From NCBI GenBank assembly GCA_044892525.1, contig CM097886.1, positions 92,752,001 to 92,816,000 on the forward strand: 64,000 nucleotides of DNA, in the 5' to 3' direction. The translations under genes were made by a program, and so were the position numbers. Shown here one piece after another: positions 1-64,000 of this stretch. How positions within the stretch are numbered: position 1 is the first letter of the stretch; every line of letters starts with the position of its first letter. This stretch comes from Schmidtea polychroa. Taxonomy: Eukaryota. The notes under the pieces were generated by a model. It did no database searches. It had not been told where the DNA came from and saw only the letters and a list, made by a program, of their open reading frames with translations.

Positions 1-2772
1 TTGGGAACAGCAGGAAGAATTTACGAACCAAACTCATTGCTACCTTTGTAAAAAGATTATCAATATACCTGTTCGAGATCATGATCATTTTACTGGTCAA
101 TATCTCGGAGCAGCGTGTCAAGATTGTAATTTGGCTAGAAGAATCAATCCGTCTTTACCTGTTGTATTTCATAATCTTCGTGGATATGACATTCATCATA
201 TATTAAAATATGCAATTGGAAAATTCTCCGATTGGAATTTAATTGTTATTCCTCAATCAACAGAAAAGTTTCTCACACTTACAGCGACATCGAAAGGCAG
301 AAGAATTAGATTCATTGATTCTTTACAATTTTTAAATAGCAGCTTGGCAAATTTATCAAAAAACTTGCCACGTCTTCCACTTACTTCAAAGATTTTCAAT
401 TCGCATCTAATAACTGGTAAAGGCATATTTCCTTATGATATTGCTACGTCAATGGATGTTTTACAGTCAATAACAGAATTACCATCGATTTGGGAGGGAG
501 TTAGTCAAGAAGATTATATACATGCAAATCAAATCTGGCGACAATACAACTGTGAGACACTGCTAGATTACATGCTCGTATATTTCAAGTTGGATGTTTC
601 TCTGTTGGCCGATGTTTTTGAAGCTTTCAGAGAAAAAACATTTGACGAAGATGGACTTGAGGCTCTATCGTTTGTTTCCATACCCGGATTAAGTTGGGCA
701 TCAGCTATTAAACAGTTACCTGAACCGGTAGAACTTATTCAAGATCCAGAGCTTTACCGTTTATTTGAAGCTGGTATTCGTGGTGGAATGACATTTATCA
801 ACAAACATCATGTTGAAGCTGATGAATCAACACAAATGTCATACCTAGATGTTAATAATTTATATGGATGGGCGCTGTCGCAAAAACTTCCTGTTGGTGA
901 ATTTAGATGGATAAATGATCAGACTGAAATGAATGGTATTGTTGAAAGATGTGCAAATGGGGATGAGTTTGATGGAGATCGTGGATATGTTCTAGAGGTT
1001 GACATCGTCATTCCTGATAGTATACAAGATAAGCTAGATGATTTACCTATAGCTCCTGAGCTTTGTTATCCACCTGGTAGTAAAGTTGAAAAGCTGTTGT
1101 TAACTCATGAGCCTAAGAAAAACTATGTAGTTAATGGTAGAGTTTTGACTGAATGGTTGAGTTATGGCGCAAAAGTCACAAAAGTTAATCGTGCTGTAGA
1201 ATTCAAGCAAGTAGCTATTTTCAAAGGCTATATTGATTACAATACTCAAATGAGAGCAGCTAGTACAGATTCATTTCAGCGAGATTATTATAAGTTAAAG
1301 AACAACAGTTTATACGGTAAAACCGTGGAAAACCTTAAGAAACGTATAAATTTGAGATTATGCAGCAAAAGCAAAAGATTGATAACTTATTGTAGTAATC
1401 CTATGTTTCGTCGTAGCATCAAGATTGCGGATGATCTCATTGCTGTTATACTTGATAAGGAAATGGTGTGTTTAGATAGACCAATGTATATTGGACAAAC
1501 CGTACTTGATTTATCTAAACTTCGCATGTACCAGTTTCAATATAAAGAACTACAGAGTTACAGAGAAGAATTCAATTGTCAAATTAATATCGTAGCCGGT
1601 GACACAGATTCCTTCTTTTTAGAGTGTAAAAATGTTGATTTACGCTTACAACTGTATCCAAAAATGATTGCCGATGGGCTCTTAGATACTTCAAATTATC
1701 CAGTGACTGATCCATTGTTCTCAGATAAAATTTGTTCGGTAATCGGGAAATTCAAGGATAAGAATAAAGGAAATCAATATAAAGAATGGGTGTTTCTTCG
1801 ACCCAACTGCTACTCACTCCAAGGCGATAAAAACACTCTAAAAGCCAAAGGAATAAGACTTACAAACTCTAATCTTACACATGAAGCCTATAAAAAAGTG
1901 TATACTGATGGTGGAACAGTGAGCATCCCACAAAAAAGAATAGGAAGTGCCAATCATCAGTTGTATACTTTCATGACCGAAAAACGAGCTCTCCAATGTT
2001 TGGATGATAAAAGGTATTGGTTCAATTCTAATAAAAGCTATGCCTACGGTCACTATAAGATTCGTCAAATGCATATTGCAACTGCTATGTCTAGAAATGA
2101 ATGCAAATCGAAACAAGCACTTTAACAATTAAATTTATGTGAATAATAAATATATATTGTGAATTATTTGACTTAGTTAATTAAAATGTGTTTTATCATT
2201 TAATTATTCATTTGTCCAATTAATTTAGATAATTAGTTTCAAGTAAGAAATATTATTTTCGTGTTTATTTTATTTATTTATTTATTTTTTCCGAAATATT
2301 AATATCCGGTTTATCTAAAATTAAATCATCGTTTTATTTTATAATAAATTAAATAATTTCTAATTAAAATTTTATTCGAATTGAATAATTACTAATTAAA
2401 ATTTTATTCAAATTGAAATATTATTGTTATAATTTACGTTCTTGTTAGAATATAATGTAAATGTAAAATTAGAAAAAATAAATAAATAAAATAAATAATA
2501 ATAATAATAATAATTAAATAACGTTAGTAATTAAAACAAAATATTAAAAAACAAATTAATTAATTAAATGTAATAAATTAAAAATTAACTAAAGTAAGTA
2601 ATTAAAAATATAACATCATAAAATAATTAATTAATAAAATTATAAAGAAAAAATTAAAAAGAAGTAATTAAATGAAATGTTAATTTAAAAAATAAATGAT
2701 TCGATTGGTCTATATTTGATCTTGATATTCCATGAGCTTGAAAGTGTCCTGGAGTCCTTACTATTCACTACT
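1..2772 (+). mobile_element. Right-hand portion of a Polinton/Maverick element with candidate terminus at 2772
   Basis: pPolB is followed by an AT-rich spacer and a block ending ...CTTACTATTCACTACT (2757-2772). On the minus strand this reads AGTAGTGAATAGTAAG, a Polinton-type AGTAGT terminus. The other TIR and the TSD partner lie outside the window. Confidence 0.6.
2..2125 (+). CDS. polB: Protein-primed family B DNA polymerase (Polinton/Maverick type), 5'-partial, with an EndoVII-like module upstream of ExoII
   Basis: The frame is open from base 2, before the tracked start at 131: WEQQEEFTNQTHCYLCKK...VRDHDHFTGQYLGAACQDCNL. Downstream motifs: ExoII HNLRGYD, KGIFPY, ExoIII region Y..LDVSLLADVFE, motif A YLDVNNLYG, motif B KLKNNSLYGKT, motif C GDTDS. 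Confidence 0.92.
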   Translation, partial: WEQQEEFTNQTHCYLCKKIINIPVRDHDHFTGQYLGAACQDCNLARRINPSLPVVFHNLRGYDIHHILKYAIGKFSDWNLIVIPQSTEKFLTLTATSKGRRIRFIDSLQFLNSSLANLSKNLPRLPLTSKIFNSHLITGKGIFPYDIATSMDVLQSITELPSIWEGVSQEDYIHANQIWRQYNCETLLDYMLVYFKLDVSLLADVFEAFREKTFDEDGLEALSFVSIPGLSWASAIKQLPEPVELIQDPELYRLFEAGIRGGMTFINKHHVEADESTQMSYLDVNNLYGWALSQKLPVGEFRWINDQTEMNGIVERCANGDEFDGDRGYVLEVDIVIPDSIQDKLDDLPIAPELCYPPGSKVEKLLLTHEPKKNYVVNGRVLTEWLSYGAKVTKVNRAVEFKQVAIFKGYIDYNTQMRAASTDSFQRDYYKLKNNSLYGKTVENLKKRINLRLCSKSKRLITYCSNPMFRRSIKIADDLIAVILDKEMVCLDRPMYIGQTVLDLSKLRMYQFQYKELQSYREEFNCQINIVAGDTDSFFLECKNVDLRLQLYPKMIADGLLDTSNYPVTDPLFSDKICSVIGKFKDKNKGNQYKEWVFLRPNCYSLQGDKNTLKAKGIRLTNSNLTHEAYKKVYTDGGTVSIPQKRIGSANHQLYTFMTEKRALQCLDDKRYWFNSNKSYAYGHYKIRQMHIATAMSRNECKSKQAL

Positions 2773-3611
2773 TAATTAAATAATTAAATTAAATAGTTAT
2801 GTTTCAATAATGAAAGTGTATTTATTTTTCTATTTTTTATTATTATTGCTTTTTTATTTATTCGAAAAATCTGATTCTGTATTCTTTGGTTTTTACGTGT
2901 ACCTATGTCTCTTCTTGTATTTTATTAGCTGTTGGTGCATTTTTATCTTGTTTGTTTACCACTGGGAAACAAGATATATGCGTGTCGTGTATTTTGAAAA
3001 ACATATTATTTGTATAAATCCTGAATGTCCTCGATGTTCCAGGTATCCATGAAATTATCCTAAATGCTGTACTGATAGTCACTGATCCTCTATTGGGTCT
3101 AGACTAGTAGGAGGATGCAAATTAACAAAAATGCTAATTTTTGCCACATAGAGGCCGAATTTCGTTTGAAAGAACCCACCTGTCTTTTCGGAGCACGATT
3201 TTATTGAATAAAATTTGATAATTGAAAAAGGACAACAATTAAATACATTTACTATAGTAAAACAGAAAAATAATTTTGGTAAGAAAAGTGAAATTTACTT
3301 CACACAGCAACTCCATAAAAAGAAATAAACACATGGAGCAAAACTTATACACCCAGTTCCACTGTACAACATTTACTATAATTAAAAAATTCATAAATCT
3401 TATAATATAAGTAACACAAACTTATATGTATGTAGAAAATCTTATTGCACTGGATAACACCTTTATTATAGGATTTTAAATTAGTCAGAGAAATATATCA
3501 GAGAAATACCTCAAATAAAAAACGCTATCAAACTAGCGATCAAAAAATTATTTTTTTCGATATCACCCAAATAAAGTTTTTTATAAAAAAATCTTTTAAA
3601 AAATCAATCTT

Positions 3612-4571
3612 TTAATAAATAGTTAAACAATGTTTTCTCTTTCTCTGACACCGTAATTTTGCGGGATCGATGATTGTTTGAGAAGATAACAGTTCCATAT
3701 CTTTCAGAAAAGCGTTTACTAGCAAACACGTGTCTCTGTTGCTCACACCACATCTGTCAACAGCTTTACTTAATTCAGGATAATGTCTTCTATTTTGAAA
3801 TTCATCACATTCTTCTATGCTTGACTCTGAGCTTTCTGTTGAATTGTCTAACTTATCTTTACTTTCATCACTAGCGGCTTCACTCTCCGTGTCACTTCTT
3901 GAGGTCGGATGTAGATCGTTAACTTCAGTGTCCATTATTTCATTTTTCATTTGTTTTCCTTTTCCTGTAGGGCTGCTTTTCGTTTGTTTTCTCTTCAATT
4001 TTGAGGTTTCCTGTCTGTCCGTATTTCCGATTTTCATGTTTCTGGTAGTTTGTTGGTCAATCCAGAACTCCCACTCTAAGGTAGGAATTTTCAAGGCCAA
4101 TCGGCATGTACACTGACTTCTTCCACGAGCACCATCATTAAAACATTTGCAGCAACATATGTCAAACAATTTGGAAAACGAGCTTAACTTATCTTGAAAT
4201 TTGGCAGATGACCTCTTGCATTCTGGATACTTCTCTAATTCACGCACTTTTGATATTAGTCGCTTGACACGAACCACAATACTACTGAACTCAACAGTTG
4301 GGATACTTGCCTTCATATAAATTTCCTTCACCTTATTTGCGAGAAGAGTTGCTTGTTCGTTAAAGCCAGTATGAAATTGCGTACATTTCTCATTGTAACA
4401 GTAATCACGAAACACATCTTCACAAGTAGGTAATTGGTTTCTGGGTAGTTCACAAGTTTGACCAAACAGACAATGACGTGATTTACTTCTTGTTTTGCGA
4501 AATTGCTTATTTCTCTGTCCCTTCATAACTGCTCTTCTGTACTCAGCTCTGGCAAAATAAAAGTGAATCAT
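3612..4571 (-). pseudogene. N-terminal half of a hAT-related (hATm-like) transposase, 3'-truncated
   Basis: 319-aa ORF with LPTCEDV..Y, KASIPTV, LFDICCCKC..C.C, KIP..E.EF..DQ...RNMKIG.TD and DRCGVSNRD...IID..K motifs. It stops before any catalytic DDE region. Family assignment is by recalled motif similarity. Confidence 0.6.
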
Positions 4572-5024
4572 GAAGTTAACTTTTTAATTAGGTCCAGCAA
4601 ACACTTGACATCCAGTCGAAACAAATTAAATTATCTGAGTTTAGACTGACTAGTAGTATCCATGTGGATTATGTGTTGATTGTAGTGTGTGTGTTAGTAT
4701 TGTTCAGAAGAAATTGTCTTTGTGAGTGCTTGTGTGAAGGTGCTTCCGTGAATTAACCTCTCTATACATGCACGCGTTAGCTTGGACTTGTGAATAGAGC
4801 ATGTCAAAAATGGTCTTTCGGCAAGCGTGTGACTGCTTGCAGGATGAATTTACAATGGCACGTGTGCGAGCATTTTTACTGGGATAGTACTAATACATAC
4901 AAACAAAAGTTGGGACCTGTAAACCCTTTTAAACAGCAGTCTTTTGCAGGGATATTTCATTTTCTAGCATAAGCACAACTTTTTAGGCATGTTTGGAGAA
5001 AAAACAAATTTTCGACCCACCCTA
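3612..5024 (-). mobile_element. Truncated hATm-like DNA transposon; 5' terminus at 5024
   Basis: Minus strand begins TAGGGTGGGTCGAAAA at 5024, about 450 nt upstream of the ORF. No matching right TIR was found. Confidence 0.5.
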
Positions 5025-5049
5025 TTAAACATACATGGCAATGATTTAA

Positions 5050-5800
5050 TTATAAGATAACGCCAATCAAACATTCTTTTCACGATTAATTTCGACAGTT
5101 TTCCTGTCATCATCAGGTGGGATATAATAACTCATTAAATTAAGGATTTTAAACAAATTTAATTATATATAAAAAAATTTTTTTCATTTTATAAAAAATA
5201 TATTATTTTTTTTAAATTTTAACATTTAAAATTTAATTTAATAATTTAAAATATTTTATTAATTATTTAATTTAACACAACAATCAATACATACAATACA
5301 CAAAAGCTTATTTAAAAACACTCAACACACAAGTATTTACTGCATTCTGCACATTAATTTTCGGATTCAATGATTTTATCAACAACGCCTCACAAATCAC
5401 ACGTTCCCAATAATTATCGAAGTTTTTTAATAAAATTTTAAAATCAGACATACCTATTTTAATCTTACAGCCCTTATTGTGCTCACCAATATGGGTCAAA
5501 GCCTTCGGTCTACAATGTTCTCGAGCTCGAATACAGAGATGACGGGAAGTCTCTCCAGTGCATGTGGCATTACACCCATTACATGTAAACTGATAAACGA
5601 GATCGGAACACAATTCAACCGGAGTTTTTGACTTATTAATAAACATATTGCGTACTTTCCATGAAGTTGACACTATCCTATAGTTTAAATTCCCTAACTG
5701 CTTTCTTATCTTCACTTTATAATCCTTAAAACCTTCTGTGTACGGCAATACTAACACAAATTTAGGCTCATCATCCTTGCTCACACAATTTAATTTATTT
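5050..5800 (-). mobile_element. 3' fragment of a Penelope-like retroelement (RT C-terminal end, GIY-YIG endonuclease, 3' region with hammerhead)
   Basis: ORF 5308..5895 reads LVLPY...LVYQFTCNGCNATCTGETSRHL..R..EH...NYWERVICEALLIKSLNPKINVQ, the PLE GIY-YIG pattern. YIG is mutated to CTG here; the copy near 53510 retains TAC ATT GGA. Confidence 0.85.
5081..5120 (-). ncRNA. Minimal type I hammerhead ribozyme of the Penelope-like element
   Basis: Minus strand: cCAC CUGAUGA U GACAG gaaaa CUGUC GAA AUUAAU C GUG. It has a complete core, 5-bp stem II, palindromic stem III, AUC cleavage triplet and 3-bp stem I. Confidence 0.78.
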
Positions 5801-5890
5801 AACTCATCAGACTCACACACCTCAACAAAATCACACCCAGATTTTAACTCATCAGACTCACACATCTCAACAAGATCACACCCAGATTTT
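5801..5890. repeat. Two-copy 45-bp tandem duplication
   Basis: 5801-5845 and 5846-5890 differ at 2 positions; they translate as KSGCD(L/F)VE(M/V)CESDEL twice. Confidence 0.9.
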
Positions 5891-5909
5891 CTCAAACATG
5901 GATCCTTAA

Positions 5910-6136
5910 CCCCTTAACGCACAATTTTAAAAAAACGACCAAAAAAAATCAATTTTTTTTTTAAGAAAATATATATTTGGACCAATTTCAATAAATAACA
6001 ATATAATGTAACAATAAAATAATAATATTTATTAGCTGAAAAATAATAAACTAAAACTATTCAAAAACTATCACGTCACTGCACATTTTGTCCGGTTTTG
6101 CGCGAACGTATATATACGTCAGTGCGCGTTAAGGGG
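5910..6136. mobile_element. piggyBac-type MITE (227 bp)
   Basis: TTAA|CCCCTTAACGC ... GCGTTAAGGGG|TTAA, with a subterminal palindrome ACGTATATATACGT. Confidence 0.85.
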
Positions 6137-7150
6137 TTAATCTTTTAATCATTAAAATTTGTTTACATTTACTAATAAATAATATACTTAATTCATATTT
6201 TCATATAGCAATCATACTTTAAAAACATGTATAAATAACTTTTAGTAACATAAGAATTTTTTTTCCAATTTCACCACTTATTTTTTTTTCCATTAAGTAT
6301 TTATTACAAAGGGCTTGAAGACTATAAATCAGTAAATATATCGATGTTCTTGATATTCACCAATTTTCGGCACTGCCTTTTCAAGCGAATTTGATCAAGT
6401 GAATTTAACAATATTATAATTATAATTTTTATTAAAAATAAATAATTAATTACACAAAATTAAATTGAATTAATTAACGATGTAAAATGGTTTGATAAAA
6501 CTGCCTTAAACTTATAAATTAATTGTACGCATGCGGTTTGTCAATCCAATACACACTACAAAAATGTTACTGAACGTAACCAGGTGTATTCGAATTTGTT
6601 TATTACCGACTTTTTTAATTATAAAATATGCCCTAAAGATAAATTTTAAGCATTTTATCCTATTCCACCTTTTTATGAGCAGAAGAGGACCAAAATTTGG
6701 CAATATAAGTTATAATTTATTTAATAAAATTCCAATTTAACACTTTCTTAGAAATTTAAAAAATGATGATAGATTACTAAAAATTATGGGAAATGTAGAA
6801 GAAAGCCATTGAAATATGTAAATTTAAAGTAAAATAATTTTAGGTATTCACAAATTCATTAAACAGATTGATCGAAGTCATGGAACGAAGAGAAAATTAA
6901 TACAATCATATGTACAGAAAATTTCCCAAGATTATTAGCGAATGAAAACATTTTGAAGAGCTTTAAAAATATATAAATTTAATGAAAATTATAACTTATT
7001 TTTAAATTTTCATAATAAATATGAAAATGAGTCTGGAGTTTGAATGCACGAGAGAATTTTTTTTATAAATTTTTAGTACCTGCAAGTACTTATTCGGGTC
7101 CCGATAAATCTTGTTTCCATGAATGAAATTTTTAATTTTTATATATTATT

Positions 7151-7717
7151 NNNNNNNNNNNNNNNNNNNNNNNNNNNNNNNNNNNNNNNNNNNNNNNNNN
7201 NNNNNNNNNNNNNNNNNNNNNNNNNNNNNNNNNNNNNNNNNNNNNNNNNNNNNNNNNNNNNNNNNNNNNNNNNNNNNNNNNNNNNNNNNNTTAAAACTGT
7301 ATTAAACAAATAATTATAAAAGAAAAATTATAAATTATTTTATTTTATACTAATTCATTTATGGAATTTATTTTCTTTAATTTCCGTTTTCCGATTGCAT
7401 TTTGCATCAAATTAATAATTTTGACAGATAGCTTTGTACAATTAGTAACTGTTGAGAGACTATCAAAATTATGCGACACAATATGAATCTCATCAGTAAA
7501 TATTTTTAAAATTAAATATTTTCCCCTTAAAATATTAATATANNNNNNNNNNNNNNNNNNNNNNNNNNNNNNNNNNNNNNNNNNNNNNNNNNNNNNNNNN
7601 NNNNNNNNNNNNNNNNNNNNNNNNNNNNNNNNNNNNNNNNNNNNNNNNNNNNNNNNNNNNNNNNNNNNNNNNNNNNNNNNNNNNNNNNNNNNNNNNNNNN
7701 NNNNNNNNNNNNNNNNN
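7151..7717. other. Assembly gaps (N runs 7151-7290 and 7543-7717; further gaps at 11746-11933 and 36833-36998)
   Basis: Runs of N in the sequence. Confidence 1.
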
Positions 7718-8364
7718 CTGTACGACGAAATTTGATCTTGCCAAACTCTTGTTATCTATTCTTTAATTGGAGCTTGCAACATGCAAAAAGCTGAGAATTC
7801 TGAAGGGTATGTATCGGAAGCCGTTAGACCTTTATTTTTCAACCATTTTGAAATAATTTTCAAATCAGAAAAATTTTTTTCTGAATTTTTCAACTCTTGA
7901 AACAATATCATTGTCACCAGATAACTTCAAAAAGATTTTTTCAGTTGGCCAGCAATACATACTTTCTATTAAGCCTCTTCCAATCCATCAACAATTTAGC
8001 CATCTAAACCTTCATTTAACACTTCCCACAATGATGAATGGTCAGTGTGACTTATTTGCTTCCTCTGAATTTTCCATTGTGGGTGTGTAACGGTTCCTAA
8101 AATGTTTACATAGTAGTATTACATCTTTAGATGGTCTTCTTTCCTCAATTTCATGTAAAACCGCTTGATAGTAATGATTTCGACCGTTCAGAAATGAGTT
8201 GATGTTAATGTTGTAGTAGATTACGAAACAAAGTCGTCAAAGGCCCGTGTGTGAGCTCTTCCAAATGAAGAATGTCATTGTCAGATGTGAAATGCCAATT
8301 CTGGTGGTCTATTAAATCAACAACTACTATCTGACTCCAAGACTGTTTTATTCAACAAAAATAG

Positions 8365-9230
8365 CGAATTCCGAACAATATAACTTTATTGAATACCACA
8401 AATGACGATTACAATAATACCTGCTACTAAATGCAACTTTAACGTATTAAGGTGCTCATTGCAACACTTCTGAAGGCATAGCACATTGGGAACACTTTAA
8501 TTATATGACAACTTAACTGCTGCTAGTGGTTGACACCTCGCACAATTTATCCGGTTGCTTTCCTGCCTTGACTTAGGACTTTAACAATTTCCGTTAGTTA
8601 GTTTGATTATCATTGGTTTATTGATTTAACAATAATATTCCTTTTCTATTTCTCTTTGGTTGTTTAGTTTTATCTTTTATTAAACATTGTTTTAAATTCA
8701 CCTCTATTCTTTTCGAATTTTAAATATTCCGTTTTTTATAATCTCCTCTCTAATTTCGCTTCTCCAATAAATTTTCTTCTGTCTTTTGTAATTAGTGTCT
8801 TCCTTCTATACCTAACCATTTCCTGACATTTGTAGATTATTATCTTGTTTTTCAGCAAATTCTTTTGGACATTCCTAATTTCTGCATTATCTCTGACATC
8901 TGTCAAGATATATCATTTTATTTCGTTTTCTTCCTTTTTGTTTTTCAGACTGTTCCAGTGATTTAATCGTTATGTCATGTATATTCTTAAGATAAGGGAT
9001 TTCCATTCCAAAATTATTTTTGTCTTCATTTTCATTTGCTCTTATTAATTAAAAATTATCTTATCACGTTTCATTCTTCGATTTCATTGATTTTTTGTTA
9101 TATCATTTTCGTTTTGCAATTACTTGGCTTCATTCATCTTTTCCGAATTTGAGAGCATGACATCATTTATTGTGGCGATTTTCCCCCGATCATTTTTATT
9201 CATTTTCAAACATTATTTAACTTTTGGATA
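8365..9230. repeat. Dispersed repeat, copy 1 (diverged copy 2 at ~24510-25200)
   Basis: Colinear shared blocks such as CGAATTCCGAACAATATAACT and TTTCCTGCCTTGACTTAGGACTTTAACAATTTCCG. Degenerate coding-like composition on the minus strand. Confidence 0.85.
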
Positions 9231-10019
9231 AGTTTCAGATACGCTTCCTATAATATAAGAAAAAAATCAATAATCTTACATTATAGAAACATAAATACTT
9301 ACTTACATAAAGAGTCAAAACAGAAGCTCTGACTGATTAAATTATCGAGATAATTAAGTTTTCGGGAAATTAAGTTATCAACTTTACAAAATCTCTCTTG
9401 CTCTCTCTTTTCAAGTTGATACTGAAAAGTAATTTTCGATAATAAAGTAGCAATATACGCCTCAATGCGTTTTTTGTGAAAATTCGTAGGTTTTGGGTCA
9501 CATGGTTCCCACAACCACCTCCAGTTCGGGTTTGGTCCCAACTCACCTTTATATCTTTCTAATCATCTCAGAATGATTTTGGAATCAGCTATTTCTATTA
9601 TAAAGGTACGCCGTTGTCAACAAGCAAGTATATATTGTTGGGATATTTAAATATTTGTTGATAGAATTAATTCTCGATCCAACTCCTTGTGCTCAGCAAT
9701 CAAAAGAATAAAACTCAAATCCCAACTAAATATTTATTTCCAAACTATTCAAATTAATTATAACATTACACAAATTGGGCAGATGCCCAGTGAGTATCAC
9801 TAATTTACTCTTCAACTCGTTCACTGACTTTAATTTAACAATTTTTTTAACAATTTTCTCTTTGCACTCTCTGTATTTTGCTTTCTGTATTCCTATTTCC
9901 TATTAATCTTTCCCTCGTCTTAACTTACAAACAAATTACAAATACCTATGTTAACATCCAACTTGTAAAAAACGTTGCATTTGGTGTCAGAAAATTGCCC
10001 TAGTTACTAATAATTGTTA

Positions 10020-10430
10020 GAAATATGAAAGCACAGGGCCTGTGGAAAAATCCTCGAAGTTCCGACATCTGAGCCGGCTATGGCTTTTTGGCATTCTTTG
10101 AAATATTATTTGGAACCACAAAAGAGATATTTTTAAGAATTAATCATTTGGTTAGAATTGTCCTTGTCAATAATCCCAATGTCAGTCACTATTAATTTGG
10201 CAGCACCGACACTTTGACTCTAGTAATTTGCTCTAGTAATATAATACTGTTTAATGCATCTTCTTGAAGTTCTTGACTTGAAATATCATTGTTTTGTTTC
10301 TCTACAATATCAAAATTTGAATATTCTACTGCCTGGATTAACACTGATTCTTTTGACTGAAGTTCTTTAATTGGCCTAATATTGACACTCAGGACAATTT
10401 CTTGAAAAAATGTAACCTTTGTCGCTTGTC
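10020..10430 (-). pseudogene. Possible second hATm-like transposase remnant
   Basis: A broken minus-strand frame gives ...RVKVS/VGAAKLIVTDIGIIDKDNSNQMI, resembling the DR..VS.R..A.I....L.D.GII region seen in ORF 3612..4571. Confidence 0.3.
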
Positions 10431-10773
10431 TTTTGCATATTAATTATTTTTAATTATTTTTCAAATTTAATTATTTTTCAAAAGTAAACTAAAGTAATAA
10501 AAGATTTGCCCAACTATGCCTAATAACTGCGGGTGAATTTTGCGGGTGAATTTTGCGTTTCTATTTCCCAGAATTTTAATTAATATTTAGATAAATACTA
10601 TCAGGAGATTGGCACTGATTATCAACAAATTCATTTATATACAATATTATATATTAATAGTGTAATAATTGTCTATGGTTTTGTTCAAGTTTTCATCATG
10701 ATAATCTATTTTAATTTATAATATATACACGCCTATTTTTGGTATCATTAGAATGATTATTGCTTAAATTATG

Positions 10774-10818
10774 GTTGTTGTTGTTGTTGTTGTTGTTGTT
10801 GTTATTGTTATTATTATT
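10774..10818. repeat. (GTT)n/(ATT)n microsatellite
   Basis: About ten GTT units followed by ATT units. Confidence 0.95.
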
Positions 10819-11132
10819 AATATTATTATTTTATATTTATAATAAACAATTGTTAATATCAAAATGATGACATAGCAATGTTTATAAATATGTATATATT
10901 GTTTATAAGAACAATATATTTGTAATAATAGTGGATCAACCAATGAAAATGCGCGTATGTCCAATAAAGCATTATCCATATTCAGGAAAGAGCCAATGAA
11001 AAATGAGGTTCCAGCGCAACTCGTTTCTGTTATTGGTAATTTCATCTCGATGGAATGTAATATTAATAGCATGACGTGTTTGTTGATTTTATTAAAAATT
11101 CATATAAACTATTTAAACAAATACTGTAAATA

Positions 11133-11710
11133 ATGTCTTTTATGCCATGGATAACAATTGACAATTGTAGGCTGGATAAGAATTCCAATACGATTTTAAA
11201 ATGTAACTGGTGCTCGTATTCGACTCCACATTACAGTAATATGTATGTTCATATTAGAACTCACACAGGTTAGCAGAAATCAATTTGTAAAATTTGTTTT
11301 AAACGATTGAAATAAATTTTTTTTCAACAGGAGATAAACCATATGAATGTTTGAAGTGTCGGTCGTCATTCACGCAAGGATCGTCTCTTAAACTACATAT
11401 CCGAGCCAAGCATTCCGGGAATCAAAATTATTTCCATTTGAATCGAAAATATGGAAAAAGTAATTTAATGAAATTATGGACCCGAGTTCAGAAAAGTGTT
11501 AAGTTGACAGAATATCCGAAGACACTTGATATCAAAGATGTATCTAATAATTCCATTAACGAATTTAAAGAAGTTGACAGTGTTTTACTGGATTACTTTT
11601 ACCGACAAACCTTAACTGAACAGTTCAATTCCACACTGATACAGCAAATGAGTTTTCTTAAATTTATTTCGACCAACTGTCTCCTGAATCCGAGTGTTAG
11701 TTTATTATAA
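11133..11710 (+). CDS. C2H2 zinc-finger protein with two fingers; exons 11133-11268 and 11331-11710 (possible upstream exon ~10930-11075 spliced to 11171)
   Basis: Spliced product reads LKCNWCSYSTPHYSNMYVHIRTHTG|DKPYECLKCRSSFTQGSSLKLHIRAKH. A 62-nt GT-AG intron (11269-11330) splits the canonical TGDKPY linker. Confidence 0.85.
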
Positions 11711-12949
11711 TTATATCATAGCATTTGTAAGTAACTGGATCATTCNNNNNNNNNNNNNNNNNNNNNNNNNNNNNNNNNNNNNNNNNNNNNNNNNNNNNNN
11801 NNNNNNNNNNNNNNNNNNNNNNNNNNNNNNNNNNNNNNNNNNNNNNNNNNNNNNNNNNNNNNNNNNNNNNNNNNNNNNNNNNNNNNNNNNNNNNNNNNNN
11901 NNNNNNNNNNNNNNNNNNNNNNNNNNNNNNNNNTCAGATTTTTAATTTCTATCAACAAGTTCTCTTATTCAACCAAATTGCTAGAAGATGAACAAAAAAT
12001 AGTCATGTAAAAATTTTCAATTTTCATGTTAATAAAACAATGAGTATTGTGTTTAATAATTTCGATAGTCTACCTCTTTAATTTAATAACATTATAATTT
12101 AAAAAATGCTAAACATAAGATAGCAGGCCTGATCATCATAGGCCCCACTGAATGCATGTGACTGATCAAAATTTATACAGTGGCCCGGGAAAAGTTTCAG
12201 AAATTATATTTATTCAAAAGTTTTATACTAAAAAACAAAAAAAATCCGTAATATTTTGAATTATATAAAATAATTAGTTTTATGATTGTAATAGAGGGGG
12301 CCGAATTTGCTTACTTTATTATTTATTCATGCCTACTAAATATCAGTACTATAATTAAACAAGCCAACAAAAATGAATTTATTTTAATGTTCTTTTTTTT
12401 AGTATTTTTTTAAATGATTTTATTAATAATCATCGTCATTATTTATTATTACGACTGTATTTTAGCAGCAATAAAAATGCAAATTGTGAAAAATTCGTTT
12501 AAACTTTTTAAATTATTAAAAACAGTATTGGCGTTGAAGGGTCATGTAACATTGGAATGAAGTCTTCAAGCCTAATTTATTTATAAGAAGTTATAAATAA
12601 CATAAAAATGAAATATAATTGTTATGTACCGCACTGAAAAATATTCACTTAGAAATAAATTGCACAAAAAGTAATCTGAATGTATTTGTGCGTGAAATTA
12701 TTTTCGAAAATTTAATTCAATAAAACAAATTTCGAAGATGACTTTTATACGGAAACCTAGAAAATCCACTAACATGAACTAAGATAAATTTTGGAATAGA
12801 TTTGTTAAAGTGACAGGGTGGAAAGTAATAAATAAAGGCCATGTTGTTTCAGAATTCAGATAAGCAGGAGCAAATAGAAGAAATGGGAAAATGAAAAGAA
12901 AATAGCAAAATCAATAAAATTAAACAACGAAATACAGCAAGGTCGTTCT

Positions 12950-13255
12950 TAATTAACAAGTACAAATTGTAAAAGAAGTGAAAATTACTGAGTAAGTATG
13001 GTCTAATTTTATACGAGCATGTAAAACGAGTTCGTGAGTCTCAAGGAAACCACAAATGTGTTCAATTTCATTATTTGTCATCTAGAATTCAAAATAACTT
13101 GTGAATCCTTCCAACAACAAAAAAATTATTGAAGAAGTTCGTGATTCTAAATATTTTCCTATTATTGCACGCAACGCAAGATTGCTCCCACTAAGAACAA
13201 ACTCTAATTCAATTGCAAAAAACGTTCATAAGAGAATTTTTGTGAACTGAACCGG
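12950..13255 (+). pseudogene. hAT transposase remnant
   Basis: Broken frames give HYLSSRIQNNL and KIIEEVRDSKYFPIIA...DCSH.EQT, the region around the first catalytic Asp of hAT transposases. Confidence 0.5.
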
Positions 13256-13259
13256 CGAA

Positions 13260-16200
13260 ATTATTTGAAAGATTCGATGAAAAAGGTGACAGAAAGATGT
13301 AGATAAACCTTCAAAGAACCTTCAAATTTAAGAAAAGATTTAAATGAACCTATCCGAAACAAAAAAGTTAATGAATCAATTCAAGACTTTTAGGATCATT
13401 GATCGATTGACAGAAAATGTCTAAAAATATTAATTATCAAAAGTGAAATTAACTCCATTTTTTTGTAAAAACTCAATAGAAGATAAAGATTTAAAACGAG
13501 AAATCAAGATGCAAAATATTTCCAATTTAAAGAAGATTAAGGATATCATTAAGAAGATATAAGAGATTAAGAAAGAAATGAAAAATTAAGAGATTTTTGC
13601 TACGAAAAAATTCAAAAGAAGTTATGTTGCTCAATAATATCGACAATCACAACTACGACAATAGCAACAAAGATTTCGAGAAGATGGCCTACCACGCACA
13701 AAACCATTTAGAAGCAATAATACATCTGTAGATCAAAGGATTTGAACTGGTCGACCATCAATGCAATAATCAGGGAACAGATCGGATTTTCAAACTCATT
13801 TTATCAGCTAAATTTAAAGATATGAACAACCACGATCAAAACAATGCTGAGTTTGCAAAGAAGTAGAAAAGTAGGAGCTCAATTTCAAAACATAAAATGT
13901 TCTCATTGCAAGAAGGTATGGCATTTCAAGTTCCAATGCTTCAATTTAAGAGGAACTCGAAGCTACAGATATCGACAGAATATGGCAGCGATTGCAGATC
14001 AAGGTGATGACAAAAATTCGATGTCCTACAGCGAATACACAGGACGAAGTGATTAGAGCGATAAACTAAATGCAAGTAAGATCTTGAGCAATGATTGTAT
14101 GATTGAGAATGCTTGTAATTGTTTGCACGAAATTGAATTTTTTGACAATATTTGGTATAAAAATTGTGATGAGCATGATGATAGATCAGCCATGGCCAAC
14201 CGGTGGTCCGGACACAATTTTAAACATCAAATCAATAACTGTCTTTTTTAGAATTCATATTCGAATTAAGCATGTTTTTAATTTAAAAAATTGATTCTAA
14301 GTTTACTTGAATCGTAAAAACGAGTTATATTTATTTAAATGAATTTATTGTGGCTCGTGATAGTATTTTTCCGAAAATTTGGCCCTTCGATTAATTTGGG
14401 TTGGCCACCACTGGTATAGATACTGTTGATAAATTAGGCACTTTAATAATGCTTATGATAGGGTAATAAAATACGATAAAATGGAAAGTAGGCATAGTAT
14501 TAATATCTTGATTAATAATAAGAAATTTAATTTCATTTTGGATACCGGAAGTCAAAATTAGTTTCATCAGTAAAGCGCTCGAAAATGTAAAAGTTCAAAG
14601 CACTAATTTATTGGTAAAATATGCAAATGAGAGCTCGTTAGAAATATTAGGAAAAGTTTTATTAAAAATAAAAATCATAAATCATAAAAATAAAGTCGAT
14701 TTCTTCATTGCAAAAAAAATTTCACCAAGTGTGATAGGAGGGATTAATATGTTAGATCAATTTAATTATAGTAATTTAATGTTTTAATTAGTTGAAAATG
14801 TTTTAATTTTGGACGATTGAAAACCAAGTAATTTAAAAAATTATGATCAAATTAGTTGACATGTGACTTTGAATAGAATAATTAAAGACTATGAAAATAT
14901 ATTTATGAAACATAAATGGGATGTAGACAAAACCAATTTAGTAAAACGTGAGATATTAACCAAAAGTGAACCTATTGTTATTAACTCTAACCGCCAACCA
15001 TTTTATCTAATTGAGAAAATTGAAAAAAATATTAAGGAAAACGGAATAATAAGTGAATCTCTTTGGAACTTACCTTTAGTGTTTGTAAAAAAGAAAGATA
15101 AAGATGATATTAGGATATGTTTAAATTATAGAGCGTTAAATGAAGTGATAGAAAGGCCAATATTTTTCATTTCGAATACTCAAGAAATATTTTACCACCC
15201 TTGATTTAGGAATTGTTTATTATCAAGTTAGCCTACAAGATGAATCTAGATTAAAAATAGCATTGTCTACAAATAATACTCAATATTGTTTTGACCGTAT
15301 GCCTTTTGGCATCGCAGTTTCGTATTTCAAAAGCTCTTGAATAAAGTATTAGGACCATTGAATTGAAAACAACCTGTTGTTTATTTTTCAGAGAAAATGT
15401 GATTCTGAGTTAAAGATAAGTCCAGAAAAATGTTATTTTATTAAAAGAGATAAAATATTTAGGACTTGTGATAAATGAGGGAAGAATGCACATTGAGAAT
15501 AATAAAAATATAGCGATTGAAATTTTCGAAACCCAAAAATATGTTACAAAATTACGAAGTTTATTTGGATCTACAAATTATTATTATCCGTTTTATAAAG
15601 AATTATAGTATGTATTCAAAACCACTTGAAAAGTTGCGCGGTGTAACAAACAAATTATGTGGACAAATAAATGCGAAGAGACATTTCGATAAAAAAAGAA
15701 AGCATTAGCCAAAGTTCCAAAATTCCTGACTTACAAATAAATTTATTTTGAAGACAGGTGCCAGTTTCGACAGAATTGAAGCAGTTTTATCACACCTAGA
15801 TGAAAATAGCAAAGAAAGAGTAATTGTATATGGTTCGCACGCAATGCACAAACACAAAGTAGGCTATTGTATCACTCTGAAAGAATTCTTAGCTATAATT
15901 TATTTTACCGAACATTTCAAACACTAATTATCTGGCAAAAAGGTTTAAACTGATGACAAACCATAAGGCAATAACTTTCATGTTGAAGACCAAGAACCCA
16001 ATCATATTTCAATTTCAAACATAGATTCACCAATTAAGTGGTCTGAACATTGAAATGGAATACCGTAAGGGTGAAACGCATTCTAATGCAGATGCACTAT
16101 CTAGAGCTGAATGTGATACGTGCATACAATGTCAAATGATTCATGAAAAACCAAAAACAGGAAAACTAAAAACAAAGATTATAGCGCTAATGTATCAAGA

Positions 16201-16930
16201 AGATGGAAAACTGTGGCAACAAGATTAAAAAGAAATAGAAAATATCAAAAAAGATATACTAATGAGGAAAAAACAAAATATTTAGAAAGTAATGATATTA
16301 TCCATTCAGGTAGAGGTAAAATATGGATTCCAAGAAAAAAGACAAAAAAGAATTTATTTTGTACACCCATAAAATTTTGTGTTATGCTGGAGTTTATAAA
16401 GTTCATGAATATATTTCTAGAAAATTTTACGAGAGAAACAGACAAGAATTTATTAAAGAAGTAGTCGGTTCGTGCGAAAATTGTCAAAAAGGATTTTATG
16501 GCCCAATGAAAACTGATAGGAATGGAAAAATTATTTTGGTAATTATATAGATCAATTAAGTAAATATATTTCTTTATGTGCAGTTTCTGAGCAAGATGAA
16601 TTCATAAGAAATGAGAGTTGTAGCAATAATTGTAAAAATGGATTGTGAAAATTGGCGCTCCGAGTATTCATTGTGATAGAGGAAAAGAATTTGAGTAAGC
16701 TTTATAAAAAGCATTTGCAGAGAAACTTGGTATTAATTTAGCATATTCAAGTCCGTATCATCCTTCCGCTAATGGACAAATTGAACGTCAATTTAGAACT
16801 GTTAGAGATTTTCATCCAGATTTCCTAAAAAGAACGGGCAAACTCTGGATTAAAATACTTCCTGAAATTGAATTTACGTTTAACGCAACAATTGAGTAAA
16901 CTATTCAGTTGAGCCCTACAAATAAAATCA
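13260..16930 (+). mobile_element. Degenerate Ty3/Gypsy retrotransposon (gag-PR-RT-RH-IN order) with many stops and frameshifts
   Basis: CCHC knuckle CSHCKKVWHFKFQC (~13900); protease FILDTGSQ (~14530); RT WNLPLVFVKKKDKDDIRICLNYRALN and RMPFG; RNase H YC.TLKEFLAIIYFTEHFKH and YRKGETHSNADALSR; integrase HHCC region and SPYHPSANGQIERQ. Confidence 0.9.
14187..14413. mobile_element. hAT-type MITE nested between gag and protease
   Basis: CAGCCATGGCCAACC ... GGTTGGCCACCACTG; flanks TGATAGAT / GTATAGAT match 6 of 8. Confidence 0.65.
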
Positions 16931-17040
16931 ATATCCAGTGAAAATAAACACTTCATGTTGTTCTAATATTTTTAGTTTGATAGTTTTCAGGCCTGTACAA
17001 AACAAAAATATATTACATATGCGACAGCATTTAAAAATAT

Positions 17041-17059
17041 CTGGCAGTTAATGGGTTAA
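17041..17059. mobile_element. Solitary piggyBac-type terminus
   Basis: CTGGCAGTTAATGGG|TTAA; no partner end found. Confidence 0.4.
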
Positions 17060-17400
17060 ATTATCTCATTCCAAGGAGCCGGGACCAATTTGGTTTTGTT
17101 AATGACATTTTGATGACATATCGCCTGTCAAACTTTGACTTTCCAATAAAAATTGTTTTTCTACATTTAATTAATTAGTTTACATGATTAGTATGCGAAC
17201 CCCAAATCAATTTTCTCATAATTTCACATCCACTTATATCTGTTTCCCCCAAAAATTATTAATTTTCAATTTCCCACTTCCATTACTGTCTTTTTTGTTA
17301 CATTGAGCTTTTTGTTATTTTGCACACAGATTTCAGTAGATTTAAATTTTATTTTATGTTAATCTAGACAATCCCAACAATGTTTAATTGTCGTGTAAGT

Positions 17401-17751
17401 CAGTGGTTCTCAATTAATATAAAAGCGCGGAACACCATTCACATGATTTGTTTACGCGGAACACTGACAAAAAAATACTTGCCCATAATGAGTGACCAAT
17501 CACAAATTACTATAAATCATTCGTAAAAGTAAACAATGCCTTCTTATGAGCAAAGAAAATACCACGCGACACAATAACAAGCAATAAAAACACTTATATT
17601 TGTATTTTTATATATCTGTGTAACGCCTTTCTTATTGAATCATCTTATAAAAAAATTAATTGAGGTTTTTAATGATGTATCTTAAATGCAAATTTAAAGA
17701 TAAAATGGAACACTAGAAGCGTAATCACGGAACACGGGTTGAGAACCACTA
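17401..17751. mobile_element. hAT (Charlie-like) MITE, 351 bp
   Basis: CAGTGGTTCTCAA ... TTGAGAACCACTA with a perfect 8-bp TSD GTGTAAGT on both sides and internal GCGGAACAC repeats. Confidence 0.9.
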
Positions 17752-19434
17752 GTGTAAGTTAAATTTCATACACATTGTTTATTATATTCGGGGTATTTCT
17801 TAGAATTATAAAAAGTTTACTCTTTTCGCAAATTCACCCACATTTAAACGGTTTTTAACTAAAAGACACAATTATTGTATTTTATAATCATTTTTTGGTT
17901 CCTTGTAGTTTAGTTCATTCCCGTGCTTGTGCTCATGGTTCCGCCCGGCCTTTCGGGTATTACCCGAACTGACAATTACTCTTATCGCACTGGTTTAGAA
18001 GTTTCTTGAATGCTGCATCAGATAATTTCTTAGAACAATTTATGGTGCACAGATAATAACTATATAAATACTTAATAATTATTTTAAGTATTTAAAATAT
18101 ATTAGAATACAATCGCAATATTCAAACAAAAAATATTATTATGCTGGTCACAATATCAGAATTATCATACGAAATTTATTATTATTTATAAGATATTAAA
18201 ATTAAATATTATATTAAAAAATTAAAATATTAGAAAAATATTAATTAAAACACCTTAATTTTACTTTTCGATATTCAAAAATCAAATTCCAGCATGTGCA
18301 ACAAAATCATTGACGTTGCTGAAGAAATCGATTCATCAGAAGTATAAATTAGAAGTAGAAGTTGAAGAAACCGAACAAATCGATCAAGGACAATCAGCAG
18401 ATTTTATTACTAAATCTTGGATTTTTATATCAAATTATATCTTATTACAATTATTAATAATTGTAATATAAAATTATAAATTATATAAATTATATATATA
18501 TGATCAATTATAACACATTTATGGCCAGTCAAATATCAAGTATAACAGCACATTAGCTGGAACATCTCAGTCTACTCTAACTCATTCCAAGAGTCAATCA
18601 AAATTCATGCAATCAGCTAATACTTCTTATTATCAATCAGGCTCTATTAATCAATCTCAGGCGAGTAAAGCAAATTCGATGCCATGTTATTATTATCATG
18701 ATTAACTGTATTCGGCTCCTAATAATGTTAGTGTTAGCTCTCATAGACCAACACCTTCATCAACTCCTCATTCAAAATCACCATAATTTCATATAGGAAA
18801 TACACGTCAAATTTAGTTAAGCAAAGTAATGCTAAAATTAATTATTTTATATTTATTTTTGGATTTATTTGTTCGAAACTCCAAATTTACTTGTTTTAAA
18901 ATTATTGTATATGAAATTATATAAAAAATTCACCTAACGGGGTATGCAACTAAGATATAAAAGCAATTAAAAATCGGATATGGGATATTCAAATTTCTCA
19001 TATTTACACTTATTAAGTAAACAAAATTATCCTTAAACTATTTTTAAATAGTTCACTACCAAACAGCATTATTGATGAAATGCTAAAATATATATTTTAA
19101 ATATAAATAATCCTAAGTATATAAGTAAATTTTATATTAAATTGAAATATTATTTAAAGTAAATTATTTAGTTTTATTTATTATTCTAATTTAATTTTGT
19201 AACAATATTTCAAAAGTTTTCTTTCGCGTTCAGCCAATCACATTAAGTTACATTCTATTTTTATTAATACGATTTTTTTCTAATACGGCATAAGAAACCG
19301 AATAAAATTAAACCGTATCGAAACAGTATGGAATATATAGAAACGTTGTGATGAAACTCTTTCGAATGCTATAATTTGTTCATGTATATTTCTTGAATTG
19401 ACTGGTGGTGTTTTTAAAAAGTAATTATAGGAAA

Positions 19435-19473
19435 ACGATATATTTCAACATTTTTTGTGAACTCATCAGGTAG
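19435..19473 (-). ncRNA. Diverged hammerhead-like motif of the same PLE family
   Basis: Minus strand: CUAC CUGAUGA guucacaaaaaauguu GAA AUAUAU C GU. Core and stem III palindrome are intact; stems I and II are weakened. Confidence 0.45.
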
Positions 19474-19667
19474 AAAAGAAAACTATGGATAAAATCTTGG
19501 TCATTTCTAATTTAACTATTTATTAGGAAAATTGTTTGGTTTGCTAATTGGTGTTGGTTGTCAGTGTAGAGAACGTCATCTCACTGTTGTTTTTGATGTT
19601 TTGTTAACGTTTTTATAAGCCGTTAAGACCTCATTGTTTATTATAAGACCAGTCTAGACCAATAGTA

Positions 19668-22195
19668 GGTAGTTAGTGATCCACAGCGGCACGACCATCC
19701 GGTATCCCCTATCCACTAAAAAAAAATTTCTAATTGCTGCTGTGCGGTGATAGCTATGCAGCGGAGATGAGACTGCCGGATGGTCGTGCTGTACAGGGGT
19801 AATAGCTGTGTAATGGAAATTTTTAAAAACCCATGGTAATGTTGGGCTGAAACCGAAAACTGAGAGTTTGTTTTAAACGATCGAAAATGCCTAACACAAA
19901 AACCGCAAAGTTGGAAAAATTTATGACCAAGGTTTAATTTAAAATAATAAAATAAATTACATCACACATTAAGAATCAATAAACCCCGTATAATAGAATA
20001 AAGAGATAAATAAATTTAACAGAAAAATTCAACACTTAAAAAACTTCGATAAAAAAAATAATAAAATGTAAAATAGAATTAGTTGAAAATTATTTAAACA
20101 ATATAAAAATTAAATCGTCAAAATAATAAAATTAGTTAGCATTATGTAAATTGTAAAGTTTATAGAATTAAATGGTTATGTAACTTACTAAATTTAAAGA
20201 ATAAAAATGTTTAAATTAATAAAAATTAATATAACTCAAATTATTTAAATTATAAAATTTATAAAATTAAAAATTAATAAAAATTAAATAATTAATTAAT
20301 TAAATTAATGAAATTAAAATCAAATAAACAATGGCACACACTCATGCATGCATGCAAAACTAATTAAAAATTTCTCGCACTCTGATTGGATAGAGTAGCA
20401 GCAAATGCATGAAGGCGCATTCAAAATCAGTATAAATACTGATCACAAATTCATTTGAAAAACTTTTTTTTCAGCACCACAATGTAATTTGCAGACAGTG
20501 AAGCTCTCAGTTTTCGATTTTATGCCATCGTGGATGTGGTCATTTATTTGTTATTATTCTTCTAATTTTTTACGAAGTGTCTTAATTAATAAATTTTATA
20601 TGCAATTAATGTCTCAGTTAAATTTCCTTTTATTGTCCTTTTTTAATTGTTTAATTTCATTTAGTTTCAAGTTTTAAATAATAGTTTTTATTGAGTTCAA
20701 TTATATTATTTGTTGATTGTGAACGATAGTAACGTGGAGTTGAGGAACTTCATGTCATGGTATGAGGTGCCTTCGGGAGCTCAGCCGGTGGACATGAGGT
20801 TCTTCAATCACGCAGCTGGATTGGGCCGAAATGTGGGGGCTTCCTCTCGGGTCCTATCGCTGGAAGTACTTTGGTCAAACATAGGTTAGGACTGAGAATA
20901 CAGGCAGATCCCTGCTCAAATTTTTTTGAAGTACAATTTAAACATTATGGGAAGCGCGGATTAACTTGGAAATAAGGGCCAATCCCTGCTAAAATTTTTC
21001 AAAGGATAATTTAGATATTGTAGGAAGTGTAGAACAATAATTATTAGCTGGAAAATAAGGGCCGATCCCTGCTCAAATTTTTTTTGAGATAGGTTAAATA
21101 TTCATAAATATCAAGGAACATACCTAGCCACATTTATTAATAGAAAAATAAGGGCGTATCCCTGCACAAAATTTTGAAACGAAACAATAGAAAACATCTG
21201 GAAATGAGGACCATAACCGAATGAGATAGAAAAGTAGAAATAGAAAATGATCGATGACGTAAGGCCTTCCATCGGCAGTCTAGAACCCGAAAAGAAAATA
21301 CAATGGGGAGTAGTTTTAGTAATAGAGCTCACCTGCTCATTGTCTTTTCGCCTTTGTGTACATTACCAACATGGTCGCCGCCATGGGTACACAAATGGTT
21401 AAGGTACAATAGTCATGGAGGTGCTTAGGAAAGAGTCGAGTGAATATATACGATTACCCATAATGTATTTCAAAAATTTAAAAGTGACACACCCCTAAGG
21501 TACCCAACAGTAATTTAAAGTCTCAGGATTATTTTCAATACAAAATCCCAGGCTCGCTAAAAAGTTATTGCTCCAGAGGGCTACAGGGTTTTTTCAGACT
21601 ATAGTGAATGGGTCTCATTGGTCTCAGGGATTTTCAATGCAAAATTTAACTGTCACTATAAAAGCCATGATATATTATGGTCCTAGAAATATTTTTTGTA
21701 ATTGAAATCTGGTCCTCGTTAAAAAGGCCAAGATTTTTTAAGGTCCCAGGATTTTTACACAAAATTTATGGTCCGATATTTTGATTAATCGATGGTCACG
21801 TGAAATTTCGGTAATTAAGTAAATTAAGGACTATATTTGGTAATTAAGTAAATTAGTGTAATATTGTTTAAATTAAGTAATAGATTTTAAATAACTAAAG
21901 CATAATTTTTTAATTAAAGTAAATTGTTGTAATAATTTAAAATAAGTAAATTAAATTAATAATTTAAAAATTATTGTAAGATATTTCGAAAAACAATTAG
22001 CCACTGAGAATTTTAAAAAAGTAAAGAAATTTTTATGAAACAATTTTCAAAGATAAATTTAAACCCAACCATCCGGCAGTCTCATCTCCATTATATATCT
22101 ATTACCCATGGCAGTAATTTAAAAAAAACACATTTTAAATGGGATGGATAGAGGGTGGTACCGGATGATCGTGCTGCCGTAGATCACTAACTACC
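19668..22195. mobile_element. Non-autonomous long-TIR DNA transposon (Mutator- or Merlin-like), ~2.5 kb
   Basis: GGTAGTTAGTGATC...GGAGATGAGACTGCCGGATGG at the left is inverted at 22068-22195 (TIR ~120-130 bp). Flanks CAATAGTA / TAATAGTA match 7 of 8. No transposase ORF inside. Confidence 0.75.
20894..21214. repeat. Degenerate 74-93 bp tandem repeat inside the long-TIR element
   Basis: Core GAAAATAAGGGCCRATCCCTGCTCAAATTTT; ATCCCTGC at 20908, 20982, 21065 and 21158. Confidence 0.8.
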
Positions 22196-22987
22196 TAATA
22201 GTAATAATATTAATGATGTTCACGGATATATAAAGGATAGTCACAATAATTTCACGATATTTTCTTTTGGGGTTAGCGGCTAAAAATGTTGGTCGCAAAG
22301 ACGATCTATAGTTTCATAAATTCGAAACCTAACATTTTTATTCTAGAAAAGAAGTGTAGAATTTTAAAAGAAATATATAAAACATAAGCCCTTCAATAAA
22401 TTGTAAAGAAAACTAAGCTAATATTTCTAAAAATCTTTCACGTCGAATATCGATATTAAAAGAAAGACTTATTTCATCCTCTGTAAATCAGCCATAGCAC
22501 ACAATTCATTTTTCATTCCTATTTTTACAGACTTAAAAAATTTCATTTTGAAATCTTTAAATCCTTACAATATTATTTTATAATCTTTTTAAAATATCAT
22601 TTTATTAGGCGATTGAAAAAAGTGCCTTTTAATAAAAGTAGAATTTAATTTAGAAAATATTAAATATCAAATGTTTAATTTATTTTCTATTTAAATTTAA
22701 GAATTTATTACTAAATATTTCAAAATTTAAATTTAGATTTAAAAGCAATTTTTGATATATTATTAATTTAATAGTAAATACTAAAATCAAAATTATTGCA
22801 AAAATTCATTTAATTTCTGTGTTTAAACTATAAACAAGCATGTGTATTTTATGATATAACATTTATATCATAATTTCGTAATTTAAATTTATTGTTAAAT
22901 TAATTTATGCTTCTTAATTTATTGTTGATGAGTTGCTATTAATCTAAATTGGTTTGATGATTAAAAATATGTTTAGATAATCTTATA

Positions 22988-25900
22988 ATGTCGATGATCT
23001 ATATGATACCAGCGTGTTTTTTATTTGCTCTATCGCCTACTTTTATAATATTATGGATCCCTCTGTTTTTAATATCAAAGTTATCAATGAAATTATATAT
23101 TTATCTCGACGAAAAGCTGTATTCCATTTATCAAAGAAGTGTTGTTTTGTTTTATGAACAAATAGTGGGAGCTGAAGTATTTTTAATAAATAACCTTTCT
23201 TAATTAACTGTCTCGAGGTTTTATTTTATGGTGACCATGAAAAAGTTTTTAAAAAGAAAGAAAATGTTTTATATATTTGCAATCATCAGTCTACTGGTAA
23301 TATTTATAAATTGCAAAATATTAATTAAGTTAAATTTCCTAGTTGATTGGGTTATGTCAGATATAATTATAGCAAGACAAGGAGGTATAGGAAGATTGAG
23401 GTATATTTTAAAGGATGAATTAAAATTCATTCCACTTTATGGATTTTACTTTTTCATGGTGAATTTTGAATTTTATTAATTTAGAATAGAATATTATTAT
23501 AATCCAAACTATTAAATAATAATATTTCAATTAAATAACTATTTTATAATATATGATTTTATTTCAATCAAATGTTTATATAGGTATTATTTAAACAATA
23601 TTAAATTATATTTTTTGTAAATAAATTTAATTAAATTTGTTTATTATAAGAAATACATAAAAACAGGCAAATTATGCAAATATTATGATTTAATCATATT
23701 TATACTTGATTCTCTTGGTTCCTTTTAGGAGGCGCAATTTAATCACAGTTGATTTTTGTCTGGTAAATTGCGTCAAAAACTCACAAAAAGTAAAATCGCA
23801 TTTGAGTATTTAATCGGTTTCAAATGGAATATCAACGAAGCGGTATAGGCAGTTTTTTATAGGAATCGCTTGTAGGAATGCTCGATAGGTAATAGGGGGA
23901 TTAGGATATTAGGAAAAGGAAGCGCTGGAATATATTTTGGTGTTATATTACTCGTTTTTGATTGGTGGAATTCTTTGTGGATTTTCGTCTTTAATTAATA
24001 CGTTCAAAATGGAACATAGAGGAAGGGAACAAGGGATCGAGTATACTATTCAATAAAGCACGATATAGACGTGCCGAATGTCAACTGTTTGATTATTATG
24101 CAATGAAAGGTTGAAATTTTGGGAATTTATATTGATTATGTAATCAAATATGTAATTTGGACTTGTTACGTAATAACCTATAACATAATCATATTATTGT
24201 ATGATATTACTCAATAACTCTATATCATTGCGTGTATGACTTAACTATGTAACAATTTTGATATTGTTATGTCATGACATAATAAATTACATAAGAAACT
24301 TATACATTAGGAAAGTAGTGTACAATGATAATATTTCATATAGAACTTGTCATATAGTGCAATAAGTAAACGGAAATACATATAATTATATTAGAAGTTA
24401 TGCTATTATGGACGAACAGAAAGTTTTACATATTGTTGTGTTTAGTTATCGGTTGTGTATCAAATAAATAATATATCTGACTTCGAACGTGATTTATTCA
24501 ACATCATGTAACGAATTCCGAACAATATAACTATTGAATACCACAAATGGTTATAACGATTACAATGACACTAGTTACTCAATGCAACTCAAACGTATTC
24601 GGGTGCTTATTACAACCCTTCTAGAGGAATAGCGCTTTGGAAACACTTTAATTGTACGATAACTTAACTGCTGCTAGTGGCTGACAGCTCACACAATTGA
24701 CCTGGATGCTTTCCTGCCTTGACTTAGGACTTTAACAATTTCCGCTTGTTAATTTGATTAAGCAATTATATTTCTGTTTCTCTTTGGCTGTTTCGTTTTA
24801 TCTTTTATTAAACATGGTTTCAATTTCACTTTTCGAATTTTCTTATGTCTTTCGTAATTAGTGTCTTTATTCTATACCTTGCCATTTCCTGACATTTGTA
24901 GATTATTATCTTGTGTTCCAGCATATTCCTTTAGATATTCCTAATTTCCACATTTCTTGTTTATTTATTTTTCCGACTGTTCCAGTGATTTATTCGTTAT
25001 TTCCATTCCCAAATTGTTTTTGTCTTTATTTATACTTATTAATTAAAAATAACCTTGTCACGTTCCATTGTTCGATTTCATTGATTTTTTCCTGTATCTT
25101 TTTTGTTTTGCAATTAACTTCGCTTCATTCATTTTTTTCAGAATTTGAGAGCATGGCCATTTTCCCTTGATTATTTTTATTCATTTTGGGACATTATTTA
25201 ATTTTTATTATTCAGCTACTCTCAACAATAATTATGCAACAAATTTTTAATTATTGTGTAATTTAATAAAATTGTGTAACAGAATTATAAATAATATAAG
25301 AAACATATAGATCAAGAAGGTATTATACAATAGCCACACTAATGGTGTTACATAACAACTGTTACATTATAATTCATTGCATAATGAGGAATCTAGTTGT
25401 TATGCCACTAGTATGTATTGATTATATAGCGATACTGTGTTACATCATGTAATTGTCAAAGAATATCTGTTTTTGCTCCAGAAAGTAATCATCAATTTTA
25501 ACCAATTTCGTCAGTTATAAATCTCTAAAACTATAATTTTTTTAAATTTTAATCGATAACATAATATTTTATTATCAATATAATTCGCAAATCAATTTTC
25601 TATCGAATGATAATAAAATTAATTCAATTATAAATATATAAAAAAGGCAGTGTCGAAAATTAGTGAATAACAAAAAACATCGATATCTTTACTGATTCAT
25701 AGTCAATTTTTTTTATAAATACAATACCAATTGAAAAGAAATCAGAGGTGAAAACCGAAAGAAGATCTCACAATATATAAAATTAAATAGGCATTTTATA
25801 TTCTATAATAATTTTATTTCAATTGATAATATGCATTTTACTCAATTTGCACAAGTGACAACTGCACTAAGATTATTTTCGCGAAAAGTTAGCTATATTG

Positions 25901-28900
25901 ATAATAATTAAAAACTTTTAATGTGTGAATCTTTATATGAACTGGGAAAGTAAATAATAAAATCCCTGGATATTTGGACAATAAATTGGAGAGAATTGGA
26001 TTTGATCTAGATATTAGAACCTGGTAAAAAAAGAAGTATAATATAAAATAAAATTGTAATCTGACTCCATTTGACCTTCATCTTAAAACAATAAGATCTA
26101 ACACAATTAAGTTTTATTTCCAATTCAGTAATCACAAATATTCAATCTTTCAATAATAATAGTTTCGTCAAACGCCTGATGTTCTAATCGAATCTGATCA
26201 ACACTAATTCCAAAACTCAGTACCTTAAAAAGTCTCTGATATTAACACAATTTGTCTTCGACCGGGAATGATAAATTAAACTAACTTTGTCTTTCCTTAT
26301 CTAGACAAGCTCGGGGATTTTGTTTTCCTATTAAAAAGATTTATGTTATCAATAGGATTTTAATCAAATAATTAGTTTGTATTTTTCTAATAACTCTTCT
26401 TAGAGACCCCCATCCATCAATTTATAATTATTTTATTCAAATTTATATCTCTATTCATACCTCTCCCTCTAACAAATATTTATTTTTCAATTATTATAAT
26501 TACATTTTTGAATTTGAATTTAATTTCTTGAATTATTTAATTATTTAATCCAACAAATAAATTTTAATTGATAATATGCATTTTTATTCCATTATTATTT
26601 GAAAATCGATTTTTCTTTATCGAAAGATGCATAATATATTCAATATGTATATTCTATATTTTAAATTTTCAAAAGAACTTCTAGCTATATTGGAGTAGAT
26701 GGATTGGGCACCGCTAGCACAGTATCCCCCCTCCCCCCGGTCGTCATATTTTTCAAAAATATGCTAAGTCTAAAAGTACATTTTTTTAAACAAAGACATA
26801 AGACTCATCAAGGTCATTGAATCTTTGTTTGAATGACCTTGAAAATTTTTTTGACCTTGATGAGTCATACGACCTTGAAAATGACCTTGATGAGTCATGG
26901 TCTTTGTTTCAATGACCTTGAGAAATTTGATGAGTCATACTGTGAGTCATGGTCTTTGTTTCAATGACCTTGATGAGTCATATGTCTTTGTTTTAAAAAA
27001 TGTACTTTTAGACTTAGCATATTTTTGAAAAATATGACGACGGGGGGGAGGGGGGTACTGTGCTAGCGGTGCCCAATCCATCTACTTATTGGCAATAAAT
27101 AAATTTCAATTTAAAAATATAATTAATAAAAATTCGAATAATGAGATAAGAAAAAGAATTTGATCCAAATATCGAAATTGTGTTAATAAAATCAAAGGAC
27201 CGGTAAAATAGAATGTCTCATTGTAATTCGCAGCATAGAAACTTTATTAACAAAATATGAAACTTGATAATATTTGTAACATGGTTAATTTTAGCGTAGA
27301 TGTTACATTGTACTTCACTCTGCAATTATTGAATTTTGCACTTAGTCCAAAGATTATTTCAACAATATTACTGTTCCTGGATGGATTATAATGGATTATA
27401 TTGGATTACTAATTTTTTTTATTTTTTCGTAGTCTTAATTAAAAATTAACAATAAAATAAAATTTGCATATTTTGAAATATTTTTTCTTATTTCAACTTT
27501 TTCACTATTGATTCAAAATAGTATTGATTTTTCCCAGTGAATTATTTAATGAAATTTTTTTTGTATAAGCACCATTAACATAAAACACTTTTGTCAAATA
27601 TTTTTTATACATATGGTCGTTAATTAATTTGCAATCATTATGGGATCTTTTGAATGGCCAATACCGGTTCTTTCCCATTATGTTTTGGTTGAACTATACC
27701 AATGCTATTCAGAATCAATTGTTTCGTAAGGTTTCATAAACAAACTCTTTCATCCACTAGGAAGCATTTATTAACACTTTAACAGATGATTTATTAACGA
27801 GAGCGTCATATGTTATATAAAATCACTACTTTTGTTCACATGTAATTATACATTCCGATAATGTTTACTACACGACAACAATGACTTAGAAATTGACAGT
27901 ATTTGCATTTTTTAATTTCATGTTATCGCGTGTATGACCAGTTTATCCATCTATCGAATCTTTGCAATTTTGTCAAAATGTCCTATTATTTGCTCTATCT
28001 GTCTCGAGATTCGGAAAATCTTAAAAAAAGAGTTTACTAAGTCAAAATTATAGACTGAAAGAAATTTTGAATTGACAGAATGTTTGGTCGTTCTGATGTC
28101 AAAATGTAACGCAAAATTTAATTTAAGGGTAAAGCAAAATTTGTTTAAAAATTTTCTTGGAATTTCAAACAATTTCTAGTAACAGCAAATAAATGGATGA
28201 ATTTTTTCCTTCAGTTATTCCTAAGCCTACTCATTGTATCTTTCATGGGTTTCTTTAGGCAGATCTCGAGTGATTGTACAACACTGATTCAAATTGCAGA
28301 AATTACGTCAATATGTGTTTCACATTTTTCTTGAGTAACCACAAGTAGGTAGAAGTGTGGAGCCGAGAACAAAGACATGAATAATCATTTTACGGAACAA
28401 AAACATATGACACTTGGGGAGGGGGTATCTCTTATTTATTTTTTGATTTTTTTAAAAAATATTTTGGATTATAAAAATAATCCATATCAAGGAACTGAAT
28501 ATATCAAGTCAATTATTATTATTATTATTATTATTCAGATGTAAATATCACAACTAAAGTATCTCATAAATAACAAGAAAATTATAAAAGTTAAACATCA
28601 AATCATCATTGATATGTTTTCAATTCTATAGTATTTATTTATTTTATTGATTCCCACTTTTATTTCTTTACCTAACCTTATATTACATCATTTTACCTAC
28701 GAAAGTGAATCATATTTGCAAAAATATTGAATAAAATTTGACAAAAGAATATTCATTCAGTCTCAATTCTATGATTTCAGTAAAGGAATGAAATACATTT
28801 GAGGTGTGGAGTCTCACAGTTATTCTCTTGACATTAAATGTAAAAAGGATGTATTTGTTTAAGTAGAAATATTCCAAACCAGCTTTTCATATTTCTCATT

Positions 28901-31900
28901 AACATATGTCGAATCTAACTAATTATTCTTTTAATTCTCATTTCCTCCATTATTTCTTCCATTTTTGGTAAATCAGAAATCGAAACCTCAAATTTATTTC
29001 CTTTAACTTCACTACTTATTGATTGAAAGTAATATTGATGAATCGAATTCAAGGTGGATTCAAGCTCTAGCAAATGATTGTCTGTGTCTTGAATTCTTTC
29101 TAAAGCTTCTTGAGTCAATCTTACTCTTGCATTAGAAAATCTTAAATTTCTATCATTGGTAATATCTATTGCTTCCTTTAATACATTATAAGGTGTAACC
29201 TGCACGACTTTCTGAGAGTGCTCCCATATATCAACGCGGTCGTCAATAACGGCAACAATGTTGTCATTTTTTGCGAATTGATTTGCTAATGTCCGAAGTT
29301 TATAAAATTGGTTTACTATATTCCTTGCCGTTGTAATCCTATTTCCGAAATATAACATTTCAGGGTCAATTAATTCCATAGCTATGTTCACGTAATTACT
29401 GTTTCCTAAACTCATAGCATGGAGTTCAAACTTGTTAGAAATTCTTTCTAGAAAATCGTCTAAATTCGGTCTTAACTTTACAAAACAGCAAGGGTATTCT
29501 GAGCTTTTCAATTCAACTGATTCAATATCCTTAAGTGTCCTATGATTGATCTGATCCTTCACGAAAACTGTATGAAGCAATGTTTCATCAATGTCACAGA
29601 CTAAAACTAGTTTTCCGGCTTTCAATAAATTTCTACTGTATTCTTGAGAATATTTCATGAAAATAATGTTTTAACAGAGTCTTTAATAAAACAAATAAAT
29701 AAAAAGTTTGTAATATTAAAAGCGGAAAATATTAGATAAATTAGATAAATAATTACATAAATTAATGCTAGCCTTGTTTCATAGAAAGTGAGCCATTATA
29801 TCATGTTTAATATATTATTTTATCCTTATAAAATTGTATGTAAAAATGAAATTATTTCAATATATAAGAAAATAATATTATTTTCGAAATTTCTTAATTT
29901 ATATATTATAAAATAAAGATTCAATTTGTACTTTCACAATTTTAAATAATTAACATGATCTTATTTACCAAATAATAACCAACATCTTTTAAAACAAAGA
30001 ATACGAATGTTTTAATTTAATAAGTATTTGGCTGTTTCCATAGCTCCTATGGAACTCTATATTAACGAAAAAAGTAATAGCTTCATTCTTCACCTTTATA
30101 TGTCTATAGTTTTCAATGTATAAGATTACGCTAGTTAAGTGTCAGTCACTTTGATTGGAAACTTTTTCCTTTCAATTCAACACAATTATTATCTCATTTC
30201 GGCATTTCTTAAAACAGCAAGAGTCACTTAATTTGTTTTAAACCGTCATTTTCGTTATTGTTTTAATAACACAAGGTTGTTTATTTAATTCATAACATAT
30301 TTTCCAACGGAAAGAGTATTACAATTTTATATTAATAAGATTTTTTATATATTATTATTGTATTTACATTAATTACTTTGTTATATTATTATACACTATT
30401 TATTCATTGTTTATTATCCTGTGTATTAAAACTAATTTCGGGATTTATGTTTTTACTATATTTTATTCATAAAAATTAATAATATTTAAACATGAAATAT
30501 TACAAATTTAAATATATTTTTGGAGTAGTAAAGATTGTTTTCAGTTACTTCTTTAATATGTTTTTCATTATCAGTAATATTTCTAGATTTCAGTTTACAC
30601 TACATATTTTTTATTCTTTAAATCTCTTCATATTATGAAATAATCGTATTTATCAGATATTTATCAGATTATCATATTATTTCAGATTTAAGTTTATTTC
30701 GACAAAAATATTATATAATATATCAATCCGAATTGCACATTTAAATACAACATTTATTAAATCATTTTACCAAATAACAATACTGGACTATATTGAAACA
30801 TTATTCTGTAATAGAAACAATGTTTTCATTAAAGTTAGTAGTTTATTCATGTTGAATTTTCAAGATAATTTGATAGTATGTATCTCGCCGAAGGGACAAC
30901 AATGTCATTGGAATCATTGTCTAGTTAATAATATTTTTCGTATTATTAGTTACTTTTAATAAAATATACTGTTGAAATAAATTTATTTTTTCATCACAAT
31001 GCAGTTTGATCTACAATGTTTCGGGTTTTACAGTCAGGAGCAAAAACGTACAAATTCTTCCCAGTTCTTATTTGATATCTAATCATTGTATTATACTGTA
31101 TAATGTGTAGATAATATACTTTATTTAATATTTTTAAGTATATATAATTATAGTATTTTAATATTGTAATAATTATTGCATACTTCTTAGATCGATCTAA
31201 TATTTATATATTTTATTAGCAGAAATTCTATATTCGAATATTTAAATTGTTTGAAACAATATTTATTAATAATTGGGGATATTGATATTTATACCGTTAA
31301 TTACATTGATATTTAGATAATTAACTAATAAAAAACGGTAAAAAATAAATATTTATTAATGAATTTTTTACCAAAAAATAGGGAGTAGAGCACCCCGTTC
31401 ACTCCCGATTGTCAAACCAACCCAGTGTTGACCTGTCCATGGACCCATGGGAGCCTCGTGGAAAATTTAGTGGTGTTAGCTGTTACAGGGTGTTATAAGT
31501 ATTTAGGGTTATATTCTAAACTTGACTTTATATAAATAATTATCTTTGTTAGTCGAATGCTTGGTAAGTTTTGTAGAAGATATGTAAGAGCCCAGTAGAG
31601 TCTCCTTTAAAGCTTGTATTGGGACTGTTGGGATGTTTGTGTGTAATGCGTGTGTATATATTAATCACAATTAAAGTAAATGATTATTTTCAACCAAAAC
31701 AAAATATAGAACCAATTAACTTAATTAACTTTTATTACAAAAAAATACTAATAAATCGACCTTAAAATTTAATTGGCTCCAATAGATTGAAATAGAACTT
31801 GGAATTGTACGGCTTTAATATATTGAAATAGAACTTGGAATTGTACGACTCTAGTTTTGTGTTGCTAAGTTTCTTAAATTTTTTGTTTAATTTCGTTTTT

Positions 31901-34900
31901 GATTTTTTTATTGATTTTTTTTTTCAAATTTAATTTTTATAATTATAATAATAATAACATCAATAAAATAAATAAGACAAAATAGCGAACCGGCAGACAA
32001 ACAAACATTCTTCTTTATATAGATAGATTAAAACATTTAATCAGAAGAAACTTGACAGATAATTTGATGAAATTTAAGAAATACAACCTTAGAAAATAAT
32101 AATTATTAAAAATATAATATTACTTATATACAAGAAACAAAAAGTATCAACAAATCTTAAACTTATATTTGAATAAGAAAATACCACCCGGTTTCATAAT
32201 ATATGAGACATTTGAATCTTTATTTTATAATATATAAATTAAGAAATTTCGAAAATAATATTATTTTCTTATATATTGAAATAATTTCATTTTTACATAC
32301 AATTTTATAAGGATAAAATAATATATTAAACATGATATAATGGCTCACTTTCTATGAAACAAGGCTAGCATTAATTTATGTAATTATTTATCTAATTTAT
32401 CTAATATTTTCCGCTTTTAATATTACAAACTTTTTATTTATTTGTTTTATTAAAGACTCTGTTAAAACATTATTTTCATGAAATATTCTCAAGAATACAG
32501 TAGAAATTTATTGAAAGCCGGAAAACTAGTTTTAGTCTGTGACATTGATGAAACATTGCTTCATACAGTTTTCGTGAAGGATCAGATCAACCATAGGACG
32601 CTTAAGGATATTGAATCAGTTGAATTGAAAAGTTCAGAATACCCTTGCTGTTTTGTAAAGTTAAGACCGAATTTAGACGATTTTCTAGAAAGAATTTCTG
32701 ACAAGTTTGAACTCCATGCTATGAGTTTAGGAAACAGTAATTACGTGAACATAGCTATGGAATTAATTGACCCTGAAATGTTATATTTCGGAAATAGGAT
32801 TACAACGGCAAGGAATATAGTAAACCAATTTTATAAACTTCGGACATTAGCAAATCAATTCGCAAAAAATGACAACATTGTTGCCGTTATTGACGACCGC
32901 GTTGATATATGGGAGCACTCTCAGAAAGTCGTGCAGGTTACACCTTATAATGTATTAAAGGAAGCAATAGATATTACCAATGATAGAAATTTAAGATTTT
33001 CTAATGCAAGAGTAAGATTGACTCAAGAAGCTTTAGAAAGAATTCAAGACACAGACAATCATTTGCTAGAGCTTGAATCCACCTTGAATTCGATTCATCA
33101 ATATTACTTTCAATCAATAAGTAGTGAAGTTAAAGGAAATAATTTTGAGGTTTCGATTTCTGATTTACCAAAAATGGAAGAAATAATGGAGGAAATGAGA
33201 ATTAAAAGAATAATTAGTTAGATTCGACATATGTTAATGAGAAATATGAAAAGCTGGTTTGGAATATTTCTACTTAAACAAATACATCCTTTTTACATTT
33301 AATGTCAAGAGAATAACTGTGAGACTCCACACCTCAAATGTATTTCATTCCTTTACTGAAATCATAGAATTGAGACTGAATGAATATTTTTTTGTCAAAT
33401 TTTATTCAATGTTTTTGCAAATATGATTCACTTTCGTAGGTAAAATGATGTAATATAAGGTTAGGTAAAGAAATAAAAGTGGGAATCAATAAAATAAATA
33501 AATACTATAGAATTGAAAACATATCAATGATGATTTGATGTTTAACTTTTATAATTTTCTTGTTATTTATGAGATACTTTAGTTGTGATATTTACATCTG
33601 AATAATAAATAATAATAATAATAATAATAATAATTGACTTGATATAATCAGTTCCTTGATAAGGATTATTTTTATAATCCAAAATATTTTCATTTTATTC
33701 AATATATACTTTGCATTAAAAGGCTTGTGTTACCATTTAATTGTTTGACATTTAATTTAATTCATGCTGCTACCAAGAAATGATCACTTTATATAATAAT
33801 AATAATATTAATTCGTGATTTTGGGCATAACAGTGTCCTTGTTATTTTAATATTTAGGTTACGATGATTCAAAAATTTTAAAAATAAAACAGATTAAATT
33901 CATAAAATAACAACATGATTGGATTTTTTTAAATTTCTCCAATACACAATAGACTCATAAAATAACACAAAGTGAACTTTTAAATAATCATAGGCTCATA
34001 TGACACTTTATCCAATCCATGTTGTTGTTTTATGAATTTAATCTGTCTAAAATACCGATGTTAAGGATATGCAAAGGTTATGCAGGAAGTATAAAAATTA
34101 TACTAAGCATTCACGATAGGTAAATATTAGAAAAGTATCTCAAGATAGAAATATTACTTTCCTAATTGATAAACTACTTTCCGTATAGTTCAATATGATT
34201 TTAGTAATATTGAAATGAATATTGGATGTTCAACCAAGTGATGCTGGGATAATACATTTTTTGTGCAGTTACAAAAGCTAGCATCTAAAATTTCTAATAG
34301 TTTATGCCAATTTCGACAATTAATAGCTAAGTTCCTCTATGAATAATGGAATAATTTCTGGAAATTTAAATCTTGAAATTGATATAAATATCTGAAAAGG
34401 AATTCTGGCACATTTTCAGTTATAATATCAATATAATAGTTTCTTATTTGACAATTAGGGTGCTATTGATATTATTAAAAAATGAAAAACAATTGCAGAT
34501 ACACTATTTTTCATTCTCTATTCTATAAATTGAACACTTAGCCATGTTTAATTAATTTCAAAACTGATTTCTAAATATTTTAAAGACTTTCAAATCAACT
34601 TCTGTAGTGCTTTTATCCCATGGGGACAGCTCTTTTCTTCAGTATGTTATATTCTTGTAACATCATTTTCAGCTCAGTACAATCGCATGGTTAATCATAA
34701 TTACAGCACTACTCCATCACATTGACAATATCTTTTCCTTTTTTGACATCTCTGTGCCGACCGAATTTTGAATTCATATCTCAAACACCATCTTAGGTAC
34801 ATTAAATTAATTGGCAGTTTTACGCAATGATATTTCACTTGAAACAATTTTAACCTATGTTCCTTGTCATCTTTTCATACAATCATTAGTGAAACAAATA

Positions 34901-37900
34901 TAAGTACTTTGTTGATAAGATCATTGTATCCGAAAATTAATACTTGAGCTGTGGATTGTTGTTATTTTCAAATTTATTAAATTATTGAGTTAAATCATTT
35001 TAAATTTCAATTTTTTAAAATAGTTAAATATATTTTGTATCAATTGAAATAAAATTGATTATTTAATTTAAAAATTTCCGATTAAAAATTTCATTTCTAA
35101 TGGCTAATATAAGCTTTTTACCCAATATTAATGCTGGTGAAGTTAGTTGCACGCAAATTCACCAATAAACAATTTCTCCAGGACAGGGGTTCACAACCTT
35201 TTCATAGTACCGTATCTGTACGTTGTAAACAATTTGATGAGTACCGGTAAACCTAATTTTTTTAATGAGGTATAAAATGCAATGGAAATTGGCAATAAAG
35301 ACAAGTAACTTGGGATATATATATTTACTGCTAAACATATAAATAAAATATAATCATGATTTAAAAAATAGTTAGTGAGAAAGTTGGGCCTGTTTATTAT
35401 TAACTATCGAAGAAATATCGGGCTCAATGTTTGTCAGTTTAAGGCGAAGATCCAATTCAATGTATGGGTTATTGTAGTCATGTTTTTTTTCGCAAAACAG
35501 ATTTTTAATAGATTTTTGTTTTATATATAGTAATGTAATTCGCGTGCCGGTACTGGTACGCGTACCCTAGGTTGGGAATCCCTGCTCCAGGACATTCAGT
35601 GCGCTTTTAAAGATGAGAATAAAAATTTATCCGATATTTTTGTTAAGTGAAAATTTGTCAATAAAATATTCTACGCAACCTTTTGTTGATGTTAGAATGT
35701 TTTTGTGTATAAATTAATAAATTAGATCATAATATAATAATAAAATCAATTTTTACAATGTGTTTTCGACTTTCAAACGACATTTAAAATCAAATAATGA
35801 CTTTAATTCACATTCAAATGCTATTTTGTATTTTGAAGTAGAATTGTGTGCTATTAAGATGTGGTTCAATGTTAGCATTTAATGTTTAGGCCTTTTTTAA
35901 GTTCTTCAATTATTATTTACTAATTCAAATAATTTTTTGTTGATTAGTAAGCAATTTTTATGTTTTCGTTGCGAATTCTATATTATCAATTCAGTAACTT
36001 CTAATGATTAAATAAATGTCGTTAATGATTTGATTTTTTCAGTTTCAGTGATAAATAGGGTTAAAAATGATCTTTTTACACAATATGGGCAAACTTTGTT
36101 TTGGTGTTACTAAGACAATGTAAGAAAATTTCAAAGCATCCATTTTTCGAGTTTGAAAATATCCAATATTCTAAGGAAAATATATTACTGATGACTACCG
36201 TAAATATTGGGTAATAACCCGTGTCCCAATTTTCCAGTGAAATAATGAATTTATTCAACATATATTATTTAATTTTGGAATAACTCATCATATGCGCCGT
36301 AGTATGATTTGTAATTAATAATTTTGTAAAAAAAGTTACAATCCGAGATTTACGGTACATAATTTTACTTTAACCTTTTCGCGGCGTGCTATTTGCCTAT
36401 TAAATATGCCTATAAGACGGACAGTTTCTAGAAACTGCGATAGTTATCAAGTACGTAAACGGTCGTGTGACCACTATGAAATATGAACTACTACTGTCAG
36501 ATTCATACATGACAAATAAAATAACAGACAAGTTTAAACTTACCTATAAACACCAATAAACATATCTAACACATCATGAAATCGAATAAATACGGTCTTC
36601 GGCGCAAAAAGGTTAAATACACTTCAGGTTTAGGTCTCGCTTTTATTAACACAAGTACAAAATTGAATCTACATTTGGAAATCCCTTAAATGTCTTTTCC
36701 AGTGCCCTATTTTTAAGTCCCGCGAAGTTTCTCCGTCCATTTTAATATATATTATTTCGGTCGTCTGACATTGCCGTTGCTTATTTACTGGGCAAAACTT
36801 GTCAGGCTTTTACAAAAGATTTAAATATATTCNNNNNNNNNNNNNNNNNNNNNNNNNNNNNNNNNNNNNNNNNNNNNNNNNNNNNNNNNNNNNNNNNNNN
36901 NNNNNNNNNNNNNNNNNNNNNNNNNNNNNNNNNNNNNNNNNNNNNNNNNNNNNNNNNNNNNNNNNNNNNNNNNNNNNNNNNNNNNNNNNNNNNNNNNNGA
37001 TTCTTTTCTTGGGATGATGTTAATCTTTGTTCACATTTTCTGGGATATTCTAACAATAAGTCTCATGCATTTCTTTTGTTTTAGATCCAATTTTACATTA
37101 GACACATTTACCATAGCATATCTCTCACTTCTCCTGTATCAAAATATTTGTATTTGTTTAGTATAATTTAAAGTATTGAATTTTTTTGCACTTAGAAATC
37201 ACATAAAATTTGATATGGATTAAATTAAATGAAATCCCAGGTTTTAATAAATCGCTTATTTTATATTTGTACTTATATTTAAACAATTCTCATAAATTTG
37301 TATTTAATTTCTAGTCAAAATTTTCAATAATCATTATCTATTTGAGTTGTTTTTATGACATGTTTACAAATTTTGATGAGAAAGCTCTCAATATTGGCAC
37401 ATTTTATGATTCGAATTGTAATTTGACTCTCAATTTATGTGAATATAAGAATATTTTACTTTTCAAAAATTGTCTAAGCTGAGATAAAACATTTTTATGT
37501 CATTTTAGCATGGGTGCATCTATGTGAACAGAAGGCAATTCGAAAAGGATAAAGCTATCAAGAGTATGAAGTATCTCTTGAATAACGATATTTCTGTAAT
37601 ATATTTAATCGATTAAAACCTTTTTCTCTATGACATTGTTCAGTCATGGCTTGTAGTTTTTCCCGAAGGTACTCGTTATGACACAAAAAAGAAAAAAGTA
37701 ATCGAAAGAAGTCGGCAATTTGCTGAAGAACAAGGTTAATTTTTCTTCATTTACACAGTGGGGCGTACCAACTTTTTATTGAAACGCTTAAGCTATTTTC
37801 TAAATTTTGCTCTGTCTGGTAAAAAGTAAGCCATTTCCACAGTTTTTATTAATTGAAAATCTCTACCTAAATAAACCTTTAAATATAAAGATAAGCTGAT

Positions 37901-40900
37901 CTTTCTGATTGAATCTTTCTTCTCCATTTTTCTATCTTGTTGTTGACCAGAAAAATATAATTATTTAATCAATTTACAATATTTTAAAAATTGATATTTA
38001 ATATTTAAATTTACATAAATTTAAAAAAATATTTGATCAATATACAATATTTTAAAAATCAATTTTTATAATCTTTATTTTTTCGATTTTGGTTATTCAA
38101 TATTGTCTAATTCTGACATTTTTTAAAACTATGATATCTCGAATTGACATTGGGAATTTGTTTTAAAATATATTAAAAATAAATATAGATTGGTTATTTG
38201 GGAAGGTTTTAATTATAATTTTAAGTATAATTTCCTCGATTTTTTTCGATTTATGAATATGTGACAAATTAGCCGAGCGCATAAAATCATTCCAGGAATT
38301 CTAATCTCGTCTCACAGATGTGCTGATGTGCAATTATCTATTTTCATTTACACTACGAAGTGAAAAACTTTAAAAGCTTTAAAATTTAAAATAAACTGAT
38401 TTGATTGGTTGCCCTATTTTGGCATTTATCCTAACAAATATTATTCACCTCAAATATGCCGTGTTAAAATATGATTAGTCAGAAAAATAGTAACAAAAAT
38501 AAATGGAAAATAATTCCTTTATTTTTACACCGAAAAATTGATTACTGATAATTGAAAGTAATTTATCGGTTTTCACTATTATTTATTATCAGTTGAGAAT
38601 GGCATTCAATTCATTACTTGTTGTGAATTTGGCATCATTGAGAAATTCATTCTATTTTTGGAAATGTTTTTTGTGAATGAACTATTATTCACCAGAGTAA
38701 TATATAGATTTCTGATTCACAGATACAGTAAGTAGTATTTCAATTGATACAATCTCACTACAGTAGTAATTTGATGGAGAATTTTTGACAGGCCACCGTA
38801 AAATAGTTTTATTGAAAGCGTGGACGTGTATTGTTTATTAAAATTGTAGTTCTCATTTGAAAAACCTGTCACGCATTTGAACATTTTAATATAGAAAATT
38901 AATCCGTTTGTAGGTCGCTACCATTAACATACCAATTGTGTAAAATAAATTTGCTTGATTCTTGTTAATTTTCATCAAATGTTGAAACGTGTTAATGTAA
39001 TAAATAGTGTCACTTCTTGTCTATATTTTCCTTTCAGATAGTAAATTAGGATTTGTTTTTCATTTGGTTAGGAATGTGCAATTTCTCTTTCCTTTTCGCC
39101 GTTTATAAAATGTGTCAGATGTTTTATGTGAAAATCTTTTTCCGCGTGCACTGCTGATTTCTTCTAGTGATTTAAGTGAAAATTTTATAAGTAAATTATA
39201 TTGTTTTCTTGTATAGAATTATCATTCATGACTTTTTAATGTTACCTTGTGACATTTATTTGAAAAACACTTCAAAATCCGCCTTGCAGTTGTCAATGCA
39301 TTTTATTATTATTATTACATTAAACCTGGATGAATAATCAATTATTTTTAATGTTTCCAATGTCAATAATTCTCCTAAATACTTAATATATTTCGTCTAT
39401 TTGTGTTGACATTTAAATCGAAATAAAATGCACACATTTCTTGGGTGAAAAATTTTTCGATATTTTTTCAAGCTTCTATATTAAATTACATTTCAACACT
39501 TGGAAATTTAATTTGAATAAAATTACTATTATACAATTGTTATGGGGTGGTGCAAAAGTTCTTTTTTCAATTTTTTTAACAGATATAAAATAAGAGACTG
39601 AACTAGTCTGAAAAGAAATTAAAAAGGAAATTTTTTATTTTTTTTGACAAAATTTTCAAATATTGGCTGTGAAGAAAATTAATAAACATAAATTTTAAAT
39701 CGAAATTATTTTAAAATTAGAAAATAAATTACGATATCAGAATTAATATTTGTCTCAAAAATATTTATTTTAGCGTGTAATATTAAAAATAATATCAGAC
39801 TTGTCCAGGATCATAATTTTATAACATTATAAGCGAAAGATAATCAAGCAGTTGGAAAATATAAGTTATAAGATAGTGTCTAATTCATGGGTACAATCCT
39901 ATATACATTGAAGAGACTTTCAATAATTATTGGAATGTGTAATTTGTAAAGCTTTGTTGATAAAATCATTGTATAGGAAAATTAATGTTTGAGCTGTTGA
40001 TTGTTGTTGTTTTCAAATGTATTAAATTATTGAGTTTAATAATTTTAAATTTCAATTTTTCAAAATCGTTAATTATAATTTAGTATTAATTGAAATATAA
40101 TTGATTATTTAAATTAATATTTTCAAAATATTTTTTAACGAAAAAATAACAAAGATTTTTTCTATATACAGGAAGTGTCGAAATATATCGTAAAACGAAT
40201 GTTTGCGTGATAATTTCTTATAATTAAATTATAGATTTATTTTCTATTTGAAGAGAAAATTAATAATGTTAATATTTTCGAAAATAATAAGTCTAAAGTT
40301 TGAAGATATATTAAAAACTTTAAAAATAAATACCATGCCAAATGTATAATGGGAATGTTTAAATATAAAAACCTTTCAAACAACGTTTGTAGGTCCATGG
40401 TGCATTGCTAATTGTATATAATGCTTCTTCACATCCAAGTAGTTTATATCGTGGAGAAATTAAAACCAAATAATGTTATGCAATTAATTCAACCAATGGA
40501 TCAAAGTATTATTGTAAGTTTAAAGAAACTTTATAAGAAAAAATGTAATTAGATGAAATTGGTTTTAGTAGAATTCATAAAAGGTGATGATGTGAAGAAT
40601 AAAATAAAACAAGAAATTTAAAAATCCCATTGATTATTTGGATCAACAAGATCATAATTAATAATTAAATTTCCAAATAACATATATTCCAATAAAACAA
40701 ATTAAGTCATCTTTAAGTTGCAAATTCAAATATTTTCAAAAATCCCCTGATTTAATTTTACATACAAAATGCGCCAATCTTCGTCTAAATATTCTTTTGA
40801 AATTTTAAATTTAGAATATTGATTTTTTTAATTTTTTTACACAGTATTTCAGATAAAAATAAAATTTTATATCTTTCTATTCGTAAATTAAATTGATAAA

Positions 40901-43900
40901 CAAATTTTTTATGTATATTATCAAGAAAATCTAAGTGTTGTTTATTTCATAATGATCTTATTTCACATCATTTTGCTGAGATATTTTTAACTATATTTTT
41001 TCAATTACAATAATGCAAGGTTTTTCTTAATTAATACAAATAATTACTATGTGAATTTATTTTATAATAGTTAAATAATTATTTATCGTTTAATTGAGAG
41101 TTAAAAATAATTTGTCTTAGAAATTCCATAAATGTTGATTTAACATCGCAACGACAAATTCTTACATAAACAAATTTTTCATACAAAAGTTTGGAGAAAC
41201 ATCGAAATTTCCTAGAAATACATATAAAAATCAATTCAAACTATATATTTAATAACAACAAAATTTTTAATTGGATTTATTTTTATCAATTAACGTACTC
41301 AAACAAACATTTCACGATATATTTTAACATTTTCCCTGTCATTACTAAGTAGGATAATAAAAATATTATAGATTTAATAAACAAATTTTATTAATTTAAA
41401 TAATCAATTATTTAAATTAAATTTAAAAAAAAATTTATTAGTTATATTTTTATTACAAATTAATCACTTTTTATCGGAATCGAAAATTGTTTCAACAAAA
41501 TATGCGAATTTTAATATTCTTTCGTCGTCTTTTCAGCATAAATTTATTGTTAAATATAGATCAAAGACAAATGACCAAAAATCTTGAAATCATTGCAAAT
41601 CCGAAACATGATGCATATCTTCATGACAGTTCCCATCTGGGATAATATAATTTTTCTTTAATTTGATTGGTTGTTGAAATAGTGATAAATTTGTTTCAGA
41701 ACTTTGATATAGGGAAACTTCAGATTCCTGATATAATAATTTTTTCTGTATTTATTGAATTCGAATAGAAAATAATTGATGTTTCTCTGAATCTACTGTA
41801 AGAGCCTGAATTGACTTCATTAAGCAACCAAATTTAAACAATAGATTCTTAATAATTACATAAGATTTCGATATAGTTGGTGTTCGTTCGTAAATTTACG
41901 ATGCAATCGTTGATTCATTATTTATAATTTAAAATTAGAGAGTTTGTTTATGAAAATAATTGACTAGGTTTCATACAATAGCAAAAGTGATATTTAATCT
42001 CTAATATTCAGGGTATCCATAAAGTCTGGGTACAATTAAGACATTTATGACTTTGAATGTATAGGATTTTGCTCTGGAAGTTAGATGAGAAATTTCTAGT
42101 AGATTAATTGAAAGAGATGGATTATTATCTTTGCCTCTACATTTGCCAGATTTGATTTCTTTTTATGAAGTCATAAACTAAACCTTGATCTTTTGAAGAC
42201 TTGCAAAATAGAATAACTTATGTGATTGATGACAGTTGTGAAAATTAGCTCGCAAGTGTTGTCAGAAAACTACATAATAGTATCCCCCTTTGTATTAGTA
42301 ATTATGGTAGTATTATTTTAGATAATTTTCTTTGAGAGACCTTTAAGAGATCTTTACAGATTTATTAACAACACTTCATATAGTAAAAATATTCTAATAG
42401 CTAAGAATTCAAGATGCAATACTAGCGAAAATGTTCTAATGGAAATTCTCAGTATTTACAATGCATTTTATAATTAATAATTTATTGATTTTAATTTGAT
42501 AATCATTTTTCAATCGTTGAAATTCAATTTGAATATAAAATATTCAACTTAATGTATGTATTAAATAAAATATGTTCGTACAAGTGTAATTAGGAGAATG
42601 CGAAAATAAGTAAGCTCCAAATAAATTAGTACAAATGTGTAATGATTTTATATGATGCCAATAATATAATAATATAATATAAAATAAGCTAGAATAATAT
42701 ATTTTTAAAGATCACTTGAAAGTATTTATCAAATTTATTACTCGCAAATAACTTTATAATTGTGACTGTTCAATATATATAGAAATAACTAAATATCTAA
42801 CGGTAAATTAATATTTTCATGATTATGATTGACATGAACATGAAATAATTCAGTACGGTAAATAATTGAAAAATAAACAAATATTCATTTTTTTTACTTC
42901 AAAAAATCTAGAATTGACATTTTTCTAAATGTTTGTTTTATTGATTTTGTTAGTTTGCATTCATTCATAACTTGTTTAATATATGTTATAGAGAATTTCT
43001 ATATTTCTATAAAATATTTCACCATTTTTCAATAACATTTCCCAGTACTCTTTTCTGTCTACGCTTTATTGCTTGTTATTGTTGTGGAATAATGGTTTAT
43101 AGTTTCGATTGTGAATAATCTTAATGTAATGATGACATACATAGCCATGAGCATTTGACTGTCTTGTAAATTCTTCTGTACTTTTCTGGTTTATCAAATA
43201 ATGTTTTAGTTACCCTATAAGTTTAGTGATTTTATAAGTTCTCCGAGGTTTATTTAGCATTATTATTCATCAATATCTCACTGAAAATATGCTAACAAAG
43301 TCATTCATAGAATTGTCTAAAGTGCACAAATTCATTGATTGTAATGTGCATGCAGTTGAATAAAATTGGATACATAAAGGCAATAATAGCTCTGTATTTC
43401 AAGTTTATTTTCTATTCATTTTTAATTACGATTTTCTTGATGCATATAAAGTCAATTATAATAATGTGATATAGTGAAACTGAGTTATAAATAATGAAAT
43501 CATTCTGGCTTTTAGTAAATTATAAAGTTATTGATATAAAAGTGCTGAAATAATTGATTGAATTGTGGTATGATCTTGATATTAATTAAATACGAAAATG
43601 TCAATTTATCTAATCAATTAGAATCGTATTTATTTTGTTATAAATATTTCGTCACTTTCACTTGTATATTTTTGTCAGATTTTTTGATTGATCTTAAAAA
43701 CACATTTTTTTAATTTTGTATTTTCAGCAATTACATGTTTACATAGGTTTTGGAAAACATTAAATATCAAGGTAAAATCAATATTGAAAAAAATATTTTT
43801 TTCGTATTTTTGTTAAGTCAAGTAAATTCTAACTTTATAATGCCATATTTTATGTATATACTAAAAAATACTGCTCTTACTTTTTCAACTTAGACGTATC

Positions 43901-46900
43901 AAAAAATCAACTGAATTGATTTTTTTTATTTTAAAATGGATCTCACAACCTTTAGAAATAAATATTAAAAACAACAATTGAGCACTTATGATTTTATTTA
44001 CTCCTAGTATTAAAATCAATATTTTCACTTTTTAAATCATTAATTGCACATTTGAATCAATACTTGGATTTCTTTTTAAAAATTTGTATTTAAAATCAAT
44101 AATTGCACTTGAAAATAAAAAAAATTAAATCAATAATCGCAACTTGACCTCTGTTTCTAACCAGTGCGTGGTAACTAGTAGTGGCGTCGAGGGTTCAAAT
44201 TTACCTACTACCCTACGATGAAAAATCTTAACTGAATATGAAAGCATATAACAATTTAGTAAAAATATTTTTCCCAGCCACTATTTCACGTTCCAGCCCA
44301 AATAGCCATAAAAACAACTAGTAACCTCTAAGTTTAGTTGAGTTAGAACAGTATTATCTACCATGATCTCCTAAAACCTAAGCAAACTGTAAGTACTTAG
44401 CTCTATTTATAAAAATTGATTTATGACAAATTTTGAATTATATCATGGCAATGGATAGTGCTACCTGATTTAATTGCTTATCAGCAATAGCTGCATATTG
44501 AGAAAAGTTAGACTGGAAAATCTTACCTTCAAATCTGCACGAAAGACGCAAATGTTGTGCTGGAAATATGGGGTGGGGATCAGGATTAGAGTTAGAGTGT
44601 ACATATTGAAAAAAAACTTGTGGGAGAAATTGTACCTCTTTATTATTGCCAGAAAGATAAAAAATGTAATTTCTAACGATAGATATTATTTTGATAATAA
44701 TTATAATATAATATATAATGAAAATGTATGCGTAAATTAAAAAATTAATCCCTGACTGTTCGTTTACCTAGAAATTCATACGCGGTGATAATTTTTCAGG
44801 TCCTATTAATCACCACCTGCATTTTTTACTTTCGACATCTTGAAAATTAAATAATAATGTTAAGTTTTAAGTAAGTCAATAAAATATAGTGAAAAACAGA
44901 ACAATTTTGAGGTCACGAATTCACTTAGTCTAAATTAATCAGTAAATAAATTTTCTTTCTACATTACGGTGAAAATAAAGGTGTTTTTAATTAAAATATA
45001 TTTGCCTTTTATATTCATTTTTTAAATATCTCATTGAAAAATAGATTAACCCGTTGATTATCAACCTAATATGAGCTAAAATTACGTTAGGAGCCAAGTA
45101 AAATTATTGATTAATTTTATTTATTGATTTTAATTTTATAATCATTACTCTATCGTTGAAATTCAATTTATAGATAAAAATAATCAAAATTTATAATTGG
45201 AGTTCTTAAATTTAAAATTTCCAAATAATTAAAATTTCACAAACGGGTTAGATGTAAATGAGATTATGGGAAAATCATAGCGAGAGCGGATTCATCAAAA
45301 TAGGTTCAGAAAGGGTCGAAATGCAGGAGAAAGTACAAAAATAGAAAAATTTTTCATTGAATACATTATTCGCAGCAAAAGGCTTAAATTATCACTTTAT
45401 TATTATTATTATTATTATAATTATTATTGTTGTTTTTAATGTAATGGTGTAACATTTTTTGTCGGATGTCTCACTTGAATAAAATAAACTATTTTTATTT
45501 TATTAAAGTGAGACATCCGACAAAAAAATGTTACACCATTACTTTAAAAGTTAAAAATGCTAAAGGTAATCGGATGCACTTGTAAATAGTTTCTGTGTTT
45601 CGACTAATTTTTTAGTTCGCAGAGGTGATTATGATTTTCCATACGCCATGTTTACAGATTTTTCTGTGACCAAGCTAATTTGTAAGTGTACAGGGAAAGT
45701 ATGCAATAGAGTTGAATCAGCAATATTGTATACTTACCTTGCACGAAGAGAAATCTTCGCGTCTCCTGCATAGTACTGATGAAAGCCAAAAGCTCGAAAC
45801 TAGTCTACTATTGGGATTTGCACTGGGTATCACAAAGCTTGTAATGATTATTTTATTATTATCATTATTATTATATAAGATATTTTATCAAAAAAAATTT
45901 CCATAACTATTGGGAAAGAGTAATTAATTAGTTTTGTTTTTGATCGGTTATATGAGATTACCTAATCATTATAAAAATAGATTTTATTTTGACGTGTATA
46001 AATCATTTTATAAATTGCATATTTTGTTATCTTTTGAGGTACTTTCTTGTTATCATCTCACTACTTATAGAACAAACTTTAACGAGCATTATGACCTTTA
46101 GGTGGATAATTTAAAGTGCGTCGTACAAAGACTTACTAATGTAGAGACATCATATGAATCTTGTCATGAATCGATGGCGTTGTAACAAGTGAATGTTGGG
46201 TTGGTTTAAGGCTCCTGTGTGAGGACATCATTCTTTTCATTTACTCTTTGGCCTATGAGATGGCTTCAGTCAAATATTGCGTATGAAAGCTTGGAATAAG
46301 ACGAGGTCAGAATATGCAGATAATTTTAAGTTTTTTTAGTGAGAAAAAAAGTTAAATTGGAAAAAAAGTCAAAATATCTAAGTTTTCAACTAAATACATA
46401 ATAAAATTTATTTTTATACTTTTTTAACGTGAAAATTTTTAATTAGAAAAAAAATTTTAATTTTTTAAAAATTTTTTAAAAAAGCTAAATTAAAAAAACC
46501 AAAATATCCCATTGGTCATATTCCAAAAAACAATCTAAGTATTTTTTCTCGATAAAAATCATTAAAAATATATTTTCATACCTTAACGTGGAAAAAAAAT
46601 TTTCATTTTAAAAAAGTTAAATTTAAGAAAAAAATTTTCATTGGAAAAGTATTTAATTTTAAAAAAATTTTTTTAAGGTAAAATAGAAAAAATATCCTAT
46701 GGGTCATACTTGTATTATTTCTTGATAAAAATCATTAAAAACCTTTATGTGAAAAAAATATTTAATTAGAAAAAAAATTTTTTTCAAGCCAAAATATTCG
46801 AACTTACCAATTATTGTGTAATAACATACCGATAGTATAATTTGTTAATCAAAAAATTAAATTAGAAAAAAATTTCATTCGAAAAAATTTTTTAATTTTT

Positions 46901-48068
46901 TAAAAATTTTCTAAAAATGTGAAATTGGAAAAAAAGCCAAATTATCAATAAAAATCATTAAAAATTTATTTTTATACCTTTAAGAGAAAAAAAAATTTTT
47001 TAATTTCAAATTCAAATACCCCAAATACTGCCAAAAAATCCAAATATTATTTCTAGATTATAAACATAACAAACTTATTAACGTGAAAAAAAAATTTTAA
47101 AAAAAGGTAAATTAGGAAAAAAGGCAAAATATCCCATGGGAAATACTCCCAAGAACAATCTAAGTATTATTTCTCAAATGGATCATACTGCCAAAAAATC
47201 TAACATCAAAAATTTATTTTTATACCTTTTTAACGTGAAAAAAATTTTTATTTAAATTTAAAAAAATGTGACATTGGAAAAAAATTCAAAATATCAATAA
47301 AAATTATTAAAAATTTATTTTCATACCTTTTAAACGTGAAAAAAATTAAATTGGAAAAAAAAATTTTCCAAGCCAAAATAGTGTAATAACATGCCGATAG
47401 TATAATTGGTAATCAAGGAAACTCCATTATTTCAGGTCTAATTCCCCTTGAATACCATCTGACACCGAGAATGAAAGGCTTGGAATTGGTGTTAGAAAAT
47501 CTCGGTGATAGATTAGATGCATTTTATAACGTAACGATTTTGTTTGAGGACAAATCGAATTACAGAAAAGGAAAACCATGGAAACGAGTTCTCCCTGGAA
47601 TGTTTGGTATTGAATTTTATTGTTTTTTTTTCTATCCAGCAATTAAAACCCCCTGCATATTATATTGTCAGATTGGTATCGAACGAAAAGGGTGATACAC
47701 ATTAACATTGAAAGGCTTAGCCTGTCGGAAATACCGAGATCTGGTGAAGCGTTGCGTAATTGGTTGCATAATTTGTTCATTGAGAAAGATGAGTTTGTAA
47801 TTTCAAAAAGGAAATTATAATGACGAATTGAAATTCTAGATTAATGAGAAAGATCTTAACAAAAGAAATAAGCTCGACTGATTCGAATTGGCCGTTGAAA
47901 AATTGCAAACGTCAACAGCTAAAATGGCTTGAAACTCTTCCGTGCTTTCTTTTTCTGTTGGGTGTTACGGTTTTATTTCTTTTATCGCCCTGGGGTCGCG
48001 TTCTATATTTGGCAATAACAATTGGATTTGGATTTCTGGGGATACTTTACGCTTTCCTGCGCATCTAG
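22988..48068 (+). CDS. AGPAT5: 1-acylglycerol-3-phosphate acyltransferase epsilon orthologue; exons 22988-23176, 23218-23296, 23343-23458, 37509-37595, 37644-37734, 47436-47606, 47672-47792, 47840-48068 (360 aa)
   Basis: All introns are GT-AG and the phases join into one frame of 1083 nt. Motifs: LDEKLYSIYQ, ENVLYICNHQST|VDW, RYILKDELKFIPLYGFYF, HGCIYV, VVFPEGTRY, LTPRMKG, RNWLH..F..KD and a C-terminal TM pair. Colinear with animal AGPAT5. Confidence 0.9.
24510..25200. repeat. Dispersed repeat, copy 2 (copy 1 at ~8365-9230)
   Basis: Same orientation and colinear blocks as copy 1, with internal deletions. Confidence 0.85.
26694..27086. mobile_element. 393-bp non-autonomous element with Polinton/Maverick-type ends
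   Basis: TATTGG|AGTAGATGGATTGGGCACCGCTAGCACAGTA ... TACTGTGCTAGCGGTGCCCAATCCATCTACT|TATTGG. TIRs are ~128 bp and nearly perfect; the 6-bp TSD is perfect. Confidence 0.75.
28915..29658 (-). CDS. FCP1/CTDP1-like HAD phosphatase, catalytic domain only (copy A)
   Basis: KLVLVCDIDETLLHT (DxDxT), VKLRP.LDDFLE, LIDPE..YFGNRI, VAVIDDRVDIW, DTDNHL..LE..L..IH..YF; ends before a BRCT domain; no introns. Confidence 0.88.
   Translation of the reverse strand: MKYSQEYSRNLLKAGKLVLVCDIDETLLHTVFVKDQINHRTLKDIESVELKSSEYPCCFVKLRPNLDDFLERISNKFELHAMSLGNSNYVNIAMELIDPEMLYFGNRITTARNIVNQFYKLRTLANQFAKNDNIVAVIDDRVDIWEHSQKVVQVTPYNVLKEAIDITNDRNLRFSNARVRLTQEALERIQDTDNHLLELESTLNSIHQYYFQSISSEVKGNKFEVSISDLPKMEEIMEEMRIKRIIS
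31985..32027 (-). mobile_element. Possible Helitron 5' end fragment
   Basis: Minus strand A|TCTATCTATATAAAGAAGAATGTTTGTTTGTCTG resembles non-autonomous Helitron 5' ends. No 3' CTRR with hairpin found. Confidence 0.3.
32478..33221 (+). CDS. FCP1/CTDP1-like HAD phosphatase, catalytic domain only (copy B)
   Basis: 247 aa; differs from copy A at ISNKF/ISDKF and GNKFE/GNNFE plus at least three synonymous sites. Confidence 0.88.
   Translation: MKYSQEYSRNLLKAGKLVLVCDIDETLLHTVFVKDQINHRTLKDIESVELKSSEYPCCFVKLRPNLDDFLERISDKFELHAMSLGNSNYVNIAMELIDPEMLYFGNRITTARNIVNQFYKLRTLANQFAKNDNIVAVIDDRVDIWEHSQKVVQVTPYNVLKEAIDITNDRNLRFSNARVRLTQEALERIQDTDNHLLELESTLNSIHQYYFQSISSEVKGNNFEVSISDLPKMEEIMEEMRIKRIIS
34905..35090 (+). 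mobile_element. Penelope-like 3' fragment
   Basis: Encodes TLLIRSLYPKINT, matching ALLIKSLNPKINV of the 5308 ORF, followed by the same AT-rich tail. Confidence 0.6.
35184..35584. mobile_element. hAT-type MITE, 401 bp
   Basis: CAGGGGTTCACAACCT ... AGGTTGGGAATCCCTG with a perfect 8-bp TSD CTCCAGGA. Confidence 0.9.
36374..36612. mobile_element. piggyBac-type MITE, 239 bp
   Basis: TTAA|CCTTTTCGCGGCG ... CGGCGCAAAAAGG|TTAA. Confidence 0.8.
39900..40215 (+). mobile_element. Penelope-like 3' fragment with the 3' half of the hammerhead
   Basis: NNY..VICKALLIKSLYRKINV remnant; 40168-40193 reads ACAGGAAGTGTC GAA ATATAT C GTA, with CTGATGA missing. Confidence 0.65.
40402..40545 (+). pseudogene. pogo/Tigger-like DDE transposase remnant
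   Basis: ALLIVYNASSHP ... PNNVMQLIQPMDQSIIVSLKKLYKK, compared with the family pattern LLxDNAPSH ... PPNTTxxIQPMDQG. Confidence 0.7.
41290..41420 (-). mobile_element. Penelope-like 3' tail with decayed hammerhead (41313-41352)
   Basis: Minus strand CTAC TTAGTAA T GACAG GGAAA ATGTT AAA ATATAT C GTG; flanks match 5050-5160. Confidence 0.55.
45441..45542. repeat. Near-perfect ~100-bp palindrome in AGPAT5 intron 5
   Basis: GTAATGGTGTAACATTTTTTGTCGGATGTCTCACTTgAATAAAATAAA-ctatt-TTTATTTTATTaAAGTGAGACATCCGACAAAAAAATGTTACACCATTAC. Confidence 0.95.
46330..47400. repeat. AT-rich degenerate satellite-like array
   Basis: Recurrent blocks CAAAATATCCC, ATCTAAGTATT, AAAATCATTAAAAA, ATACCTTTTAACGTGAAAAAAA; GTGTAATAACATRCCGATAGTATAATT occurs twice. 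Confidence 0.75.
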
Positions 48069-48276
48069 ATCGGATATACATACATATATATGGATTATAT
48101 ATGCTTTTGAATGCTTTTCCAGGTGGCTGCTGAGTTCGATTTAATATAAAATGTTGTCTTTTTGTATATTTGTGTTATATATCTATATAATTATATTTAT
48201 AAATTTAGTATTAAAAAAATCGATATAATTTTTTTTGCACTTATTATTGATTTTGATATTGATTTATATCGTGTAA

Positions 48277-49283
48277 TAGTTACAATTAACATTTATCAGT
48301 TGTTTTAATGAACTGGTAGCCATTTTGAAGGAAAAGTTATTTTTGTTTTAATGAAGTGATGACTTAATTATTGATTATCAATATGAATCTATAAATAATA
48401 CACAAAATATCGGTTTATGATAATAATCTTTCTAATTCGTGTCAATTTAGTACTTCCATTTTTTGTTTGTGTGCAACAGATAAAAATCCAATTTATATAT
48501 CGAAATTAAAGGAACTACGCCTAAACGAAAAATAATTAATAATTATGCCGGGTCGCTGATAGATTTGTCATCAACTCTTTCCTGGTATTTTGTCTAATAG
48601 TTACAAATAATATTTATAAGTTGTTTTAATGAAGTGAGGACTTAATTGTTGATTATCAATCTGGATCTATAAATGATACACAAAATATCGGTTTATGATA
48701 ACAATCTAATTTTCTAATTCTTGTCAATTTCCTACTTTCAGTTTTTTATTGTGTACCACAGGCAAAAATAAGATTTATCTATCGAATTTAAAGGAATTAC
48801 TCTAAATACCATCTGTAAATGAAAAATAATTAATAATCATTCCGGATCGCTGATAGATTTGTCATCAACTCTTCCCTGGTATTTTTTTAGGAAGGTCGAT
48901 TTAATTTTTCTGTTTGTTCATTCAGGCGGCGTTTCGTCTAATAGTAACAATTAAAATTAATCGGTTGTTTTTATGAACTTGTCGCCATTTTGAAGAAAAA
49001 ATTATTTTTGTTTTAATGAACTGATGACTTAATTGTTGATGATCAATCTGGATCTATTAATAATATGTACAATATCGGTTTATGATAATGATCTTTTCTA
49101 ATTCGTGTCAATTTCTACTTTTAGTATTTTCTTGTTTACCACAGGCAAAAATCCGATTTATGTATCGAAATTAAAGGATTGTGCTAAATTATTTCCCAAT
49201 CGACCATTTAGCTATCATCTGAAAATGAAAATTCATTAATAGTCATTCGGGGTCGCTGATAGATTTGTCATCAACGCTTTCCT
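48277..49283. repeat. Three-copy diverged tandem repeat (~300-350 bp units)
   Basis: Each unit contains AATATCGGTTTATGATAA and GTCGCTGATAGATTTGTCATCAAC. Confidence 0.85.
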
Positions 49284-49329
49284 AAACTCCTTCATGACTA
49301 TTTTACTATTTATCATTTATATACTCAAA

Positions 49330-49830
49330 GTCACTACGGTGTTGGTGATGATGTACAGTCAATGAACAAGTGAGTTCCCTTACTAGAACTACTTCTATTT
49401 GTACATTCGCTATCGGAATCAAGGGTGAAAGGTCTTACGTCGCTTAATTATGTATTCATTTCTGGAATTAGATGTGCCCATCTTTCAAAAATTGGAACAA
49501 GGGTTTGTCTTTATATCGTGTTTACAACTTAGTCTTAGACTACCTTTCCTATTTTTGCACATCGTTCTGCTTATATTTTATGGAAATTACCTAGTCGTTT
49601 GTTCTTCAAATCATTGATTCAAATTTATTACCATCCTTTCAATTATCGAGTATAATTCTAATTTTGACCTATCTAAATCATTTCGCTGACCCTCCTACCT
49701 TAGAAAGCTAACCAGGATCCTCGAAACGTCCAACTTATGCTCAAAATTGTGGTATAAGTCCGTATCCAAATGATTCAGTCAACTAATTTCTGTTCCGAAG
49801 CTTGCTTAGTCTCATGCCACAATCAATTAA
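49330..49830 (-). pseudogene. Highly degenerate Ty3/Gypsy reverse transcriptase remnant
   Basis: Broken frames give MCKNRKGSLRLSC..DIKTNP and HLIPEMNT.LSDVRPFTLD. Confidence 0.4.
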
Positions 49831-50689
49831 TATTACAACCAATATTTGATTGTTTTGTGTTGCCAATGAATCTTATTCCTCAAATTAGACCCATATAAGC
49901 ATAGTAATTATGAATTAAGAAATGAAAACAAAGCATAAGCATCATTTATTTCATAATAATATATATACAATGTAGGTGACATTGTAGGTGAATGCTAAAA
50001 CTGGGGAAATGAGCATGCTAAAATGAAATTTCGGGGTCTATTAATATCAATTTTTGGTATTCATTACCTGCCATTATCAAATCAATGTGGTTAATTCTAA
50101 GAATTTTAGATTGGCAGCGCGCACATACATGGATACTGCCTGGTTTATTCAATCTATTTTAAATTAAATTAGGTTTTTTTTAATTATCTTATTATAAGCA
50201 CGATGACACTATTCGCATGATTTATCCTTCTGCGTGTTGGTTTTTATCGCTCATTCTATTAATTATTTAATAAAATTAGACTTATTCTTTTTCATTTTCT
50301 CTTTTAAATTCTGCACTTTTTGTCATAGCTCCTTCTTATGTAAATACGAGTCATAACTTTTGTAATAAATTTTAGTATGGTCCTTTCCCTGTACGACCAA
50401 TAATCATTCCTAATTTTCTATCATTCTTTTGTTCATTATTCTTTTCTTATCGAGCTGCCAGACTCTTTGAGTGCGTCGTTTCTCTCTTAACAATGTCGGT
50501 TCTTGCGTCTTCTTGTGTTTCGTCATTTTAATTATACGTGTTAAATGATCTTCAAGATTTTACGTACTTTGCCAGGGATTTGAAAATCTAGTACAAAATT
50601 CTTGATAAATATGATTTCGTCTAATACGGTCGTTATGATTGGTCTATATTATTTTACTAAACGCCACAATATTTTAGCTTGAATTTTTT

Positions 50690-50814
50690 TTCGGGTTGGG
50701 TCGGGTTCGGACTATAATAAATTATGAAGAGTCGGATTCGTGTCGGGTTGGGCCATTTTGGTTTCGGGGCGGGTCGGGTCGGATAAAAATTTTACAGGCC
50801 CGTGCAGGTTTCTA
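50690..50814. mobile_element. hAT-like element right end
   Basis: A cluster of CGGGT repeats ends in GGCCCGTGCAGGTTTCTA (reverse: TAGAAACCTGCACGGGCC). No left end seen. Confidence 0.5.
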
Positions 50815-51538
50815 AAACATACCAAAAACATCCTAATGTTGAATAGGATATTAAAAATGTTTCTTTATAACTAAATGCTCAGATCCGGAAAAAAATTGTT
50901 GGGATTCTGTGAAAATCTGCAAAAAAATTATTAAGAATTAATTAGGGAATCTCAAAGTCCAAAAATCAGAAATTGTCAGTTAAAAGTGCTGACAGGTGAC
51001 AAATTTAAAGAGAAAAAATGAATACAATAATTTCTAATATAATATTCTTTAAAAGGACATAAATAAATTTGAAAATTGTTTATCCCATTTATTCTGACAA
51101 TCGCGTAAACCAAAATAGCTTGTCAAATTAATTAAAATTTATTTATTGTGATGGATTTTGCCACCGGCTTTTATTAAATTGACCAGCACATTTGCACTTT
51201 TTATTGATTTATTGATATCTAATAAAGTAAACTTTTATATTCAATTAGTGAATACAATTGTATAAACTAAAATAATAAAAATTTGTATTAAATATAAATG
51301 TCCTGAGCTATTTATTCCTTGCAAGAATCAATCTAAAGGAATTATTTCATATGTTGGAATCAAGACCTTAAGAAAGTGGTTAACACTAGATTTACGAAAT
51401 CCGTCAAATTGACGAATTTCGAATTGTTCAAAATGAAATATCATTTTATATGTATTTATCAACATGACGGCGCTAGGTAAAAAGAAGGTATGCAACTTCT
51501 TCCATAAATCTAGTATTAAAACAAACGTTCTTCAATTT

Positions 51539-51900
51539 CAGCAGTGGCCAACCCGTGGCATGCAACCTGCATGCGGCCTGCCAAATTATTTGAATTTTAC
51601 ATTGAAAAAATTGTATGTAACTAATACAATATAAAATACAAAAACTGCTCATAAATTTTTGTATGCAATTTTACAATTTAATTTTTTATTTTACATAAGT
51701 ACTACTTGTAAATATACATTTACATAAATCCATTTTAATTAATTTTAGGAATTTTTTTTATAATTATTTTGATATAATGTAAGTCAGATCGATTTATATA
51801 TGTATAAACTGTTAAATTTGGTTGACTTTTTTATGCAGCCCGCCTGCCTTCAAAAATTGTACCATGCGGCCCAGATGCTGCAAAAGGGTAAACTCCCACG
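51539..51900. mobile_element. Degenerate hAT-type MITE
   Basis: Left end CAGCAGTGGCCAACCCGTGGC and internal TGCGGCC motifs at both ends; the right TIR is eroded. Confidence 0.45.
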
Positions 51901-52539
51901 TTCTACTTGATACTTCTTGTCTGCTGACTTAATGAAAACTTTCAATTTTTAGCTCATAGTATTCTTATTCTTTGTGAAAGTCTCCAATCATCTTGTATAC
52001 TGATATTGTTGATGATAATAATTGCATATTTAAATTTTTTCAAATTATTGTGTACATTTTGCCAGCGCTCTTTTGGCTAGGCACAGAGAAAAATTCAATA
52101 AAACTTTTGCATTTTATCAGAATCCCAAAATGATTTCCAATTTCTAAAAATATAAAACCAAACTATCATTCTTAGAATTTGTACAAGTTTTGCATATTTG
52201 ATATCACATTTAAGTAAATTTTGACACACGATTTTTCGATAAACAAACCTAAATTGTACGTAAATACTCGTATTGTATAGTTATTGCTCAATATGGATAT
52301 AGTGAGACAACTGATCAGAAAGGTCACCTAACATATTTAAATATCGTGCATTAATCAAAATAATAATAATTTTATACATAGAAATCGCGATTCCCGAGTA
52401 TTCAATCAATCGTTTGAAATTTCGGTAAAAATTCACATTCGTCACTTAGACTCCTTTCCTAAAGAATACTTAACTTAAAAGTTTTTTACACAAAAAATAT
52501 TTCTTTTTTGGCTATCGATCAATATTTTGTGTTATTATA

Positions 52540-53530
52540 AGAAAGCGCCAATCAAACATTCGTTCCACGATATATTTCATCATCAAGTAGGATATAATAA
52601 CTATAGAAATTATAGATTTTTGAAAAAAATTAATTTATTATTATTAATTGTATTAATGAGAATATAAAAAACAATGTGTATTTTTAGTTAAGTCTTTTCA
52701 AATCCAAGGCAGTACAACTATGCTTGCGCTACCTATTCCCGTAGTTTGTCGGTCTTTTCGGCACAACAAAGTACATAGACGAGTGCCGGTTTAACCGGTC
52801 CAGTTAAATTTATCGTTGTGCTCGGCTACGCGCGCAAACCACCTCCACTTCTCCGTATTTGACACATTTACTTGTGTTAGAAATACCATCGAAGAAAAAA
52901 GGTTAAACGGTTTGGCTTTGCTATGTATTCATCAAGACATTAAAATTAGTCCGGATGAAAAACATTTTGAATTAATAAAGGGACAAAGACGAATTAATAT
53001 GATATTGTAATATATTCGATGTAATACATTGTTAATAATTAATAATAAATTTATTAATTATTTTAAAATATTTTTTTCTATTTTTCCGTGTATACTTTTA
53101 ACATTGCTCGATGAATTGCAATAATTAATAATTTTGAAATCCTGGTTACGTCCCTGTTAAAAATTATAATTCAAATAATATTATTTTTTTAAATTTTAAA
53201 ATATTGAAATTTAAATTAATAATTTTTTAATTTAACAATCTATACATTCCATAGACAAAAAATTATTTAAAAAAAAATTAAAAACACAAGTATTCACTGC
53301 ATTCTGCACATTAATTTTCGGATTCAATGACTTTATTAATAACACTTCACAAATTACACGTTCCCAATAATTATCGAAATTTTTTAATAACATTTTGAAA
53401 TCAGACATACCTATTTTACTCTTACATCCATTATTATACTCACTAATATTGGTCAATGCCTTTGGTCTATAATGTTCTCTAGCTCGAATGCAGAGATAAC
53501 GGGAAGTCTATCCAATGTATGTGATCAACC
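52540..53530 (-). mobile_element. Penelope-like 3' fragment (GIY-YIG remnant and hammerhead lacking stem II), interrupted by a hAT fragment
   Basis: 53232-53530 is colinear with 5308-5560 (ITYIG*TSR...NYWERVICEVLLIKSLNPKINVQ). 52565-52590 minus strand reads CTAC TTGATGA T GAA ATATAT C GTGG. Confidence 0.8.
52860..53156 (+). mobile_element. 3' end of a hAT transposon (dimerization-domain remnant plus right TIR)
   Basis: VRNTIEEKRLNGLALLCIHQDIKI...RRINMIL*; ends CCTGGTTACGTCCCTG (reverse: CAGGGACGTAACCAGG). Confidence 0.75.
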
Positions 53531-54552
53531 TCGAAATTACTTATCAAATTAAAAGGCACTCGTGAGAAATTCGCACTGAGAAAATATTAAGATGAATATC
53601 AAGAACTGCTTTATTCAACATAAAGAAACCCTTACATATTGAAAAAGAAATGACGATAAAGGAAGTTGGAAAAAAACCAATGATAAAAAGAAATCAAAGT
53701 TTAATCCTTATTTAACAAAAGAATCTTTCAAAAGAAAAGAATTTTGAAAAACTAATAATATTTGTGTTTAATATGTTTCAGAAGTGAATTTGCCATAATT
53801 GACAGTATTGACTTACCGCAAAATCTTTCAGTGTGTTACAAAAAAACTAAAAATTAGCGTAAAATATTTCGTTTTATTTCCTGATTGGTGGTACAATTTG
53901 TCAAATTAAAATAATTTTAAAATTAGAAATAAATAAATTTGGAAAAAACACCAAAGCTCAAGGACAGACGCGCTTTAGAGACACAAATGAGATACCTATT
54001 ACTGATTTTCTTGTTTTTAGTCCTTCTATGTGGAATGGATACCTCTGTTTGGGTAAATCTAGAGTATTGGAGGATTTGCCACTCAACATACGAATGAATA
54101 TTTCGAGGTTTTAGATGCTATATGTATCTTAGTAAAAATATGTTTATAAGTTTCTTGTCTTGTTTGGATGTATTATAGACAAATGTATATGATAAGAAGA
54201 TCTTGTCGAAAATACACCTATCCATTCACACAGAACATACCTAAAAGTATTTAACAGCAAAAATAATACTAATAACTTGTTACAAATTACTAGAGATTTT
54301 ACCTGCCAATAAATTGATAGATTCAATCTCAAATTTAAAATTAAAAAAATCGCGAAATCCCCATCCATATACGAAGTTGTTGGTAGAAAGCTGAGCCGCT
54401 AGAACAGAAGAGCACTGAATACGTAAATTTATGACGTTATTGAAAATTTTAAAATATTTATTGATCCTTACGTCTTTCTCCGTATTTGTTGATGTGGTCT
54501 CTCTACACGAAATACCACTGAGATACATTTTTTATAGAAGTGGGTAGTCTGT

Positions 54553-54663
54553 ACAGCAATTGACTCACCAATTTAATAAATTTTATTTTTATAGAAATTT
54601 ATTTTAGCCATTTTTGATTTTATCCATAAGATTTTAAGTCAACTTTAAGGCTTGAATTTTGAT

Positions 54664-54734
<71 letters not shown>

Positions 54735-57470
54735 TTCTTAATTATTGCTTTTAGTCAACACTGTTTTATAAATTATTTTTAATTAATTTTAGGAAGTTTT
54801 TTTATAATTATTTTGATATAATGTAAGTCAGATCGATTAATAATTATAATTTAATAATTAAATCAATCGCCAAAAATGTATTTTTAAAACATTTCTAAAT
54901 TTAATATCAGAAATTCTAATGAATATTTAACTTAATTTTAACTCAAAAATAATTCTTATGATGATATTTCGTCTTTTTCATGACAATTTAACATAGTTTC
55001 TTTAAAAATGCATTTATAAACATTTTCAGCGATCATATTTTTTCTAAAAATTGTCTAAAATAAAGTTATTATAGAAACGTATATCAGCGGCGCATTTCTA
55101 TATATCGAAAGTTTGCATGTGTTTTTTAGTATGTGCTGTGTTTGTGTGCAGTTTAATTTTTCTACCACTTTAGATTTCGATAGTGTAAGGTATATCTCAT
55201 TGCACTATCAAATAGAACATCAACATGAAATCAAAGTAAGTATGTATGTTTCTACACCAAAGCACATTTGATTATCATTAATGAGATATTGATTTAGCAG
55301 TGTCAATTGGATGGATGCATTATCGTGGATCAAATGAATCCAGAGCCATCGTTTCACAGTCAATTCGGTTATAAATGACTGATATGATTCCTTTTTAAAA
55401 GAGCCAATAATAATTTATGAATGGATTGGCTGATCTTTGGATATTGCCAAAACTAGATTGCTATAAATTAGATTGCCTACTCGTGATCTACCGAATCTCT
55501 TGTTCGTCCATGTATTGTTAGAGCATTCATCTACGAATTTCTTGAAATGGAATAGTTGATTCTGAAGAAGCTTCTGCATATCCTCATACATTTTTTATAA
55601 TTGTTTTAAAATTGAAAATTTTTAGCTTATTGAATGTTCGTTTACTAAATCAATGTCCTATGGTGTGTATTTTTTATTATAGAAAATTTGTGATTAAGTA
55701 TTTATTTATTTTTCTTCCAGCAGCGATTTTTTTTCTTTCTTTCTATAGTGTAATTGCTAATTTAATGTCACTTCTGGCTACGACACACACACATTTATTA
55801 TTGATAAGCTAATACACCTAATTCCAGATGTTAAAAGTCTCTATAATACACGTTGGTGTGTTCATCAGTTGATGACTCACCATTTATGAGAATGTGAAGT
55901 TATTTACTTCATTTCATTTATTCAATTTTACAAGTAAGTTTTTTTTTAATTTAAGTAACTTTTAAGGTTTGAATTTTGATTTTATAAAATTATGTGATCA
56001 CTATTCAAGCTTTTAAATGTTGATTATAAATTTTTTTTAATTAATTTTCAGGATTTTTATAGGATTTTTATAACTATGAATTTATTTGGAATTATTTCAA
56101 TAAAATGTAAGTTAGATTAATATTTTTAACTATGAATAAATAAAGAAAACACCAAAAACATTTATTTTTTAAGACATTTAAGAAAGAAGCGGAGTAGTTT
56201 TTAAAGTTTTTGTAATGTTCTTTATCCAGTTCATTTATATAGCGAATTTTGTCATTTTATGTAATTCTATGAAATTATTATTTTTTTATACAAGTTATAA
56301 AAATTTACGATTTTCGAATTTTTTTCCAGAAAAATATCTAAAAATCTAAAGAAATAATAACTTCAAAAATATTTTATAAATAGATTTTACGATGTTTTGT
56401 CGTCCTTTTATCGAAAACTCAAAGTAGAGTTGTCCGATTGAAAATCCAAATTTTTTTCTGCCATGAATTTTAATATATTAAAAATAATGATATGTTAACA
56501 ATATGTTAATGACTTTCTACTTTCGGAATAAAAAAAGCTATATTAAATTTACGTGTATTTTATATTATGTGTGCTGTGTTTGTATGTAAAATTATTTTTC
56601 TGTCACTTTCTCAATTCCTACACCAAAGCGCATTTGATTATCATAAATGAGACATTCATTTAGCTATGTCAAATAAGCTTTGTTTTGGATTTTAGTTAAT
56701 TTTAAGATTTTTTGTTAAAATAATGAATAAAGAAGTAAGATATTTATTTATTTATTATAATATACATAAAATTTTTCATAGTTCACCTAAAATATCAAGT
56801 ATTTAGGGAAGAATCTTTAATATGATTTTTGAAATTATTATGATCTGGTTTTCGAAGTTCCTCGTTAACTGCTTGGAATATTGCAGTAAATCATTCATTG
56901 AAGGTAAATCTGTCTGGTAAATCCATCAGCCGAAGAAACTTTAATCCTTACCACATTTTTAATTTTGCGCAACACTTTCGATGGGGTTCAAAAATGGATT
57001 ATATGGCAACTTTTCTATTTGAATAGTCAATGAAGATATATTATTGTAAATGGATTAGCTCATCTTTGGATATTGAGACCTCGATTTGTTGGTATATTGT
57101 TATAAATTCTATTGTCTACTCGTGATCTACCGAATCTCTTGTTCGTCCATCTATTGAAGAGCATTCATCTATGAATTTCTTGAAATGAAATAGTCGATTC
57201 TGATGAAGTTTCTGACATATTCTCGTATATTTTTTTATAATTAATTAATTTTAAATTGAAAATTTTTAGCTAATTGAATGTCCGCATGATAAATCAATGT
57301 CCTATAGTGTGTATTTTTTATTATAGAACCGTGTTTGTATTTATTTATTTTTCTTCCAACAGCGATTTTTTTTATCTTCCTATAGTGTAATAGCCAATTT
57401 AATGTCACCTAGCTAATTCAATGTCCCTTCTGGCTATGACACACACATTTATTATAGGTAAGTTAATATT
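54553..57470 (-). mobile_element. Two adjacent degenerate IS630/Tc1-like elements (~54553-55810 and ~55865-57470)
   Basis: Colinear direct repeat. Minus-strand frames give FVDECSNNTWTNKRFGRSRVG (D1), LIHDNASI (D2) and KLPYNPFLNPIES (E). Both copies begin at a CAG..TGACTCACCA end motif. Confidence 0.7.
54666..54731. repeat. (TA)n microsatellite, ~33 units
   Basis: Pure AT/TA run. Confidence 0.98.
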
Positions 57471-58811
57471 TATATTATTAAATATGCAAATCAATGGCCA
57501 TTTGATGATAATCAATTGGCGGTTGGTGTATAATAAAACTTTTAACATTCGGAACATTAAATTTTTGCATACAGGTAAGTTTGTGTGTTCCCATAGTATA
57601 ATTTTATCGATTTTTTTTAGATTATAGAAACTTTTATATTCTGGATTTAGGTGTATTTATATTATAAAAAGCCAAATCAATTGCCGGTTGGTGTAAAATT
57701 GTAAGATTATTGATTTTTCTTATATTATTACTTATTTCTTATATTATGAGTTTACTAACTTACCGAAGGTCATAAATGCGGTCAAGTCGATGGAACAATT
57801 AGGTTTTCAATTCACAGCTTCTAAAAAGTTTCTTGTCGGTCTGTAATTGTATAAACATTGTTATATTTTGTACAATCCAAAAATGACAGTAAGCTATAAA
57901 CTTCCTGGGATGGCTAATATAATTATAAATGTAAATAATAAACGAGTTTCAGATTATTTGGTTTGATATACTAAATAGAATCTTTTAAGCATATCAAAAT
58001 TTATCTAAATCCTTCATGTAATAATATAAAACTTTTTAATTGACTACTTAGCTAACAAGTTTTCATATATCAGGTTTACAAACAAATATTATGTAATTTC
58101 AATAAAAGATCACATACAAGATCTTATTTAAAAAATAATATTGAATATTCAATTTCAAATTGACGCCATTTTGATAATTCATGGAAATGATTTAACATTT
58201 CAAAATGGAGTAATTTTGTAATTAAAGAAACAAATTAGGAATTAAGAACATAAATACTAAATCAACTGACAAAATATAAGATTTAATAAAACTAAATTTG
58301 ATTAACCTTAGCCATACAATTAATTTTGATTAAATTAATAAAAATTACCGTTAAAGTCCACTTACGGCAGGTCAAAATGAAATTCAAATTTACTGATCTA
58401 TAATTAATTCTAAATAATAAATTTGCTGAAAATTCTAGAATGAAGGATTAAAGCAACTATGTAACAAATGACATAATTTATTGAATTACAGCTAAGAAAT
58501 CCCTTATCTCAGATGTTAACGTAATAAATTGCATTCTCAAAAATCACTTTAACAAATTTATAATAAATAAAATTAATAGGAAAATAGTAAAACTTACAAA
58601 TTTTATGAGAAACTAAAAATATGAAAAGAAATCAATGCACATTTTACATGCCAATAATATCCATATAACCAAATGATATTACAATTTGTTTTTTAAAAAA
58701 AAACCCAGCTGCATGGAAGACTTGAAAGATGAAAGAAACTGTAAAATTATGAAAAATAGTTTTTTTTGAGAAAGTGAAAATTGATTTGGCGAATAAAAAG
58801 AGATAACTACA

Positions 58812-60593
58812 TCAACTATTACTGCAAATTGTGACAGAACGAGGTGAAAAATGTTTCAAAATTTCATTTGACATCGTTACATCATTCCCAGTAATTTTTA
58901 ATAGTTTAATCATTGCCTCAGAATTGTTAGTGATATGCATAGATGAACTGTGATCATTTGGATTTCGTAGATTTAGATAATGAGATGAAAACGGTTCATA
59001 ATTTGTAGAATTGTCATTTGGGCAATTATTCTGATTTGAAGTTGAAACTGATTGGATTTCTGAAGTAATCAAGGAAGAATCGAAATTTGTCTCGTTTGTT
59101 TTAGATGTAGATTCGATATTTTCATTTTCATAAGAATTAATCCAACAACCAGAATCATTTGCTGATACCCAATCTAATTGTACATAATCGACTTTGTTTT
59201 TATTTTCATTGAACCGAGGGCATTTTTCGTTTTGTAAAATGCTTGTTTGTCTTGGAGGCACAGCAGGATAATCACGAGACTTTCTTTCTGTATTTTCATT
59301 TTTAGAGTCGTAGGGAATCAATGATATTCTTTCTATCCCTTTGATTTCTAACCGACAAAATGGACAACTTTGGCAACGAACCGATTTTTGCCATCTGCTC
59401 AGACACAAATTACACAATAAATGTCCGCATGGCTCTAATTTAATGTTTTTATTATTCTGAGAACATATTTTACATAATTCAAAAGAAGAATCGATTAGAC
59501 TATAAGCTTCATGTTCTTCGAGGGATACTGTAATGTTCTGGAGTGGAGAACTTACCAGATTATGGAGAAATGAGTTATCGTAGATTTTTCCATTTGGATA
59601 TTTATATATGCCAGCTTGTTCTCCTTCATAAAGAGCTATTGCTAGAGATTTATTGTGAACTATTGTTTGGTAGATTTTACCACTTAAATCAATATACCCA
59701 ATGGCCCATTGACCTGGCTTTGTACAACTGAAACGAAATACATACGAACCAGGACCAGGATAGCATCTAAAGGATTTTAACAATTGCACAACTTGTTCAT
59801 ATGTAATGTAAGACATGCATCCTGGATGTTCTAAAACGATTACTTTCCATGATTCAAGAATATTATTCCACGGCTGAAATAATCTAACGAATACATCAAA
59901 ATCAAAAATTGACACAAATCCATTCCCAGTGACATTAATTGTTTTACGCAAAGCCGCAATTTGAGAAACTTCAGAAATATAATTTATCTTTGAGAAAAAG
60001 TGAAAAAAGTCATTCCATTTCACCACAGTTGTGAGACGACCAAATTGAGAATTCCACCAATCTGCAGCATCAGACTTTGTGATTCGAAATGTTTCAGGAG
60101 CATAACAACTATTTGGAAATAATGCGACAACTGCATGAAATAAATGTGATAATAAAATTGATATGTTTACTAATTTCTGTCTAGGCTCTGAAAATTCATC
60201 AAAAGAGAAATTAACATGCCGAATAATTCGCAAAATCTCTTTGCATTGTTTAATAAGAGTCCATATAGATACACGAAAAAAAATTATTTTACTGAGCTCA
60301 TTCAGTTTGTTTTCATAACACTTCAAAATATCCATAATTTTGTGGCTAAAATTTCTCAAAATACAAGGTAAATAAGGCGGATTGGTTTTAAAATTAATAT
60401 CAGAATTACCAATGCACTTCTGGCACTTTTCGATTAAAGATAATACATAATGAAAATCCTTGGAAATCAAAATGTTTTGAGAGAACCAATTAGTTGACCT
60501 AGATTTTATTTCTTTAAAAATCATAAAACTATCTGTTTCTTCTTTGCCATCCTTTGGCTTATTCTTATGTCGATTGAACATGCGACATAACAT
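58812..60593 (-). CDS. CBL: Cbl-family RING E3 ubiquitin ligase (TKB, linker, RING, Pro motif, UBA-like end), intronless, 593 aa
   Basis: FRITKSDAADWW, FDFDVFVRLFQPW, HPG...TYEQV, GSYVFRFSCTKPGQWAIGY, C3HC4 RING CKICSQNNKNIKLEPCGHLLC..CL..WQ...CPFCR, PAVPPR, and a C-terminal KLLKITGNDVTMSNEILKHF. Confidence 0.95.
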   Translation of the reverse strand: MLCRMFNRHKNKPKDGKEETDSFMIFKEIKSRSTNWFSQNILISKDFHYVLSLIEKCQKCIGNSDINFKTNPPYLPCILRNFSHKIMDILKCYENKLNELSKIIFFRVSIWTLIKQCKEILRIIRHVNFSFDEFSEPRQKLVNISILLSHLFHAVVALFPNSCYAPETFRITKSDAADWWNSQFGRLTTVVKWNDFFHFFSKINYISEVSQIAALRKTINVTGNGFVSIFDFDVFVRLFQPWNNILESWKVIVLEHPGCMSYITYEQVVQLLKSFRCYPGPGSYVFRFSCTKPGQWAIGYIDLSGKIYQTIVHNKSLAIALYEGEQAGIYKYPNGKIYDNSFLHNLVSSPLQNITVSLEEHEAYSLIDSSFELCKICSQNNKNIKLEPCGHLLCNLCLSRWQKSVRCQSCPFCRLEIKGIERISLIPYDSKNENTERKSRDYPAVPPRQTSILQNEKCPRFNENKNKVDYVQLDWVSANDSGCWINSYENENIESTSKTNETNFDSSLITSEIQSVSTSNQNNCPNDNSTNYEPFSSHYLNLRNPNDHSSSMHITNNSEAMIKLLKITGNDVTMSNEILKHFSPRSVTICSNS

Positions 60594-60773
60594 ATTTAAA
60601 TTTTCATAAAAAATAATAAGTATACACTACAACATAATTTATCAAATTAGATTATTTAAACAAAAATAATTAATAAAATATTGTGTAAATTCAAAATGTC
60701 GGAAATAGAAATAATAACTTATAATAAGTCATAAAAATAACTATAAATCAATTATTATTCAACACAAAAATTT

Positions 60774-61508
60774 TCACAAGTCTTCGTCCTCATCAGGCAA
60801 TGGAGCAGCTGCAGCCTGTTGGATTTCAGCTTCACATTGAGCTACCCAGTTTGGATCCATCGGAACTTCAGGGGGAGCTAATGCAGGCATTTCAGCAAAT
60901 TCTAGATTTGGATCTCCAACCAATTTGCGAGCAATCCACAAAAATGGTTTTTCGAAGTTATAATTAGACTTAGCAGATACATCGTAATACTAAATTACTT
61001 ATGTTATAGTATCTATTTAATTTATATTTTACTTGTAAATTCTTTTTTCTATGGAAGGTAATTGTCTTAGCCTTAACCTTTCTATCTTTAATATCTACTT
61101 TATTGCCTACAAGGACAATAGGGATGTTTTCACATACCCTAACTAAATCTCGGTGCCAGTTGGGTACATTTTTATATGTAATACGACTAGTTACATCAAA
61201 CATGATTATAGCACATTGGCCTTGAATATAGTAGCCATCTCTAAGACCTCCAAACTTTTCCTGGCCGGCAGTATCCCAAACATTGAAACGGATTTTACCA
61301 CGAGTTGTATTGAACTCCAAAGGATGAACTTCCACTCCCAATGTTGCTATTAAATTCATATTATCATATTATTAGATTTTAAAATATACTTACCGACATA
61401 TTTCTTTTCAAACTCTCCTGTAACGTGTCTTTTTACAAAAGTAGTTTTGCCTGTTCCCCCGTCACCAACTAAAACTAGTTTGAACTGAGCTACGACATCA
61501 CCGGACAT
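60774..61508 (-). CDS. RAN: GTP-binding nuclear protein Ran; exons 61508-61394, 61346-61033, 60989-60774 (214 aa)
   Basis: [53 protein letters not shown] and acidic tail PDEDEDL; GT-AG introns of 47 and 43 nt. Confidence 0.98.
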
Positions 61509-62204
61509 CTAATTAACAGAATTAATTTCTTTGTTTGCAAATAAAAAAGCACACTTTTTCAAAATAGTTTAGACTTATTTAAAATGTGTGATTAAACAAT
61601 CAAGATAAACAAACTCAATTTTAAAAATAAATGTTATTTTTCATTTTAATTTGATTTAATTAATTAACTTTAATTATTTATTATATAGCTAATGACTTAT
61701 AAAAGAAAAAATTTTTAAAAAAATTAAATCAGATTTAGCAAGATAATTTTTTAATAGTTATGAAAAGAATTAGTTATATGTTAATCAAATTGACTATTTA
61801 TTGAAAATTAACCCAATTTGATTTTCATTAAAATTAATTTTATATTTTTATTTATTTTAATAATATTTTACTTAAGCTTAAAAGTAAAGTATTTAACAAC
61901 AAAATCCATTGTGGACTTTGTCCGATTCTTCTTTGATTTTGAACGACTTTTATTCGGCTTTTTTTATTAATTATCTTTTTTTTGGTCAGTGAAACCATTT
62001 TTTTCCAAAAGATTCTGTGCACCCTAATGCAAAACATAAATATTTTCAATGATTTCGGTATCATATAAGTTAAATCCATCTTTAAATTTCTCAGTAAAAA
62101 TCTTGAAACCAACAATATATATTTAATCAAAGATTTATTAATAACAAGTTTTTAATTTTAAAAAAAAAACCGCCAATTCCAATTATTAAAACAAAAAGAT
62201 ATCT

Positions 62205-62640
62205 AACTCTCCCCTTCTTAAGACTTTTTCCACTTCTTCAGCCACTCGATTATTCTTTCTTTCGTTCCTTCTTCTGAATGTAGTTCGACTCTACGAGGTG
62301 ATAGAAATCTGACGATTTTATATGGGCCATCGTATTGCATACCATCCTTGTGCCTGTTCTGCGTACGAGTACCCCCTCCCCACCTCGAAAACACGAGTGC
62401 CCCCTTTTGTCTTATTCATAGCTCTCATAGTGCCTGCGGCTTTACTCGAGTTAAATCTCGCGTCTTCGATTCTTTCGCTTCTTGATATCTTGTTTGACAC
62501 TGGGTGCAAATCATACTTTTTAATCTTGATAGTCCATATGCATTCGAGTTTTCTTCGCCTTTCCGATATTTTAGTTCAAAATCATATTCCGACAGGTTAG
62601 TTTGGAACTGCGGACTGATTGGCGTTTTTGTAATGTTCAT
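62205..62640 (-). mobile_element. Internally deleted Ty3/Gypsy 3' remnant with polypurine tract
   Basis: RNase H end YDFELKYRKGEENSNAYGLSR is joined almost directly to the integrase C-terminal QYDGPYKIVRFLS, then PPT AAGAAGGGGAGAG (~62208-62220). Confidence 0.75.
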
Positions 62641-62646
62641 GAAAAC

Positions 62647-62865
62647 TGTTAGGGATATTTAAATAATTAATTTATAAATAAAATATATATTATATTATAA
62701 GAAAAAGTATAAAAGCTGGCACGCATAATTATCATTATTATTTAATTAATTAATTCGCCATTTAAATCGGGTGTTTTAATAATACCAGATTTGGGCAATA
62801 ATTTGTATTTTGCATTTTGTATTAAAAATAAATATTTCTAGATTATTAATTGGTTATTATTAACA
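62647..62865 (+). mobile_element. 5' LTR (219 bp) of a young Ty3/Gypsy element
   Basis: TGTTA...TAACA termini, TATAAAAG near 62709, AATAAA near 62828, directly followed by a PBS. Confidence 0.75.
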
Positions 62866-63986
62866 TGGCGACCCTGGCAATGATCAATAAAATGATCCCG
62901 GATATTTACGATGGCAGCGTCGATGTAGACGTTTTTATTGGAGAATGCAAGAGGTATTTCCAATTATGTGGACTAGAACAATCCAGCCAAAGTATGATGA
63001 TCAAATGTTTAATCGCAAGAGAGTTGTTGCCAATTTATGAAGCAATAGAAGAAAATGAAATTTTTTTTGAAGACAGATTGAAAAAGGCTTTCGAGAAACC
63101 AACGACGTTGATAGGGGATTTTCTAACCCTTTGCAATTATGAAAAGAACGATGATACTGCTCCAGTATATTTCGAAAAAATAGAAAAGATGGTTGACCAA
63201 GTTCTGAAGCACAAATGGGACAAGAAAGAATTAATGTCATATTTTTTGGTTCATTGTATCAAAGACAAGGATACACAGAAAGAAATAAAGATGAGAGATG
63301 CGATGAGCGTCGACGAAATAAAAGGAGTGATAAAGAAGGTCGATGATATAAACATTGAAGTATCCGGAATTTCAGTTTTGAATAGAAGGAAGGAAACGTT
63401 TGCGAGTATTGTCAAGACGAGACAAGGATTTGCCGATAGACAGAACCAAAGCAGAACTTTTACAAATTTACAACGAAGTGAACACAGATATGATTCAACA
63501 TCGAGGATGAAAGCCGATAATTTCCAGAACAGATTCCAACAAAGAGAAATGCCGGTTAGAAGCAGACCAGTTATTACATGTTGGAATTGTCAGGAGGTGG
63601 GTCATATGAGTCGAGAATGTCGGAAACCAAGGGTTCAGAAATGCTTCCAATATGGAAAAGAAGGGCACCAATCCAGAGAGTGCAATCAGAGATTACAGAA
63701 TGCAGAGATGAGATGTTTTGCGTGTAAAGATATTGGACACAACAGAAGAGAATGCCCATCAATATCGTGCTCAGGATGCGGTAGAAGAGGCCACCTACGA
63801 TTTCAATGCTGGAATCAGACAGACAGAAGAAGATACGCAGACGAGCGGGGACCACCGAGACGGACACAGGTAGCCGCGTTTCAGACTGATCAAGCCGAGA
63901 ACGACGAAAAGATTTCATGCCAAGACGAAGACTACCCAAACCAAGAAGCTCCATCGTTGGGCGAGATGATCGGAGCAATAAATTAA
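62865..63986 (+). CDS. gag: Ty3/Gypsy gag with four CCHC zinc knuckles (second has C>Y)
   Basis: IPDIYDGSVDVDVFI capsid-like start; CWNCQEVGHMSREC, CFQYGKEGHQSREC, CFACKDIGHNRREC, CSGCGRRGHLRFQC. Confidence 0.9.
   Translation: MATLAMINKMIPDIYDGSVDVDVFIGECKRYFQLCGLEQSSQSMMIKCLIARELLPIYEAIEENEIFFEDRLKKAFEKPTTLIGDFLTLCNYEKNDDTAPVYFEKIEKMVDQVLKHKWDKKELMSYFLVHCIKDKDTQKEIKMRDAMSVDEIKGVIKKVDDINIEVSGISVLNRRKETFASIVKTRQGFADRQNQSRTFTNLQRSEHRYDSTSRMKADNFQNRFQQREMPVRSRPVITCWNCQEVGHMSRECRKPRVQKCFQYGKEGHQSRECNQRLQNAEMRCFACKDIGHNRRECPSISCSGCGRRGHLRFQCWNQTDRRRYADERGPPRRTQVAAFQTDQAENDEKISCQDEDYPNQEAPSLGEMIGAIN
62866..62879 (+). promoter_or_regulatory. Primer binding site, tRNA-Arg-like
   Basis: TGGCGACCCTGGCA immediately follows the LTR CA. 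It is complementary to a tRNA 3' end ...GGGTCGCCA; the Arg assignment is inferred. Confidence 0.65.
63935..63976 (+). promoter_or_regulatory. Putative -1 programmed ribosomal frameshift signal (gag-pol)
   Basis: In-frame slippery heptamer C CCA AAC, 6-nt spacer, then hairpin GCTCC-ATCGTT-gggcga-GATGAT-c-GGAGC. The -1 frame stays open past the gag stop to the window end. Confidence 0.7.
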
Positions 63987-64000
63987 TGGGTAATAATGAC

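Follow-up and report, generated by a model that had tools for sequence, protein, structure and literature searches.

A 393-bp single-copy insertion in Schmidtea polychroa derived from an abundant Polinton family

The 393-bp element at 26694-27086 of the window (the 64,000-nucleotide stretch of the Schmidtea polychroa genome analysed here) derives from a family of large elements that is now demonstrated to be a Polinton family. It is unusually small, correctly assigned and real, yet it is a singleton of putative mobility, a relic with no coding capacity and no amplification. The reading that we favour, to which we give a probability of about one half, is that it represents a single-copy piece of this abundant family, likely a larger integrated copy that lost its interior at this site. 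Because no second copy was found, a one-off leftover is likely rather than a spreading miniature parasite.

A re-check of the sequence left the borders of the element where they had been placed before (Table 1), and the AGTAG termini, near-perfect TIRs of ca. 128 bp, exact TATTGG duplication and lack of an ORF that the earlier note had described were all confirmed on re-measurement. The two arms align with 96.9% identity over 128 bp (3 mismatches and 1 gap), and the chance of a 6-bp match such as that of TATTGG is ca. 8e-4 at the local base composition. A single strand of the element is predicted to form a very stable hairpin (fold z = -24.9 against 100 shuffles). Its longest stop-free frame has 54 aa and its longest Met-started frame 44 aa, and neither pPolB nor integrase coding was found in it, so that it is not an autonomous Polinton. 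The window contains no further copy. Regarding the core of ca. 140 bp made of short repeats, the 138 bp between the arms do consist of such repeats, but they are not a separate module, being instead the inner part of a parental TIR.

Table 1. Positions in the window of the 393-bp element, its parts and flanks, and of the second Polinton end
Feature	Position	Strand	Remarks
Right end of a Polinton of the second family	1..2772	+	pPolB frame at 2-2125, terminus at 2772
Left TSD, TATTGG	26688..26693	.	Single copy in the empty allele
Outer 128 bp of Polinton TIR	26694..26821	+	94-97% identity to many large-element ends; made up of the terminus, one 16-bp unit, a poly-C tract, a small hairpin and the first array unit
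Lone 16-bp subterminal unit	26706..26721	+	Likewise single in the opposite arm; two in most family ends
Blunt junction of the two parental pieces	26821..26822	.	Unique; without microhomology or filler
"Core", the inner subterminal array	26822..26959	-	Parental TIR positions 129-265 from the end
Outer 127 bp of the right TIR piece	26960..27086	-	Complementary to the left arm
Right TSD, TATTGG	27087..27092	.	Read in the sequence

The first 19 bases of the terminus are found 855 times in forward and 879 times in reverse orientation (1,734 in the genome), a count that corresponds to ca. 860 elements, and the full-size copies of this parent family are 93-99% alike. In a DNA search with the 393-bp element, in which 40 out of 2,216 candidates were scored, only the element itself matched over all 393 bp, the rest of the 40 matches corresponding to one end. 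Four paired ends delimited elements of 11.8, 16.0, 17.7 and 19.4 kb; the inverted ends measured at least 452-783 bp in all four, and an exact 6-bp duplication was found in three, the fourth having five of the six letters. That the 6-bp TSD is a family trait, as had been proposed, is borne out by the first 33 Mb of C1, where 25 of 30 adjacent end pairs have an exact 6-bp TSD and none has a longer one; the five pairs without TSD, probably ends of different elements, were kept in this count, two of the 25 positive pairs are one duplicated locus, and three more pairs of less than 60 kb lie outside it.

Gene content was analysed in 14 whole elements, a non-random set consisting of the four from the first search and ten picked to span sizes. 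One copy (E1) has matches to an adenovirus-type protease (Peptidase_C5) and an A32-type packaging ATPase (Pox_A32) above the curated Pfam cut-offs, and an rve integrase (E=1.6e-5) and a chromodomain were matched in the same copy, both under the Pfam cut-off; overall, the rve integrase was matched in 12 of the 14 elements and pPolB in 11. The 903-aa frame of E1 has no direct match to DNA_pol_B_2 and shares 56% identity (685 aa aligned) with the PolB of the window, which matches DNA_pol_B_2 at 7e-31. A 426-aa frame resembles double jelly-roll (DJR) capsid clusters (atlas 0.97, with recognition under the atlas threshold) and has no sequence match in Pfam or PDB. At least four of six core genes are present in 12 of the 14 elements, the remaining ones being a gene-less element and a palindrome with pPolB only, and core genes are missing or truncated in five of this non-random sample (E2, E4, L106, L110 and L114). 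The Polinton end signature recognized previously is upheld, since the same terminus bounds 10-21-kb elements with pPolB, integrase, ATPase and protease, and the 393-bp element has, as a non-autonomous derivative does, the termini and TSD typical of a family that coexists with it in this genome and carries genes. A large partner with the same TIR and a capsid gene had also been foreseen; such partners carry pPolB and integrase, the capsid being represented by a capsid-like frame at sub-threshold level only.

These features agree with published descriptions of Polintons, in the portions of the sources cited here (PMC4196379, PMC8097293, PMC6431247, PMC3014272), which give sizes of 15-20 kb, TIRs of 100-1,000 bp and a 6-bp TSD (PMC4196379), or 6-bp TSDs and AGT/AG end motifs (PMC8097293). 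The AGTAGA terminus found here is one letter off the Polinton (AGT)2 motif, and it is not (AG)3. Several other traits of the parent family were observed. A short TBP-like protein (L031, 3239-3703; Pfam TBP, 1e-15) is encoded in 12 of the 14 whole elements, and in one copy (L031, 778-2001) the integrase frame contains a long expansion of a simple repeat, which interrupts it while keeping the reading frame and translates as poly-Ile. Subterminal units of 16 bp number 1-4, often with a different count at either end of one element, and L135 and L172, as compared with L171, have an identical one-sided TIR variant. The sequences suggest that homogenisation of the TIRs does not accompany every round of replication.

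The PolB present in the same window, to which the earlier note had drawn attention, was rejected as the partner: its terminus differs, the proteins are 56% identical, the nucleotide matches are all short, and it is part of a second family. Positions 1-2772 of the window, together with L038/L039 (G000:C2, about 92,741,690-92,754,772), make up a 13,084-bp giant palindrome of this second family that begins upstream of the window, with 5.96-kb arms of 98.4% identity, an 870-aa pPolB frame in each arm and a TAATTA duplication; no other core genes were seen in this palindrome. An incomplete third copy, whose left flank is the same, is located 9 kb upstream. Elsewhere in the window, an inverted, near-identical duplicate (28915-29670, minus strand, and 32466-33221, plus strand) with a 251-aa NIF/FCP1-like phosphatase frame lies ca. 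1.8 kb from the 393-bp insertion; a single-frame Cbl-like E3 ligase ORF of 604 aa (58812-60626, minus strand), a Ras-family (Ran-like) GTPase exon (60970-61368, minus strand) and a gag-like frame with a zinc-knuckle (62850-63986, plus strand) were also observed.

A comparison with the family ends resolved the 393-bp element into TIR bases 1-128 joined to TIR bases 1-265 in opposite orientation, the inner repeat array running for 450-1000 bp in the TIRs of full-size copies. Among the 72 ends of the same terminal subtype, natural ends read ACAA past the first breakpoint (56 of 58 scored) and CCAT past the second (38 of 41 scored); the element has no letter in common with either continuation, and the junction is therefore blunt. 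It lies at the edge of a 7-nt loop, in a small local hairpin, and a 22-mer spanning it has one genomic occurrence at up to one mismatch. Because both parental TIRs are alike over the kept length, the sequence alone does not separate an origin of the pieces from two ends from an origin from one.

Further peculiarities set the element apart from the ends with which it was aligned. Its core is without two 12-bp units, each of which is present at its site in 48 of 65 subtype ends, and both a 52-mer spanning the two losses and a 33-mer with private variants of the element are single-copy in the genome. Ends with a single 16-bp unit number 157, as against 1,734 termini in the genome; within the subtype the unit is single in 10 of 65 ends, a count that includes a few mis-scored ones, and 16 of 25 end pairs have 2/2 or 2/3 units. 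No match to the array of the element was found among 87 ends compared, the nearest differing by 10 events, while the median difference between neighbours within the subtype is 7. Its arms differ by 4 events, as do, at the median, the two ends of larger elements (range 0-9; 23 of 25 pairs scored). L135 and L172 were tried as a parent lineage on seven alignments and discarded, since the gap count is similar but the deletion differs; a search of 25.8 kb for the partner end of L135 did not locate it. The TIR array (e.g. 26822-26990 of the window) is rich in TGACTCA and CAAGGTCA, with 21 of each in 1 kb of full TIR and 5 and 6, respectively, in the 393-bp element; we take the former to be a candidate AP-1 site and the latter a candidate nuclear-receptor half-site.

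Contigs assembled from six of seven sequencing runs listed (X1-X6) were compared at the locus, X4 and X6 at the junction only and X2 and X5 at the wide stretch only. The filtered contig records leave the right flank uncovered in X3 and X5 and the junction uncovered in X3 and X6, gaps that were given no weight as evidence. In the X1 and X2 contigs, exactly 34 letters separate 26693 from 27127, and they are identical to letters 27093-27126, so that these runs have an empty site with one TATTGG; the X1 flanks differ from the window at 27 of 1,596 sites (ca. 1.7%, as in X2). In X3 and X5 the left flank is identical to the window and the contigs reach 26-28 bp into the element, and an X4 contig spans the internal junction (26785-26861), matching the window at all 77 positions, 37 on one side and 40 on the other. 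The empty site in X1 and X2 together with the X4 junction contig indicate that the insertion is real and polymorphic within the species, insertion polymorphism being one of the checks proposed in the earlier note. That the 393 bp result from a full-size element collapsed in assembly, or that the ends are those of a non-Polinton transposon, is very improbable. A collapse would fit with the first 16 letters of the X4 bridging contig, which are foreign to the assembly, and with the lack of a bridging contig among the filtered records listed for X3 and X6; however, the same X4 contig crosses the junction without differences, and its loose letters match the context of locus L104, which has the same 29-mer, so that they can be taken as a graph chimera. 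As for a non-Polinton transposon, it is opposed by the fact that the same ends bound elements with Polinton core genes.

The terminal subtype of the element was fully listed and comprises 72 exact ends, that is, 25 pairs and 22 unpaired ends. The pairs are the element itself and 24 elements of 10-37 kb, and the five whole elements of this subtype that were examined all have 4-6 of the 6 core genes. Two of the unpaired ends lie in large elements already examined, and the other 20 were checked over 6 kb: core genes are present within this distance at 18 of them, and one has the opposite terminus, delimiting a gene-less element of 2,409 bp that is flanked by a 6-bp duplication of its own. No second sub-kb element appears among the 72 ends. 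On a broader scale, the 313 distinct exact ends listed rendered 109 pairs under 60 kb, of which one is below 1 kb (the element), one is of 3 kb, three are of 5-10 kb, 87 of 10-21 kb and 17 larger; there is thus no sub-3-kb pair among the 108 others, for 313 ends listed as against 1,734 exact termini.

The element is as short and gene-less as a MITE and has TIRs and a TSD, but MITEs occur as many uniform, dispersed copies with distinct TSDs and its junction is present once; the junction, the 52-mer and the 33-mer have no second copy in the genome. It is not a MITE family, and the many ca. 0.4-kb copies with distinct TSDs expected in the earlier note did not materialize, neither at the junction nor among the 72 subtype ends and the 108 pairs. 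The same note had contemplated a singleton without a partner; a singleton it is, but a partner family of ca. 860 elements is present. A rare but real class of sub-kb Polinton MITEs, independently formed or amplified and missed by sampling, is improbable. The 313 distinct ends out of 1,734 exact termini and the DNA search, in which 40 of 2,216 candidates were scored, leave some room for it, and 0 of 108 other pairs would still allow up to ca. 3% of sub-kb elements (ca. 25 copies); the unique junction and the fully listed subtype without a second sub-kb element speak against such a class, and so does X1, a run with the empty site, which has no bridging contig among those listed. A few unrelated sub-kb derivatives may be found in the four fifths of the ends outside the list.

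In the favoured explanation, loss of the interior in place, the retroviral-type integrase of the family would have produced the TATTGG duplication; a later break, or an excision whose gap was abortively repaired from both sides, would have left only the outer ends, which homology-free end joining would have sealed, and copying slippage would have reduced four short tandem duplications (two of 16 bp and two of 12 bp) to one unit each. Abortive gap repair is a source of Ds and P deletion derivatives. Both pieces match the ends of gene-bearing elements, shortened copies are common in the family (5 of the 14, non-randomly chosen), and the junction is without microhomology; the join resembles end joining, the arms differ as two ordinary ends do, and nothing has been amplified. 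As a counterpoint, no longer (full-size) allele of the site was seen among the contigs of X1, X2, X3 and X5, the first two being empty and the last two entering the element by only 26-28 bp. The in-place route may moreover assume a gap-leaving excision, which is not established for Polintons. A single 16-bp unit at both ends, found in three other such adjacent pairs among the first 100 of the 157 ends, is also a counterpoint, and these matched units would be better accounted for by copy-back from one end.

It can also be the case, as a tentative alternative, that the element was formed outside the chromosome in the course of protein-primed replication, by copy-back from one end or by deletion of a free linear genome, and then integrated once, unchanged, by the integrase of the family acting in trans. 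A minority single-unit form common to both ends and a small hairpin closed by the junction would be expected from such an event, and fold-back products with intact duplications recur in the genome (2.4, 3.2, 8.4, 10.1, 11.9 and 13.1 kb); in insects, polintons without polB are reported, in the part of the source considered, to be still mobile (10.1101/2025.02.07.637071). Moreover, the gene-less relatives with exact 6-bp duplications make a direct insertion of short forms plausible. However, no microhomology or self-priming complementarity is present at the junction, the arms differ from each other by 4 events over 128 bp, at one site they have both variants that segregate in the family (66 versus 6 ends), and an element that replicated and integrated efficiently should have been amplified, whereas a single copy was found. 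Arm identity was discarded as a test of copy-back, since the palindromic relatives L092/L093 and L060/L061 also differ by 4 events and the difference is thus not discriminating. The more specific proposal, that the Polinton's protein-primed polymerase produced the element as a copy-back mini-genome which the integrase then inserted in trans without further change, is doubtful. If it were true, the element would be the smallest Polinton-ended mobile unit known to us and the low end of a series of fold-back genomes (0.4, 2.4, 3.2, 8.4, 11.9 and 13.1 kb), and ca. 128 bp per end would contain both the origin and the integrase site; for extrachromosomal formation in general, ends of at most 128 bp would suffice for integration.

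The fold-back and gene-less relatives deserve a description of their own. An 11.9-kb palindrome of the family of the element (L112+L113, G000:C1:24,976,661-24,988,590) has pPolB in both arms, which are 98.7% identical, a 6-bp duplication, and the same architecture as the 13,084-bp palindrome. Three gene-less elements of 3.2, 8.4 and 10.1 kb (L181, C1:36.04 Mb; L183, C3:9.96 Mb; L108, C1:7.60 Mb) have the termini of the family and distinct 6-bp duplications, the first two being palindromic and the third half-palindromic, and they have common interior DNA that is absent from three coding copies compared. The 2,409-bp gene-less element at L143 92-2500 (G000:C3, about 144.003 Mb) has a 6-bp duplication, a 376-bp internal fold-back and two ends that differ in subtype. 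At L182 (G000:C1:144.601 Mb), a pair of family termini lies 385 bp apart, both pointing the same way, as in a short tandem or a nested end. Because the gene-less elements have 6-bp duplications of their own, gene-less forms probably move in this genome; their mobility does not demonstrate that of the 393-bp form.

With regard to known systems, the element is the same as a Polinton/Maverick in terminus, TIR sequence and 6-bp duplication and differs by its size and lack of genes. Ds-del and the ca. 400-bp Ds1 are internal-deletion derivatives of maize. Like these, like deleted P elements and like MITEs, the 393-bp element has kept its ends, lost its interior and preserved an intact TSD at a MITE-like size, and by analogy it can be regarded as the Polinton counterpart of an internal-deletion derivative of a TIR transposon; the parent here encodes pPolB and integrase rather than a cut-and-paste transposase, and MITEs, unlike this singleton, amplify to many uniform copies. 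Short palindromic genomes are reportedly made by phi29 polymerase in a mini-genome study; these are likewise short and hairpin-forming with origins at both ends, whereas the element is known from integrated sequence alone. Non-autonomous Polinton families of kb size are said to have been described by Kapitonov and Jurka in 2006. According to the portions of the sources cited, Polinton remnants of four sizes as well as TIR-only insertions are found in C. elegans (PMC11414722), and transpovirons are linear elements with TIRs that travel together with a virus (PMC5499653). Transpovirons are of ca. 7 kb and have genes, unlike the gene-less element, which is seen as an integrated sequence, and in contrast with defective Polintons and remnants both outer ends and the duplication are here intact within less than 0.4 kb. 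In the literature, the founding paper and repeat libraries aside, we came upon no Polinton of MITE size that retains its two ends and a TSD; repeat libraries may contain short non-autonomous Polintons.

To our knowledge, the replication and integration of Polintons have not been worked out experimentally, nor have their cis requirements been defined, and a proven mobile form of 0.4 kb, if such it were, would sharply narrow these requirements. The 393-bp element, its mobility being putative, does not yet provide the minimal cis requirements that the earlier note had in view. In practical terms, the 393-bp insertion is of value as a polymorphic marker. Being a singleton of putative mobility, it mainly documents the decay of an abundant and recently spread family, and the series of deleted and palindromic derivatives present in this genome is more interesting than the single 393-bp element.
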